A stretch of DNA of 64,000 bases, taken from assembly GCA_963805855.1 (NCBI GenBank), contig CAWDVW010000005.1, positions 1-64,000 of the forward strand. The letters run 5' to 3'. The notes below the pieces were generated by a model. That model was given only the letters and a program-made list of their open reading frames with translations. It searched no databases and had not been told where the DNA came from. Both the position numbers and the translations under genes were made by a program. Positions 1 through 64,000 of this stretch are shown piece after piece (position 1 is the stretch's first letter; each line of letters begins with the position of its first letter). This DNA is from Candidatus Dadabacteria bacterium. GTDB lineage: Bacteria > Desulfobacterota_D > UBA1144 > Nemesobacterales > CSP1-2.

Positions 1-1974
1 CTTTCTCTCTTCGACAGCTCTTTCTAAATCCTGAGCCGTTATTTCTACAGTTCTATTTTCTGCCAAGGCTCTCATAATGAGGTCTTGTAGATTAACCCCT
101 TCTAAAACAAAACCAACGATCTCTGAAATCTTTCCTCCCAGATGTTTTTCTATGATTGCTACTTTCTGCATCAGTCTTGCAAGAATTTGGCCTTCCCTAG
201 TATCTGTAACAAAAAGGTTGTGTACTTTTACATCCCTTTTCTGTCCATAGCGATGAAGCCTTCCAATCCTCTGGTCAATGCGGTTGGGATTCCAGGGAAG
301 ATCATAGTTGACCATTATGTGACAGAATTGAAGATTAATTCCCTCCCCAGCAGCGTCGGTTGCTACCATAAGGTTAAAGGAAGGAGAGTGGAAGTGTTCT
401 TCCGCTTCTCTTCTTGCGCCCATTTCCATTTCCCCATGTATTACCAAGGGATTATAGCCACGATCTTTTAAAATCGTGATTATATAGTCAAGGGTATCCC
501 TATACTCTGTAAAAATAAGAATCTTCTCCTTTGGGTCTTTTTTGAGAATACCATCAATAAACTCTAAAAGAGCCTCCCCTTTTGAATCTATGGTGATTTC
601 TTCTGAATACTTCACTAGGGTTTTAAGTACACTGATTTCCTTTTGTAGTTCTTCAGGGGTTGTAGAAAGGCTTAAAACTTCAAGCCGTTTTTCAAAACGC
701 CCTCTTTCCCAGTCATCCATCGAATCCGGGTCTTCAAAGTAATCACGCAGCCTTCCTACTTCTTCCTTGGCAAGTGGAATAACCCCTTTCACAAGGTTAG
801 TTAGCCTATTTTTGAGGGAGGATCTAATGGCAGCAACTGAAGATACCATCCTTTTTTGCAAAAGCACCATGGCAAAACCCGACAACTCTGTTATTTTGCA
901 TTTTGGCAAGATTATAGAATTCCTGTACATAGGAAGTTACAGCATCATATAGTATTTTCTCTTTATCACTGTAAGTTAATTGGTATAGTGACTACCTCTC
1001 TTGGACGGAATACTGGTTTTCCCTGAGCATCTATGATGCCATCCTTTCCCCTTCGGATCATGATGTTATTGAGCTTATCAGAGACGATTTTACTTTCATT
1101 CTCAAAAATGTAGGGATCAATAAGTGTAAGAAGGCTATAAAAGGCGAATGGATCCCCTTTGTGTGGGGTAGCGGTGAGAAGGATAAGGGATTCTGTTTTA
1201 TCATAGAGAGACTGGGCTAGTTTGAATCTCAGAGAGCGTTCGATTTTATTTCCGTATTTGGTGGCGGAGAGTTTATGGGCTTCGTCAAAAATAATGACGT
1301 CCCAATTTGTTCTCTCTAACTCATTTAAAATATCTTCTCTTTTAACATAATCCAAGGAGGCGATAATCTTTTGATTAACCTCCCAAACATTAGCATCCTT
1401 TGGAAGGGATTGTCTCAGCGCTTCAATATAAGCTGAGTTATAAATGATAAAATTTTCGTCAAACCTTTCCCGTAATTCTCTTTGCCATTGGAAACAAAGG
1501 GGTGCGGGGACAACGATGAGTATCCTTTTCGCAAATCCTCTAAGAGAAAGTTCCTTTAGGAGCATCCCTGTTTCAATTGTTTTCCCTAAACCTACGTCAT
1601 CAGCAATAAGGATTCTATTCTTATAGGTATTGAGGGCTTTATACACTGCATCCACCTGATAAGGCTCAAGATTTGTCCTTGTGAAAGACAGGGAGAGAAG
1701 ATGATCGTAGGCATAAGCCAATGAGAGGCGAATAGCCTCATAGTGCAAGTCAAAATGAGAGTGCGAATCAAAAATATTGTTTTGTAGTTGTTCCAAGGGA
1801 GAGAGTAATTTGTCTATCTTGGTAGGTGGAGAAACAAAATCCTTTGCTGGTCCCTCTTCAAATGCAACTTTAATAATCGAGGCAGTTCCTCTATCCACGA
1901 GTCCTTATAATTTCACCAATTTTATCTCCAACCCTTACCTTATCACCGATTGTAAACTCAGTATGTAGCTGCAT
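1..1974 (-). pseudogene. SNF2/RapA-like SF2 helicase, broken by three single-base insertions (or sequencing errors); runs off the window start
   Basis: ORF 966-1898 has ILIADDVGLGKT (Walker A), IIFDEAH and LTATP. Manual translation finds an upstream piece from ATG 1974 (MQLHTEFTIGDKVRVGDKIGEII), a middle piece 973-878 (YSDKEKILYDAVTSYVQEFY), and an open frame 873-1 with KILIFTEYRDT and ATDAAGEGINLQFCHIMVNYDLPWNPNRIDQRIGRLHRYGQ. Extra bases lie at about 1905, 974-977 and 874-877. Confidence 0.85.
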
Positions 1975-2238
1975 AACGACTCTAAACGCTTAAATTATCA
2001 ATGCTTTCATCAAGTTATCTAATAATACATTATGCCTTTGATGAACACCAAACATCGCTTTAAGACCGATTATGTCTCTATATAAGGATAATTCTCTGGG
2101 GCCACCTTGAATAAATGATTTATTTTTCTAGTTGTTCTTCTGTCCCTCGGTTCTTCTCAATCGCCTTTGGCACTTTTCTCATCAAGAAGTTCTGCTTTCT
2201 TGTCGCCTTTTTTTTTCATTATCAATTAGGAGATGAGT

Positions 2239-2264
2239 GGAGGACTAAAGTCCTCCGCTACATG
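2239..2264 (-). repeat. GTAG-type REP-like palindrome
   Basis: GGAGGACTAAAGTCCTCCGCTACATG is the exact reverse complement of 46883-46908. Confidence 0.8.
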
Positions 2265-3125
2265 ACTATTTGCGGCTTTTTAGAGAAGGGTTGAAACATA
2301 AGAAAAACCGATCTACAAGGGACAGTACTCTTAACTTACTCAATCATGGAGGGAGATGGCGGACTGACTTTGCTTTTTGAATATCAGTTCGAAGTTGGAA
2401 ATTGGCAAAGCTATAATCGCAAATGTAATCATTTTTTCAGAAGCTTTTCTAGTGTTTTTCCATTCTTCATAATAAAGATTATAAATTCAAAAATCGATTT
2501 CTTGAAGCATCTAAGCGAGGACAGCCCTTACGATATCAATTTCTAATCTTTATAGAGGATTCCCATAAATTATCCCGGTTCGGCAACTATGACCTTACGC
2601 ATTCTGATTCGCCTTGAAAATGAGCTGGGACTCTTGACATCTACTTCAATGGTCATAACTTTAAGGGGACGCAACCCTTTAAGGATATTTATGGTGCTAA
2701 TCTTTATCGAGATGCCCATAAAAAAACAACGGTTCAAGCCAACTATTGACAACCGTATTAACTTATTTTTGTTCTTCCGGTCGTAATTTGAATACCTTTA
2801 TTAGTTTGCTTTTCAGTAGGCTCTCCCTTCTTGCCCTCTTTCTCTTCGTGGAGACACCGTAGTTCTTCAACAATTGCGATATCAGCTTTGGGTAACACAT
2901 TGGATTGAAGCCTTCATTATATTACAGAACTGAGAAATTTGGAATTGGCCAATACCTGTGAGAGTCACGATAGATCCTTTGTAAAAAAATGGGCATCGGG
3001 GACAGCTCTTAGCCAAGCACCTAACGTGTACGGTTCAAGGCGGACCCTAATCTCTCTTGTTTAGGAAATTAGCTCTTAACCGGGCTTGACAACTGGGAAG
3101 CAGTACATTCTCACTAGATAATCCC

Positions 3126-4084
3126 TTAGAATCCGACGAACCTTCCCTTTTTCAATATTAGCTCATCATCCACATAGACAGATGGATTCATAATAACGCC
3201 GTCTAAATGACTCGCAACCTTTACAAATCCTCCCATGCTTTTATTATCGCCAAAAGCTATATGTACAGTACCAATGGCCTTTTCATCCTCGAGTACACTA
3301 CCTGTTATTCGTGCCTTGTCGTTAGTTCCTATTCCGAGCTCAGCTAAATTAAACGCTAGCTTACCCAATGGCTTCATTATCGATAAAAGTTTTTTTGCGC
3401 CGTCCGCTCCGTCTATTCGTGAAGCAAATCCATCGATTACTTCGACCTTAATTATTTCATCTCGGAGTTTTCCAACTCCTGCCATAGACCCGTCAAAAAC
3501 AATTACGCCAACTGACTTGCCTTCTACTGGAGATATGTAACCCTCGCCAGCGGGTAGATTGCTGAAATCACCCGAATTGTGGTTAAGTCCAGTATCGGCA
3601 AGTCCGACCCTACCATCAATTGGCAACGCAACATCAGTGCCGCGGTCTGTTGTTATCCTAACGATACTGCCATCATGAAGAATATCGGCAATCTTTCTGC
3701 TTCTCTCAGCAATCTTATAATAGTCCGCACTAAGGGTCCTAATCATCGTTTCTTCGGTAATCCCCGGAAGCGTCGCAATCCTCACACCTTTACCACTTGC
3801 CTCGCGCCTAGCGTCAGTGTGACTGAGTGACATTGAAGTGGGTATCAAACGACATCTACGATTTTCATCAGTTCTGCTACAGCTGGCGGCGGCTCTTCAC
3901 CGTTAGATCGCCTTGGTATTATCTCAGTGATTATGGCTTCTGCTGCTAGTTGTTTGGAGGCTTCCCAAAGCGCATAGCCTATTTTTCTCAAAGGCTCGTC
4001 GGTTAAAATGAGTACTTTCTCATCTTGTTTTATTGCCATACAGTCTCTGGCAGCGATTAAAGCTGCGATCCTCATTTCATCCAT
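3126..4084 (-). CDS. Aminopeptidase (M29-like), split by a 1-nt deletion at about 3847
   Basis: ORFs 3845-4084 and 3126-3848 join as VDVV-LIPTSMSLSH if one T is added to the TTT run. Motifs NLPAGE, AELGIGTN, EDEKAIGTVHIAFG and HLD are present. Confidence 0.8.
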
Positions 4085-4552
4085 TAAATTTCAGTCCTCC
4101 AAAATAGTAATTCGATCGATATACTTTTCGAGTCCCAGATTGCAGAGGTATAATACAGGCGCTTACAGATCTTAAATAATTTTTTAACATAAATAGTAAT
4201 GATTGAAATATTCCAGGTAGCCTTGCTATTTTAAAGCCGTCGGGAGTCAACCTTACCAAATATCAAACGTTTGCCCGTCGCATTCTTAACCGCAATTTAA
4301 AAAGTATTAATAATATGATATTACCGCTCTTTTGTTGTTAATCAACAGATAGATCTTTTTAATACTCTTTAAACTCTAAATATCAAGAAATGTAAACATT
4401 AATTCAGCCAAAGTACGAAAGTCAACATTGAAAAATTCATATAATTTCAATCAAATGATCAATAGCTTTAATAAAACATATAGATTCTTCCAAATGATCT
4501 TAAAAAGATGGGATGGTTTTGGCTCAATGACCCGGTAGATCCATGATTCAAA

Positions 4553-5719
4553 TTATATAAAATCCCTGAGCAGTATCCCTATTTCACCCTGCCTGATTTT
4601 TTTCATGGAACGTCTCTCAATTTGCCTTATGCTCTCTCTGGTCAAACCAAAATATTCTCCGATTTCGTCTAGCGTGAATCCTTTCTCATAACCGATTCCA
4701 AATCTCATCCTTAGAACCTCTTGTTCCCTCGTTTCAAGTTTTGAAAGGGCTTCCAATATCTTTGATTTCAAAATACTTTTTTCCAATATTACATCGACCC
4801 TTGGTCGATCGTCAGTCATATAAAACTTTTTCGAACTATTACTATCTTCGAGAGTTGAAGCTGAAGCATCAATCGAAACAACACTCGTTTGAGTTAATTT
4901 AGATATTTTTTTTAATCTGCTAATACTTATTCCGGTTTCTTTTGCAATATCCTCAATTGCTGGCCGTTCGCCTTTTTCTTTCCTAAGCTTGATCATTGAT
5001 TTTTTGACTTTATTAGCCCTCTCAAGAACGCGGACTGGTACTCTTACAATTCTGGTCTGGTCAAGCAATGCTCTAGATATACTCTGGAAAATCCACCAAG
5101 ACGCATAAGTCGAGAATCTGAATCCCTTTGATGCATCATACATTTTGACTGCCTTAATTAAGCCAAGATTACCCTCCTGTATGAGGTCCGCTAGCGGAAG
5201 CCCTCTGTCTACGAACTTTATCGCCATGCTCACGACTAGCCTTAGATTGGCTTTAATGAATCTATGATTGAAGTCATTTGCTTTTTTTGAACAAGCTATC
5301 ATCAATGATGAAAGCCTTTGTATCCTTTTTAAACAGTTTGAACTTTTCTCCCTTTTATCATAGACCCCGGAGATTTGTTTGTTCTTTCTTAACGGCACGG
5401 AAACTCTACAAGCACGTCTGTCTTCTAAATCAGATATCGATTTATGGAGAATTTTCTTTAGCTCTTTAGCCTTTTTTTCATATATCTTCATCTTCACTGA
5501 AATCCGAATTTCTTCAACCGCATTGAAAAGAGGCTCGTTACCAACCTCCCTGAAATATGTCTGTAGAATCCTTGTATCTTCTTCATTTCTAAACTTCCTA
5601 CGTCTAGTGCCGGAGTATTTGCTATCTATTGTTGAGTCCGGTCTATTCACGCTCAATTTACGTGAAATGTCTTCTATTGAAGATACTGATCGAAGCCATT
5701 TTTCTTTTTCGTTAGACAT
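4553..5719 (-). CDS. RNA polymerase sigma70-family factor (RpoD/RpoS-like, non-primary)
   Basis: Motifs ANLRLVVS, DLIQEGNLGLIKAV and GFRFSTYASWWI, plus region 4 TLDEIGEYFGLTRESIRQIE. Start is placed at ATG 5719 after SD GAGGAGGT (5728-5735). Confidence 0.9.
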   Translation of the reverse strand: MSNEKEKWLRSVSSIEDISRKLSVNRPDSTIDSKYSGTRRRKFRNEEDTRILQTYFREVGNEPLFNAVEEIRISVKMKIYEKKAKELKKILHKSISDLEDRRACRVSVPLRKNKQISGVYDKREKSSNCLKRIQRLSSLMIACSKKANDFNHRFIKANLRLVVSMAIKFVDRGLPLADLIQEGNLGLIKAVKMYDASKGFRFSTYASWWIFQSISRALLDQTRIVRVPVRVLERANKVKKSMIKLRKEKGERPAIEDIAKETGISISRLKKISKLTQTSVVSIDASASTLEDSNSSKKFYMTDDRPRVDVILEKSILKSKILEALSKLETREQEVLRMRFGIGYEKGFTLDEIGEYFGLTRESIRQIERRSMKKIRQGEIGILLRDFI

Positions 5720-5747
5720 CCGTTGATACCTCCTCACCCCTATAACC

Positions 5748-5763
5748 GCAATGAATGTGCCAA
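5748..5763 (-). promoter_or_regulatory. sigma54 -24/-12 promoter of the sigma70-family gene
   Basis: Minus strand TTGGCACATTCATTGC matches TGGCAC-N5-TTGC exactly and lies just upstream of the SD. Confidence 0.8.
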
Positions 5764-5854
5764 GTGATCCTATTTCTATAACTCACTGAAATTACTGGGT
5801 TACTTTTGTCTTGCGAAAGATCGATATTAGCAATTTTTGGCAGCTTTCGGATAG

Positions 5855-5878
5855 CTTTTGACAAAAGTTGTCAGAAAG
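5855..5878. promoter_or_regulatory. Candidate enhancer-binding-protein site
   Basis: Imperfect palindrome CTTTTGACAA-AAG-TTGTCAGAAAG about 100 bp upstream of the sigma54 promoter. Confidence 0.4.
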
Positions 5879-6004
5879 TTGTATTTACGGTCTAAAAATC
5901 AATTAAGTGGCAGATTGTAATGTTGCAGAATAGTTTCAACGATTTTTGGGAGATAGAAAACCAATATTACTTACTCATAGATTTATCTCCATAAGAGCAA
6001 TCGA

Positions 6005-6033
6005 TTGACAATACAATGATTTATTGTATTAAT
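6005..6033 (+). promoter_or_regulatory. sigma70 promoter with overlapping palindromic operator
   Basis: TTGACA at 6005-6010 and an AT-rich -10 (TATTAAT) at 6027-6033. The inverted repeat AATACAAT-N5-ATTGTATT spans 6010-6030. Confidence 0.5.
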
Positions 6034-6068
6034 ATTAAGTCATTTAAAAAGATCGAGGAGGGCTGGTA

Positions 6069-6269
6069 ATGACAGTTAAGAGAATTTGTTGGGATTGTCC
6101 TGACGCCCCTGTAAGAGAATGGAGCATCCTCTCCGAATCAAGTGCAAGGGAAGGTCATTTGATTAATATAAGTTGTCCGAACTGCAAAAAGGAATCAAGA
6201 ATATTTGGCTGGATGGTAGGTTGTGATTGTGATTCATGTAAGACCCAAGTCATAGGTGCAGCCAAATAG
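6069..6269 (+). CDS. Small Cys-rich putative metal-binding protein
   Basis: 66 aa with SD GAGGAG and CxxC, CxxC, CxCxxC motifs. Confidence 0.7.
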   Translation: MTVKRICWDCPDAPVREWSILSESSAREGHLINISCPNCKKESRIFGWMVGCDCDSCKTQVIGAAK

Positions 6270-6445
6270 AAATCGATTCATTGCCATTAAATGAGGATAA
6301 ATAAAGATCTCATTATAATCTTTACTTGAAGAGTTTGTTATAACACGGGCTTAAAATATACAAAATGCTTTTTTCTTTTCTTGGCCAAGAGCAACCAAAA
6401 TCAATTACGCGGCTACGCTGACTCAGGTCCAAATAGACAATTTAG

Positions 6446-7372
6446 ATGAAAGTGCTTTTAACAGGTGGTGCGGGTTTTATCGGTTCCTGGGTAGGAGAGG
6501 CTCTAATTGCCAACGGAAACGAAATTTTTATCATAGATGACCTCTCCACCGGCAAGATTCAAAACATACCAAAAGATGCAAACTTTGTTAAGGCCGATAT
6601 AAAAGATCGAGACCGGCTCGAAAAAATATTCGAGGATTTTAAACCAGAAGTAGTTAATCATCATGCCGCTCAAATGAATGTCAGGAACTCCGTGGAAGAT
6701 CCTATATTCGATGCGCAAGTGAACATACTCGGCACGATAAATCTATTAGAGCTATCGATACAACACGAAATAAAGAAATTCATGTTTGCATCGACTGGTG
6801 GAGCCATCTACGGAGAGCCTGAAGTCATCCCATGCATAGAAGACACGCTTCCAGCACCTGTTTCTCCATATGGTATTTCAAAATATGCGGTCGAACAATA
6901 TCTAAATTACTATAAAGCAGTCCACGGCCTTTCTCACGTCGTTTTGAGATATTCTAACGTATACGGCCCTAGGCAAAATCCACATGGTGAAGCAGGAGTT
7001 GTCTCTATTTTCTGTGATCGAATTAAATACGGCAATCCATGCGAAATTTTTGGAGACGGAAAGCAAACTAGGGACTATGTTTATGTAGAGGATGTTGCCA
7101 GGGCAAATATTTTAAGCCTAAATGCTAAAGATGCTATACTCAACATCGGAACAGCAATTGAAACATCTGTTAATGATATCGTAAGCAAATTGAGAACAGT
7201 CACAAATAGGGATGTGCAAGTTATATATAGCCCACGCCGCAGAGGAGAAGTAGATAGAATTGCCCTCGAAATAAAGCGAGCAGAGGAGCTCCTGGGATGG
7301 TCTCCGCACGTGAGCTTAGAAGAGGGCCTTTCAAGGACATGGGAATGGTTCAGTAGCGAACGGGCTGGCTAA
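6446..7372 (+). CDS. NAD-dependent epimerase/dehydratase (UDP-glucose 4-epimerase-like)
   Basis: TGGAGFIGS, YGISK (YxxxK), LRYSNVYGPRQ. Confidence 0.92.
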   Translation: MKVLLTGGAGFIGSWVGEALIANGNEIFIIDDLSTGKIQNIPKDANFVKADIKDRDRLEKIFEDFKPEVVNHHAAQMNVRNSVEDPIFDAQVNILGTINLLELSIQHEIKKFMFASTGGAIYGEPEVIPCIEDTLPAPVSPYGISKYAVEQYLNYYKAVHGLSHVVLRYSNVYGPRQNPHGEAGVVSIFCDRIKYGNPCEIFGDGKQTRDYVYVEDVARANILSLNAKDAILNIGTAIETSVNDIVSKLRTVTNRDVQVIYSPRRRGEVDRIALEIKRAEELLGWSPHVSLEEGLSRTWEWFSSERAG

Positions 7373-7412
7373 ACAACCTTGAATAAGTGACCTAAAGCAC
7401 TCAAAGGTAAAA

Positions 7413-8399
7413 ATGGATTTCTCGGAACTCAATCGTTTAAGTAGCGGATTTATCCTGTCTAGAATTATACAGGTTGCTGTAACGACAGGAATATTCGATA
7501 AAATTGAAGCCCGGGGAACGACCTCAGAAGAAGTAGCTTCATGTATTAATACTAGCCCAAGGGCAACAGAACTATTTTTAAATGCCTTAGTAGCTATACG
7601 ACTACTATCAAAGGAATCTGGAAAATATTTCAACACGGCAATCTCACGCACCTATTTAGTCAAGAACTCCCCCAAATACTTTGGTGGGATGATTGTATTC
7701 GAACACAATTTATGGGATATGTGGGGCAAACTAGAAGAGTCGGTAAGAACGGGAATGCCTAGCAGAAAACCTGATATGTTTCAAAATACAGAAGATGAAA
7801 CGGAAAAATTTATATTGGCTATGCACTCACTCGTAAAGGCGAGAGGAGACGCCGAAGTCGTAAGTCACCTATTAGATCTTGGATGGGCAAATTCGTTGAT
7901 CGACATAGGTTCAGGACCGGGGACCTATCCAATTGAATTTATAAAGAAATATCCACAACTCGCAATTACAATATTTGACCTGCCGGGAACCCTACGCGTA
8001 ACAAGGAAAGTCCTGGAAGAGGAACATATGATAGGTCAAATTAGCTTATTCGAAGGAGATTATAGGAAGACTAAAATACCCGACGGTTTTGATGTGGCAT
8101 TTCTTTCAAATATCATTCACAGCGAAGACGAAACCACGAATCAAGATTTGATGAAAAATATCTATGAAGCGTTAAACACTGGAGGACTGCTAGTGATAAA
8201 AGATCATATATTGAATGAAGATCTTACCAGCCCCGCTGTGGGAGCTATCTTTTCTATTACAATGCTCCTAGCGACGAATGGTAGAGACTATTCATTTAAG
8301 GAAGTCTCTAGGTGGCTGGAAAAAGCTGGTTTTAAATATATAGAATGGAAACAATTATCAAATACGTTAGAATCATCGCTGATCACAGCGCGAAAATAA
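7413..8399 (+). CDS. SAM-dependent O-methyltransferase with dimerisation domain
   Basis: IDIGSGPG, FDLP, GDY, FLSNIIH. Confidence 0.88.
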   Translation: MDFSELNRLSSGFILSRIIQVAVTTGIFDKIEARGTTSEEVASCINTSPRATELFLNALVAIRLLSKESGKYFNTAISRTYLVKNSPKYFGGMIVFEHNLWDMWGKLEESVRTGMPSRKPDMFQNTEDETEKFILAMHSLVKARGDAEVVSHLLDLGWANSLIDIGSGPGTYPIEFIKKYPQLAITIFDLPGTLRVTRKVLEEEHMIGQISLFEGDYRKTKIPDGFDVAFLSNIIHSEDETTNQDLMKNIYEALNTGGLLVIKDHILNEDLTSPAVGAIFSITMLLATNGRDYSFKEVSRWLEKAGFKYIEWKQLSNTLESSLITARK

Positions 8400-8476
8400 A
8401 ACCAAAATTCGTTTATTCCGAATATGATTGAACATAAGAACTCATCTTGGTATCATAAATTTCATGGAGGTAAAGT

Positions 8477-8680
8477 ATGGGTAATAAACCTGATTTTGTG
8501 TATGACGTGAGAACTATCGAAAGATATCTGCGTGAAGGGAAAATCACGAAAAATGAGTACGAACAGTACCTGAAAAATCTTCCAGATATGGTAGATGAAA
8601 GTTGTCCCTTGATTATAGATGATGAACCCATGGGGGAATTAGAAGTTGAATCGAATGATCATGAGGAAGAATCATCATGA
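8477..8680 (+). CDS. Small hypothetical protein with acidic tail
   Basis: SD GGAGG and ATGA coupling to the next gene; core sequence YDVRTIERYLREGKIT...YLKNLPD. Confidence 0.7.
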   Translation: MGNKPDFVYDVRTIERYLREGKITKNEYEQYLKNLPDMVDESCPLIIDDEPMGELEVESNDHEEESS

Positions 8681-8886
8681 ATTGGGAATACAAAATAATC
8701 TCGGTAGATGAATTGTTTTCGGAACATGAAGATCATGACATAGCTGTTTCAAAGCAGGCTGCTTCATCACGGCGGTCGAGGATAGGAAAAGGTCTTGAAC
8801 ACAATCTGAACAAGCAAGGTGAGCTAGGGTGGGAACTAATTAACATTTTTGGCGAGTTTGGAATTTTCAAAAAACCCAAGCTTTAG
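8677..8886 (+). CDS. DUF4177-like small protein
   Basis: WEYKII ... LNKQGELGWELI ... FKKP pattern. Confidence 0.7.
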   Translation: MNWEYKIISVDELFSEHEDHDIAVSKQAASSRRSRIGKGLEHNLNKQGELGWELINIFGEFGIFKKPKL

Positions 8887-8899
8887 CAAATTCATATTG

Positions 8900-10432
8900 T
8901 TACTCCCACTCTATGGTGCTCGGAGGTTTGGTTGAAACATCATATACCACACGGTTTACACCCTTAACTTCGTTTATGATACGTACAGATACGGTTTCCA
9001 AAACATCATAAGGTATGCGAGCCCAATCAGCAGTCATCCCGTCTACGCTTGTAACAGCCCTCAAGGCAATTACATTCTCATACGTTCTTTCATCACCCAT
9101 AACTCCTACTGTTTTAATCGGCAGAAAAACACAAAAAGCCTGCCAAATATCATCATATATTCCCGCTTTCTTTATCTCCTCAATGAATATCGCATCGGAC
9201 TGTCTAAGATCTCTTAGCTTATCCTCGTCCACTACACCGATGATTCTAATTGCCAGACCGGGGCCAGGGAATGGGTGACGTTTGAGAATGTCTGGATGGA
9301 TTCCAAGCTCGCGACCTACCTCTCTTACCTCATCCTTAAACAGCTCTCTCAACGGCTCAACCAGTCTCAGTTTCATATTTTTAGGAAGACCTCCCACGTT
9401 ATGATGTGACTTAATCTTCGACGATGGTCCCTTAACGCTGATACTTTCTATGACATCCGGATAAAGGGTCCCCTGAGCAAGAAATTCGGCCTTATCAATC
9501 TTGGATGCCTCCTCGTCAAAAACCCTTATAAACTCTTCACCGATTATTTTCCTCTTTTCCTCCGGATCCTCCACACCCCGAAGCTTTTGTAAGAATCTAT
9601 CTTTCGCATCCACATGAATTACATTAAGCCCCATCTTGCTGTAAACATCTAAAACCTCTGATACTTCATCGAGTCTCAAGAGTCCAGTATCAACAAAGAA
9701 ACAGTAAAGTCTGTCCCATACGGCACGTTGCAAGATCAGAGCTGTAACAGACGAATCGACTCCGCCAGAAATTGCACATACTACGTTGGAATCTCCGACC
9801 TTTTCTCTAATTTCTCTTATCGCGTCTTCGGCAAAGGATCTGGGAGTCCAATCGCCCTCGCACCTCGCGATCTTAAATATAAAATTTGATAGAATCTCTT
9901 TTCCATATGCCGTGTGCACCACTTCTGCATGGAATTGAATACCGAAGATCTTGTCTCTGTGACTTTTTATTGCAGCGATTGGTGAATTGTCGCTCGATGC
10001 AATAGCCGAAAACCCGGCGGGCAACTCGAGCACTCGGTCGCTGTGAGACATCCAAACAGAGGTTTTTTGGGGAATACCCGAGAAAATATCCGCATCATCG
10101 GTTATCTCAACTTCAGACGGTCCAAATTCTCTTCTCTTGGAGCGCTCAACTTTCCCTCCCAGCAGGTGTACTATTAGTTGCATCCCGTAACATATACCCA
10201 GTACGGGAACGCCTAATTCAAATATCATATGAGTTAAAGTAGGAGAACAATCATCCCATACGCTTGCAGGACCACCGGAAAGAATCACTGCCTTGGGTTG
10301 AATTTCAACAATTTCGTCTGTTGAAATATTGAAAGGTCTGATCTCTGAAAAAACACCTAACTCACGAATTCTTCTTGCTATAAGCTGTGTATACTGAGAT
10401 CCAAAATCCAGGACTAATACCTTTTCTCTCAT
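8900..10432 (-). CDS. guaA: GMP synthase (glutamine-hydrolysing)
   Basis: [50 protein letters not shown]. Confidence 0.98.
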
Positions 10433-10513
10433 ATAAGAATATTAAGATAATCTGGGTTTGGTCAAAATTTAACGTCTGGTAATGAGAAATTTGCGCTCAA
10501 AATAAATTAAGAG

Positions 10514-11980
10514 CTATTCAATTCTATAATTGGGAGCTTCCTTTGTTATAATAACATCGTGAACATGGCTTTCACGAAGACCTGCATGCGTCACTCTTAT
10601 AAAATTAGTATTTTCCTTAAGCTCGGGGATAGTACGGCAACCTGTATATCCCATTCCCGCTTTCAATCCGCCAACAAGCTGAAAGATCACTCCACCAAGT
10701 GATCCTCTATATGGAATCCTACCTTCAATGCCCTCAGGGACAAGCTTCGCATCAATCATCTCATCCTGCGCGTAACGATCACGACTCCCCTTTTTCATTG
10801 CTTCTAATGAACCCATCCCACGGTAAACCTTGTGTGTCCTTCCCTGAAAGAGGACCACCTCACCTGGTGCTTCATCCGTACCGGCAAACAGGTTTCCAAT
10901 CATCACAGAATCAGCCCCAGCACCAATTGCCTTAGGAATATCACCAGAGTATTTGATTCCTCCATCTGCTATCAAAGGAATGCCATTTTTCCCTGTCACC
11001 TCCGCTACATTTCTTATTGCCGATATCTGGGGCACCCCAATGCCAGCAATAACCCTGGTAGTGCAAATTGACCCTGGCCCCACGCCAACCTTAACCGCAT
11101 CTGCACCCGCCTTTATCAAAGCCTCAGCACCCTCAGCAGTTCCTACATTGCCAGCAATAATTTCTATACCGGGGAAATTTCTTTTACTGGAAACTATGGC
11201 ATCAATTACTCTTTTTGTATGGGCATGCGCGGTATCAATTACTATAACGTCACAACCGACTCTCAAGAGCGCCTCGATTCTTGCTTCTCTTTCAGTATTT
11301 ATTCCGACTGCAGCGCCGCACCTCAGCCTTCCGATTTCGTCTTTGCACGCTCTTGGGTGCTTTTCTATCTTTTCAATATCTTTCATTGTAATGAGACCCC
11401 GAAGTCTAAATTCCTCATTTACGACCGGCAACTTTTCAATTTTATATTTATGAAGTAGTTCAGTCGCTTCCTCCAATGTCGTTCCTTCACTGACAGTAAT
11501 TAGTTTTTTCTTTGGAGTCATTAATTTATCGACTCTGTAGTGAAGATTCTTCTCAAACCTGAGATCCCTGTAAGTTATGATGCCTAAAAGTTTACCGTCT
11601 GCGTCCGTGACAGGCAGTCCGGTGATGTTATGTTTCAGCATTATATCCAGCGCATCTTGAACACTGTGCTTAGGTCGCACTGTCAATGGATTAACTATCA
11701 TCCCACTCTCATATTTTTTGACCATTTCAACTTCAGCGGCTTGCGATGTGATATCCAGATTCCTATGAATAATTCCGATACCCCCTTCCTCAGCCATTGC
11801 TATTGCTGTCTTTGCTTCAGTCACTGTATCCATTGCCGCACTGATAATTGGGATATTTAGACTTATCCGGGCAGTAAGATTAGTGGATACTTCTACTTCG
11901 CTGGGGAGAACCTCTGAATAGGAAGGTAGCAAAAGAACATCATCAAAGGTTAGCGTTTCCTCGATATTGTCCCTCGACAT
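10514..11980 (-). CDS. guaB: IMP dehydrogenase
   Basis: [11 protein letters not shown] pair, [17 protein letters not shown]. Confidence 0.98.
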
Positions 11981-11986
11981 GTTCTG

Positions 11987-12361
11987 TTATCCTTTTTTTT
12001 TCTTACGCGACTTTATAATGTTATTCGTTAATTTCTTGGATCGACCCCTGGTTTGTTTCGGAAGCTTTACAACTTTGGCCATCGGTGCTTGCTTTGCAGG
12101 GATTTTAATAATTTCGATAACCTTTTTCCTCATTTCAGGTAGCGTGACTCCGAGCTCAATTTCGATTTCCTGCTCCTTTTCACCAAGATTGACGAACACT
12201 GGAAGTACACCGACAAACGTTTTAGAATCTACTCGTTCAAATCCAAGAGCCTTTAGCAGCTTTTTGGGCAACACAGGGAACTGCAGTATAGCAACATCAG
12301 CAGTTTCCTGGGGAAGCAAACCATCCTGACTTACACTTATCTTTAGCCTTGTCGATTTCAT
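11987..12361 (-). CDS. Hypothetical protein with Lys/Arg-rich C-terminus
   Basis: 124-aa ORF ending 6 bp before the guaB start; no family recognised. Confidence 0.6.
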   Translation of the reverse strand: MKSTRLKISVSQDGLLPQETADVAILQFPVLPKKLLKALGFERVDSKTFVGVLPVFVNLGEKEQEIEIELGVTLPEMRKKVIEIIKIPAKQAPMAKVVKLPKQTRGRSKKLTNNIIKSRKKKKG

Positions 12362-12580
12362 CTATCCTAAAAAAAAATTAAATTAGTCTGTAGATTTTCA
12401 CTTAAAATCAATAAATCCTTCACATACAGATTTTTACCTTTTCTATGATAACAATCCTGGAAGAATCGCCGTCTTTTGTTAATTCGAGAAATCCTAATAT
12501 AAGTACTTTATTATACTAGAAATATCGAAAAACATCAATAGCGATCATGACGTAGCGATATAAACATTGATGTATCATCA

Positions 12581-13744
12581 TTAATCATCCGATGCCGTCT
12601 CGAATTCCGACACGTCTATATCATATTTCAATCCCAAGATTCTCCTTTTTGATGGGAAAACAATGTAAAAAGGGATCGATTCCCCGGGCTTAATTCCATA
12701 GTTAAGCCCGGCCAGTCTTCTTGGGTCGTTAAAATCTATATCACCGCTTTTTCTCTTTAGTTTCAATATTGTATCCTCAATCGGAAGGGTCTTGAGCTCA
12801 TTTTCTGACAGTGAATTCCCCGCATAAACCGATTGCTCATAAACATTCTCTCCAGCACTCTTAAACTCGCTCTTGATTTTAACAAAATTGACTACTTTAC
12901 TAGAATTATTGGTAATCTGACCAGACACGAGGTACACAAGACCATTTCTCGTACTTACCCACCTACCAACGCTGCCCGTGACCACAACATCACCGGAAGA
13001 GATCTTTGGAAGTGTAAACGCAAACTTTGATCGTAAATAATTACCATAGCCAGAAATCTTCTCACTCGATATCAACTCAAGACTCATCAATATCGTAAGA
13101 ACTGCGACAATTATGATAAGGGTAAATAATAGTACGATGATATAGCTGAAAGCACTTTTTAAAATACTGCCCCCAGATTTTTCCCCTGTATAAACTCCCC
13201 GTTCGGGTTCATAGTAAGATGATCCGGACGTCTCAATATTTGTTTTTAAGACCTTCTCGCTGTCTACATCAAGCCTTTCGGAATAAGATTTTCTAACAGC
13301 GGAAACCCGTTCATGGTCTATTCCACTTTCTAACGTGTCAGAGTTAGCCTCGAATGACTCCTCTTCAGGATCATCGAATAATTTTGGATAGGTATATTGC
13401 TGATCCTCTGTTTCGCTGTCCACTCGCAACTCCCGCCAATTAAAGACTTTATGGTGATCACCTTTGTTATCAGCATCGATTTGCTTTTCCTTGTCGGCAT
13501 CACTTTTTAAATCGACGCTTTCTTTGTCATCTCCAACTTTGCTTTCTTTTGAATCCATATCCGGCATATCGAAAAAATCTATCGTTTCTTCCTCATATCG
13601 AGCCTCTGATTTCCCTCGATTCAACTCTCGTTCAAGATAAAAAACTTCACCACAATTCGAGCAACCAAACCAGATGCCTGAGGTGGCTATCTTTGACTCC
13701 TCAAGATTGTATATGTTACTACAATAATTGCATCTTACAATCAT
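12581..13744 (-). CDS. Zinc-ribbon (MJ0042-type) / acidic linker / TM / DUF3426-like protein
   Basis: MIVRCNYC...GCSNCGEVF, an acidic spacer, one TM helix and an Ig-like C-terminus (VSGQITN...IKPGESIPFYIVF). Confidence 0.75.
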   Translation of the reverse strand: MIVRCNYCSNIYNLEESKIATSGIWFGCSNCGEVFYLERELNRGKSEARYEEETIDFFDMPDMDSKESKVGDDKESVDLKSDADKEKQIDADNKGDHHKVFNWRELRVDSETEDQQYTYPKLFDDPEEESFEANSDTLESGIDHERVSAVRKSYSERLDVDSEKVLKTNIETSGSSYYEPERGVYTGEKSGGSILKSAFSYIIVLLFTLIIIVAVLTILMSLELISSEKISGYGNYLRSKFAFTLPKISSGDVVVTGSVGRWVSTRNGLVYLVSGQITNNSSKVVNFVKIKSEFKSAGENVYEQSVYAGNSLSENELKTLPIEDTILKLKRKSGDIDFNDPRRLAGLNYGIKPGESIPFYIVFPSKRRILGLKYDIDVSEFETASDD

Positions 13745-13940
13745 ATCTCTGACTATCTAAATTCATTCTCATACCACCGGGCCTAGCAAATTACCAACCA
13801 GCCATATTTTCTAGAAAATTATCGCTAATCCCGGCCGATGTCAAGATTAAAGCTACTTTCAGTATTATGAATGTGAAATACGAAAAAGTTAATAGGGAGG
13901 TCAGAAGATTTGGAAAAGGATTTTTACCATATTGTACAGA

Positions 13941-13980
13941 ATAACACTGCCAGGTCTGCACCATGCCCTGGCAGTGTTAT
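13941..13980 (-). terminator. Long hairpin downstream of amtB (probable terminator)
   Basis: Perfect 14-bp inverted repeat ATAACACTGCCAGG / CCTGGCAGTGTTAT, 17 bp after the stop. The U-tract is weak. Confidence 0.55.
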
Positions 13981-13997
13981 GATTATAGTCCTTGCCG

Positions 13998-15371
13998 TCA
14001 AATAGAATAACTAGTTTCATTATGTTGGCTCAAATCCAAACCCAATAGCTCCTCTTCTTCGGTCACCCTCAGTCCCATAGCAGCCTTGAGAATAGAGAGT
14101 ATAACCAGAGTGCCAATAAAGACGAAAACCCATGTCGCAACTACAGCAATAAACTGAATCAAGAACTGTTTCGGATTTCCGAAAAATAGACCGTTGCTTC
14201 CACCGGGATTGACAGCCAATGAGGCAAATAGGCCTGTAGCCAATGCACCCCAAGTCCCCCCTACCCCATGAACACCCACAACATCAAGTGCATCATCATA
14301 ACCAAGCTTAGCCTTGAAATTAACTGCGAGGTAACAGAACACGCCGCCCCCAATTCCGACGATGATAGCGGATACGGGACTCACAAAACCTGCTGCAGGA
14401 GTGATTGAAACTAGTCCGGCTACGGCCCCGGTTGCTGCTCCCAAAACCGTTGGTCTACCCGTGATCATCCATTCACAAAACATCCAAGTCAGAGCCGCAG
14501 CAGCAGTCGCAGTATTAGTCGTAACAAAAGCAAGGGCTGCTAGCCCATCCGAAGCAAGCGCGCTACCGGCATTGAATCCGAACCACCCAACCCAAAGGAG
14601 TGAAGCCCCGATAATGCTAAATGGTAAATTATGGGGTGTAAGGGGTTCGTATCCATATCCAATCCTTTTACCAAACATTAATGCCGCTACCAATGCTGCT
14701 GCCCCAGAACTTATATGCACCACAGTACCTCCCGCAAAATCCAATGCACCCATAGATCCTATCCAGCCTCCACCCCAAACCCAGTGAGCGAGAGGATCGT
14801 ATATAAAAGTTGCCCACAGGAGAACGAAAACTATAAAGGTACTAAACTTAACCCTTTCTGCAAAGGCTCCCGTTATTAGAGCAGGCGTGATAATCGCAAA
14901 TGTCATTTGAAAAAACATGAAAGCGTATTGGGGAATAGTTGAAGCATAGTCAGGATTGGGATCTGGACCAATCCCATTTAAACCAAACCAGTTAAGATTA
15001 CCAACAATTGAACCCAGATCCGGTCCGAAAGCAAGGCTGTATCCCCAGAGTACCCATTGAACGCTTATTAAAGCAGTTATAATGAAGCTGTGCATGATGG
15101 TGCCCAGCGCATTTTTCGATCTAACAAGCCCGCCATAGAATAGGAAAAGACCCGGTATCGTCATCATCAGGACTAGGACTGAAGATGTAAACATCCACGC
15201 CGTATCCCCCGTATCGAGCCCAGCAGCGGCGACTTCTGAGACGTCGTCAGGCTTAACTTCCAAAGGCTCCTGCGCAAAGGACAAGGTCATAGGTAATATG
15301 AATGCCACCGAAATAACCAATGCTAACACCAATCGTCGAGTTGTTATCCTCTTATCATTTAACCATTCCAT
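13998..15371 (-). CDS. amtB: Ammonium transporter
   Basis: FYGGLVR, DFAGGTVVH, WVGWFGFNAGS, DDALDVVGVHG (both conserved His present). Confidence 0.97.
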   Translation of the reverse strand: MEWLNDKRITTRRLVLALVISVAFILPMTLSFAQEPLEVKPDDVSEVAAAGLDTGDTAWMFTSSVLVLMMTIPGLFLFYGGLVRSKNALGTIMHSFIITALISVQWVLWGYSLAFGPDLGSIVGNLNWFGLNGIGPDPNPDYASTIPQYAFMFFQMTFAIITPALITGAFAERVKFSTFIVFVLLWATFIYDPLAHWVWGGGWIGSMGALDFAGGTVVHISSGAAALVAALMFGKRIGYGYEPLTPHNLPFSIIGASLLWVGWFGFNAGSALASDGLAALAFVTTNTATAAAALTWMFCEWMITGRPTVLGAATGAVAGLVSITPAAGFVSPVSAIIVGIGGGVFCYLAVNFKAKLGYDDALDVVGVHGVGGTWGALATGLFASLAVNPGGSNGLFFGNPKQFLIQFIAVVATWVFVFIGTLVILSILKAAMGLRVTEEEELLGLDLSQHNETSYSI

Positions 15372-15566
15372 TTATGATCCTCCTTATACTTAATCAATAT
15401 TTAGTGAAATCTAGATATCTGGTGAAATATTTGGTACCAAGCGGTAAACAATAAATAGAGATGATTGGGCTAACACTGATAGAACAATACTCTGGGAATC
15501 AACACTTTTTACGCAATGATACATCTCATACCTCTTAGTTTGGGCCGCGTTGGGCTTTAAGAATTT

Positions 15567-15582
15567 GCAAAATACATGCCAA
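15567..15582 (-). promoter_or_regulatory. sigma54 promoter of amtB
   Basis: Minus strand TTGGCATGTATTTTGC (GG-N10-GC). Confidence 0.8.
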
Positions 15583-15632
15583 CATTTGAGCCATTGATTT
15601 CTAAGGATAAAACGAAAAAAGATTAGGACCAT

Positions 15633-15670
15633 TGCTTAAGGCATAAGCAGATCTGCCTGTTATTTAGGCA
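15633..15670. promoter_or_regulatory. Tandem NtrC-like binding sites
   Basis: Two 17-bp TGC-N11-GCA palindromes (TGCTTAAGGCATAAGCA 15633-15649; TGCCTGTTATTTAGGCA 15654-15670), 21 bp apart centre to centre. Confidence 0.7.
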
Positions 15671-16122
15671 TGTCCATAATTTTAAAAACTTAAATACTCT
15701 GAGAGCAATAAGTAAATCAATTAATTACCGAAACAAATAGCGTCGCTTCGCAATTTCCCTGAGATTGCTCAGAAACTATTGAATAGCGCTCGGTAGCATC
15801 AAAATCTTAAGAGGAATAGCATAGTGTGGATCTACATTAGCCCTTACCGCCATATCATATCCCAGGACTCACAAAAGGTCAGATTGCAACGATGGATTTT
15901 TTGAGCAATTGTAATTACTGACTCTACGTAGATTTAAATTATCCTTCACGGAGGCGTTAATTATTTTTTGTCGTTTCATAACTCAATAAAGATTCAGGTC
16001 CTTGGTTTCATCCTGCGCGCAAATTTTGGATATCAGGCATCTATAATCTAAGGTGTATTGAAAATCTCCGTATGCTTATGTAATATTTAAAGAATAATTG
16101 TTTTGAGAAGGTAAATCATATA

Positions 16123-17085
16123 ATGAAAGAAATTAATCCATTCAAGTTACTCAAAGAAGAGATGGACAAACTCGTTATAGGACATGAAGATGTCAAAATG
16201 TCCTTGCTATTAGGTGTCCTATCAAGAGAGCATATATACATCGAAGGTCCCCCAGGTACTGCCAAAACAATGCTTGCCGAAATTATATCGAAGGCGGCTC
16301 ATTTGAAGTTCTTCTTCTACCAGTTGCACAGGGATACCAGACTTTCGGAACTCGTAGGTGATTTGGTTATTTCAAAAGAGACAGTAGATACTGGCGAATT
16401 GATTAAGCAAAAAATTGTAAAGGGTGGTATTCTAACCTCGGAAATTTGTCTTCTTGATGATATTTCTCGTGCCCCAGGTGAATCGTTAAATGTTTTACTA
16501 AGAATCCTGAATGAGAGAAAATTCCTTCAAGAGACTATTCCTCTTCTTACAGCTATTGCTACAAGCAACCCAACCGCTGATGAATATTATAACGAGCCGC
16601 TTGACCCAGCTAATCTAGATCGTTTTGTCCTCCAGATAAACGCTCAAGGGCTTTCTTACGGCAAGAAGTGGAATGAAGCAAAAGAAGTTATAAAGCTATA
16701 TACCGAACGTCCATTAGATTATGAAGTGCCGACAAGGGTGTCTAAGGAGGTCTTTGATGAATACTATCAAAGGCTTAATACAGTAGTCATTCCATCAGAA
16801 GTACAAGATGGACTCGCAAACTTTGTTACAACACTTATTGAAGATTATGGTCTAAATGAATCTAATTCGCTGATCTCTGACAGGACATTTTTCGTAAAAT
16901 CGCTCAAGATAATTAGATCCCACGCCCTCATCAATAACAGGGAAACCTGTAGTCTGGAAGACCTCATGGCCCTCAAATATATGACCGCATTTCGTCTACC
17001 TGAGGAAATATTTAAGAAAATCGAAGAAATCATTGAAGATATAGTCTCAAAAAAAAAACACCCAAGGATACAACAAGCAAATTAG
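16123..17085 (+). CDS. MoxR/RavA-family AAA+ ATPase (short, zero-frame product)
   Basis: IEGPPGTAKT, LLDDISRA (Walker B variant), LLRILNERKF, ATSN, LDRF, ISDR. Confidence 0.88.
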   Translation: MKEINPFKLLKEEMDKLVIGHEDVKMSLLLGVLSREHIYIEGPPGTAKTMLAEIISKAAHLKFFFYQLHRDTRLSELVGDLVISKETVDTGELIKQKIVKGGILTSEICLLDDISRAPGESLNVLLRILNERKFLQETIPLLTAIATSNPTADEYYNEPLDPANLDRFVLQINAQGLSYGKKWNEAKEVIKLYTERPLDYEVPTRVSKEVFDEYYQRLNTVVIPSEVQDGLANFVTTLIEDYGLNESNSLISDRTFFVKSLKIIRSHALINNRETCSLEDLMALKYMTAFRLPEEIFKKIEEIIEDIVSKKKHPRIQQAN

Positions 17086-18230
17086 AACCGCAGACATCTG
17101 AATTTGATCAGGATCTACCAGGAGATCAGCCAAGAGAATCTCCTGACCAAGAGCAAAATAAACAAAAGGACCAACTTTCAGAAGCCCGAAAGACATTTCT
17201 TCAAGCCCTAAAAGAACTGAAAGATAATATCCAGAAGGAAAGCGCCAGCGGTGCCCCCCCTTCAGATCAAAACCTTCCAGATGAAAGTAGTGGACACGAA
17301 AGCGGGATCGAAGACTCGAGTGATGACCGTGTGCTGCCGTTTTCAGAAAAGGTTTACGCAAGTAAATCTCCCCGCCCAGGGAATGAAGAAGAATACTGGA
17401 TTGATGGTAAAAAAATCTATTCGAGTGCCGACAATGTCAAGATAATCATGAAGGTTCTTGAGGGGAACATCCAGAGGAGCATGGCATTAGACGCTCCTCA
17501 TCCAGGCGGGTTACCCAGAAGATGGAAGAAAATGAACTACTTTGAGGAAATGGAAGACGTTGATCTATTTGAAGGAATTTTCTGGGCTGAACACACAACG
17601 CCGACGCTTCCAAGGGTTCATAAACGGGAAAAGGAAATCATGGGGGGGGAGATCGCAATTCTGAGAGATGTCAGTACCTCAATGATGGGTGTTTATAGTG
17701 AGTGGTCTTCCTCGGTAGTCCGAGGAGTGATTGAGCTGGCAAGGATCAAGAAGATGAAGGTTGGTTATATCGAATTCAATCACCGTTCCTACATGTACAA
17801 GCGAAACGCGAAATTCTTTACAAGAGATTACAACTGGATGATGGAACTCGCCTCGAAGAACGAGTGCTCAGGCAATACAAATTATGAAGATGCATTAAAG
17901 GGGGCACTGTCCGAATTCAAAGGCAGAGGACTCAGAAATAAACATATTCTTTTTATAACAGATGGTATTCCCACTTCAGGTGATTGCGAGGTTCCCAATG
18001 AAAGAACGAGGGCAAAAAAACTTGGAGTCCGCATTCACTCTATATTTATAGGTTCTAAGAATTATCCAAAGATACTTGAGCGGATCTCTACTGAAACAAG
18101 TGGAACTCAGTTTATCGCATCACGTGAAAGAGACGGTCTCATAAAAATAGAAAGAAAAGAAAAGAAATACTTTGCGCCTAAGACCGAAAAACAGCATATA
18201 GATCCTTTTACTAAGGCGTTTTCCCGATAG
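17049..18230 (+). CDS. Acidic linker + von Willebrand factor A domain in the -1 frame (likely C-terminal extension of the AAA+ protein)
   Basis: The frame is open from 17037 to 18230 and its first possible start is GTG 17331, without a clear SD. MIDAS motifs DVSTSM, GNTNY and FITDG are present. Confidence 0.8.
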   Translation, partial: KKKTPKDTTSKLEPQTSEFDQDLPGDQPRESPDQEQNKQKDQLSEARKTFLQALKELKDNIQKESASGAPPSDQNLPDESSGHESGIEDSSDDRVLPFSEKVYASKSPRPGNEEEYWIDGKKIYSSADNVKIIMKVLEGNIQRSMALDAPHPGGLPRRWKKMNYFEEMEDVDLFEGIFWAEHTTPTLPRVHKREKEIMGGEIAILRDVSTSMMGVYSEWSSSVVRGVIELARIKKMKVGYIEFNHRSYMYKRNAKFFTRDYNWMMELASKNECSGNTNYEDALKGALSEFKGRGLRNKHILFITDGIPTSGDCEVPNERTRAKKLGVRIHSIFIGSKNYPKILERISTETSGTQFIASRERDGLIKIERKEKKYFAPKTEKQHIDPFTKAFSR

Positions 18231-19233
18231 TTCCCGATCGCTTTTGATATTTGTGCACCGCCTTGACATGATCCCTGTAATTTGTCGAAAACTCGTGTCC
18301 TCCTTCGCCGTTTGCTACAAAGTACAGATAATTGAAATCGGCTGGATGTAAAGCTGCTTCGAGCGATGCTTTTCCCGGGTTTGCTATTGGCCCCGGGGGA
18401 AGACCGGAGATTAGATAAGTATTGTAGTTTGATTTCATTTTCAATTTTTCCCTCGTTAGATCTCCATCGAAATTGTTGCCCAATGCGTATATCACGGTAG
18501 GATCGCTCTCTAGACGCATACCTAGTCTTAGCCTATTATGAAATACCTCCGATATCAAATTTCTTTCTGACGGATCCCCAGTTTCCTTCTCGATGATTGA
18601 TGCCAATGTTACTATCTCCTGATCACTAAGACTTATTCCATCTCGGCTGCTCTTAAGCGAATTCCATACACTCTTGAATCTTGACGTCATCATATTTATA
18701 AGCTCTTCAGCGGTGACACCCTTTTTGTAATAATAGGTTTCAGGGAAAAGATAGCCTTCAAAGCTAGTTGATGGTTTTCCAATAAATTCCGTCGCAAGAT
18801 CAGCTCTTCTGGCCTTCTCAATGAATTCTTCACTGGAAACGACTCCCTTTGTCTCGAGGAGATCCGCTATCTCATAAATATTGAGTCCTTCCGGTATGGT
18901 TATTTTCCTCACTATTACATCGCCACGCACTATTTTTTCAATTACATCCGATACCGATTCTCCCGGACTAAATTCGTACTCCCCGGCTTGCAACCTATTC
19001 TGTTTCCCTTTGAACATGACGAACAGGATGAGGAACTTATCGCTTTTCACAACTCCACATTCTTCAAGCTTAGCCGCTATTTCACGTAGTCCCATCCCTC
19101 GCGATATTTCAAAAATCACTTTCTTAGTATTGGACGGAAGGAAATAGTTAAAATAGACAAAGCACACAGAAGGTATTAACAATAAAACTAACGCCAACGA
19201 TATTATGACTAATCTATTATTCAGAAACTTCAT
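18211..19233 (-). CDS. mltG: Endolytic murein transglycosylase
   Basis: N-terminal TM, AGEY, TIPEG, EGYLFPETY, LASIIEKET, GLPPGPIANPG, YLYFVA. Confidence 0.95.
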   Translation of the reverse strand: MKFLNNRLVIISLALVLLLIPSVCFVYFNYFLPSNTKKVIFEISRGMGLREIAAKLEECGVVKSDKFLILFVMFKGKQNRLQAGEYEFSPGESVSDVIEKIVRGDVIVRKITIPEGLNIYEIADLLETKGVVSSEEFIEKARRADLATEFIGKPSTSFEGYLFPETYYYKKGVTAEELINMMTSRFKSVWNSLKSSRDGISLSDQEIVTLASIIEKETGDPSERNLISEVFHNRLRLGMRLESDPTVIYALGNNFDGDLTREKLKMKSNYNTYLISGLPPGPIANPGKASLEAALHPADFNYLYFVANGEGGHEFSTNYRDHVKAVHKYQKRSGTIGKTP

Positions 19234-19250
19234 TTCGAAGATTCATTCGG

Positions 19251-20408
19251 TTAAATTAATTCAGACTTTTCTTTCAAAATCACAACCAAATCATCCCTGT
19301 GAATTATTTCGTCGCCATACTTATATCCCAGTATGCTCTCAATACTGGTTGATTTAGCGCCAAGTATCTTTCTTATCTCGTCAGAGCCGTAACTGGCAAG
19401 CCCCCTAGCAATTTCAGATCCATTTTCATCTATACATCTCACCGACTCACCCAATTCAAAATTGCCTTTAACCCCTATGATCCCGGATGGAAGCAGACTT
19501 TTCCCCAGGGAGGCAATGGCCCTTTTTGCCCCATTATCTATTATTAAATCTCCAGATGGCTTAAGCGTAAATGCTATCCAATGCTTTCTCCCTCTAATTC
19601 TCTCGTTAGATGGTATAAAGAGCGTGCCAATCATCGCACCCGAAAATATATTCGCCAGAGCAGACTGCCTCTTGCCATTTGCTATTATCGTAGGAACTCC
19701 AAAGGCGGCGGCCGCCTTGGCTGCCTCGATCTTCGTTTTCATACCTCCTGTTGTTGTCTTTCCATAAGTCTCACCTGCCATTTTTTGAATTTTCATGTCT
19801 ATTTCATTTATTACGGAAATGAATTCGGCATCTCTGTGATTTCGAGGATCATTTGTATATAGTCCATCAATATTTGTAAGAAGAACTAAAAGATCGGCCT
19901 CTATCAGACTTGTTACAAGTGCTGCAAGATTATCGTTGTCCCCAAACATAATTTCTTCTACAGCCACTGTATCGTTTTCATTAATAATAGGGATAATTCC
20001 GATTCTTAACAGCGTAAGAAGGGTTTTTCTCGCATTCAAAAATCTCCTTCTGTCAGAAAGTCCGTCATGGGTCAAGAGTATTTGGGCAACCCTCTCTCCA
20101 AATTCAGAAAAAGCGCGTTCATAATTCCACATCAAAGCGCTTTGTCCACATGCTGCGATAGCTTGCTTCATTGAAACATCCGTGGCTTTTTTCTTAAGGC
20201 CAAGCTTTTTCATTCCAGATGCTATTGCTCCAGAAGACACTACAACCGTTTCAATCTTTTTAGATTTTAATTTTGAAATGCCACTGGCAACCTCGTAAAA
20301 CGCAGAATCCTGTATCTCTCCGTTTTCGTCTGTGAGTACACTGCTACCGATCTTTATTACAACTCTCTTAATCTTCGAGATAAATGCTTTTCTGCTAGTC
20401 GTTTTCAT
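19251..20408 (-). CDS. proB: Glutamate 5-kinase with PUA domain
   Basis: VIKIGSS, VSSGAIA, INENDTV, FGDNDNLAA, TGGMKTK. Confidence 0.97.
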   Translation of the reverse strand: MKTTSRKAFISKIKRVVIKIGSSVLTDENGEIQDSAFYEVASGISKLKSKKIETVVVSSGAIASGMKKLGLKKKATDVSMKQAIAACGQSALMWNYERAFSEFGERVAQILLTHDGLSDRRRFLNARKTLLTLLRIGIIPIINENDTVAVEEIMFGDNDNLAALVTSLIEADLLVLLTNIDGLYTNDPRNHRDAEFISVINEIDMKIQKMAGETYGKTTTGGMKTKIEAAKAAAAFGVPTIIANGKRQSALANIFSGAMIGTLFIPSNERIRGRKHWIAFTLKPSGDLIIDNGAKRAIASLGKSLLPSGIIGVKGNFELGESVRCIDENGSEIARGLASYGSDEIRKILGAKSTSIESILGYKYGDEIIHRDDLVVILKEKSELI

Positions 20409-20466
20409 GTGAAATAGTTTGAGTTTATTCTACACTAAAAAATATCCATCGTAGAGTTCAGGCGGC

Positions 20467-20495
20467 TTGACAACATCAGGGGTGCTTGCTATCTT
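20467..20495 (+). promoter_or_regulatory. sigma70 promoter of tRNA-Gly
   Basis: TTGACA-N17-TATCTT with an extended TG, 12 bp before the tRNA. Confidence 0.65.
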
Positions 20496-20507
20496 TAAAA
20501 GCTGAAA

Positions 20508-20584
20508 GCGGGAATAGCTCAGCTGGCTAGAGCGTCTCCTTGCCAAGGAGAAGGTCGCGGGTTCGAATCCCGTTTCCCGCTCCA
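20508..20584 (+). tRNA. tRNA-Gly(GCC)
   Basis: Acceptor stem GCGGGAA/TTCCCGC, anticodon arm TCTCC-TTGCCAA-GGAGA, T-loop GGTTCGAATCC, encoded CCA. Confidence 0.97.
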
Positions 20585-20654
20585 TTTGCTCATTCCGGCC
20601 GACATAAACCTCCAACATCTCACATATACTCACCCTATCCTATGAGGATAAACA

Positions 20655-20737
20655 GATTCATGATGCATGATACACGATACAAGATGGGTGTTTCTTTTCT
20701 GCATCTATCCTGCATCCTGGATCGTGCATCGTGTATC
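20655..20737. repeat. Inverted arrays of heptamer repeats (GATRCAN)
   Basis: GATTCAT GATGCAT GATACAC GATACAA ... CTGCATC CTGGATC GTGCATC GTGTATC. The same family occurs at 43303-43385. Confidence 0.75.
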
Positions 20738-20750
20738 CTACTATAGGCTC

Positions 20751-21353
20751 CTAATACATAGGAACGTAGCCGGGCTGTGAATAGATTCGCTCGCACCAAT
20801 TCCTCACCGAAGGAAAAGATGAAAGACTTATCCCGCCCTCCTCAGCCTTATCTACGTATGGGAAACAAGCGATATCCGCAATTGAATAACTATTAACGAG
20901 AAATTCGTTCTTCTCAAAGTAATCATTAAGTATCTTTAGAACTAAGTGACCTGACTCCTGGCATCGCTTGAGAATATGGGAATCTCGTAACTCCTCGCCT
21001 GCAAATCTTGTTAAAAACCTTGCCACCGCGAGATTTGGGTCTATGCTAGTTTTATCAAAGATCAACCACTGACTGATTAGCCCGAAAGCACTTATTTCTT
21101 CGGTGTAATAAGGATTTGGCGAATGCTTCTTGGCCAAATATAAGAGAATGGCGTTTGATTCCCACATTACAAAATCTCCGTCTATTATGACGGGAATTTT
21201 TAGATTGGGATTTAATTTTGTAAACTCTTCCGTCTTATTTTCACCTTTAAAGATGTCTACTGTAATCCGTTCATACGGAACACCAAGATGACTTAGTAAC
21301 AATCTTACTTTATAACAGTTTCCTGACAATGGATGGTCATAAAGACTGATCAT
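20751..21353 (-). CDS. Glutathione S-transferase family protein
   Basis: SGNCYKVR, LNPNLKIPV, WESNAILLYL, SIADIA. Confidence 0.92.
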   Translation of the reverse strand: MISLYDHPLSGNCYKVRLLLSHLGVPYERITVDIFKGENKTEEFTKLNPNLKIPVIIDGDFVMWESNAILLYLAKKHSPNPYYTEEISAFGLISQWLIFDKTSIDPNLAVARFLTRFAGEELRDSHILKRCQESGHLVLKILNDYFEKNEFLVNSYSIADIACFPYVDKAEEGGISLSSFPSVRNWCERIYSQPGYVPMY

Positions 21354-21355
21354 TT

Positions 21356-21850
21356 TTAGTCCTCAATATATCTTTGAAACCTCTCTGTGAATCTTTCTTT
21401 ACCCATAATCTTATAAAGCATTTCTCTACGCGGAATAAAATATGTCACTCTACTTCTGGTCGCGAGAGCCTTCTCTCCGCTATAAATATTGACGTTCACC
21501 GTAACCCTTCTATTCCTTATTTCCTCTATCTTTCCCCTAACCTCAAGATCCCCCGGGTTGTCGACTCTTTTGACAAAATCCATTTCGACCCTCATCGTAA
21601 CCCCAATCTTTTTCAGCTTATCAAACATGGCCCAGAACGCTACTTCATCCACGAGAGCACACTGAATACCTCCATGGAGTATTCCCGGAAAACCTGACAG
21701 GTGCTCTTCGAGTCTAAGTCTAGTAAACACTTCCCCCTTCTCGTCATCCGCATAAAACTTCATCCTCAGCCCCAGCTTGTTCCTTGGATCGCAGGCAAAA
21801 CAACCATAACCGGGGAAGTCTAGAAAAATGTTCTCAATTTCTCGGACCAT
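21356..21850 (-). CDS. PaaI-family hotdog thioesterase
   Basis: CFACDPRNKLGL, GFPGILHGGIQCALVDE. Confidence 0.88.
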   Translation of the reverse strand: MVREIENIFLDFPGYGCFACDPRNKLGLRMKFYADDEKGEVFTRLRLEEHLSGFPGILHGGIQCALVDEVAFWAMFDKLKKIGVTMRVEMDFVKRVDNPGDLEVRGKIEEIRNRRVTVNVNIYSGEKALATRSRVTYFIPRREMLYKIMGKERFTERFQRYIED

Positions 21851-21905
21851 TGAAAATTCAACTGTTAAAATGGATTACATGGATTCGGAAGTGCGTCAAA
21901 AAGAA

Positions 21906-24356
21906 TCATTCCATTTCAATATTCTTATCCTCAGGTGGAACCTTTGCAACGGCAGCGACCTGTTCATCCGGCTTGAGGTCAATCAGCCTGAGCCCTTGCG
22001 TACCTCTGCCATAAACGCTTATATCCGAGGCTTTCAACCGAATAATTTTTCCAGCATGTGTGGTTATAAGAATGACTTGAGTATCACCGGTAACCTGAAA
22101 CGCACCTACAACTAGTCCATTTTTACCGGTTGTTTTTATCGTAATAACCCCCTTCCCCCCGCGCCCGGTCATCCGGTATTCAGAAACCGAGGTTCTTTTG
22201 CCATACCCCATCTCGGTCACGGTCAGAATCTGAGAATCCGGATTCTCGATAACCTCAAGGCTTACGACCTCGTCACCCCCATCAAGTCTTATGCCTATGA
22301 CTCCCGTAGCGTTTCTTCCCATATCCCTGACCTTTGTCTCACTAAATCTAATTGCCTGTCCCTTCCGGGTCGTGAGCAGAATTTCGTTGGTTCCGTCGGT
22401 CATCCTAGCACCGATTAATTCATCGCCTTCACGTATATTAATGGCCATTATTCCCCCGGCACGAGGATTGGAATAAGCCATGAGTTTTGTCTTCTTTACT
22501 ATCCCATTCTTCGTAGCCATGAGAAGAAATCTATCCTCCTTAAACTCTCTAACTGGAAGAACCGCGGCTACATTCTCGTTGGGTGAAAGATTTAGCAAAT
22601 TCACCATGGCTTTTCCCCTTGCAGTGGGTCCTGCCTCTGGAATTGAGTGAACTTTAAGCCAGTAACATCTACCAAGGTTAGTAAAAAAAAGAACGTAGTT
22701 GTGGTTTGAAGCAACGAAAACATTCTCAATAAAATCGGTCTCCTTCGTGCTCATCCCAGTTTTACCCTTACCCCCCCTCCTCTGGCTCCTGTAAACACTA
22801 AGCGGCGTATTCTTTATATATCCTTCGTGCGTAATTGTGACGACCATATCCTCGTCGGCGATAAGATCCTCCAAAGAAATCTCTTCCACACTTTCAAGGA
22901 TATCTGTTCTTCTGTCATCAGCGTAGCGATTCTTAATATCGGCGAGTTCATCCGTGATAATATTTAATACCAGCTGGTCACTACCCAGAATCTCTTTCAA
23001 CTCTTTAACGGTCTTTATTAAATCCTTCCTTTCTTCTACGATCTTCTCTCTCTCAAGCGCGGTTAACCTTTGAAGCCTCATTTCAAGAATTGCCTGGGCT
23101 TGGATGTCGGAAAGTTTAAGTCGCGTTACCAAGCCTTCTTTTGCCTCAGAAGGGCTTTGAGATTTTCTTATCAGGCTAATTATCTCATCCAGGTTATCGA
23201 GCGCAATCTTAAGTCCGTCTAGTATATGAAGCCTTTCTTCGGCCTTCCGTAATTCAAACTGAGTTCGCCTAGTTACAACCTCCTTTCTGTGTTCAATAAA
23301 CTGTCCGATTAGGTCTTTTAGGGGCAGTACCTTAGGCTGGTTCTTGACAAGCGCAAGCATTATAATCCCAAACGACGTATCCATGGGAGTATGCTTGTAA
23401 AGCTGATTCAATATTACCTCCGCATTCTCCCCGCGCTTAATCTCAATTACTACCCTGATCCCTTCTCTATCTGATTCATCACGTATGTCTGATATTCCCT
23501 TTATTTTTTCGTCTTTTACCAGCTCAGCTGCGCGTTCTATGAGCTTGGCTTTGTTTACCTGATAAGGGATTTCAGTAACAATAATCAATTCCCTGTCACC
23601 CTTTTTCTGCCTTTCAATAATAGCGCGTGCCCTGACCCTGATAATTCCTCTACCCGTACGGTAAGCTTCCCTGATAGGCTCTCTGCCACATATAAAACCG
23701 CTAGTCGGAAAGTCCGGTCCAGGTATATGTCGCATCAGCTCGTTAAGGGTGATATCAGGCTTCCTTATCTGTGCTACAATAGCGTCAATTAGCTCTCCCA
23801 AGTTATGCGGCGGGATGTTAGTCGACATACCTACAGCGATCCCGGAGGCGCCATTTAGCAATAGGTTCGGTATCTTTGATGGGAGGACAACCGGTTCCAT
23901 TGCTCCACCGTCATAGTTGGGAACAAAATCCACCGTCTCCTTATCCAGATCATCCAGCATTTCGCTAGCGATCCTCGCAAGCCTGACTTCCGTATATCTC
24001 ATCGCCGCCGGTGGATCGCCATCGATCGAGCCAAAATTCCCTTGACCATCGACCAATGGATAGCGCATTGAAAAATCCTGGGCCATCCTAACCAGCGAAT
24101 CATAGATTGCAGCATCCCCATGTGGATGATATTTACCCATCACGTCGCCGACTATTCGTGCTGACTTTTTGTAGGGTCTATTCCAGTGATTTCCCGCCTC
24201 GTGCATCCCGAATAGAATGCGCCTGTGGACTGGCTTAAGACCATCTCTGGCATCCGGAAGCGCGCGCCCGATTATGACGCTCATCGAATAGCTGAGATAC
24301 GATTCCTTCATCTCATCTTCGATGTTTACAGGCAATATCTTTGATGCAATCGTCAC
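21906..24356 (-). CDS. gyrA: DNA gyrase subunit A
   Basis: [15 protein letters not shown], GyrA box QRRGGKG, C-terminal beta-pinwheel repeats. Confidence 0.98.
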
Positions 24357-24524
24357 TTATAACCCTCCTAAATCTTTACGAAAACGTCTATAAAGGATAT
24401 ATTACTGTTTGCATGGTGTCAAAGAAGATCGGACATGAATCGCAAAATTTAATCACTAGTCCCTTGCCTTCCTATTTCGCCGGACATCACTATGCCAAAT
24501 CACCTGGATCTTGCCTAAACGACA

Positions 24525-25334
24525 ATGATTGATATTCATGTACATTTCTTCCCTCCCGCAATATTTCAAGCAATATGGAGATACTTTGAAACCCCGGGTC
24601 ATGGATTATGGAAGGTTAAATACAAAATGCATGGCAAGAAGCTCGTTAATGCGCTTAACGCTCAGGGAGTTAAGCGTATTACCACGCTCATATATGCCCA
24701 TAAATCTGGTCTCGCCGAGTATCTAAACAACTTTGTATATGAATCTGCTCGTCTATACCCTGAACTTATCCCTTTCGGAACCGTTTTCGCCGGAGATGGC
24801 AGGTGTGGAAAGGTAGCAAAGACTATTTTCGAAGACCATGAGTTCTTTGGGATAAAATTGCATCCCTTCGTCTCAAACGAAGAAGTGGATGATATGCGCT
24901 TTTTCCCTGTCTATGAAATAATGCAGGGCCTAGGGAAAGTACTTGTCTGCCATACTGGATCCGTACCGGTTTATAAACGCCGAGACGGCGCTACGAGGAT
25001 GAGAAAAGTATTGGATCAATTCCCTAAGCTGAAAGTCGTAATTGCCCACTGTGGTGCTTACGAATATGGAGATTATCATTCGCTCGTGAAAGATTTCGAA
25101 TTCGTTTATTTTGATACGGCTATGAATTGCGTTCACAATAATGTTTTTTCTAATAATTGCCCTGGCCGGGGATTTTTCATCGAACACCAGGATAGGATAC
25201 TATTCGGCTCAGACTTCCCGAATATACCGTACGAGTATTCATACCAGATAGATGCTATTAAAAGATTAAATCTTGGTGAATCCGTAGAAACAAAAATATT
25301 CAACGATAACGCAGTCAAGTTGCTTGATTTATAA
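24525..25334 (+). CDS. Amidohydrolase_2 family protein
   Basis: IDIHVH, GIKLHP, CHTG, IAHCG, LFGSDFP. Confidence 0.88.
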   Translation: MIDIHVHFFPPAIFQAIWRYFETPGHGLWKVKYKMHGKKLVNALNAQGVKRITTLIYAHKSGLAEYLNNFVYESARLYPELIPFGTVFAGDGRCGKVAKTIFEDHEFFGIKLHPFVSNEEVDDMRFFPVYEIMQGLGKVLVCHTGSVPVYKRRDGATRMRKVLDQFPKLKVVIAHCGAYEYGDYHSLVKDFEFVYFDTAMNCVHNNVFSNNCPGRGFFIEHQDRILFGSDFPNIPYEYSYQIDAIKRLNLGESVETKIFNDNAVKLLDL

Positions 25335-25500
25335 GAATATCGATTACTAATCCATCAAGCAGTACAAGCTGTTTACCCTAACTGTGTGATGTCCGAACGT
25401 ATTTATCGGGCATCCATGCGCCTGGTCCAGATTCCCGCCCCAAAAAATAGGGGACTAGCAAGCCCCTAAATTTCATATTATGCTGGCTTTTCCGAAGTCT

Positions 25501-26583
25501 TTACGACCAAATTCCTGGAATGTTTGCCGAACAGCCTGGACACTTACCGTCAGTGGAAATTTGATAGTTTAAGATATTATATCCGTATCGTTCAATCAAT
25601 AAACTATCGCAATTCGGGCAGTAGGTATTCTCGTAATTTTTTACTCTGCCGGGGAGGTTCCCGGCGTATACGAACTTGAGACCGGCTTCATAACCTATTT
25701 TCGCGGCGCGTATCAAGGTCGAAGCCGGAGTATTATCAGGGTCCGTCATCTTATAATCCCTGTGAAATGCTGTCACATGCCATGGAATATCCGGCGACAC
25801 AGAGGCGAGAAACTTCGCCGCTTCATTTAATTCGTCATCTGAGTCGTTGAATCCGGGAACCACTAATGTTACTATCTCAACCCAATAGCCCATGTCATAC
25901 AGGCGTGAAATTGTCTCAAGAACGTTGCTTAGAAGTCCGCCAAGCTTCCTATAGTTCTTATCCTGCATGGACTTTAAATCGACCTTATAGCAGTCAGTAA
26001 TTGGCCTAAGATATTCCAATACCTCCTTGGTCGCATTGCCATTTGAAATGAATGCGGTTCTGAATCCCTCTTTCCTTGCTATTTTAAATACATCGGCCGA
26101 CCATTCGGCTGTGATAAGCGGCTCATTATAGGAGCTACCAATTAATCTCGCATCATATCCTTTCGCAAGAGAAACCAACTGCTCTGCCCTCGCTTTCATC
26201 GGCTCTATTCCAGCCGCAGGATCTCTCAATGCCTGGGATGTCAGCCAGTTCTGGCAATAACCACAGTGGTAATCACATCCCAACATGCCAAATGTCAATG
26301 TGGAAGAACCCGGAAGCACATGAAAGAAGGGCTTTTTCTCCGTAGGGTCACACTGGAGAGCAGCTACGTACCCTTTGGGAACATAGAGCCTTCCTCCTTC
26401 ATTATATCTAACCTTGCAAATACCTCTCAGGCCGTCGGATATCAAACATCTGTGACCACACGAATAACAGAGAACCTTATTGTCCTCAAATTTCTCATAT
26501 AGTTCACCTTCAGAAGAGTACTCATCCAGCAATTCAGCGAGAGAGGTTTTTGCGATGGATTTGTGTCTTTTGCTTTCTGGCAT
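25501..26583 (-). CDS. amrS: AmmeMemoRadiSam-system radical SAM enzyme
   Basis: CYSCGHRC, DPTEKKPFFH, GCDYHCGYCQNW (CxxxCxxC), YNEP, TYCPNC. Start placed at ATG 26583. Confidence 0.88.
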   Translation of the reverse strand: MPESKRHKSIAKTSLAELLDEYSSEGELYEKFEDNKVLCYSCGHRCLISDGLRGICKVRYNEGGRLYVPKGYVAALQCDPTEKKPFFHVLPGSSTLTFGMLGCDYHCGYCQNWLTSQALRDPAAGIEPMKARAEQLVSLAKGYDARLIGSSYNEPLITAEWSADVFKIARKEGFRTAFISNGNATKEVLEYLRPITDCYKVDLKSMQDKNYRKLGGLLSNVLETISRLYDMGYWVEIVTLVVPGFNDSDDELNEAAKFLASVSPDIPWHVTAFHRDYKMTDPDNTPASTLIRAAKIGYEAGLKFVYAGNLPGRVKNYENTYCPNCDSLLIERYGYNILNYQISTDGKCPGCSANIPGIWS

Positions 26584-26719
26584 GCCGCACACCCCTAATA
26601 CTGTATATTTTATAGGAGATAGATGAATGTACAAATTTTGGGAAGATAAGTTTTTAGAGGTGAAATGTGCCTAATATTCTTGATTTTGGTATCCTAGGAT
26701 TGGCATAAAGATATTATTC

Positions 26720-26747
26720 GTAGAGACGCAAAATTTTGCGTCTCTAC
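26720..26747. repeat. Perfect 28-bp GTAG-type REP-like palindrome
   Basis: GTAGAGACGCAAAATTTTGCGTCTCTAC. Confidence 0.8.
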
Positions 26748-26811
26748 TACCAGCCACCCCACTATTTACCGTCAGGTGCCTATCCTGTTAATCGAAGTGC
26801 TCGCAGTTACA

Positions 26812-27201
26812 TCAATACTCTTCCGAGAGGTGCTTTAAGCTTGCCGCATTTTCCTCCCAGTTCTTCCCATCGAATGGCTCTATGATTACTTTTTTTATAC
26901 CGGATTGATCAAGGCATCTCACATTCACGCTATAACCGTCCGGATTAGACCTTGGGACATAGAATGGTTTAATGCCACAGGTTTTACAAAAGGTATGTTT
27001 CGCAACCCATGTATTAAAGGCATAGGTGGTTAAGGAATCCTCACCTTTTAACATCTTAAATCTTGACCTCGGGACAATTAAGTGTAAATAACCCGTCATG
27101 CTGCAAATAGAACAGTTGCATTCTTGAGCATGTATCTCTTCAGGGGCCTCAACTTCGAATTGCACTGCGCCGCAATGACAGCTACCTTTATGTAGTTTCA
27201 T
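26812..27201 (-). CDS. GFA/CENP-V family zinc protein
   Basis: GSCHCGAV, CNCSIC, FCKTCG, SVNVRCL. Confidence 0.92.
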   Translation of the reverse strand: MKLHKGSCHCGAVQFEVEAPEEIHAQECNCSICSMTGYLHLIVPRSRFKMLKGEDSLTTYAFNTWVAKHTFCKTCGIKPFYVPRSNPDGYSVNVRCLDQSGIKKVIIEPFDGKNWEENAASLKHLSEEY

Positions 27202-27252
27202 ATTCTTGTAGTTTAATGTAATCTGATCTCATGACAACGTAAAGGATCTCTC

Positions 27253-27915
27253 GTGAACACCGGTAATCTTATTTTCCTTATATCAATTGTTTCAATCCAG
27301 CTCATTCTACATGGTTGCGTGCGTACCGGGAAAACTATCAATCGAGATGCTAAAAATCCTCCAAATATGACAATCCATGAGGAAACAAAGCCGATTCAGA
27401 TAGAACCCATCGCTCTAGAACTTTCAGAGGGACATAAGCTAGGGAGAATCGAAATGGGCGTCTTGTGCATTCCAATGACTGATCTAAAAACAATTGGGGG
27501 CAAGGCCCAGGTTTCAGAAAATGATTTCACGGAAATAGTTAGGACCGTCCTTGAGGATGCAGAATATAATATCGCCGAAAATTCTTCAGTTAATTCACAA
27601 AGGTCCCTACATGACGATGAGTTAATTTTAAGAGGGACAGTCAAGGATTTTAAAGCAAACGCCTGTTTTCCAAAGAGCGGTTTTAGAAGTTGGAAAATAA
27701 GCAAGGGCGAATCAAGCGTAAAAATAAATTGGCAGATCTATTCTAAAAAGAGTGATAGAATACTTTTCGAAACGATCACCGAAGGATCTGAAAAGTCGTC
27801 AGAAGCTACAGGATATGGTATCACTAAAGTAATATTAGGTTCGGTTGCAGATGCTACGCAAAATTTGATAGCCGACAAGCAATTTAATATCGTAGTAACA
27901 AACTCAATCAACTGA
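27253..27915 (+). CDS. Putative lipoprotein
   Basis: Hydrophobic N-terminus ending LHGC; no family recognised. Confidence 0.6.
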   Translation: MNTGNLIFLISIVSIQLILHGCVRTGKTINRDAKNPPNMTIHEETKPIQIEPIALELSEGHKLGRIEMGVLCIPMTDLKTIGGKAQVSENDFTEIVRTVLEDAEYNIAENSSVNSQRSLHDDELILRGTVKDFKANACFPKSGFRSWKISKGESSVKINWQIYSKKSDRILFETITEGSEKSSEATGYGITKVILGSVADATQNLIADKQFNIVVTNSIN

Positions 27916-27937
27916 TTGGCTTATTATCCAAGGAGAG

Positions 27938-28795
27938 ATGTTAAAACCTAATAGTCTATTCTTTTCCGTCATTATCCCCACCTATAATCGCCGACACCTC
28001 TTCGACATCGCGCTGAAATCCGTGCTAAACCAAACGTACAAGGACTTCGAGGTCATTGTAGTGGATGACGGATCAACTGATCAGACAAACGAAGTGATCA
28101 ATAACTTCAATGACGCCAGAATCAAATACCTATATCAAGAAAATCATGGCGTTTCCCATGCCCGGAATCGTGGCCTTGAAATCTCCAGAGGCAAATTTAT
28201 CGCATTCCTCGACTCCGACGACAGATGGGTCCCCCAGAAACTCCGGATGGCAAAAGAACTAATCGATCGATACCCTGATATTTATATTTTTCACACGGAC
28301 GAAATTTGGTATAAGGAGGGAAGGTTACTTAATCAAAAGAAAAAACATAAAAAACCGTCTGGCTATGCCTACCTGAAGGCATTGCCGCTATGTTGCATCG
28401 GTATGTCAACTGCAGTTGTCAAGAGAGAGCTCTTTGAAAAAATTGGTTTATTTGACGAAAGCCTGCCAGCATGCGAAGACTACGATTTCTGGTTGAGGGC
28501 AACTCACTCATTTGAGGTAAAGCTTATCGATGAAAAATTAACGGTTAAAGACGGTGGGAAAACAGATCAATTATCTTCGCAATGGGGGCTCGATAAACAC
28601 AGGATAAAGGCATTGGAGAAGATGTTATACAGTAACAGTTTGAATGAAAAAGAATATAAGTGCACCCTCGGAGAACTGGTGAAAAAGTGTCAGATTTACG
28701 CGTCAGGAGCGGGAAAAAGGGGACGTCTGAAGGAGGCGAACCTTTATAATGAACTCGTAAGGAAGTATCTCGCCCGAAATGAAGGCCAACATTAG
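27938..28795 (+). CDS. Glycosyltransferase family 2
   Basis: SVIIPTYNR, VVDDGSTD, FLDSDD, EDYDFWLR. Confidence 0.93.
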   Translation: MLKPNSLFFSVIIPTYNRRHLFDIALKSVLNQTYKDFEVIVVDDGSTDQTNEVINNFNDARIKYLYQENHGVSHARNRGLEISRGKFIAFLDSDDRWVPQKLRMAKELIDRYPDIYIFHTDEIWYKEGRLLNQKKKHKKPSGYAYLKALPLCCIGMSTAVVKRELFEKIGLFDESLPACEDYDFWLRATHSFEVKLIDEKLTVKDGGKTDQLSSQWGLDKHRIKALEKMLYSNSLNEKEYKCTLGELVKKCQIYASGAGKRGRLKEANLYNELVRKYLARNEGQH

Positions 28796-28886
28796 CATAA
28801 TAACGGTGTTCGGTTTTGCAGTGAGTAAGGCGTATAATTCCGCAAAATATGTGGCTTATCAATCTCCATAAAGCGATAAGTTTCGA

Positions 28887-29540
28887 TTGAAGCTTCGAAG
28901 TTTATTTATGTATCAGCAACTTCTTTACTCAAACATTGCAAGATTTTATGATCTATTTTTGCACATGAATAATTACAAAAGGGCTGTGGATTACTTTCTA
29001 AGGCAAATTCCGTTTGATGATAATCCAACGATTAAGCTAATGGATGTTGGTGCGGGGACAGGACTCTACACGATCGCAATCTTGGAGAGGCTTCCCCACT
29101 GCAATATGACAGCGATTGACATAAATGAAAACATGCTCAGGAGATTAAGATCAAACCTGGCAAACCGATCGTTGACGAACTCGGTCAAAACAATTCTCTC
29201 CGATGCGAGTTATCCAATACCGGAAATCGAAGGTGAAGAATATGACCTGATTGTAGCCAGTGGATTACTGGAGCATGTTGATACAGACCTTACGGTCAAA
29301 AATCTATCCAGTTATCTCAGGCTCAATGGCCTATTCTTTAATTCACCTGTTAAGAATAACTTCTGGGGTAGGGTTGTCGGTTTGACCATGGGTTTTAAGC
29401 CTTATGAAGACACCGTGAACATAAAATCTTTTACCGACAATGGTTTTGCCCATTTAAAAAAGATGACTTTGCCAATTAAATATTTTCCAATCAGTTGGGT
29501 AAAGGAAGGGGATCTATTCAAAAAAGTTCGACAAATCTAA
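28887..29540 (+). CDS. Class I SAM-dependent methyltransferase
   Basis: MDVGAGTG, AIDINENML, YDLIVASGLLEH. The start may be ATG 28908. Confidence 0.85.
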   Translation: MKLRSLFMYQQLLYSNIARFYDLFLHMNNYKRAVDYFLRQIPFDDNPTIKLMDVGAGTGLYTIAILERLPHCNMTAIDINENMLRRLRSNLANRSLTNSVKTILSDASYPIPEIEGEEYDLIVASGLLEHVDTDLTVKNLSSYLRLNGLFFNSPVKNNFWGRVVGLTMGFKPYEDTVNIKSFTDNGFAHLKKMTLPIKYFPISWVKEGDLFKKVRQI

Positions 29541-29588
29541 AATAGGATTAGAATTAATAAACATTCTGCGCCTTACTCCTGATAGAAG

Positions 29589-30926
29589 TTGTTCAGAAAG
29601 ATGACTGATCATCCAAATCACCATGAAAGTTTTAATACGGATGTCATTCCCGAAAAATGTGTCCTATTCAGGAAGCTCATCGAAATTAAAGACGAAAGAA
29701 ATGATCACACAAAGCGCGCAGGAAGTGAAAATGGAAGGAAGGCACGTGAGGTTATTTTTAGTGCAGTTGAGTCTTCCACGATTCTTTCAAGAAATGTCCA
29801 AATATATTTAGAAAAGTTTGAGTTTGATTCGATCAAGCCGATCCAGGAAAAGGCCAGGATAATTTTCGACAATCAAGAAATGTCGGGAGTACATCTGTAT
29901 GACAACACAGGCTATAGGGAGGGGAATTCTCATAAAGTATTGAGTACACGACCGAAAAAATTGTTGTACGTGAAAAAGAGATTAAACATTTTCGATAGGA
30001 GAAAGGCAAAAGATAAAATTGTTGTATTCGATTTGGCGACAATTTCTCCACATCGCACCGAGCAAGTTCGCTCGGCGCTAGAGGCAGGAGCAGCCGGCGT
30101 AATACTCGTGGCTCAGGGAAATTTAGAAAAAACTGGTATGGGTTACCCCTATGCAGGCTTCGTATGTAAAGAACTTCCTGATATAGGAAATTTCAAGCAT
30201 TGCAATATCCCGGTTACAGGAATACTACGTGACCAGTGGAATGAAATCTCTAGAAACAAAATTGAAGAAGTAACAATACAATACGGCTTCAGGCAAGAAA
30301 CGCTGATAGGAACAAACATTATCGTAGACATAACCAGAAAATACAACGATAAAGCCCACGAGGGAATAATCGTGTTAGGCGCGCATTACGATAGCTGGGA
30401 CATCGGCGCCCAAGATAATTGTATATCAGTTCAAGCCCTGTTTTCTGTCCTAGAGGATTTATATAAGGACAAAAATAGCGTTCCCAATCACCGAATAAGG
30501 GCGATATTCTGGGATGCCGAAGAGCTGGGGTTGCTGGGTTCGCTTTTCCACATCTCAAATAGAGAAATCCAAAATCGTGTCCATGACTACAAATTTTATT
30601 TCAATTTTGAGATGTGCTTACCGACTAATCTCAAATTCTTTAATAACTTCCTGCTCTACAATTACTTAAAGCCGGAACCATTCTCGCATTTCAATCGCAT
30701 CCATTTTGACTATTTTAACCTAATTGCCCATTTTCTGGGGTCCAGCGGATTCCCTTCAGACGTCGAGGTCTTCTTGAAAAAGAATATTTTCTCAGCTACC
30801 ACCGCATGTCTGAACGAATTTTATCATACGAAGCTCGACGACGGTCACAATATAGAGTGGAAGCTCTACGAGAAGGTGGTGGCATGGATAACTAATTACA
30901 TAAAGAGAATTGATGCCTCGTTATAG
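29589..30926 (+). CDS. M28-family peptidase with PA-like insert
   Basis: GAHYDS, GAQDN, DAEELGLLGS, YHTKLD; PA-like ALEAGAAGVIL. Start is uncertain. Confidence 0.8.
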   Translation: MFRKMTDHPNHHESFNTDVIPEKCVLFRKLIEIKDERNDHTKRAGSENGRKAREVIFSAVESSTILSRNVQIYLEKFEFDSIKPIQEKARIIFDNQEMSGVHLYDNTGYREGNSHKVLSTRPKKLLYVKKRLNIFDRRKAKDKIVVFDLATISPHRTEQVRSALEAGAAGVILVAQGNLEKTGMGYPYAGFVCKELPDIGNFKHCNIPVTGILRDQWNEISRNKIEEVTIQYGFRQETLIGTNIIVDITRKYNDKAHEGIIVLGAHYDSWDIGAQDNCISVQALFSVLEDLYKDKNSVPNHRIRAIFWDAEELGLLGSLFHISNREIQNRVHDYKFYFNFEMCLPTNLKFFNNFLLYNYLKPEPFSHFNRIHFDYFNLIAHFLGSSGFPSDVEVFLKKNIFSATTACLNEFYHTKLDDGHNIEWKLYEKVVAWITNYIKRIDASL

Positions 30927-31141
30927 AGCGATAGCAAAAAAGAATTTCATCTCTTTCATTAAAATCAACTCCGTGCAACAGGCTGCAGGATATTTCAAAT
31001 CAAGAATAGTTGCGTAGTCTATTTGGGGTGAAATGATGAAGCGATCCCCTGAGACAAGATTGGGTCGCTTGGCTGAGGTAACGACACATCGGTAACCCTC
31101 TAGCAAGCTAGGGGGGAGTTCACTGGGTAATACTATTTAAC

Positions 31142-31171
31142 TTGACTATGGTGGGAATATTGAGTTAAAAT
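31142..31171 (+). promoter_or_regulatory. Putative sigma70 promoter of the reductase gene
   Basis: TTGACT-N18-TAAAAT about 100 bp upstream of the ATG. Confidence 0.4.
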
Positions 31172-31273
31172 GGTACCCCGATGGGTAATTAAAGTTTCTG
31201 GTCAGTATCAAAGCGATATCATATAAAACAGTAAGTTATAATGATAGAGTGAATACTTGAGGTTATCCAAGAA

Positions 31274-33439
31274 ATGCAGGAATCAACAAAAAAAACCATC
31301 AAAGAAATAATTCGAGACCTTCCGCCATTGATAAGAGAAGAGCTTGATTATCTCGAGAAGAAAGTTCGTGAATATCAGGCCGGCATGCTAGGTGAGATTA
31401 AATTTCAAAAGATCCGTCTGCAAATGGGGACTTATGCTCAAAGGCAGAATGGCGTCCAAATGCAAAGAATCAAGATCCCTTATGGAGGGCTTACTTCTCA
31501 TCAACTTAGAAGATTGGCAGATGTGACCGAAAAATACGCTAGCGGGTTCATGCATCTAACCACCAGACAGGATGTGCAGATTTATTACGTAAAACTAGAC
31601 ACAGTTCCAAATATGATGAGGGAACTTGCTGATGCCGGTATTACAACACGTGAAGCCTGTGGAAATACTGTAAGGAATGTAACGGCATGTCACGAATCAG
31701 GTATTTCAGCAACAGAAACATTTGATGTAACACCTTATACCGACGCCTTTGTGCAGTTCATGTTAAGAAATCCGATCTGTCAGAATATGGGACGCAAATT
31801 TAAGGTAGCCTTCGAGGGTTGTTCCGATAAAGACCATGCCGGCGTCAGGATTCATGACCTCGGTTTTCGTGCCAGAGTAAAGGAAATTGACGGACAGTTA
31901 AAGCGAGGATTTCAGCTTTATGTCGGGGGTGGTCTAGGAGCATCTCCATCCCTAGGACATCTTTGGAGTGACTTCATACCGGTTGAAGAAATGCTCCCGC
32001 TCTCAGCGTCCATCATACGAATCTTTGACCGTTACGGAGAACGAAAGGTTCGCATGAAAGCCCGCATGAAGTTTCTGATAAGGAAGCTGGGATTTGATGA
32101 GTTTCGGAAGCGTGTCGAAGAAGAAAGGGCTCAACTGAAAGTAGATCCATCGTGGAATGATTATCTCAAGACAATTGATGAACACGAAAAAGCCCCGGAT
32201 AGATTTACGGATATACCCCCAGCATCGGAGGGAATCGAAAGCAACCCGGGTTACATAAAATGGGAAGAATCTTGCGTAGTACCCCACAGGGAAGATGGAT
32301 ATAGGATGGTGCATGTAAGAATAAAGCTAGGGGATATTGAATCTGAAAGAGCACGAAGGTTGGCAGATATAACCGAGATATTCTCCGGCGGGGAAATTCG
32401 TATTACGATTCAGCAAAACTTTGTCTTACGCTGGGTACCCGAGGATTGCCTACCGTCGCTTTATGCTGCCCTGAGGGAGGCAGATTTAACTTATCTGGGA
32501 GCCGATACCTTTGAGGATATAACTGCTTGCCCCGGCGCAGACACTTGCCGGCTGGGTATAACATCGGCGAAAGGACTCGCCACAAGGCTAAGCGACGGAA
32601 TGTCAAACGGTCTATCGGAATACAAGGAAATGGCAAAGGACTTGAAGATTAAGATATCCGGATGCCCAAATTCCTGTGCACAACATGTATCTGCAAATAT
32701 TGGTTTTCAGGGCGCATCCATAAATCATGAAGGGAGAACAGTTCCCGCAGAAATGGTTTGTGTAGGGGGCTCACTTTTAGGAGACGATACCCGGCTTGCC
32801 ATGCCGATCAGGAAGATTCCCACTCGGAATGCCCCTAAGGTGGTAAAAAAGCTGCTGGATTTACACAGGGATGAAAAAGATGGTGACGAGGACTTTGACA
32901 TGGTTATGCAAAGACTGGGAGCCGATCGGATAAAGAAAGAACTTGATGAATTTACATCTATTCCATCTTTTGAAGAAGACCCCGCGTTCTATCAGGATTG
33001 GGGACACGAGGAAGAAAAATTCGAAGTTCAACAGGGGGTCAAAGGGGAATGCGCGGGCGCGACTGTTGAGGAAAAGATCCCGACCTTTAAAGATGCTGAA
33101 AAACATTTAGAGAAAGCGCGCGCCTTTTTACACCACGGTGAATTAAAATCATCAATAATAGAATCGTACCATGCATGTTCAGCTACTGCTCATGTACCCT
33201 TGTACACAAAATTGGTCGACCCATTTACCGATGAACAAACAATATGGGAGTTTGAGAACATGCTTGTACGCACTGGAGAAGCAGACAGTAAATGGATTGA
33301 TATTGGTGCGCGCCTGAAGGAAAAACTCAACGTGGAACCCACAAAAGAAATCGCCGAGGAACTGTTGGCTGTAGCAAACGACATGCATGTGGAATGCCAA
33401 CAAATTAAGATGAATCTTACTCAGGCTAGAAAAACTTAG
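31274..33439 (+). CDS. Ferredoxin-type siroheme sulfite/nitrite reductase with C-terminal helical extension
   Basis: MQRIKIPYG, HLTTRQDVQ, EACGNTVRN, RKFK, ACPGADTC, SGCPNSC. Confidence 0.92.
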   Translation: MQESTKKTIKEIIRDLPPLIREELDYLEKKVREYQAGMLGEIKFQKIRLQMGTYAQRQNGVQMQRIKIPYGGLTSHQLRRLADVTEKYASGFMHLTTRQDVQIYYVKLDTVPNMMRELADAGITTREACGNTVRNVTACHESGISATETFDVTPYTDAFVQFMLRNPICQNMGRKFKVAFEGCSDKDHAGVRIHDLGFRARVKEIDGQLKRGFQLYVGGGLGASPSLGHLWSDFIPVEEMLPLSASIIRIFDRYGERKVRMKARMKFLIRKLGFDEFRKRVEEERAQLKVDPSWNDYLKTIDEHEKAPDRFTDIPPASEGIESNPGYIKWEESCVVPHREDGYRMVHVRIKLGDIESERARRLADITEIFSGGEIRITIQQNFVLRWVPEDCLPSLYAALREADLTYLGADTFEDITACPGADTCRLGITSAKGLATRLSDGMSNGLSEYKEMAKDLKIKISGCPNSCAQHVSANIGFQGASINHEGRTVPAEMVCVGGSLLGDDTRLAMPIRKIPTRNAPKVVKKLLDLHRDEKDGDEDFDMVMQRLGADRIKKELDEFTSIPSFEEDPAFYQDWGHEEEKFEVQQGVKGECAGATVEEKIPTFKDAEKHLEKARAFLHHGELKSSIIESYHACSATAHVPLYTKLVDPFTDEQTIWEFENMLVRTGEADSKWIDIGARLKEKLNVEPTKEIAEELLAVANDMHVECQQIKMNLTQARKT

Positions 33440-33558
33440 CAGATTCAAAATCTAATAAAGAATCAATTACATATTTCCCCACTAATTGTTGTGTCAGGGC
33501 TCTGATTTGGACAACTGGACAAATTAGGATGATTCACGAAGAGACTAGCTGCTTCGAA

Positions 33559-36066
33559 TTAAAAAAATGATTCCAGCTTTTCCAGTACTTCATTGGTTTT
33601 CCCGATGATTTTATCACATTTCGGCAAGGATTCCAGAAAGAACCTCCCATAAGGCCTTGTAATAATCCTTCTATCTAAAACCAGCACAGCGCCTTTATCG
33701 ACCCTAGATCTTATAAGCCGCCCAAAACCCTGTTTGAATTTTAATACTGCAACCGGAACAGTGTATTCTAAGAACGAATCAATCCCCTGCCTTTCCATAT
33801 ATTCAACTCTAGCTTCTATAATAGGATCTGTTGGAACCCTGAATGGCAGCCTGGTAATAATAACCAGCCTTAGAGCTGCTCCCGGGACATCTACTCCTTC
33901 CCAAAAACTATCGGTTGCAAAAAGAACAGAATTGACTTCTTTTCTAAACTTATCGAGAAGTCTGGCCCGCGGAAGGCTTCCCTGCTTTAATGGAACAAGC
34001 CCAAGACGCTCAAGTCTTTCACCTATTTCCTTATAAACCAATTCGAGAAGAGAATATGATGTAAAGAGAATAAGAGCATCACCACCAGATGCTTTAACTG
34101 CATCGAAAATCACGGGCGAGACCTTTAAAGAGTGTTGAATATCCGTTGGCTCCGGCATATCATTGGGTATCGCGAGCAGAGCCTGTTGTTCATAATCAAA
34201 GGAAGAAGGCAATATATGCTCCGTAACCCTGTTGTTATCAGTTAAACCAACCCCCGATTTTAGAAAATTAAAATTGGCTCTCACAGCCATCGTAGCAGAA
34301 GTCATCACTATCGTACTACAGCTCGAATATAGCCTTTCCCGTAAATGTGGTGATATATCAAGTGGTGAAAGACCAATACCAGAAAGGATTCCCCCTTTTC
34401 CAACCCTACCCTCAATCCATCTTATATAGCCATCATCCTCTCGATCCAGGAAAGAATCGATGACCTGGGAGAAGTAATTGACTCTATTCCCAACACCTTT
34501 AAATTCTACAAGGATCTTCGCGACATCGGTTTCGGATTCAAACTCAATGAGAACATCCATGAAGTCTCTGATTTCATCACCCAATTCACGAAGTTTCACA
34601 CTCAGAATAGAAAATTTCTTGTGAATTTCTTCCCACCCCGCTGTCTCAAATATATCTTCTGTAATTCTTAATTTTATCTCAATTTTGGAACCCTCCTTTG
34701 CCTCAACAATCGGAAGTGAAAAATAATAAAGCTCGTCAAACGTATTTAGTACAAGTTCTTCAACCATATCTACCTGCGGTGAAAGCCTTGCTTCTACTCT
34801 TCGAAGGACCTTATTGAGTATTCCTTGCTTAAAAAATTTCCTGAGCCTTGTTGTAAGATTAGCAGTGTAGAAGATCAATCCTTTTATCTCACCGCTACTT
34901 CCCTTCCTCTTTAACCTTCTCAATGCCCTTATAATCCCAAATTTTGTCGCCCTCATTCCAAAATGTGACGTAGCGGCATCTACAATATGATGGGCCTCAT
35001 CAAATACAATATTCTTATACGGGGGTAGGATTCCAGCTTCATTTTCCTCACTTGCCCCTTTTATTGCCAAATCGGAAAAAACAAGGTGATGGTTTGCAAC
35101 TATAATCTGAGACGATGCAACATCTCTCCTCGCCTTATAAAAAAAGCAATTTGAGTAGTGGGGACACCTCACACGTAAACAGCTATCACTCTCTGCCGAA
35201 ACCTTGTCCCAGACAGCCTCAGGAGGGGTAAAATTTAAATCCGATAATGAGCCGTCCTTCGTAAACTTTGACCAGTCAAGGATGTTGCTTAGGATTTTGA
35301 TTTCTTCGTCTTCGGCAAATTCGAACAGGCCCTCCCCAACAGTATCAGCCCTCAGAAGACACAGGTAATTCCCCATACCTTTCACAAGAGAATGTTTGAA
35401 CTCCTGATCTAAACTACTGTGAACAAGTGGGATGTCTTTCTCGGAAAGCTGCTCCTGAAGGTTAATAGTATTGGTGGAGATAACAACCCTCTCGCCATTC
35501 AGAAGAGACCAATAAATAGAAGGTATCAAATAAGAAAGCGTTTTGCCCGTGCCCGTTCCGGCTTCGATTATCGATACCATATTCTCATTAAACGCGTTTG
35601 AGACCGCTTCGAGCATGGCTATCTGTTCTTCACGCCTTTCATAATTTGCACCCAGACCCTCGGCAACTTTACCCTTAGGCATTAGTAGTCGTTTGATACC
35701 CTCAGAGTCCAGCAGCTTTATCTCGACTTCCTTAAAACGTTCAACGACAACATAAACCCTCGAAGCATCATTATTAGCTATATAGAACCCGACACCGTGA
35801 TTTCCGAAAACAGAGGCCATTTGTATATCTTGATCCGAGGGAGTTAAATTTCCAGATGGATGATTGTGGATTACGACTTCACCCGATCTAGCAGAGTCGA
35901 TTACAGCGGGAACAGAATAATTATTCCCCCGCGCGATCACTCTCATATTCTCTATGACGTCGCCATCCCCAAATGAGGCAACAAAAAACACCTCATTTCC
36001 ATCCGCTTCCTTAACAACCTCTACAAATTCCTTCCTGGCATTTTTTGAAAAGATATCTAACTTCAC
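33559..36066 (-). CDS. DinG/YoaA-family helicase with N-terminal JAB (RadC-like) domain
   Basis: HNHPSGNLTPSDQD, EAGTGTGKT, Fe-S cysteines, DEAHH, FWEGVDVPG, QGFGRLIR. Start re-placed at GTG 36066 because the longer ORF runs antisense into tRNA-Ser. Confidence 0.9.
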   Translation of the reverse strand: MKLDIFSKNARKEFVEVVKEADGNEVFFVASFGDGDVIENMRVIARGNNYSVPAVIDSARSGEVVIHNHPSGNLTPSDQDIQMASVFGNHGVGFYIANNDASRVYVVVERFKEVEIKLLDSEGIKRLLMPKGKVAEGLGANYERREEQIAMLEAVSNAFNENMVSIIEAGTGTGKTLSYLIPSIYWSLLNGERVVISTNTINLQEQLSEKDIPLVHSSLDQEFKHSLVKGMGNYLCLLRADTVGEGLFEFAEDEEIKILSNILDWSKFTKDGSLSDLNFTPPEAVWDKVSAESDSCLRVRCPHYSNCFFYKARRDVASSQIIVANHHLVFSDLAIKGASEENEAGILPPYKNIVFDEAHHIVDAATSHFGMRATKFGIIRALRRLKRKGSSGEIKGLIFYTANLTTRLRKFFKQGILNKVLRRVEARLSPQVDMVEELVLNTFDELYYFSLPIVEAKEGSKIEIKLRITEDIFETAGWEEIHKKFSILSVKLRELGDEIRDFMDVLIEFESETDVAKILVEFKGVGNRVNYFSQVIDSFLDREDDGYIRWIEGRVGKGGILSGIGLSPLDISPHLRERLYSSCSTIVMTSATMAVRANFNFLKSGVGLTDNNRVTEHILPSSFDYEQQALLAIPNDMPEPTDIQHSLKVSPVIFDAVKASGGDALILFTSYSLLELVYKEIGERLERLGLVPLKQGSLPRARLLDKFRKEVNSVLFATDSFWEGVDVPGAALRLVIITRLPFRVPTDPIIEARVEYMERQGIDSFLEYTVPVAVLKFKQGFGRLIRSRVDKGAVLVLDRRIITRPYGRFFLESLPKCDKIIGKTNEVLEKLESFF

Positions 36067-36207
36067 AGCAAGAAAACTAACATACCAGTTGTTTTTTCCA
36101 ATAAAGGACCAGCTGCAGTCCGCCCCGGACCAGACGTCTCCGAGATTTTCCTCCTGTTTACTATAGAAAACGCAGGTAAAAAAGGGTAGTTTATCACCGT
36201 ACACCAT

Positions 36208-36296
36208 GGAGGGGTGGCCGAGTGGACGAAGGCGCCGGTCTCGAAAACCGGTAGGGTCTTTGTGGGCTCTCGTGGGTTCAAATCCCACCCCCTCCG
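36208..36296 (+). tRNA. tRNA-Ser(CGA)
   Basis: Acceptor GGAGGGG/CCCCTCC, anticodon arm CCGGT-CTCGAAA-ACCGG, long variable arm, GGTTCAAATCC; no encoded CCA. Confidence 0.95.
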
Positions 36297-36372
36297 TTTA
36301 TGCAACTTGAGATTAGAAATGCAAAGAAAAAGATTCGAGATTACTTCAAACAAGGTCATTTATTCCCAAACT

Positions 36373-36957
36373 ATGAATTATGTAGAAAAGGAAAAGATAT
36401 TTCTCTTGTTTAAGGGTGATCATTTAGATTCATTCATTGAATCTTCTTCTTATGCAAGCGAAAAGGGATTTAACCTTATTGGCATAAACATGAAAACACC
36501 CGGACTAAAGGACCACCTCAAATCTCTGAAAAAACACGGGCAAAGAAGGTTCGGAGTCTTTAACGTCCCATCAAAGAAGGAGGCAAGGATAGCAATTAAT
36601 GCGGGTGCATCGTTTATATTTGCCACCCATTGCGACAGAGGAATAATAAGAAGATGTAACAGAGAAACTGTATTTAATTCAATAGGATGTCTCACACCAA
36701 GCGAGTTAGCCGCGGCGAATGAATTCGGAGCAAAAACAATCAGCATATTCCCATGTAACAAAATGGGTGGAGTCAGTTGGTTTCTATTCCTCAGGGAAAT
36801 ATTTCCAAAATTAAGATTAATACCAACCGATAAGATGAATCCATCAGAGGCAAGCCAGTATCTAAGGAAAGGGGCATGCGCTGTAGCCCCTATTATCGAT
36901 TTGGACATGGTTCAAAATCCTAGAGGATTAATAGAAGATTTTAAAACAATTAAATAG
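36373..36957 (+). CDS. KDPG/KHG aldolase-fold protein, degenerate active site
   Basis: AINAGASFI, GCLTPSEL...GA, IFPC..MGG, FPKLRLIPT, YLRKGA. Start re-placed at ATG 36373. Confidence 0.7.
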   Translation: MNYVEKEKIFLLFKGDHLDSFIESSSYASEKGFNLIGINMKTPGLKDHLKSLKKHGQRRFGVFNVPSKKEARIAINAGASFIFATHCDRGIIRRCNRETVFNSIGCLTPSELAAANEFGAKTISIFPCNKMGGVSWFLFLREIFPKLRLIPTDKMNPSEASQYLRKGACAVAPIIDLDMVQNPRGLIEDFKTIK

Positions 36958-37082
36958 AAAAGCTACCGCTACAGCTGAAACATCGGTATCATCATCGAAC
37001 AATCAAATAGAAACCCATAAAATCAAGAAATTCGAAAATAATTAGGATATAATATCAGCTAAGAGGAGAACCAATTCAAACA

Positions 37083-37667
37083 ATGATACTCACTGATAGA
37101 AAGATAACGCACACAATTTCCTTTATGTTAATCATATGCCTTGGCATCTTTTTTATAAACTGCTCAAAATCATACGCGACCCGCGAGCTCGAGGAAAACA
37201 CCTTGGATATAGCAAGGAGATCGGAAGACATAGTAGTGGCAAGATGCGTATCAACTGAATCAAAGTGGAATGAACAAGGTTCCTTAATTTTCACATATGT
37301 GACATTTCAAGTGCAGGATACGGTTCAAGGTGAAAATACAGAGGATAATTTGACTCTAAGATTTTTAGGCGGACGCGTTGGGGATACAGTACAGACTGTA
37401 CCGGATATGCCGCAATTTTCCGAGAATGAAGAGGTAATGCTATTTCTCGGCCCAAAAAATAGATCTGGCTATCAAACTTTAAGTAGTATTCAAAACGGCG
37501 TGCTCAGGATCAAAACTGACTCCGAAACTGGTAACAAGTTAATAACAACACCTACCACTGGATTTCAAATATATAAGAGAAATACAGATGAACCCATGTC
37601 TACACCATACGGTAATGGAGTTTTGTTGGAAGACTTCAATTATAGTCTTAAGAAGGCAATTGATTGA
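37083..37667 (+). CDS. Secreted hypothetical protein (possible protease partner or pro-domain)
   Basis: Signal peptide, then RSEDIVVARCV...IFTYVTF...GGRVG...PQFSENEEVMLFL. Confidence 0.7.
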   Translation: MILTDRKITHTISFMLIICLGIFFINCSKSYATRELEENTLDIARRSEDIVVARCVSTESKWNEQGSLIFTYVTFQVQDTVQGENTEDNLTLRFLGGRVGDTVQTVPDMPQFSENEEVMLFLGPKNRSGYQTLSSIQNGVLRIKTDSETGNKLITTPTTGFQIYKRNTDEPMSTPYGNGVLLEDFNYSLKKAID

Positions 37668-37697
37668 CCAACCCGAAAGCATTGAAAAAGAGCCTCT

Positions 37698-38409
37698 ATG
37701 ACTAAAAGAAGAATAGTAACTGCGTGTCTTATAGCTGTCTATTTTCTGCCATGCATTGCATTTGGTTATCATATACTGAATAACCGAAATTCATCGGGCA
37801 ATTTCATTTTCCTTAAATGGAGAGATACACCCGTAAACCTACGACTCGATCCTGGAACTTTGGGAGGTGGAGATGGAAGAGATGTTGTAGAAGAAGCATG
37901 TGACACCTGGAACAACGTGCAAACCGCGGCAAGGCTCTGCGGAAATTTTTCCACCGTATCCGAAGACATTACGGTCGACAATTATGAATCACTAATATCT
38001 ACCGATGACGGTAACATTGATGTAATATTCGATGAAACAGGCGAGATACTAGCCGATTTAAATCTTTCTCCCAATTCGACTCTTGGAGTTGCTTCTGTCA
38101 CGAGCAACGCGGCAAATGGCGAAATACAGAATGTGCTTCTAGTCTTAAATGGGAGTTTACAAAGCAGCTTGGGTTCGGACCTGCTTTCGACAACAATCCA
38201 CGAGATGGGACATGGCTGGGGGCTAGCCCACATACCAATAGGGGGGATTAACACCGTGAGTCCGCCGTGCCGCCGGTGGGCTCGAACCGGTTGATCCCAT
38301 CGGAATTCCGACAATGTATCCTTTTAACATACCGACTAATGATGCGCTCGGAAGAACACTGGAAATTGATGATGAGATTGGAATATCCGTTAGATACCCG
38401 GCTAACTGA
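37698..38409 (+). CDS. Secreted matrixin-like metzincin protease with a frameshift at about 38260-38291
   Basis: Signal peptide and HEMGHGWGLAH. The Met-turn PTMYP and DDEIGISVRYP lie in the +1 frame, which ends at TGA 38407-38409. Confidence 0.8.
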
Positions 38410-38427
38410 TTAAGAACTCGATGAAGG

Positions 38428-38991
38428 TTGATTAAGTTGCTATACCAAAACAATTTTAGACACCCAATTATTCCATTATTGTTCAGTGCAATAATATTCA
38501 TTCTTTCTGTCTCATGCGATGGTGGAAGTGACGAGAGCGGCGGAAATGGATCAAACCCGGGTCCTGATATGAATCTCACGGAACCTTTATTTGATGGTGC
38601 CATTCAAGGGACCGTAACTTCCTCCCAGGGATTTCCGCTAGATGGGGTGCACGTGAGGGCTGTGAATGTAGACAATACAAACGTTCAGATTTCAGCATTT
38701 TCAGGCATCGGTCCAAACTTAACTATTCGAGATGGAGAATTCCGGATCGATGGAGTTCCAGCAGGGAACTACAGAATACTGATTGAAAAATTAGACGGGC
38801 GATCGCTCGCGTTCCAAGCACGTCGATATAGTGATTTTGTACAACAAAACAATTCTCCATTCATTTCCTTTCCCGACGAGTTTTTTAATGGAGCCGACGA
38901 ATCCGCTGATGACAATCCCAAAGATTCCGTGGAAATTACAGTACGTAACGGACAGACTACAGGAGGTATAGATATCATCACAAATGACTGA
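38428..38991 (+). CDS. Lipoprotein with carboxypeptidase-regulatory-like beta-sandwich
   Basis: Lipobox-like SVSC, then GAIQGTV...GVHVRA...GEFRIDGVPAGNYRILIEKLDG. Confidence 0.72.
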   Translation: MIKLLYQNNFRHPIIPLLFSAIIFILSVSCDGGSDESGGNGSNPGPDMNLTEPLFDGAIQGTVTSSQGFPLDGVHVRAVNVDNTNVQISAFSGIGPNLTIRDGEFRIDGVPAGNYRILIEKLDGRSLAFQARRYSDFVQQNNSPFISFPDEFFNGADESADDNPKDSVEITVRNGQTTGGIDIITND

Positions 38992-38997
38992 ACCTTC

Positions 38998-40905
38998 CTA
39001 AGCAACCAGATCGAGTGTGATCCTCCTTCTCTCCGTATCCGCCTCTTCAACCCTAACGTTTACCCTTTGCCCAATCTCAAACGGTCCTTTGCGACTTCTT
39101 TTTATTTTTTCTCTGGGCACAAACCCCTCAACGAAGACTTCCGTAAGCTCTACAAAAATCCCAAAAGGAAGGACACTCACTACAATACCTTTGAATTCTT
39201 TTCCAACGTGTGATTTCATCATGTTTGCGCTCTCTAGCTTTATAGCCTCTCTCTCAAGTTCGTCAGCATATCTCTCCTGCGTCGAACAGTGATTTGAAAT
39301 CCACTCCAGAGACTCAGTTGTGTACGGAATTTTCCTTCCACTGAGAATACAATCGATAAGTCTATGAACTACCAAATCAGGATAGCGCCTTATTGGCGAT
39401 GTAAAGTGTGTGTAATGCTTTAGCGCTAGACCAAAATGACCCCTGGCTGCTGTCGAATATAATGCTCGTTTTAAGGATCTGAGTATCAGCATATTTACTG
39501 CAATCTCCTCAGGTCTCCCTTTCGACTGCAGAATTACCCTTTGAATATCTTTAGCCTTAACGTTCCCGTCAAATTTAAGAATATAGCCTAGCTTTTTCAG
39601 ATCATCGGCAAGCTCCTTCAAAGAAATAATATCGGGAATATCATGTATACGATAAATAGAGGGCGTTTCCGAGTTGAATATATGCACAGCCACACTGGTG
39701 TTAGCAGCTATCATGAACTCCTCGATTATTCCATGCGCAATGTTCCTAGTAAGCTTTACTACATCGACGGTTCTTCCAAGCTCGTCTCGGATAAGCTCTG
39801 GTTCAGGTATATCGAAGTTAAGCTCACCATTTGAAATTCGCCGTTCCCTAACTCTTTCGTAAAGCTCTTTCATTAAATGGATACTTTGAACTATCTCTTT
39901 TTTTACACTTTTTTCAGCAGACTGATTGTTTAGCAAACCCGAAGCAAGTGAGTAGTTTAATCGTGCATGACTTCGTATTACACTTTTATAGATCTTGTAG
40001 TCCTTTATGTCACCACTGTTGTTGAAATGCATCTCTACGGTCTTAGCAAGTCTGTCTTCATGGGGAACAAGACTACACAAGTCATTTGAAAGTTTTTCGG
40101 GGAGCATCGGGATGACCATGTGCGGCATATAAATGCTGGTCCCTCGCTGTAGCGCATCGTTATCAATGCCGCTTCCAAGCGTTACGTAATTACTAACATC
40201 CGCTATGGACACCCAGAGTGTATATCCGTCGCCAACGCGTGAAATGCCTACTGCGTCATCGAAATCCTTTGCAGTATCATTATCAATTGTAAAGATGCAG
40301 CGGTCCCTCAAATCTACCCTTCCCCGCAAATACTCAAAACTAACTTCAGAAGGAATTTCTTCAGACTCGCGCAACGCTTCCGTTGAAAAACCGTTTGGGA
40401 TATTATTTTCTGCCGATAGCCCTTTGTACTCAACATCAAGCTTCCCGGCTTTGCCTAATACTTCAACAATATTGATTCTTGGAATATTTTCCTTAACTCT
40501 TCCTCCCTGAAGTCCAGCTATGACCAGACTACCACTCCTTATCCCTTTCACATCACCTAGCCTAACCGGAATCCTCGAACCGTTTGTATTCCGGGATAAT
40601 ATAATTCCCGTTTTCCCTGTTCTCATGAACTTTCCAATGATTTTCCCTTCATTTCGAACCCTCACGGGAGAAATCGATGTTTTTTCCTTTCCACTGTTGA
40701 CAACCCCTTCCGGAAGTACGTACCTTCCCCCTCGGATTCTAAAGAGCCTTCCCTCATTTACCATCTTTCTTAGAACCTTCTTAAATGTCCGCCTATTTTC
40801 TTTAGTCACATGAAGCCGCTTTGAAATCTCTCGTGCTCTCGAAGGTCGATACGAGGACCTCTTCATAAATTTCTCTATCTCTCTGGGACCCGGTACCTTA
40901 GTCAT
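38998..40905 (-). CDS. rnr: Ribonuclease R
   Basis: N-terminal HTH, FTIDNDTAKDFDDA, IEEFMIAAN, HYTHFTSPIRRYPDL, C-terminal S1. Confidence 0.93.
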   Translation of the reverse strand: MTKVPGPREIEKFMKRSSYRPSRAREISKRLHVTKENRRTFKKVLRKMVNEGRLFRIRGGRYVLPEGVVNSGKEKTSISPVRVRNEGKIIGKFMRTGKTGIILSRNTNGSRIPVRLGDVKGIRSGSLVIAGLQGGRVKENIPRINIVEVLGKAGKLDVEYKGLSAENNIPNGFSTEALRESEEIPSEVSFEYLRGRVDLRDRCIFTIDNDTAKDFDDAVGISRVGDGYTLWVSIADVSNYVTLGSGIDNDALQRGTSIYMPHMVIPMLPEKLSNDLCSLVPHEDRLAKTVEMHFNNSGDIKDYKIYKSVIRSHARLNYSLASGLLNNQSAEKSVKKEIVQSIHLMKELYERVRERRISNGELNFDIPEPELIRDELGRTVDVVKLTRNIAHGIIEEFMIAANTSVAVHIFNSETPSIYRIHDIPDIISLKELADDLKKLGYILKFDGNVKAKDIQRVILQSKGRPEEIAVNMLILRSLKRALYSTAARGHFGLALKHYTHFTSPIRRYPDLVVHRLIDCILSGRKIPYTTESLEWISNHCSTQERYADELEREAIKLESANMMKSHVGKEFKGIVVSVLPFGIFVELTEVFVEGFVPREKIKRSRKGPFEIGQRVNVRVEEADTERRRITLDLVA

Positions 40906-41845
40906 GGGATTTTAATACTGAATGAGATATAATTTATCTTCGATGTTTAATTATTTTGTCGAGACTTGGGAAATAACCAATTCTCTACTGTTATAAAAAC
41001 TTAGCAAATGAAACCCCCTGCGGCAAGCTACAGGGATTTTTCTAGTTAAATGAATGATAAATTGCCCAAATTACTTTGTCAATCGGTTTTGGTAATATTA
41101 AGCGGAAGAAACATTACAGACTTAAAGTATTAATTTAATATTTTAATCTTATATCGGTGGCAAGAAATTGCACATATCATGAGATAACCGCGTGTCATCA
41201 AAGGCACTTCGACTGGCCCGGTCCAGGCTCCAGCAGACCAATTTCCTGCTCTAAGTGAGAACAAAGATTGCCCCAATTCGGGTCAAAAAATTTCGCAATG
41301 TGTACATCTTACATCATTTGGGGACAGTATCCTAGATTTTAAATGGGCATTCAAAAAATTGCCAAAATCAATTCCGGAAGCGTTAAAAAAAGTGACAGTC
41401 ATTACTGTCATCTCGAAGGAACAAAGTGATTGAGAGAACTAATTAATTAAAGCTATAGATATCTCGCATTCGCTCGATACGCAAGCGTTTTTTGTCAGCC
41501 CTTGTCCTGAGCGATGTTGAAGGATTGTTTCTTTGTATCAAGACAAAGAAAATAAAAATTCAAACACTGGATCACAGATAATAACATTCGAGGATGACGG
41601 ATGAGTAAATTTCCTGGAAATTTATTATTTTTTTTAGGATCTTGTCCACGAAAGATCTAACATCTACAGCAATGACTTCGGCACAGATGCCATTGCTACG
41701 AAATGAGACATCGATCGTTCAGATGTTGACACTCCACAGCCTTTTGTACAGAGTATCGTCACGATAGATTTGAATTTTGGTTTTTTCTCAGATAGTATTC
41801 CCCGCTGACAAGTCCTAACGGTTAATACTGCTTGGAGGCCCATGC

Positions 41846-42025
41846 ATGCTGAAAACAAACATAATCGGGAGTACAATTATAAGTATTATACTACTTGCCA
41901 TTGTGGGTTATGCTTTATCTATTGGCATGTCAATCGACTGGCATCTATACATAAAAATTGGGGCAGTTGTCCTGGTAATAGCCGCAATAATTGGCATAGC
42001 GTCAGCAGGGGGAGATAAAGCTTAA
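41846..42025 (+). CDS. Small two-TM membrane protein (59 aa, absent from the ORF track)
   Basis: GGAGG at 41834-41838 then ATG; translates MLKTNIIGSTIISIILLAIVGYALSIGMSIDWHLYIKIGAVVLVIAAIIGIASAGGDKA*. Confidence 0.65.
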   Translation: MLKTNIIGSTIISIILLAIVGYALSIGMSIDWHLYIKIGAVVLVIAAIIGIASAGGDKA

Positions 42026-42206
42026 GTCATTTTCCTCACCGAAGAACTGATTAACAATAATTATAATATAAGCCTCTCCTAAATTATCCCTTTTGATGAT
42101 AGAAATGCTATAATGCCCACGGATCGAGCGAATCTTCACTTTTAAATTTCAGCAGGCTAATACCAGCTGCGTGAGAATTTGAAAATCATTTTGGGACGTT
42201 GTTTCT

Positions 42207-42854
42207 TTATGATGCAAGAATTATATTGCCGGCACCGTGCGAAGTTTTAGCTCTTTGAGGATGATACCTGAGAATATGGATAAAATAGCTCCTTGGATTT
42301 ACCTCGTTTTCGATAAAGAATTCTACTTCATTCAGAAATTCCTGTACAATCTCCCTCCCATAATCAATGGAAATTCTGGACTTCCTTAACTCTATATTAT
42401 CTTTATATTCCCTGATGATTTTGATTACACGATCGGATATCTCATTTGCAAAGGAATTTTCGGATCTGTGATCATAAACTAGCCCTCTCTTCTCCGTATC
42501 AAGCGTTTTGAGAACTAGCCCAAGACCTTCTGCTAAATCAACGTTCCCGATTCTATTGTTAGTCCGAAAAACATTTACAAGCGCAATTTCGATGTCTTTA
42601 AAGATCTCGGGATTCTTGTCGTACATCTCCGCCCGCCTGATAAATGAACCAACACCCTCTTTTCTGAGCCTTTGCCTTGATACCTTTTCCTGTTGATATT
42701 TCTGCCCCTCAACATAATAGGTGCAATCAAGGGGACAATTTATCTCTACGCCTCTTTTCTCTCCACAACATACCGGACATATGTATCCATTCTTTGCAGG
42801 ACAATGCCGTTTCCCCTTTCTCTTTTCACAAAATAAGCATTTCATATCTAACAA
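42207..42854 (-). CDS. Hypothetical protein with Cys-rich N-terminal metal-binding domain
   Basis: CLFC...RHCPA..YICPVCCG...INCPLDCTY; co-oriented behind the mutase genes. Confidence 0.75.
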   Translation of the reverse strand: MLDMKCLFCEKRKGKRHCPAKNGYICPVCCGEKRGVEINCPLDCTYYVEGQKYQQEKVSRQRLRKEGVGSFIRRAEMYDKNPEIFKDIEIALVNVFRTNNRIGNVDLAEGLGLVLKTLDTEKRGLVYDHRSENSFANEISDRVIKIIREYKDNIELRKSRISIDYGREIVQEFLNEVEFFIENEVNPRSYFIHILRYHPQRAKTSHGAGNIILAS

Positions 42855-42864
42855 ATGATAGCAT

Positions 42865-43275
42865 TTATGGATTCCTGGGTTTTACGTTCTTCTTTACCCA
42901 ATCAATTATTTCTCCAGTTGGTGTACCCGGTTCGAATATGGCCATTACACCATCCTTAATAAGTCCGACTATATCTCCTTTGGGAATAATCCCACCGCCA
43001 AAAACCGCAATATCGTCGGCTCCCTTTTCTTTTAATAACCTCGTTACCTCGGGAAACAGATAATTATGAGCTCCAGAAAGAATACTCAATCCTATTGCAT
43101 CGACGTCTTCCTGAATCGCGGTCTCCACAATCATTTCGGGCGTATGGTGAAGGCCCGTGTAGATTACTTCAAATCCAGCATCTCTAAGAGCCCGCGCGAC
43201 TATTTTTGCACCTCTATCATGCCCGTCCAACCCCGCCTTACCAATCAAGATCCTTACTCTTCTCTCGTCTCCCAT
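42865..43275 (-). CDS. Acyl-CoA mutase small (B12-binding) subunit, IcmB-like
   Basis: [33 protein letters not shown]. Confidence 0.93.
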
Positions 43276-43302
43276 AACTTTTTCCTTATCGCTATACTAC
43301 AC

Positions 43303-43385
43303 GATGCAAGATGCAAGATACAGGATGCAGGATAAAAGAAGAAGATAATCAGGGATCGTGCATCATGTATCGTGTATCATGCATC
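43303..43385. repeat. Inverted arrays of heptamer repeats (GATRCAN)
   Basis: GATGCAA GATGCAA GATACAG GATGCAG ... GTGCATC ATGTATC GTGTATC ATGCATC. Confidence 0.78.
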
Positions 43386-43391
43386 GCGTCT

Positions 43392-45059
43392 TTAAAAATA
43401 CCCCGGATCTCTGTAGACGCCAAATACATCCCTGAAGACATCGCTAATTTCACCCACAGTTGCATATTCTCTAACAGCCTCAACTATAAAAGGCATCAAA
43501 TTCTCTCCCTTTTTAGCCGCACCGGTTATCGCTTGTAGATGTTTTCGCACAGCTCGGTTGTTTCGATTTCCTTTTATGGCAGTAAGCCTTTTCCTCTGCT
43601 CATCTTCAACCTCATCATCAATATTCAACGTTGGGAACGCGGTTTCGTCTTCGACTTTGTAATTGTTTACCCCAACTATGACCTTTTGACCAATATCAAG
43701 CTGCCTCTGGTACTTATATGATGCGTCAGCAATCTCTCTTTGAGGAAATCCGTTGTCAACAGCCTGAATGATTCCACCTAGTTCATCTATCTTTCGGATG
43801 TAATCGAGAGACATCTTCTCCATCCGGTTCGTAAGAGATTCAATCACATAGCTTCCACCGAGCGGATCAATTGAATTTACAACTCCGCTTTCTTCTGCGA
43901 TTATCTGCTGGGTTCTAAGAGCAACTGTTACCGCTTCTTCGGTTGGAAGTGCAAGTGTCTCGTCCATGGAATTCGTATGCAGGGACTGCGTTCCGCCAAG
44001 TACCGCTGCCAAGGCTTGAATCGTAACCCTCACTATGTTGTTTAAAGGCTGTTGGCCGGTAAGACTGCATCCCGCAGTCTGCGCGTGAGTCCTCAGCATC
44101 CAAGATTTTGGATTTTTCGCTCCAAATCGCTCTCTCATGATATGTGCCCAAAGCCTCCGGGCAGCGCGGAATTTAGCAATCTCCTCAAGAAAATCATTAT
44201 GAACGTTGAAAAAGAAAGATAGTTGATGAGCAAACTCGTCTACTCGAAGACCGCGCTCGATGCATTCCCTGACATACCCGATCCCATCAGCAAGCGTAAA
44301 AGCAAGTTCCTGAACAGCCGTCGAACCGGCCTCACGAATATGGTAACCGGAAATAGAAACGGGGTGCCACTTGGGAACAAGCCTGGAACAAAACTCAATT
44401 ATATCTATTACGAGTTTTACGGAAGGCCTCGGCGGACATATCCACTCTCTCTGTGCAATGAATTCCTTTAACATATCATTCTGGATTGTGCCATCCAACT
44501 TATCCCATTTAATACCCTGTTTCTCCGCAACTACGAGATACATCGCCAGAATTATACTGGCCGTACAGTTTATGGTCATTGAGGTTGATACCTTATCCAG
44601 CCTTATACCGTCGAATAAAGCTTCCATATCTGCAAGCGACGAAACCGAAACACCTTCTCTTCCAACCTCCCCGGTTGACCGTGTATGATCACTGTCGTAA
44701 CCCATAAGAGTAGGCATATCAAAAGCGGTACTGAGTCCGGTTTGACCATGTTTCAATAGAAACTTAAATCTTTTGTTAGTATCTTCTGGAGAGCCAAAAC
44801 CAGCGAACTGCCGCATGGTCCAGAGCCTCCCCTGATACATACTGTCGTAAATACCCCTTGTAAAGGGATAAGAGCCTGGATATCCAAGATTGTCCATATA
44901 ATCGAACCCGTCCAGATCCAGGGGCGTAGCAAGAGGAGGCACGTCCATTCCCGAGATTGTAGTAAAATCAGCATTCCTTTTAGGGTGTTCTTGATAATTC
45001 TTTTCCCAGGTCTGCTTCCCCTCTTCTATTTTGTTACGTTCCTCTTTATGGTCTCGCAT
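43392..45059 (-). CDS. Acyl-CoA mutase large subunit, isobutyryl-CoA mutase (IcmA)-type
   Basis: [50 protein letters not shown]. Confidence 0.9.
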
Positions 45060-45117
45060 TTGTTACCTCAAATAAACAATAAATCATGTCCGTCAATGAT
45101 CGGCGAAATCTCTAATC

Positions 45118-46557
45118 TCACGAGTAGTTTTTCAAATTTACAACCATGAGTTTTAATTCTGTCATCTCTTCGATTGCATACCTTAAACCTTCTCTCCCGA
45201 CGCCCGAATCCTTTACACCTCCATAAGGCATGTTTTCAACCCTGAAACTTGGGTAGTCATTTATGATAACCCCGCCAACATTTAGCGCATTATATGCCTT
45301 AAACATCTTTTTCATATCTTTAGTAAACACCGCCGCCTGAAGTCCATACCTTGAGTTGTTTACCCAACCCAGGACATCATCGAAATCTTTATACCTCTCC
45401 ACATGAACCACAGGACCAAATACCTCGTTGCAGCTCACATTACACGCAGCAGGGACGTCAGTCAGGACCGTAGGCTCGATCAAACTACCATCCCTGTGTC
45501 CCCCAGTGAGAAGCTTCGCTCCGCTTTCTACCGCTTCATCAATCCATTTCATTATCCTATCGGCGGAATCTGTATCAATGACTGGCCCCACATCTGTATC
45601 TTCGAGCATAGGGTCGCCGAGTTTAAGCGCTTTGGTGGCAGATATGAACTTATCGAGAAATCGATCAAAAATCTTATCATGCACATACATCCTTTGAACC
45701 GATATACAGCTCTGTCCGGCTTGATAAAACGCCCCCCATGCATTCCGGCTCGCAGCAAAATCCAAATCCGGAGGGTCTTCGTCTATAATAGTGGCTGCGT
45801 TTCCCCCTAGCTCAAGTGTTACCTTCTTCTTGGGGAATTTCTTCATTAGCTCCCAGCCGATCTCATCGCTCCCGGTAAAGGACACCTTCTTTATCCTCTC
45901 ATCTTCCATCACCGGTTCAATTTGAGATCCGGGCAGTGTAAGGATATTCAGCACCCCTTCGGGCAGTCCCGCTTCCATGACAACTTCGCCGAGCATGAGT
46001 GCAGATAGAGGTGTTTGCGACGCTGGCTTTAGTATCATAGCATTTCCCGTCGCAATCGAAGGAGCGACCTTATGAGCTACCAGGTTGAGGGGAAAATTAA
46101 AGGGAGAAATACCCATGACAACACCAAGCGGAAATCTACGCGTTAAACCATACATCTCTTCGTTTCCGGGAACAATGTCGATTGGTATTAGATTACCCTC
46201 TGAAAACCTATTGGCTTCCCCGGCAGCAACCGAAAAGGTTGTCATCGCACGACCAACCTCGACCCTCGCTGTTTTCAACGGCTTACCCCCCTCCTCGACT
46301 AAGGCTTTGGCAAAATCATCCTTTCTTTTCTCAATGCCATCCACAATCCTTTTCAGTATGTTGCTTCTTGAATAACCAGGGCTATTTTTGAATTTGTCAA
46401 ATGCCGTTTGAGCCCCATCCAGCGCCTTTTTTGAGTCCTTTGGTTCGGGGATATTTGTAATTCCTACCACTTCACCATGATAGGGGCTTTTGACCTCACG
46501 TTTCTTCTGACTTTTGACCCATTTGCCGTTTACAAGACATCCATATTCCTTTGCCAT
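45118..46557 (-). CDS. Aldehyde dehydrogenase family protein
   Basis: SPFNFPLNL, FTGS, LELGGN, GQSCIS, EVFGP, PYGGVKDSG. Confidence 0.95.
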   Translation of the reverse strand: MAKEYGCLVNGKWVKSQKKREVKSPYHGEVVGITNIPEPKDSKKALDGAQTAFDKFKNSPGYSRSNILKRIVDGIEKRKDDFAKALVEEGGKPLKTARVEVGRAMTTFSVAAGEANRFSEGNLIPIDIVPGNEEMYGLTRRFPLGVVMGISPFNFPLNLVAHKVAPSIATGNAMILKPASQTPLSALMLGEVVMEAGLPEGVLNILTLPGSQIEPVMEDERIKKVSFTGSDEIGWELMKKFPKKKVTLELGGNAATIIDEDPPDLDFAASRNAWGAFYQAGQSCISVQRMYVHDKIFDRFLDKFISATKALKLGDPMLEDTDVGPVIDTDSADRIMKWIDEAVESGAKLLTGGHRDGSLIEPTVLTDVPAACNVSCNEVFGPVVHVERYKDFDDVLGWVNNSRYGLQAAVFTKDMKKMFKAYNALNVGGVIINDYPSFRVENMPYGGVKDSGVGREGLRYAIEEMTELKLMVVNLKNYS

Positions 46558-46739
46558 AATATTGCCTCCAAGAATTCGATAGTAACGTGAAGCTATGTAA
46601 AGTCAGTTGTAAAAACTAACAGACCAAGGTGGAAAACACCAGTAATATTAAACAAAAAGATTGGAGTTAAGTCAAGGAAAAGTCATTAAAAGCAGCGGAG
46701 GGCCTGAGTACTCCATAAAACAAAACGAAAGGAAACCTA

Positions 46740-46908
46740 TCGGGACAAGAATGTCCCGACTATCCATAATAAATACCGTCATCAATAACGATAGGCGGGG
46801 TTTTCGAACCCCGCATGGATAAAACATAAAGAATGGAAACCTAAAGGTTTCCTCTACATATCATATAAATATTGAAATTAAACATGTAGCGGAGGACTTT
46901 AGTCCTCC
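46740..46908. repeat. Cluster of four REP-like palindromes arranged as two inverted doublets
   Basis: TCGGGACA-AGAA-TGTCCCGA+CTATC; GATAG+GCGGGGTT-TTCG-AACCCCGC; GGAAACCT-AA-AGGTTTCC+TCTAC; GTAGC+GGAGGACT-TT-AGTCCTCC. Confidence 0.8.
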
Positions 46909-46984
46909 CACTAGATATCCTATTTTGGTTTTCCATAAAAAATATTGTCAAAATACCAATTGTGATTTATCCACAAAAACTCGA

Positions 46985-48934
46985 CTATTGCACGGTTACA
47001 AATATTACTGAACTCAAGGGATCAGTCATGTCACACTGATCCATCGTACCAGAATTATCAATACATCCCTGAAGGCTAACCTGCTGACCGCTTAGCGCCG
47101 TAGCGGGTATCGTTAGATTAATGACTCCAACGGCATCCCCGCCTGCATCCGCTTGCGCGCAGGCTGTACCAGCAGGCGGTGCCCCAAATGGACCAGAAAT
47201 TGTTGCACCACCGGTAGTACCGTCAACGAGAATTTGAACGCAGAGCTCAGATCCTGCAGCTTGGTTAGTCATCACATTAATAAATGTATTTCCATTAGCC
47301 GGCACGAGCGAACTGGTTGCCTGGATTGTTACGGCAGCCGCCGGTGGCGGAGTCGGCACAGGGGTTGGAGTTGGAGGTGCTGGTGAAACTATTACAGTTC
47401 CAAAAGCACTGGGGTCAACGCCACCGCACCCTCCGGACATGTCAGCGTCGATGCATCCACGCACGGTTACACTTTGCTCCGTCAGCACAAGACCGCCTAG
47501 TAGACCTATTACAGCCTCACCCTGCGAAGATACCGTTATGCAGGGGCCACCCAACAACGTCGACACAGGATTGCTATCCACGACAATTTCAAAACAGATC
47601 TGGGTGGGAGGTTGCTGAGGGGGTGTTGTCATGGCGGTAATCGTGGATTGCCCACCGGGCGGAATAACAGCAGGGTTCGCTGAAAGTGAGATTGGGGAGG
47701 GCACACCCTCAGGATCGCAATCCACAAACGTACTAGCCTGTACATCGTCGGGATCACATTGCCCATTAGGCATCCCGCTATCGTCTATACAACACGTTAA
47801 TTGGATTGTTTGTAATGTAACCACATTGCCACAAGTCAAAACGCTAAAAAAGTCGCCGTTTATATCTGTTACCCCGCAATCAGGGACCATTGAATCAAGA
47901 ACAGAGGGAGGCATACTATCGATTGGAATATCACAACAAACATCCGTAGCTGGCGGGGCGTTCATGGTTGTTGCCATCACGATAGTACTGCCACCAGGCT
48001 CGATCGTTTCATTAAACACAGTAACGTCTATTGACGGGCCCGGAGTAGGAGTTGGTGTCGGCCCAGGAGTTGGTGTCGGCCCAGGGGTTGGTGTCGGGCT
48101 TGGTGTGGGTGTCGGGGTTGGCGGCGGCGGCGCAAGCTGATCGAAAGAAATGGAAGCCTGTATCGTCCTATCCTCAACCGGAATTGAATCACAATCGGGA
48201 TCCTTTGTCGGGGGGTCCGGGAGAACTATTGTGACGATCACTGTTTGTGAACATTCTGTCCCATCAACAGGATCATACTCCACAATTGCAACACCCTCAA
48301 AAACTGAACCTAGGACAGGAGTTGGATTGCTTAGGGACCCGCATGAATTATTCGTGAGCTGGAAATTGACAACTGTCCCGGGAGGTATACCAAATGTATC
48401 GACTTGAATTGTTGCAAACGCGTCCGGGTCTGATGTAATCATGTCCGGACCGGTGATTGAAACAATCCCGACCCCTTGAATAACAACAGTAGCGAAATTA
48501 GACGCCTGTATACCATTTTGAAGCGTCGATGTAACTGCAACATTCACAAAACCGAGATCTCCAACACCTATTAACGGTCCACTCAGATATTCGACATCGG
48601 CCCTGCCATCTATGACAACGGGATCGAAAAATGTAATGCAGCCTCTTAGATTAAACGGAAGAGTTGAACCGGTCAAACCTACCTGTATGGTTGCGCCATT
48701 TGGCGTCAAGAGCGGATTAAAAATCGCCTCTAGATCGCTAAAGTCGCAGGCATTTCCGAACAGCGCTACCGGAAAGGCATTTACCACGATCTGTTGAGTG
48801 CCGCTAGGCCTACCTGACTTCTGACCATTTACACCCTCTAGGCACGAAGACGCAAATAGAATTAAAAAGAAAGCTACACAGACCCCTATTAGTCTTGAAT
48901 AGTCCTTTGATATATTACATTTAATTATATTCAA
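46985..48934 (-). CDS. Large Cys-rich lipoprotein with Ig-like repeats and Pro-Thr linkers
   Basis: Lipobox-like ASSC, a (PT)n linker and three C-terminal repeats of about 110 aa each carrying xCID. Confidence 0.75.
   Translation of the reverse strand: MNIIKCNISKDYSRLIGVCVAFFLILFASSCLEGVNGQKSGRPSGTQQIVVNAFPVALFGNACDFSDLEAIFNPLLTPNGATIQVGLTGSTLPFNLRGCITFFDPVVIDGRADVEYLSGPLIGVGDLGFVNVAVTSTLQNGIQASNFATVVIQGVGIVSITGPDMITSDPDAFATIQVDTFGIPPGTVVNFQLTNNSCGSLSNPTPVLGSVFEGVAIVEYDPVDGTECSQTVIVTIVLPDPPTKDPDCDSIPVEDRTIQASISFDQLAPPPPTPTPTPSPTPTPGPTPTPGPTPTPTPGPSIDVTVFNETIEPGGSTIVMATTMNAPPATDVCCDIPIDSMPPSVLDSMVPDCGVTDINGDFFSVLTCGNVVTLQTIQLTCCIDDSGMPNGQCDPDDVQASTFVDCDPEGVPSPISLSANPAVIPPGGQSTITAMTTPPQQPPTQICFEIVVDSNPVSTLLGGPCITVSSQGEAVIGLLGGLVLTEQSVTVRGCIDADMSGGCGGVDPSAFGTVIVSPAPPTPTPVPTPPPAAAVTIQATSSLVPANGNTFINVMTNQAAGSELCVQILVDGTTGGATISGPFGAPPAGTACAQADAGGDAVGVINLTIPATALSGQQVSLQGCIDNSGTMDQCDMTDPLSSVIFVTVQ
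48036..48130 (-). repeat. Coding tandem repeat (18-bp unit, PGPTPT)
   Basis: GGAGTTGGTGTCGGCCCA-like units repeated. Confidence 0.7.
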
Positions 48935-48958
48935 CAGTCCATCCTCCTTAGATATTTC

Positions 48959-49522
48959 TCACTGCGCATTAACCGCAAACTCAGCCACATCAACAGACCC
49001 GCTTCTGGTCGAGACCTCAAGTGATGCAGGATCAATGATATTTTCTCCGTTTTGGTTACTTATCAGGATTTCAACCCTCGAAATTCCTTGATCATCGGTC
49101 ACCGTTTGCCATGGGGAATCTACAAGCGCGTCGAAAAAAAATAAATCAGACACCGACTGCTCAAGCGCGCAATCTCGCGGGCAAGCCTCAGGGTCAATAA
49201 GTTGGAGGCAGCGCTGGTCCGGTAACCCATCGCCATTTGTATCAATACAGAAAGAGCTTGGCCCGGCAAAAGACAGAGTCCAGAACACCCTAACGCCATT
49301 CAAAGCTCCAGCTTCATTCTCAACAATTGCCTCAACTTCTATTATTTCAAATGCGTTTGGACGAATCGTTATATCTCCCGGAGGGTTGAGCATGGTTACT
49401 GTCGAGCCAGAAGGGGCAAAAGGCGGGTTAGATCCACAGCCATAGTTTGTTATTACAATGGTAGCCACAATAATCGCAACAGGAAATTGATACAAAATTG
49501 ATCTAATATAGTTAATATCCAT
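48959..49522 (-). CDS. Putative lipoprotein downstream of pilQ
   Basis: Hydrophobic N-terminus ending YGC, a DTNGDG motif, four further Cys, VTDDQG. Confidence 0.7.
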   Translation of the reverse strand: MDINYIRSILYQFPVAIIVATIVITNYGCGSNPPFAPSGSTVTMLNPPGDITIRPNAFEIIEVEAIVENEAGALNGVRVFWTLSFAGPSSFCIDTNGDGLPDQRCLQLIDPEACPRDCALEQSVSDLFFFDALVDSPWQTVTDDQGISRVEILISNQNGENIIDPASLEVSTRSGSVDVAEFAVNAQ

Positions 49523-49540
49523 TCATCTCTCTCCTTTTAT

Positions 49541-51445
49541 TTATCGAACTATTCTAGGTGTTATGAACACCATAAGCTCCCTTCTTTGATCCAATGTTGT
49601 TTCTCTTCTAAAAAGCCAGCCCAGAAGAGGAACCCTTGAAAACCATGGGACACCAGAGATCCTTTCCGATACATCTCTTTTAAAAATCCCACCTATTACT
49701 ATCGTCTCACCATCGGACGCGAGGGCTTGTGTCTCCGCCTCATTCCTTCTTATACTCGGCTGACCGTTAGCACCAGTTATAGTTGGATCAGGGGCATTAT
49801 CAGTGACACGAATTTCCATCAGTATCCTGTTGTCATTTGTAACGTGTGGAGTGACCTCGAGTCTTAAAGTGGCATCGACAAATTGAGTCTGTGTACCAGC
49901 TGCAGAGACACTCAGAAACGGTATTGAGACCCCCTGCTCAATCCTTGCAGGCTGATTATCAAGCGTCAATACCTTAGGAGATGATAAAATCCTCCCATCA
50001 CCCTTATTCTCCAATGCTGAAAGCCTTATATCAAGATCGAAGGCACCGGTAAGACTGCCAAGCACCAGGCCTATCGCACCACCCCCGCCCGTACCTACTG
50101 CAGCCGGAAGATCAATTATGAAATTATCAGCGGCGGTTCCAAAGGGAGAACCAACATTTACTCCACCAACATCAACACTGGAGGGGAAGGTTGCACCAGT
50201 GGGATTTCCCGTAGCGGCTGATGCCCGGTAGTTTAGACCCCACTGTACTCCCAGTTCCCTTATGAAATCGAGCGTTGCCTGCACGACCCTGGATTCAATT
50301 AGAACCTGTGGTGTCCTTGTGTCTAAACTAGTTATTAGCTCTTCTATATCTCCAATCCTAGATACGATATCCGTTAGCAATATGCTATTAGTGCGGGTAT
50401 CTACTCTAATAGTACCTCCCGGCGATAACAGTGGACTAACCAGCGGTACCAACTCCTCAGCCCTCGCATAGTTTACGAATACCTGTCTCGTCTCAAGCGG
50501 TTCAAGTTTTTCTTTTGTTCTGGCGGCAGCCAGTATTTCAGTTTGTCGTTTCTGTAGGGTTGCGAGCGGAGCAATCTTCATCACATTGCCCTCAACAATT
50601 GCTCCCAACCCACCATCTTCAAGGACTACGTCTAATGCCTGGTCCCAAGGGACATCCGAGAGCTTTAGGGTTACAGTTCCCGTGACATTATTCGCAATTA
50701 TAATATTAAATCCACTTATGTCTGCAAGAATCCTGAATACGTCTCTGATATCCGCATCTTTGAAATCAAATGAGACACGCTCTCCGCGATACTCTTTTTG
50801 GGCACCCGGCGTACCGGCGACACGATAATCAAATGCCCAAATTACTCTTTCCTCTCTAGCTGGTTCTGCTACTCCTTCTGGCGGTTTCTGAAATCTCAAA
50901 GTCAACAGATTGTTACTCTGATCAGTCAACATGGGTACGTCTTCTTTAAGCTCTAACACAATAATCGTATTATTCTCTGAACCGGGATCCCTGAATGAGG
51001 AAACAAAATTCAGAGGGCTGTCGAATTCACTTACATCTCGCGATACCTGCAGGTTCGCCGGAAGAACGACATTCAGCAGTTTTATCCTCGACGTATTCCC
51101 TTCCCTCGGTAGTTCTTCATATGAAGCCCTTTCAGAGGTCATGATAGTCACAATTCCCATCCCGTCCTCAGCATTAAAATTAATGCTTTCGACGGAATTT
51201 ATCCTATCCGTTTGGACGGGTGCCGGAGGCTGAGACTCCATGCCTGAACCCTGATTCTGAGCAACCTTTAACTCGGAGTGATGTCTGCCTGAGCTTACCA
51301 ACATACTCGGGTCAGAATCAAACCCAGGGTAATCTTTACTGTTAGTTTGATGTGCGGAAGCAGATAGGTTAAAACCAGAAACAAATACGGAATAGATTAA
51401 GAAAAAAATAATGTATATGAGATACTGTCTATCAACATTCACCAA
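49541..51445 (-). CDS. pilQ: Type IV pilus secretin
   Basis: YRGERVSFDFKDADIRDV, VPWDQALD, QVLIESRVV, ILSSPKV, RRELMVFITPRIV. Confidence 0.95.
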   Translation of the reverse strand: MVNVDRQYLIYIIFFLIYSVFVSGFNLSASAHQTNSKDYPGFDSDPSMLVSSGRHHSELKVAQNQGSGMESQPPAPVQTDRINSVESINFNAEDGMGIVTIMTSERASYEELPREGNTSRIKLLNVVLPANLQVSRDVSEFDSPLNFVSSFRDPGSENNTIIVLELKEDVPMLTDQSNNLLTLRFQKPPEGVAEPAREERVIWAFDYRVAGTPGAQKEYRGERVSFDFKDADIRDVFRILADISGFNIIIANNVTGTVTLKLSDVPWDQALDVVLEDGGLGAIVEGNVMKIAPLATLQKRQTEILAAARTKEKLEPLETRQVFVNYARAEELVPLVSPLLSPGGTIRVDTRTNSILLTDIVSRIGDIEELITSLDTRTPQVLIESRVVQATLDFIRELGVQWGLNYRASAATGNPTGATFPSSVDVGGVNVGSPFGTAADNFIIDLPAAVGTGGGGAIGLVLGSLTGAFDLDIRLSALENKGDGRILSSPKVLTLDNQPARIEQGVSIPFLSVSAAGTQTQFVDATLRLEVTPHVTNDNRILMEIRVTDNAPDPTITGANGQPSIRRNEAETQALASDGETIVIGGIFKRDVSERISGVPWFSRVPLLGWLFRRETTLDQRRELMVFITPRIVR

Positions 51446-51496
51446 GCCATCCTCCTCTAAAGATGTAGTAAATGTGTTAACATTTATAATTATAGA

Positions 51497-52027
51497 CTAT
51501 TCTTGAAAGCTAAGAACAACTTTTTCTACCTCCACCTTTTCTTCACCAAATAAGTCTTCGTAATGCCTAGTTTCTTTTACCAGAATGCCGCTGTTTCTGA
51601 TCTCCAAAATGACTCCTCCCTGATTTCCAATTTCATCTCCAACCACCAGATAATATGTATTCTTCTCTGGATCTACGACCATTGCCCTTGGCTCACCCTC
51701 GATCCACAAGATCCCAGCTATTCTAAACTCCTGGAGTTCATATCTTTTAATAGGTGGTGTCAATGAACCATCTCCGGGCTCTTCTTCTTCGCTTGCGATT
51801 TTTATAAAAGGCCTAAATGGATCACGCTCGACAACAGGGTTACCAACTTCAGCTTTAGACTGCGGATTGTTCTGGTTATCTAATTTCTCCATAGATGGAC
51901 TGGTATCCATATGTTCCTCAGTAATAGTTTCCTCTGTTCTAGCGACCAAAGAACAGACGCAGGTCAACATAAAAAGCAGAACAATAATTTCAATATACAT
52001 CGGTCCTTTTGTAATTCCAGAAATCAT
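51497..52027 (-). CDS. pilP: Type IV pilus assembly protein PilP
   Basis: RDPFRPF, YELQEFRIAGIL, AMVVDP, GDEIGNQGG; operon position. Confidence 0.88.
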   Translation of the reverse strand: MISGITKGPMYIEIIVLLFMLTCVCSLVARTEETITEEHMDTSPSMEKLDNQNNPQSKAEVGNPVVERDPFRPFIKIASEEEEPGDGSLTPPIKRYELQEFRIAGILWIEGEPRAMVVDPEKNTYYLVVGDEIGNQGGVILEIRNSGILVKETRHYEDLFGEEKVEVEKVVLSFQE

Positions 52028-52686
52028 CTCTTCCGATTTCCTCTTCCTTTTCCTTTCGGCTTCCCCGTATCCGTCGTCTCTCCAAAATCCTCTGGAACCG
52101 GAAGCACTCGGAATGTAACGCTAGTAAAATCAGCACTCAGAACAATATCATTGTCTTTGCTCACCTTGTCATCACGCTTTAGGTTTAGATCCCTCACATT
52201 GACTATCCGCGGCAAGTTGGAGATCCTGTCAAAAAAATTAGCCAACTGTGCGTATGATCCCGCGACTTTCATCTGTATAGGAACTTCGGAATATATGTCC
52301 TTTTTCACCTCTTTTTTTGGAACAAAATTGACCGGCTCCAACCCCGAGGCAGATACTTCAGCATATACCCCATCAATCAAAGCGGGTATCTCTTTCTCCT
52401 GTGGTAGCCTCATAGAAGCTATTTCAAACTCCCTATTTAACCTTTTGAACTCTAACTCAAACTTTGGCAGCTCTCGTGCAATTGATTCATATTCGTCTAA
52501 TTTCTTCTGTAGTCGTTGTAGATTACCCCTAGAGACTTTAAGCTCCTCCGCCCCCGGGGACCAGACGAAATACCAATAGATTCCAGAAACTACTATCACT
52601 ATTCCCGCTAGAATAGCAATCTTGGTGCGAAGGGGCTTTTCTTGAATTGACTCAATAAATTCAGTTAACTGTCCCATTTTATTCAA
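52024..52686 (-). CDS. pilO: Type IV pilus assembly protein PilO
   Basis: TM, coiled coil, LPQEKEIPAL, YSEVPI...GSYAQLANFFDRISNLPRIVNV. Confidence 0.92.
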   Translation of the reverse strand: MNKMGQLTEFIESIQEKPLRTKIAILAGIVIVVSGIYWYFVWSPGAEELKVSRGNLQRLQKKLDEYESIARELPKFELEFKRLNREFEIASMRLPQEKEIPALIDGVYAEVSASGLEPVNFVPKKEVKKDIYSEVPIQMKVAGSYAQLANFFDRISNLPRIVNVRDLNLKRDDKVSKDNDIVLSADFTSVTFRVLPVPEDFGETTDTGKPKGKGRGNRKR

Positions 52687-53294
52687 AGATTCGCCTTGCT
52701 TTTTCCCTCATTCGGCTTTTCTTCGTTGTTATTATCTTCTACGGCCTTTCCCGAAAAGTTAAGAATCGATTCGATCACAAAACTCCTCAATGGTAAATTT
52801 TGCATCGCCTTTCTCTGAATCTTCTGAATCGAAACAAGTTCTACGTCGTTAAAATAATTTGAAGACTTAAGGCTTTTCATGAAATCTGAAACCGTGAACT
52901 CATTCCAGGCAATCCCTTCCACTTTCGCATTATTCCCTTTTTCTGTGAATTTGTCGATCCAAGCCCTTTGAGGAATTGCCTCTGCCAATGACTCCATGAC
53001 ATATAATTGAGCTGCACGATTTTGTTCCAACAGCTCAATTAATTTGATCCTGCGCTCAAGCTCCGCATTCTTTGCCTTAAAAGCCTCAACCTTTTTCTTA
53101 ACGTCCTCCAAATCTTTTATCCTCTTCTCAACCCTAAGCGTCGCTTTATTCACATCCCTCAATGATTTAGCCTGGTATAGGTGTAAGGCTAAAATCGAAA
53201 CTATTAAGGCAAATATTACGAGGCCACCCACAATAATGTCACCAAATGCTCTAGCCTCAACTTCTCCACCTGGTAATAGGTTTATTCTAATCAA
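52683..53294 (-). CDS. pilN: Type IV pilus assembly protein PilN
   Basis: MIRINLLP, TM, coiled coil. Confidence 0.92.
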   Translation of the reverse strand: MIRINLLPGGEVEARAFGDIIVGGLVIFALIVSILALHLYQAKSLRDVNKATLRVEKRIKDLEDVKKKVEAFKAKNAELERRIKLIELLEQNRAAQLYVMESLAEAIPQRAWIDKFTEKGNNAKVEGIAWNEFTVSDFMKSLKSSNYFNDVELVSIQKIQRKAMQNLPLRSFVIESILNFSGKAVEDNNNEEKPNEGKSKANL

Positions 53295-54340
53295 AACTTA
53301 TCTCCTACTTTTCTTAGGGCAAGTCCAACAGCAACACACATTTTGGGAGCTATATCCTTAATATATTCTGGATCAAAATCGCTCACACTATACATTATGT
53401 TTCTAAATGGATTAACCGCTTCAACCTTACAATGTGTAATATTTTCGAGCTCCGACCCCAAGCTTGGGACCTTTGAAGAGCCTCCTCCAAGCATTATCGT
53501 CTCTACCTTCTGTTTTGAAAATGTCGACGAGAAAAAATCTAAGGTTCTTTTAATTTCTCCGCAAATAGACTCTCTAAAATCGTTAGCAATCCTATTCAAT
53601 TCTGCTGTAATTTCTTTAGTTCCCAGGGATAATTTCAGCATTTCTGACTCCTCGAACCCAATCGCTAGCTCCTTCTGAGCCCATTCGTTAAACTGATTCC
53701 CCCCCATGGCCAAGTCCCTGGCAAAGATCGAAATCCCGTTCTCTAAAATATTTATGTTTGTGATCGCAGCACCTATATTAACTAAGGCCAGAGTCCCATT
53801 TGCTTCCGAGTAATTAGCTTCATACATGTTTTCAAGGGCAAATAAATCGATATCCACTACTACAGGATTCAAACCAACCTCATTTACAATCTGAATGTAA
53901 CCATTTGTCAAATCCTTCTTCGCGGCAGCTATAAGCACCTCCATCGTTCCATCTGAATCCTCGCCCGGTAGAACCTGAAAGTCATAATTTATATCTTCTA
54001 TATTCTGCGGTATAAACTGCTTAAGTTCCCATGGGATAGCTTCGCGCAACTCATCGTCACTCATAGCAGGAAGACTTACCTTCTTTATGATTACAGAGTT
54101 TCCAGAAATTGAAATAACCACGTTTTTTGTCTTAAACCTGAGATTATCGATGAGCGAAGATAAGGCATCTATTACGGCGTCCTGATCCCTGATAACCTTA
54201 TCGACGATCGCATCAGGTTGAAGCAATGTTTCTCCAACATTCTTCAATTGATATCCTTGCCTTGTTTCCCTGATCTCGACAAGTTTTATTGCACTTGAAC
54301 CTATATCGAGTCCTGCGACTTCTCTTTTTCCAAAAAGCAA
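53291..54340 (-). CDS. pilM: Type IV pilus assembly protein PilM
   Basis: GLDIGSSAIK, LVNIGA, GGGSS, AVGLALR. Confidence 0.95.
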   Translation of the reverse strand: MLFGKREVAGLDIGSSAIKLVEIRETRQGYQLKNVGETLLQPDAIVDKVIRDQDAVIDALSSLIDNLRFKTKNVVISISGNSVIIKKVSLPAMSDDELREAIPWELKQFIPQNIEDINYDFQVLPGEDSDGTMEVLIAAAKKDLTNGYIQIVNEVGLNPVVVDIDLFALENMYEANYSEANGTLALVNIGAAITNINILENGISIFARDLAMGGNQFNEWAQKELAIGFEESEMLKLSLGTKEITAELNRIANDFRESICGEIKRTLDFFSSTFSKQKVETIMLGGGSSKVPSLGSELENITHCKVEAVNPFRNIMYSVSDFDPEYIKDIAPKMCVAVGLALRKVGDKF

Positions 54341-54580
54341 TTCATTCTCCTTTGTTACGGTTATGATTTAAACATATTCATTAAGTTTTTGCAACTACTA
54401 ATTCATAATATTAAAAAAATCTTTAAACTCTACTTTAAAAAGATGATAACCAGAGAAATTATACACCATAACCAACATACAAAGCTATCTCAAAATTTAA
54501 TTATAGCTTTTTTGAAGACTACATATTAAATCTGTTTCTAAGAATCAACAAATATCAGAACCGTAAAGAAAGCCTGTTAA

Positions 54581-57500
54581 CTAAGGCATATACGCCTTTT
54601 CCTCAGATGGTGTTTTGAAATAATTACCCTGACCGTATTTTACTTTTAACCTTCTCAATAAATTTCTAACCGCCTCCGTCTCGACACCCTCAGCAATTAC
54701 TTCTTTTCCCATTAAGCGAGATATTGTTAATATTGCTTTCACTATAGCACCACTTGTCGGATCTGTAGTTAAGTTTTGGGTAAAAGAACTTTCAATTTTT
54801 ACGAAATCCACCGGCAGATCAATTAAATGAGCAAATGAAGAGTAACCAATTCCAAAGTCATCTAGTGCAAACTGACAACCAAATTCTTTTAATTTAGTCA
54901 TCCATTCTCTCAATCGATCCATATTCGTGATGCTGGTAAACTCAGTTATTTCAAAACCAATATGATCTGAAACTTTTCTGTCTACCTTTATGGCATTAAG
55001 TATATAGCCGAGCAGAGATTCATCTCTCAGGCTTGAACCAGATAGATTGATAAAAATCTTAGCTCCCTCTTTTTTACGTATAGAACTAATAACTTTCTCC
55101 ACCACCCACCTATCAACCTTAGACATCAGCCCAAAACGCTCGGCGGCCGGAATAAACGCTTTCGGATAGATCATATTTCTATCACCATCGATCATACGCA
55201 CTAAAGCCTCAGTGTACAGGTGCTCACCATCAACCAAGCTTATAACCGGCTGATAGTGAAGTGTTAAGCGATTCTCTTGTAATGCGTCATTGATTCTGAT
55301 GGCCCATTGACTAGCCCGATCGGACTTTCCTCTGCTGTAATATCTTGAATGATAAATGATGATTCGGTTCTTACCTTCATACTTTGCTTCAGCTAGTGCA
55401 GCATAGGCTGATGCCATGACTATTTCAGGATCCGACTTACTATCAATTAAGGCAATTCCAACACTCAGGTTGATTTGAAAATTATAGCCTTTAAGGTAGT
55501 AAGTCTTTCCTCTTATTACCTCCAAAAACCTTTCTGCTATTGATTTTACTTGACTTCGTGACACGTCCTGAATTACCCATGCAAACTCATCACCGCCGAC
55601 TCTGGCTAATAGATCACTGGGTCGCATGGCATGCCCCAGGACCTTCGCCAGATCTATTAAAACCTGATCGCCTTCAATGTGACCAAGTGTATCATTTATC
55701 AGTTTAAAATTGTCTAAGTCCATGACGACCAGCGCATGTTTTTTTAAAGTATCAGAATCGTTCAGCAAACTATCTAAAGCAGCTTGAAGCGCGCGGCGGT
55801 TTGGAAGATCGGTCAAATAGTCATGCATAGCCATATGGCTTATCTTTTCTTCCTGATGTTTACGTTCTGTTATTTCAATGCTCATACAAATAAACTCGAC
55901 ATTAATACTGGTCGATGGTATGGGAAATAAAGTTGCATAGACCGTACCTTGTTTTCCTTCACGACTGATGAAATTCCACTCCGTAGGACCAGAAGGTTTA
56001 CTTGATTCAACTACCTCTTTGAGAATTGAATTGAATTGTTTTGCTGATTCATTGTCCAAAACTAATTCATCCAAAGTTCTTCCAATCGCTCGATCCGCAC
56101 TAAACCCGAAAATCTTTACGGCAGCACGGTTCCAATGTAGTACTCTTCCAACTTTGTCGAGACTCACGATTGCAACATTTGGAGTATTGTCAAAGATGTA
56201 GCTTAATCTCTCTTGGCTTTCCCTAAAAGCTTTCTCTATTTGCATTCGTTCAGTTATATCTTCTACTACTCCCATAACACCGACCACCTTTCCATCCGAC
56301 TCGCGCAGCGGAGAAGCCGTGACAGATAACCATAATTTTGCATCACTGGTAGTCGGTTGATATAAGCTTTCCTGATGATGTGTGCTTCCTTCAAATGCCT
56401 TTTGTACAAAAGGTACAAAGGCCTTGTCTTTGAGCTTATTCAAGTCAAGCCCAATTATTTTGTCGTTAGAAGATTTGAAAATTCGAACCAATTGTTCGTT
56501 ACAGTTAGTTATTTTAAGTTCTCTATCAATGATAAATACACCCAACGGTGATTGATCGAAAAGTATTCTATAACGCTCTTCTGATTGTCTCAAAGCCTTC
56601 GCTTGTCGGGCATTATTTACTGCTGTCTCTATCTGTTTTGCGACACTATCGAGCAATCTTAATTCTTCTTCGTCAAAAGCATTGAAATCTAAAGAATTTA
56701 TAGCAATACAACCTATCGTTTTTCCTTCATGTTGAATAGGCATCGAAGCATAACTTTTTGTTCCCACTTTCAACCCCGCGGGACCGATGACCGTATCTTT
56801 TTCAGCATCGGCTACATACAAAGGTTTCTCCTCTATGATTGTTTTCCATGTAAACCCTCGGGGATAGGGTATTCTTCCAACCTTTTGTATGAACCATTCT
56901 GGATAACCCCTATATGCCTTCATGACCGCGTCTTGGCCTTCAACCATGTATATACAGACGTTGTGACAACCATGGATATTTTCATTCATCGCTTCAACTG
57001 CATTGTCTAGCACATCCTGTAGGTTTATGGACCGATGGACAGATCGGGTAACGGTACTTATGATTGTCTCATATCGATTCTTTCTGGATAGTTCTCTGTA
57101 GAGATTCGCTCTTGCTACCGCAACTGCAATTTGATCTCCAATAGCCACGAGTAATTCCACCTCACGTTGTGAAAAAACGTGCTCCGCATAGCTTAGCAGC
57201 CAGATTACACCTATAGTTTTGGTCTGAAGCTTTATGGGAATTCCTAACATACTACGAAATCCTAAGTCACGCCCGGCCGGCCCCACGTCCTTATTCTGAC
57301 CTGCGTTGCTAACGTTTAAAATTTCACCAGAATTCATAACCTTCCATGTAACCCCCTTGGGTTCGGGGATCCTCGAGGCTTTTTGCAGGAAATTATCAGG
57401 AAAGCCCCTATGGTCTTGAAGAACAGCTTCATTTTTCGCATGATCGACTAGATAAATGCACGCAATGTCCACATAACCTTGTTCTACGACCTTATCTAGT

Positions 57501-58123
57501 GCAATCCTATATACTTCGTCCAGATCGAAGGACTGGTTCATTGCTTGAGTTATGCTATTTATTATTTTAAGCTCTTTTTCCGTCCTCTCGCGTTCTCTGA
57601 TTTCTGCCTGTAATGATTCATTTGTTGTTAGCAAATCTGAAGTCTTTTCGCTAACTCTTTTCTCTAATTCGCCCTGTACCCTTTTGAGGGATTCTTCCAC
57701 CCGCTTATTTTCAGTGAGATCTTCGCATACTATCATAATGAACTCTTTTTCGTCGTCTCCCACGAAGACACAAGCAGACTCTCGAACCCACAATAAAGTG
57801 TTATCCTTACGGAGCGTTCGAAAATCCCACTGATATAATTTTTCAGGATTCTGCAAACATTTTTTCAATTGCTCAGTCACAGTTTCATGCTCTTCAGGAT
57901 GAAATACCATAAGAACAGACTTACCTATTAGCTCTTCGACCGTATAACCAAGTTGTTCGGCACCAAACAAATTAACAAACCTAATCGTACCAAGGGCATC
58001 AACAGTGAAATACATGCTGGGATTCTCTTCATATAAGGTACGATACCTTTCCTCGCTTTTAAGAAGCCTTTCTTTTAACCGCTCCTTCTCCAATCTCAGT
58101 TTTGCATAAGTAATTTGATCCAT
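54581..58123 (-). CDS. Cytoplasmic PAS-GAF-GAF-PAS-PAS-GGDEF-EAL diguanylate cyclase/phosphodiesterase
   Basis: RPSD I-site and RVGGDEF; EALVRM, LDDFGIGYSS, AEGVE. Confidence 0.93.
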   Translation of the reverse strand: MDQITYAKLRLEKERLKERLLKSEERYRTLYEENPSMYFTVDALGTIRFVNLFGAEQLGYTVEELIGKSVLMVFHPEEHETVTEQLKKCLQNPEKLYQWDFRTLRKDNTLLWVRESACVFVGDDEKEFIMIVCEDLTENKRVEESLKRVQGELEKRVSEKTSDLLTTNESLQAEIRERERTEKELKIINSITQAMNQSFDLDEVYRIALDKVVEQGYVDIACIYLVDHAKNEAVLQDHRGFPDNFLQKASRIPEPKGVTWKVMNSGEILNVSNAGQNKDVGPAGRDLGFRSMLGIPIKLQTKTIGVIWLLSYAEHVFSQREVELLVAIGDQIAVAVARANLYRELSRKNRYETIISTVTRSVHRSINLQDVLDNAVEAMNENIHGCHNVCIYMVEGQDAVMKAYRGYPEWFIQKVGRIPYPRGFTWKTIIEEKPLYVADAEKDTVIGPAGLKVGTKSYASMPIQHEGKTIGCIAINSLDFNAFDEEELRLLDSVAKQIETAVNNARQAKALRQSEERYRILFDQSPLGVFIIDRELKITNCNEQLVRIFKSSNDKIIGLDLNKLKDKAFVPFVQKAFEGSTHHQESLYQPTTSDAKLWLSVTASPLRESDGKVVGVMGVVEDITERMQIEKAFRESQERLSYIFDNTPNVAIVSLDKVGRVLHWNRAAVKIFGFSADRAIGRTLDELVLDNESAKQFNSILKEVVESSKPSGPTEWNFISREGKQGTVYATLFPIPSTSINVEFICMSIEITERKHQEEKISHMAMHDYLTDLPNRRALQAALDSLLNDSDTLKKHALVVMDLDNFKLINDTLGHIEGDQVLIDLAKVLGHAMRPSDLLARVGGDEFAWVIQDVSRSQVKSIAERFLEVIRGKTYYLKGYNFQINLSVGIALIDSKSDPEIVMASAYAALAEAKYEGKNRIIIYHSRYYSRGKSDRASQWAIRINDALQENRLTLHYQPVISLVDGEHLYTEALVRMIDGDRNMIYPKAFIPAAERFGLMSKVDRWVVEKVISSIRKKEGAKIFINLSGSSLRDESLLGYILNAIKVDRKVSDHIGFEITEFTSITNMDRLREWMTKLKEFGCQFALDDFGIGYSSFAHLIDLPVDFVKIESSFTQNLTTDPTSGAIVKAILTISRLMGKEVIAEGVETEAVRNLLRRLKVKYGQGNYFKTPSEEKAYMP

Positions 58124-58464
58124 CGTGTTACCCCTATCCTTTGATTATCTGTAGTGTTTTTACCGTTTCTTGCCCTTACGAGTCTCATCATGATAAGACT
58201 TTACTAAGACACGTAGACCATAATAGCGTTCAAAATTGCCCCTAACGTTTAAGACTCTAAAACGGTGGAGTATATTAATGCCATGATCTCCGGGGCACCT
58301 TTCGCTCCTTGTTAGAAATGAATTAATCATGATTCAGTATACTAACTATTATAAAATAAAGGCAGATTAAATTAAACCTCAATATCCTTGATCTAAGATA
58401 TTGCCTTAAATGCACCAGGAAAAGCTTTGAATTTAAGAGATTAGTTGGAGGTTATTAGATCGGG

Positions 58465-58848
58465 TTAAGAACCCTCTACGGGATCAAAAAATATTTCCAC
58501 ATTTTTTGTGACCACTTCGGAAGGGTCAGCGTTCACTGTAACCGAGAAAAACTTTCTGTCTCCTGGAAATAAAACGTCATCCTGCTCTACATCACCAACC
58601 TGCACGGAATCCGCGCCGACAACACTTCCTCCCTCGTCCATTAAGGTAATCAGCACAAAAACTGAATGAACTGGGCTAGCACCATTGTTCACTACGGAAC
58701 CATTGAATTGTAGACTCCCATCCTGATTAATGCTCTCGAGAATAGGTCCATCCAATGTTACAACGCCACTATCATTGGGTGCTGCACATCCCCAAATTAA
58801 CACGATTAGAAGCAAACCTGAAATTAGCAAAGACAAAGCGTTTTTCAT
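58465..58848 (-). CDS. Small lipoprotein with Ig-like (FxLYD-like) domain
   Basis: Lipobox-like IWGC; GSVVNNG...LMDEGGSVVG...LFPGDRKFF. Confidence 0.65.
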   Translation of the reverse strand: MKNALSLLISGLLLIVLIWGCAAPNDSGVVTLDGPILESINQDGSLQFNGSVVNNGASPVHSVFVLITLMDEGGSVVGADSVQVGDVEQDDVLFPGDRKFFSVTVNADPSEVVTKNVEIFFDPVEGS

Positions 58849-59600
58849 TTATTTCTCTTATCAGCTATGTCAGTAATTGAAATTACATTCTTCCTGGATT
58901 CGTGCTTACCTGGTTGCCCCTCGCCTTCAGTCATATTATCCTCTATCATGTCTCCCAGAATCTTATGCATTAGCCTCAGTGAACCCAATGAATGCTCTTT
59001 GATATATCCCTTTTCAAACACTACCTCCTTCTTTTTCCTCAAAAGGAAATAGACAATAAACGCCTGGTTATTAAGAACGACGAGCATCGCCGCATACAAT
59101 AGAAAGTTATCCGCTAATACTTTTTTTAGTATAGCCTTAGTATCTGAATCTATTTTAACAATGCCGAATGGTTCGCTATCTTCTTCAATAGTAAAAGGTA
59201 CCGACACAGAAATTACGCCATTTTTCTTTTTTACCGAATAACCTCGCTCAGGATAAAAATCGTCCATAAAATAACCTGAAGACATACCGGTCTCCACGTC
59301 TTTTTTCACAACAACACTGAAAAATTTAGGGGCAATTTCAAAGGTATTAAAGAGCTTTTTCCTGCCAAGCCTATCATCAAGAAAAAGATAGAACTCGTCA
59401 CTGGTTGCTTTATTACCAACATGAGTAAAGAAACTGCTTGCCTGCTCACCAATGGTTTCAGCAATTGCCTTGGTCTTGTTCACAAGCTCATTCTTTGCCC
59501 TGTCAAACTGAAAAAGAAATACAAGCCCAACAAGAGCAAATATGCAAACCTCGATCCCGATAGCTTGTGCAATTGTCACTAATTTATTCGTTATGCGCAT
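58845..59600 (-). CDS. Two-TM membrane protein with extracytoplasmic domain
   Basis: Two hydrophobic segments; overlaps both neighbouring genes. Confidence 0.7.
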   Translation of the reverse strand: MRITNKLVTIAQAIGIEVCIFALVGLVFLFQFDRAKNELVNKTKAIAETIGEQASSFFTHVGNKATSDEFYLFLDDRLGRKKLFNTFEIAPKFFSVVVKKDVETGMSSGYFMDDFYPERGYSVKKKNGVISVSVPFTIEEDSEPFGIVKIDSDTKAILKKVLADNFLLYAAMLVVLNNQAFIVYFLLRKKKEVVFEKGYIKEHSLGSLRLMHKILGDMIEDNMTEGEGQPGKHESRKNVISITDIADKRNK

Positions 59601-60004
59601 TTCATAAACTCTTCAAGAATCTCCTGAACATTGTCATTCTCAGAACGCCTGAGAAGCATGTAAATCATCCCGGTAAAATCGCGTCTCATTTCGGAGTCAA
59701 GGGTTCTATACAACCTTACAAGCATTTTTTCGCTTTCAGTAAGCACCTGTACGGCATCCTGAAAGATTCCTTCCCTCTCCATAAATTTGTTTAACCGTTC
59801 ATTCCTAGCCACATTCCAGAGCTCTTCGAATTTCAATCCAAGGATATTTGCCATTTGCTGACATCTTTCAAGGGAAGGTGCGTCGACTTTTCCAGTTTCA
59901 AGTTGATGAATAAAGACACTGGAAACATTCAGTGCACGAGCCAAGTCCTCCTGAGTGATGCTTTTCTGCTTTCTTCTATTCTTCAAATATATTCCGAATT
60001 TCAT
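59591..60004 (-). CDS. XRE-family HTH transcriptional regulator
   Basis: FGIYLKNRR...ITQEDLARAL...IHQLETGK...PS; SD GGAGG. Confidence 0.88.
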   Translation of the reverse strand: MKFGIYLKNRRKQKSITQEDLARALNVSSVFIHQLETGKVDAPSLERCQQMANILGLKFEELWNVARNERLNKFMEREGIFQDAVQVLTESEKMLVRLYRTLDSEMRRDFTGMIYMLLRRSENDNVQEILEEFMKCA

Positions 60005-60577
60005 TTAATAGACCTCCGTCAAAACGGTTATTTAATGAAAAGAAAACTAAACCCTATTCAATTCTACACTAAAAAGTGATGGGATAGCAAGCATTTTTTA
60101 TCTGCGATATTTAATTATATACCGTTAGGGAAATAGTGGTAACCCTTTTTATATTAACCCGAATTAGGGAGACAGGGATTTTATCCATGCTAAATTCAAA
60201 ATACTCCATAATATCAGAGGGTTCTAACGCGAGCTGGAGGGGGTTAGTTGCTTTAGCGAGGCAATGCAGCTTCCAATCAAGCCCTCCCGCGAAATCCATC
60301 GTGAGTCACTGCCGGTGATAAATCTGAATTTTCCCCTAATTTATTTATCAATCAAATAAACATAGTACTGACCATCTGCGGCCAATGATGTCTTTAGAAT
60401 CAATTTTTCTCTCCCCGTTAATAATTCGTGCGCTTATTTAAGATATTATGAACGGGGGTCCTTATTGTGTAATTTAATTATCGGCATATAGAAATCGAGC
60501 CACTACAACGTTTAAAATAATATATTAGTAGATTAGTCGTAAGACTATATTTGAGTTATTATGAATTCGGTAAATCT

Positions 60578-61252
60578 ATGAGAATACTAGTTATAGAGGA
60601 CGATAAAAAGATTGGCTCTTTCGTCGTAAAAGGACTTAAGCAGGCAGGCTTTGCTGTAGACCATGCGATCGACGGGGAGGATGGCATTCATCTGGCTCTG
60701 CACGAGTCCTACGATGCTGCAGTCATTGACATAATGCTACCTAAACTTGACGGTCTGAGCCTTATCGAAGAGCTCCGGCGGCAAAAGGTCAATACCCCTG
60801 TGATCATCCTGAGTGCAAAGCGTTCCGTGGATGATCGGATTAAAGGGCTTCAAACAGGGAGCGACGACTACTTGACGAAGCCATTTTCCTTTTCGGAGCT
60901 TATCGCCCGTGTGCAGGCACTTATCCGCAGAGCCACAAGTACGACAGAGCCAGTCGGCTTAGAAGTTGGAGAAATATCCATTAATCTCCTCACGCGCGGG
61001 GTGACCAGAGCGCATAAAAAGATTAACCTGCAACCCCGTGAATTTGCTTTACTCGAATACCTCATGCGTAATCCAGGAAGAATAGTTTCCAAAACCATGA
61101 TTATGGAGCATGTCTATGATTACAACTTTGACCCGCAGACAAATGTAGTAGATGTATTGATTTGCAGATTGCGAGATAAAGTTGATAGGGATTTTGAGAA
61201 AAAGATGATTCACACTGTACGAGGGGTCGGGTATGTTCTTAAAGAATCCTAA
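60578..61252 (+). CDS. OmpR-family response regulator (CusR/CopR-like)
   Basis: MRILVIEDD, IDIMLP, DDYLTKPF, PREFALL, TNVVDV, HTVRGVGY. Confidence 0.93.
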   Translation: MRILVIEDDKKIGSFVVKGLKQAGFAVDHAIDGEDGIHLALHESYDAAVIDIMLPKLDGLSLIEELRRQKVNTPVIILSAKRSVDDRIKGLQTGSDDYLTKPFSFSELIARVQALIRRATSTTEPVGLEVGEISINLLTRGVTRAHKKINLQPREFALLEYLMRNPGRIVSKTMIMEHVYDYNFDPQTNVVDVLICRLRDKVDRDFEKKMIHTVRGVGYVLKES

Positions 61253-62618
61253 ACTCTTACTGAAATCAAGCGGCTTTAGACTCATAACTTGGTACACCAT
61301 TTTGTTCATCGTTAGCTCGCTTGCGATAAATGTTTACGCATATACAGTCATTTCTTCTTTTATTCACGGACAAAGCCGAAAGGAAATCGAAGAAGACATC
61401 AATGATCTTGCAAAACTATATCAGGGAGAAGGATTGGAAGCTTTACACCAGGATGTTTTTGAAGACGAGGAAGAAACCTTTCTAATCCGCTTAATCGGAA
61501 GCGATTCTATTCCAATCATTTCAAGAATCCCGAAGGATTGGTCAACTTCAAGCGTTCAGCAACTTGAAAAGAGCGGCTATCTCAAAGACAAAGAGTGGAA
61601 CATTCTCAAGGACGGAGATGGTGAGAATGAATTTGAAACAACTTCTCTACGCATGTCCGACGGTACGACCTTGCAACTTGGTCAAAACATAGAAGAGCGG
61701 GAGGATCTTTTGAGCAGGATTCGCAAAGTATATTTGATCGCAATCATCCCTATAATTCTGTTTGCTTACGTAGGCGGAGTATTTATTGCCGACCGCGCCC
61801 TGAATCCGATTCGACAACTTATAAATACTCTTAATTCAATTGTCTCAAGTGGCAAGATAGATGTGAGAGTTCCAGTCGATCAAACTGATAAAATGCATGA
61901 AGAATTGATTACACTTTTTAATTCGATGTTGGAAAAAATCGAAGCCCTTATGATTGGAATGCGAAATGTTTTGGATAATGTCGCACATGACTTGCGAACC
62001 CCTATGACGAGATTGAGAGGCACCGCTGAAATGGCATTACAGTCCGAGCAGAAAGCAGACGTTCTCCGGGAGGCTTTGAGCGATTGCATAGAAGAATCCG
62101 AACGGATTCTCATAATGTTAAATACACTCATGGATATATCGGAGGCAGAGACCGGAGCTATGAAACTCGATCCAGAGGAGATGAATGTCGCGCCTCTGAT
62201 CGATGATATCGTCGAGCTCTACGGTTATACCGCTGAGGAAAAGGGCGTTTCGGTATATACCGGTTTTCCTAAGGAGCTTTACATAACTGCCGACCGCAAC
62301 TGGGTACGGCAGGTCCTGGCAAATCTAGTTGATAACGCAATTAAGTACACCCCGAGGGGCGGAAGAGTTGACATCGAAGCGTGTCGCGGGGAGAAAGAGG
62401 TCATTATAACAATAAAAGACACCGGGGTTGGAATTTCCCAGGAAGAGCTTGATAAAGTATGGGAGCGTCTCTACAGGGGCGAAAAGAGCCGGTCCCAAAG
62501 AGGACTTGGGCTGGGCTTAAGCCTTGTCAATGCAATAGTCGGGGCGCATAGAGGATACGTCCAGGTCTCAAGCGAGCCCGGCGCCGGCTCTGTCTTCACA
62601 GTTTCCCTCCCCGTTTAA
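61233..62618 (+). CDS. HAMP-domain sensor histidine kinase
   Basis: Two TMs, AHDLRTPMTR, NLVDNAIKY, DTGVG, GLGLGL. Confidence 0.93.
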   Translation: MFLKNPKLLLKSSGFRLITWYTILFIVSSLAINVYAYTVISSFIHGQSRKEIEEDINDLAKLYQGEGLEALHQDVFEDEEETFLIRLIGSDSIPIISRIPKDWSTSSVQQLEKSGYLKDKEWNILKDGDGENEFETTSLRMSDGTTLQLGQNIEEREDLLSRIRKVYLIAIIPIILFAYVGGVFIADRALNPIRQLINTLNSIVSSGKIDVRVPVDQTDKMHEELITLFNSMLEKIEALMIGMRNVLDNVAHDLRTPMTRLRGTAEMALQSEQKADVLREALSDCIEESERILIMLNTLMDISEAETGAMKLDPEEMNVAPLIDDIVELYGYTAEEKGVSVYTGFPKELYITADRNWVRQVLANLVDNAIKYTPRGGRVDIEACRGEKEVIITIKDTGVGISQEELDKVWERLYRGEKSRSQRGLGLGLSLVNAIVGAHRGYVQVSSEPGAGSVFTVSLPV

Positions 62619-62619
62619 C

Positions 62620-62742
62620 TGGGGACAGACACTTTTTTTGGTCAACCATTCTGATAATATGAAACAGATCAATAGTCTGAAGTTTTTCAGTTCAGTCTAG
62701 TTGAGGTTATTGTCTAAATGTTAGTAAAAGTGTCTGTCCCCA
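62620..62742. repeat. 123-bp element bounded by perfect 17-bp inverted repeats (REP doublet/MITE-like)
   Basis: TGGGGACAGACACTTTT (62620-62636) and AAAAGTGTCTGTCCCCA (62726-62742). Confidence 0.75.
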
Positions 62743-62935
62743 TGTTTGAATTTTGAAGGTTGGGTATTGAAGCTTGTTTGAGATTTGGAAATTGTGATTT
62801 GGTTTTTGCTTTTCATTTTGCGACTTAGTGTGTGAACAATTACCTTTCCAAACTGTAATGTTGGGGAAAGGTTTATGCAATTTTAGCTAGATATAATCCT
62901 CAATATATCAAATCAAATTTTTGGAGGTATTAATT

Positions 62936-63895
62936 ATGAAATGCTCGAGCAAGACAGGGCGATCAATCGCATTTATTTTTGTTCTATCCGTCGCAGTACT
63001 GATGATGGTAGGCTTTTCGACTAAATTTGCGAAAGCTGATCCTTGCGTCCTACCAGACTTTGAGCCCGGTGATTTTGGTGCTCCACTGGACATAAACAAT
63101 GATTTTTTTACCCTTACGCCCGGAACAGCGTTTTGCTACCGGTCCGACTCAGAAGACGTCGAAAGAAATGAGGTTACAGTTACTCACTGCGATCCTCTAG
63201 AAATCGGGGGTATAAATACTATAGTCGTTAGGGACGTTGTAAGAGTACTTAATGATGAAGACCAATGGATTGTTGCAGAAGATACGTTCGATTTTTACGC
63301 GCAGGATAATGATGACAACGTATGGTACCTCGGGGAGGCTACAAAGACTTGTGACGGCGGCGGCGATACAGAGGGTACCTGGAATGCATACCCTGAAGGC
63401 GACTGCAACCCGCTCAACGCAGACCACTGCCCAACCGCAGGCGCAGACGGCGACGGTTATTGTCCTTGCGGGGGGGATCCCGGGATAGTCATGCTTGCCG
63501 ATCCAATGAACGGCAACTGTTATCAGCAGGAATTTCTAGAGGACCATGCTGAGGATATCGCCAAAGTCCTGAGGCTCAATGCGACAGTCTCGGTTCCGTG
63601 GGAAGCTGGCAGTTGCGATCAGGAATGCCTTAAAACCAAGGAGTGGACACCGCTTTCACCAGGTGACGTCGAGCACAAATTTTATTCAAAGAACTTACTA
63701 GATACTGACATGGGGAATAATGTGCTAACTGAAGAACTGCATGGGGGGAAAACGGTCCGGGTTGAGCTGGTCGATGTAAAAACAGGTCTAGATGATGACG
63801 CCCCCCATAACGGTTACTGTCCATCTGATTTCAAGGATGCGCTCGACGCGCTTTGCAGTGAAGGTACCCCGACGACGGGTTGCGTGTTCCCTTAA
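62936..63895 (+). CDS. Secreted Cys-rich hypothetical protein
   Basis: SD GGAGGT before ATG 62936, signal peptide ending AKA, core EDTFDFYAQDNDDNVWYLGE...PGIVM...EWTPLSP..VEHKFY, 14 Cys after the signal. Confidence 0.75.
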   Translation: MKCSSKTGRSIAFIFVLSVAVLMMVGFSTKFAKADPCVLPDFEPGDFGAPLDINNDFFTLTPGTAFCYRSDSEDVERNEVTVTHCDPLEIGGINTIVVRDVVRVLNDEDQWIVAEDTFDFYAQDNDDNVWYLGEATKTCDGGGDTEGTWNAYPEGDCNPLNADHCPTAGADGDGYCPCGGDPGIVMLADPMNGNCYQQEFLEDHAEDIAKVLRLNATVSVPWEAGSCDQECLKTKEWTPLSPGDVEHKFYSKNLLDTDMGNNVLTEELHGGKTVRVELVDVKTGLDDDAPHNGYCPSDFKDALDALCSEGTPTTGCVFP

Positions 63896-64000
63896 GCCGA
63901 TTATTTGCCAAGAACGTCGGGAAAGAAGGCAACAGTAAGCTCAGCAAAAAAGCAACCAGGAGAGTTGATTGGTTATTTGGTCCTGGAAGTAGTAGCGATC

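Follow-up and report, generated by a model that had tools for sequence, protein, structure and literature searches.

A conserved poly-A tract as a likely recoding site between a MoxR/RavA-like ATPase and a VWA domain in Candidatus Dadabacteria

Orthologues of a MoxR/RavA-like ATPase gene in Candidatus Dadabacteria carry a run of nine to twelve adenines, which we read as a conserved recoding tract. Slippage of RNA polymerase on this run would likely provide both an ATPase and an ATPase-linker-VWA fusion from one gene. We assign this reading, which includes that the tract of the genome analysed here is probably A11, a probability of about 0.7. The locus lies in a stretch of 64,000 nucleotides from a Candidatus Dadabacteria bacterium (the window, genome G000), for which a preliminary description had proposed that a -1 shift at an A10 run joins an AAA+ ORF to a VWA ORF.

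As assembled, the AAA+ ORF is read in the 0 frame and its product has the C-terminal end ...SKKKHPRIQQAN, directly before the stop. The -1 frame, after its last stop upstream of the tract, is open from 17037 to 18230, and its earliest ATG, GTG or TTG is the GTG at 17331 (Table 1). The originally described A10 position, 0-frame stop, -1 TGA and start-free open stretch all agree with the window sequence, and four further homopolymers are present where they had been placed (C7 at 17254-17260, G8 at 17642-17649, A8 at 22683-22690 and A8 at 31288-31295). That these other runs leave their genes in frame had been put forward against a homopolymer error; the argument is weak, because the compared runs are only 7-8 nt long. 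Promoter-like consensus matches such as the one listed upstream of the gene are not more numerous in the region than expected from shuffled sequence. In the predicted structure of the A11 form, the last helix of the AAA+ lid comprises residues 300-320, after which the pLDDT falls below 50. The poly-A tract encodes the C-terminal end of this predicted helix, directly before the linker, which is predicted to be disordered except for one helix (pLDDT below 50 at residues 316-332, 334-356 and 371-437).

Table 1. Parts of the locus; positions are counted from the first nucleotide of the window.
Feature	Position	Strand	Remarks
Promoter-like site (TTGAAA, 17-nt spacer, TAATAT)	16058..16086	+	about 37 nt 5' of the start codon; consensus match only
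MoxR/RavA-like AAA+ module, 0 frame	16123..17085	+	320 aa as assembled; from Pfam, RavA model and nearest structures
Walker A (GPPGTAKT)	16246-16269	+	
Walker B (LLDD)	16450-16461	+	
TGA, final fusion-frame (-1) stop before the tract	17034..17036	+	
Putative poly-A slip site	17049..17058	+	A10 in the assembly, A11 in contigs of two other runs
TAG ending the predicted ATPase-only product	17083..17085	+	
Acidic Pro/Ser/Gln-rich linker, fusion frame	17059..17432	+	no start codon before 17331
Pre-VWA element and VWA domain	17433..18230	+	element conserved (HPGGLPRxW, LPR); stop 18228-18230
MIDAS (DVSTS)	17667-17681	+	within the VWA domain

The encoded protein is a MoxR/RavA-like AAA+ ATPase with a MIDAS-bearing VWA domain, not a chelatase. 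Its AAA+ half matches the Pfam models bpMoxR (1e-20, 74.1 bits, cutoff 27), AAA_5 (1.6e-19, 70.8 bits, cutoff 22), AAA_3 (48.2 bits, cutoff 27) and AAA_lid_8 (1.1e-6, 28.8 bits, cutoff 22.8). For the VWA half, VWA (2.9e-7), VWA_2 (3.7e-7) and, weakly, VWA_CoxE (1.2e-4) are found, and the matches to VWA, VWA_2 and VWA_3 all exceed their Pfam cutoffs. Among PDB sequences the nearest are the MoxR-like 2r44 (3.2e-21) and RavA (4e-12); a Foldseek search with the predicted model likewise returned 2r44 first (4e-19, TMt 0.70), followed by RavA and then MCMs. In the Walker A motif K48 is invariant, whereas Walker B reads LLDD instead of the usual DE, with D112 invariant and D113 nearly so. The MIDAS motif DxSxS is complete, and its residues D516, S518 and S520 are invariant in 24 sequences.

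Several closer assignments were rejected. RavA itself is ruled out: the RavA equivalog model is matched at 3.5e-18 over model positions 28-305 of 498, but the score of 65.9 is far under the cutoff of 681. The chelatase reading was discarded for G000, with no ChlI-type domain and no CobN/ChlH found. Pfam Mg_chelatase reaches 19.1 bits over 39 residues only (18-56), under its cutoff of 20.3; no ChlD/BchD model in NCBIfam matches at an E value of 0.01 or better, and no chelatase appears in the PDB sequence matches or among the listed fold matches. The CobN/ChlH large subunit (PF02514) has 0 matches in G000, which is 93.8% complete, and is found in 5 of 14 control genomes. A CoxD/CoxE reading, that is, maturation of a Mo-hydroxylase, was likewise rejected for G000, in which no CoxL-type gene (PF02738) was matched and no coxS/coxL-type linkage was seen. 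Such linkage was seen only in distant high-GC homologues (L197-L201).

The gene is near-universal and single-copy in the phylum: of the 120 Candidatus Dadabacteria genomes, 117 have an orthologue. At each of the 114 orthologous loci with a readable junction, an A9-A12 run occupies the same codon (A10 at 68 loci, A11 at 31, A9 at 14 and A12 at one); none is shorter than nine, and a sister lineage at 57% GC has A10 at the same place. Three frame configurations are observed: the VWA half lies in the -1 frame at 94 loci, in frame at 17 and in the +1 frame at three, counts that come from MAGs and SAGs throughout and from relatives that are not independent. Both the position of the run and, at these 94 loci, the -1 offset proposed from the window thus recur in related genomes, the run far more consistently than chance would allow. 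The census of 114 omits three of the 117 orthologues, those of G075 and G116, whose contigs end before the junction, and that of G057. The G057 gene contains several frame breaks as well as an A9 run. Clades keep a stable configuration: family f8 is -1 throughout (36 loci), and the f1+f5 clade has the in-frame state at 15 of its 16 loci. The sole exception is the window, whose own family clade, f1, is otherwise in frame as a whole. It is one of five loci that deviate by one nucleotide at the tips (with L056, L055, L039 and L098), which show that either the length of the tract or its assembly is unstable.

The reading frames around the run confine the point at which the two halves can be joined. 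The 0-frame stop lies 7-24 nt past the tract at all 94 -1 loci, and at 16 of the 17 in-frame loci a stop of the short frame is found 22-25 nt past it, although a conserved Leu/Ile-Glu in the fusion frame (xTA GAR) could in part account for the conservation of the short-frame stop. At 51 of the 94 -1 loci, only the last 7-9 nt of the run belong to the open stretch of the fusion frame. Homology in this frame begins upstream of the first ATG, GTG or TTG at 85 of the 94, according to tblastn start positions, which were used instead of a regular expression for the S-E-F-D linker motif that missed 25 of these loci. Across the -1 loci, the first start codon of the fusion frame is located anywhere from 4 to 131 codons past the run. 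Judged from these sequences, the AAA+ and VWA halves go back to a single ancestral gene, and a frame shift that joins them must occur in the tract.

Could the run simply encode a conserved Lys-Lys-Lys patch, with the out-of-frame loci reflecting either faulty assembly or two genes, the VWA protein being initiated internally? The three lysines are conserved in the protein (the sister in-frame protein P0003 reads QKKKL), but all Lys codons of the tract are AAA, whereas AAA accounts for 55% of the Lys codons elsewhere in the same genes (3360/6103; 49%, 427/871, at in-frame loci). We therefore conclude that selection acts on the nucleotides and not on lysine alone. Locus L022, where only 6 of 53 Lys codons are AAA, still has A10. 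Homopolymers are error-prone, but errors do not readily account for a -1 state at 94 of 114 loci with clade-specific run lengths and phases. Moreover, 29 loci have short-read-type contig names, a name-based heuristic, and of these 21 are -1, seven in frame and one +1; hence the -1 state did not arise as an artefact of long reads. VWA-only proteins do appear among gene predictions (P0015 and P0016, 343 and 337 aa), but no start codon is conserved, and both the homology upstream of the first start and the opening of the fusion frame within the run speak against separate initiation. An explanation without recoding is thus strongly disfavoured, and we consider it highly improbable.

For the window's own genome, the tract is probably A11 and the gene in frame, as judged from contigs and close relatives. 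Logan contigs of two salt-marsh DNA runs, X1 and X2, match the window at 99% identity or more and carry A11, which results in a single ORF of 702 aa; this evidence consists of contigs, not raw reads, from runs whose library type is not on record. The X1 contig (767 nt, depth 8) bridges the run, whereas that of X2 (157 nt, depth 3.5) extends only 14 nt to its right and is weak; X1 is possibly the sample from which the genome came. Both genomes of the same genus carry A11 with the two halves in frame; this state is found in G001, G002 and G007. In a 90% identity cluster of 31 members, 12 of the 15 that are listed measure 689-772 aa and two are fragments; among these listed members, the 320-aa form occurs on one contig only, the window's own. 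The A10 of the assembly therefore probably reflects either an undercalled homopolymer or a minor variant. Accordingly, the frame break described for this genome may not exist in the organism. The preliminary description had named A11 with a single ORF as the finding that would count against it, and this is what the X1 and X2 contigs show. The proposal of a recoded MoxR-VWA gene outside the chelatases stands at the level of the family, with the tract and offset counts given above, and is not supported for this genome as it was written.

Alternatively, the A10 may be real and represent a recent or polymorphic change of a hypermutable tract, that is, phase variation at the population level. We regard this as rather unlikely. 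The assembly does read A10, and X2 has no contig that bridges the run with at least 31 nt on each side; the contigs that X1 and X2 do provide are nevertheless both A11, and no A10 contig was reported. Long A runs mutate via slipped-strand mispairing, and the phylum has four further loci that are off by one at the tips, but frame states are stable over whole families, unlike those of contingency loci. In addition, the full-length members listed for the 90% cluster measure about 700 aa, the short form being confined to a single contig, and the nine large contigs of the genome suggest that it was assembled from long reads, which are prone to undercalling homopolymers. Were the A10 real, this strain would encode the short form and its neighbours the long form. 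G000 contains 52 A/T runs of nine or more, none longer than 10; a split-ORF screen of its homopolymers yielded mostly ordinary gene junctions and no usable estimate of assembly error, and is not counted as evidence. At the A9 run at C5:113924, a plausible TTG start follows downstream.

In the mechanism that we favour for the phylum, RNA polymerase would slip on the A9-A12 run and thereby gain or lose one A in some transcripts, perhaps with help from ribosomes slipping by -1 on A_AAA_AAA/G. The short product would be an ATPase of about 320 aa with an out-of-frame tail of 2-8 residues, and the long product an ATPase-linker-VWA protein of about 700 aa. Since both would share the AAA+ module, mixed rings are possible in which only some subunits bear the VWA adaptor. 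In most lineages the short form would be encoded by the DNA (-1) and the long form would need a slip; in the family clade of the window, the long form would be DNA-encoded in frame and the short form would arise by slippage. To yield the fusion, the three +1 loci would have to slip differently, by -1 nt or by +2 nt. At all 114 loci, the run at the frame transition is as long as a slippage site demands (a homopolymer of about 8-9 nt or more), and the available text of PMC3711429 gives the threshold for slippage-prone homopolymers as 'eight nucleotides or longer'. For chelatase frameshift genes in E. coli, the same text reports 63%, 40% and 10% of frameshifted product with 11, 9 and 7 A's, respectively. 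The contigs from two metatranscriptomes cover parts of the gene but lie outside the run (X17, 16229-16468 and 16794-16944; X18, 17140-17366). The X18 cover is compatible with one transcript, and DNA carry-over is possible.

Programmed -1 ribosomal frameshifting, in which tRNA-Lys would shift on A_AAA_AAA or A_AAA_AAG in faithfully transcribed mRNA, could produce the same proteins; dnaX uses this mechanism, and it has been proposed for frameshifted chlD. Every locus, in all three codon phases, contains such a heptamer in phase (A_AAA_AAG at the f2 and f9 loci), and therefore the two mechanisms are not separable by sequence alone. The chelatase precedent is also described as ribosomal frameshifting on A_AAA_AAR in the parts of PMC5009743 and PMC9227772 drawn on here. 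A heptamer would be enough for this mechanism, yet the run never falls below nine, and it is kept in full at in-frame and +1 loci. Nor is there a conserved downstream structure, or an upstream element such as a Shine-Dalgarno-like stimulator, among 30 genus representatives, in which the mean z is +0.07 downstream and -0.54 upstream of the run. The lack of a conserved stimulator fits a mechanism driven by run length. Lineage-specific hairpins are isolated, for example at L026. In E. coli, efficiency grew with the length of the A run, as is typical of homopolymer slippage, according to the available text of PMC3711429. We thus consider ribosomal frameshifting unlikely as the main mechanism.

Building on polymerase slippage, we tentatively suggest, with somewhat less than even confidence, that the tract serves as an evolvable dial of subunit stoichiometry. 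The infidelity of RNA polymerase on A9-A12 would set the ratio in which ATPase-only and ATPase-VWA subunits enter one core AAA+ machine across the phylum, and lineages would retune it without ever losing the tract, either by a change in tract length or by a flip of the default from short (-1) to long (in frame). If true, selection would act on the rate of transcription errors as an expression parameter of a housekeeping gene. With its retained tract, the in-frame clade offers a natural test of the need for the short form.

The surroundings of the gene offer no functional clue, as the neighbourhood comparison revealed no conserved operon partner. Downstream and on the opposite strand, proB is found at 69 of 80 loci and mltG at 54 of 80; the upstream neighbours vary. 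Even marine genomes as small as about 1 Mb retain the gene. To our knowledge, few cellular, non-mobile bacterial genes show conserved recoding, the short list being dnaX, prfB and chlD. Among the titles listed in literature searches, we found no publication on recoding or slippage in MoxR-VWA genes or in Dadabacteria; the supplementary tables of PMC3711429 could list a related cluster. A site kept at every readable Dadabacteria locus would add a clean case from an uncultured phylum, and a second one in which a single gene supplies an AAA+ ring together with its VWA-bearing subunit. Two such cases would suggest that machines of the MoxR and chelatase types generally need adaptor subunits in sub-stoichiometric amounts. 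There are consequences for annotation, too: in most Dadabacteria, pipelines call two genes or a pseudogene, and long-read assemblies can flip the apparent frame state, as has probably happened in this genome.

Parallels exist with three known systems. The tau and gamma forms of dnaX arise at a slippery A-rich site, and slippage on A runs is known from Thermus dnaX and the poly-A tracts of endosymbionts. As proposed here, dnaX has two products with a common N-terminal ATPase module, the short form ending shortly after the shift. In E. coli, however, the DNA encodes the long dnaX form, as opposed to the short form in most lineages here, and the heptamer is flanked by a Shine-Dalgarno-like element and a hairpin, for which we found no conserved counterpart.

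MoxR AAA+ proteins and VWA partners form the pairs RavA-ViaA, CbbQ-CbbO, NorQ-NorD and CoxD-CoxE. The Dadabacteria protein similarly combines a MoxR-class ATPase with a VWA/MIDAS adaptor, but from one gene via a putative recoding tract instead of two genes. It differs further from RavA in lacking the RavA C-terminal domains, and from CoxD-CoxE in that its genome has no detected CoxL-type gene.

The frameshifted chlD genes, the 'magnesium chelatase' cluster of frameshift genes (Antonov et al. 2013, PMC3711429; Kuznetsov et al. 2022, PMC9227772; review by Atkins et al. 2016, PMC5009743), differ in their AAA+ module, which is of the ChlI/BchI type and not MoxR/RavA-like, and in their large subunit CobN/ChlH, which was not found here; the Dadabacteria tract, moreover, is never below nine and persists in in-frame lineages. 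In other respects, as far as the available text of these sources goes, the resemblance is close. A single gene encodes an AAA+ module, an acidic, Pro-rich linker and a VWA/MIDAS domain; at the boundary between AAA+ and linker there is a poly-A site (A_AAA_AAR), beyond which the coding sequence continues in the -1 frame, as at most loci here; and relatives have in-frame fusions. In both families, a short AAA+ and a long AAA+-VWA subunit are proposed to come from one gene.

We searched 120 genomes of Candidatus Dadabacteria, the phylum to which the window's genome belongs, all of them MAGs or SAGs, with the ATPase half as query (E 1e-60 or better) and found an ortholog in 117. The census comprises the 114 loci with a readable junction; in G075 and G116 the contig stops short of it, and the gene in G057 contains several frame breaks in addition to an A9 run. 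At all 114 loci a run of A9-A12 occupies the identical codon position (A10, 68; A11, 31; A9, 14; A12, 1), which is the conservation among relatives that the preliminary description had proposed to check. The VWA half lies in the -1 frame of the ATPase half at 94 loci, in frame with it at 17 and in +1 at 3. The G057 copy (L206, G057:C6:1-3300), split over several frames with four in-frame TGA codons, reflects either gene decay or noise in the assembly.

The frame state follows the clades. The -1 state holds for all 36 loci of family clade f8, for most of f2 and, among the marine f9 loci, for 17 of 18, while the combined f1 and f5 clade is in frame, the window being its sole exception; L005 and L056 are likewise in frame. 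The FastTree tree implies at least 7 changes of state, five of which concern single tips one A off their sisters (the window, L056, L055, L039 and L098). Since 21 of the 29 loci with contig names resembling MEGAHIT, SPAdes or similar output, a heuristic class based on these names, are -1, this state is not a long-read assembly artefact in genomes other than the window's.

The ATPase and VWA halves form one reading unit. When the fusion frame (the frame reading linker and VWA) was compared by tblastn, the similarity at 85 of the 94 -1 loci began 5′ of that frame's first ATG, GTG or TTG, which lies 4 to 131 codons past the run; at the family level this bears out the earlier claim of a linker that has no start of its own and is joined to the AAA+ ORF. 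At 51 of these 94 loci no more than the final 7-9 nt of the run are open in the fusion frame, which typically begins there with TAA followed by A's; the shift must therefore fall inside the run. The short frame, encoding the ATPase only, stops 7-24 nt past the run at every -1 locus, and 22-25 nt past it at 16 of the 17 in-frame loci.

Comparison of the coding sequences indicates that selection acts on the bases of the run. Outside it, AAA accounts for 55% of Lys codons (3360/6103), and for 49% (427/871) at in-frame loci; L022 retains A10 although only 6 of its 53 Lys codons are AAA. Two metagenome loci of a more distant lineage (L195 and L196; 55% identity, 57% GC) likewise carry an in-frame A10 run at this position, and the KKK patch is absent from out-of-phylum fusion proteins (33-45% identity).

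An in-phase A_AAA_AAA or A_AAA_AAG heptamer, available at every locus, permits -1 ribosomal slippage, and ribosomal frameshifting may contribute at the run. However, the run is shorter than 9 at none of the 114 loci, it is retained also where the fusion needs no shift, and a search for conserved structure or Shine-Dalgarno-like elements flanking it found none. For these reasons the evidence favours slippage of RNA polymerase, which would make the frame change on the A homopolymer. Thresholds for such slippage come from Thermus dnaX and from work with E. coli reporters. Both routes yield an identical junction peptide, and therefore only RNA data can separate them. For chelatase cassettes in E. 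coli, PMC3711429 reports 63%, 40% and 10% shifted product with 11, 9 and 7 A's, respectively. In L026 (G021), 10 bp pair perfectly around a 4-nt loop 36 to 7 nt upstream of the A10 run, forming a hairpin that ends 6 nt before it (fold z -4.6); this hairpin is specific to its lineage and unconserved across f8.

Re-reading the window reproduced its A10 run, ORF limits and open -1 frame as first described; that frame encodes a VWA domain preceded by an acidic linker of Pro, Ser and Gln. Minus-strand mltG-like and proB-like genes (18211-20408) converge on the 3′ end of the ATPase-VWA gene, the mltG stop region and VWA stop overlapping by about 20 nt, and the convergent proB arrangement recurs at 69 of 80 related loci.

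Features of the ATPase-VWA gene as assembled in the window
Feature	Position	Strand	Basis
A10 run	17049-17058	+	read from window sequence
Upstream ATPase ORF, 320 aa, C-terminal end ...SKKKHPRIQQAN, then stop	16123-17085	+	translation
TGA of -1 frame; frame open from there to 18230	17034-17036	+	translation
First possible start in -1 frame, GTG	17331	+	sequence
MIDAS motif DVSTS	17667-17681	+	VWA part

The proposal that this very locus makes two products across A10 fared less well. Contigs from two DNA sequencing runs with at least 99% match to the window (library type absent from the record) have one more A after 17048: that of X1 has 767 nt, depth 8 and one other mismatch, that of X2 157 nt and depth 3.5, with just 14 nt beyond the run on its right side. 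Checked on contigs, A10 thus stands in the assembly, whereas X1 and X2 read A11, as do G001, G002 and G007, in frame. Among the 15 of 31 members listed for the 90% identity cluster, nine have 702 aa, three have 689, 700 and 772 aa, two are fragments, and the 320-aa form is confined to the window's own contig. The window's genome, G000, comprises 9 contigs, one of 1.09 Mb, which suggests a long-read assembly. We put the probability that A11 is its true or majority state at roughly three in four; the frame break as assembled is probably not real. Elsewhere in G000, an A9 run (G000:C5:113924-113932, outside the window) separates an amidohydrolase-like open frame of 428 codons from one of 373 codons offset by -1 (FVYGTL... 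plus a formylglutamate-amidohydrolase-like part); these may be just two genes, as translation could start normally at a TTG a few codons further on.

Pfam assigns bpMoxR, AAA_5, AAA_3 and AAA_lid_8 to the first half and VWA, VWA_2 and VWA_3 to the second; the NCBIfam RavA model matches only the AAA+ and lid part, far under its cutoff. The A11 form, modelled with AlphaFold from a 24-sequence alignment (mean pLDDT 74), has a confidently predicted AAA+ module ending in helix 300-320, which bears the KKK patch, then predicted disorder over residues 316-437 save one helix, and a VWA fold. The nearest solved structures are MoxR-like 2r44 and RavA. A chelatase subunit was rejected, the Mg_chelatase model scoring under cutoff and CobN/ChlH not being found in G000, in keeping with the original placement outside the chelatases; G000 also has no CoxL-type gene. 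Most AAA+ proteins have DE in Walker B. Here the motif is LLDD throughout the family (window 16450-16461), with D112 invariant and D113 nearly so in alignments of 10 (A1) and 24 (A2) members, and Asp seems to stand in place of the catalytic glutamate. No conserved operon partner was found for the gene; genomes of about 1 Mb have nevertheless kept it, which suggests a core role.

In distant high-GC relatives (metagenome loci L197-L201, from about position 690 to 3430 and downstream), an ATPase-only gene terminates exactly at the same domain boundary (...GEITA, then stop); before it stands a paralogous in-frame ATPase-VWA gene, and after it come coxS-like and coxL-like genes. In this arrangement 'short plus long' is spread over two genes. 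Homologues from marine eukaryote transcriptomes (P0007, P0042, P0045 and P0166-P0168; about 40-46% identity; MMETSP source shown for P0007 and its cluster) have N-terminal extensions resembling organelle targeting peptides.

No publication on this MoxR-VWA case was found in the literature searched, which included passages of PMC3711429. The window adds the census (114 of 117 orthologs in 120 genomes), the in-frame clade keeping both tract and short-frame stop, the sister lineage (L195, L196) with the tract, and the caution about the window's probably spurious frame break. The closest described case is frameshifted chlD (PMC3711429; PMC5009743; PMC9227772), which shares architecture, kind of site and proposed outcome but, unlike the MoxR-VWA gene, belongs to the sister chelatase branch.
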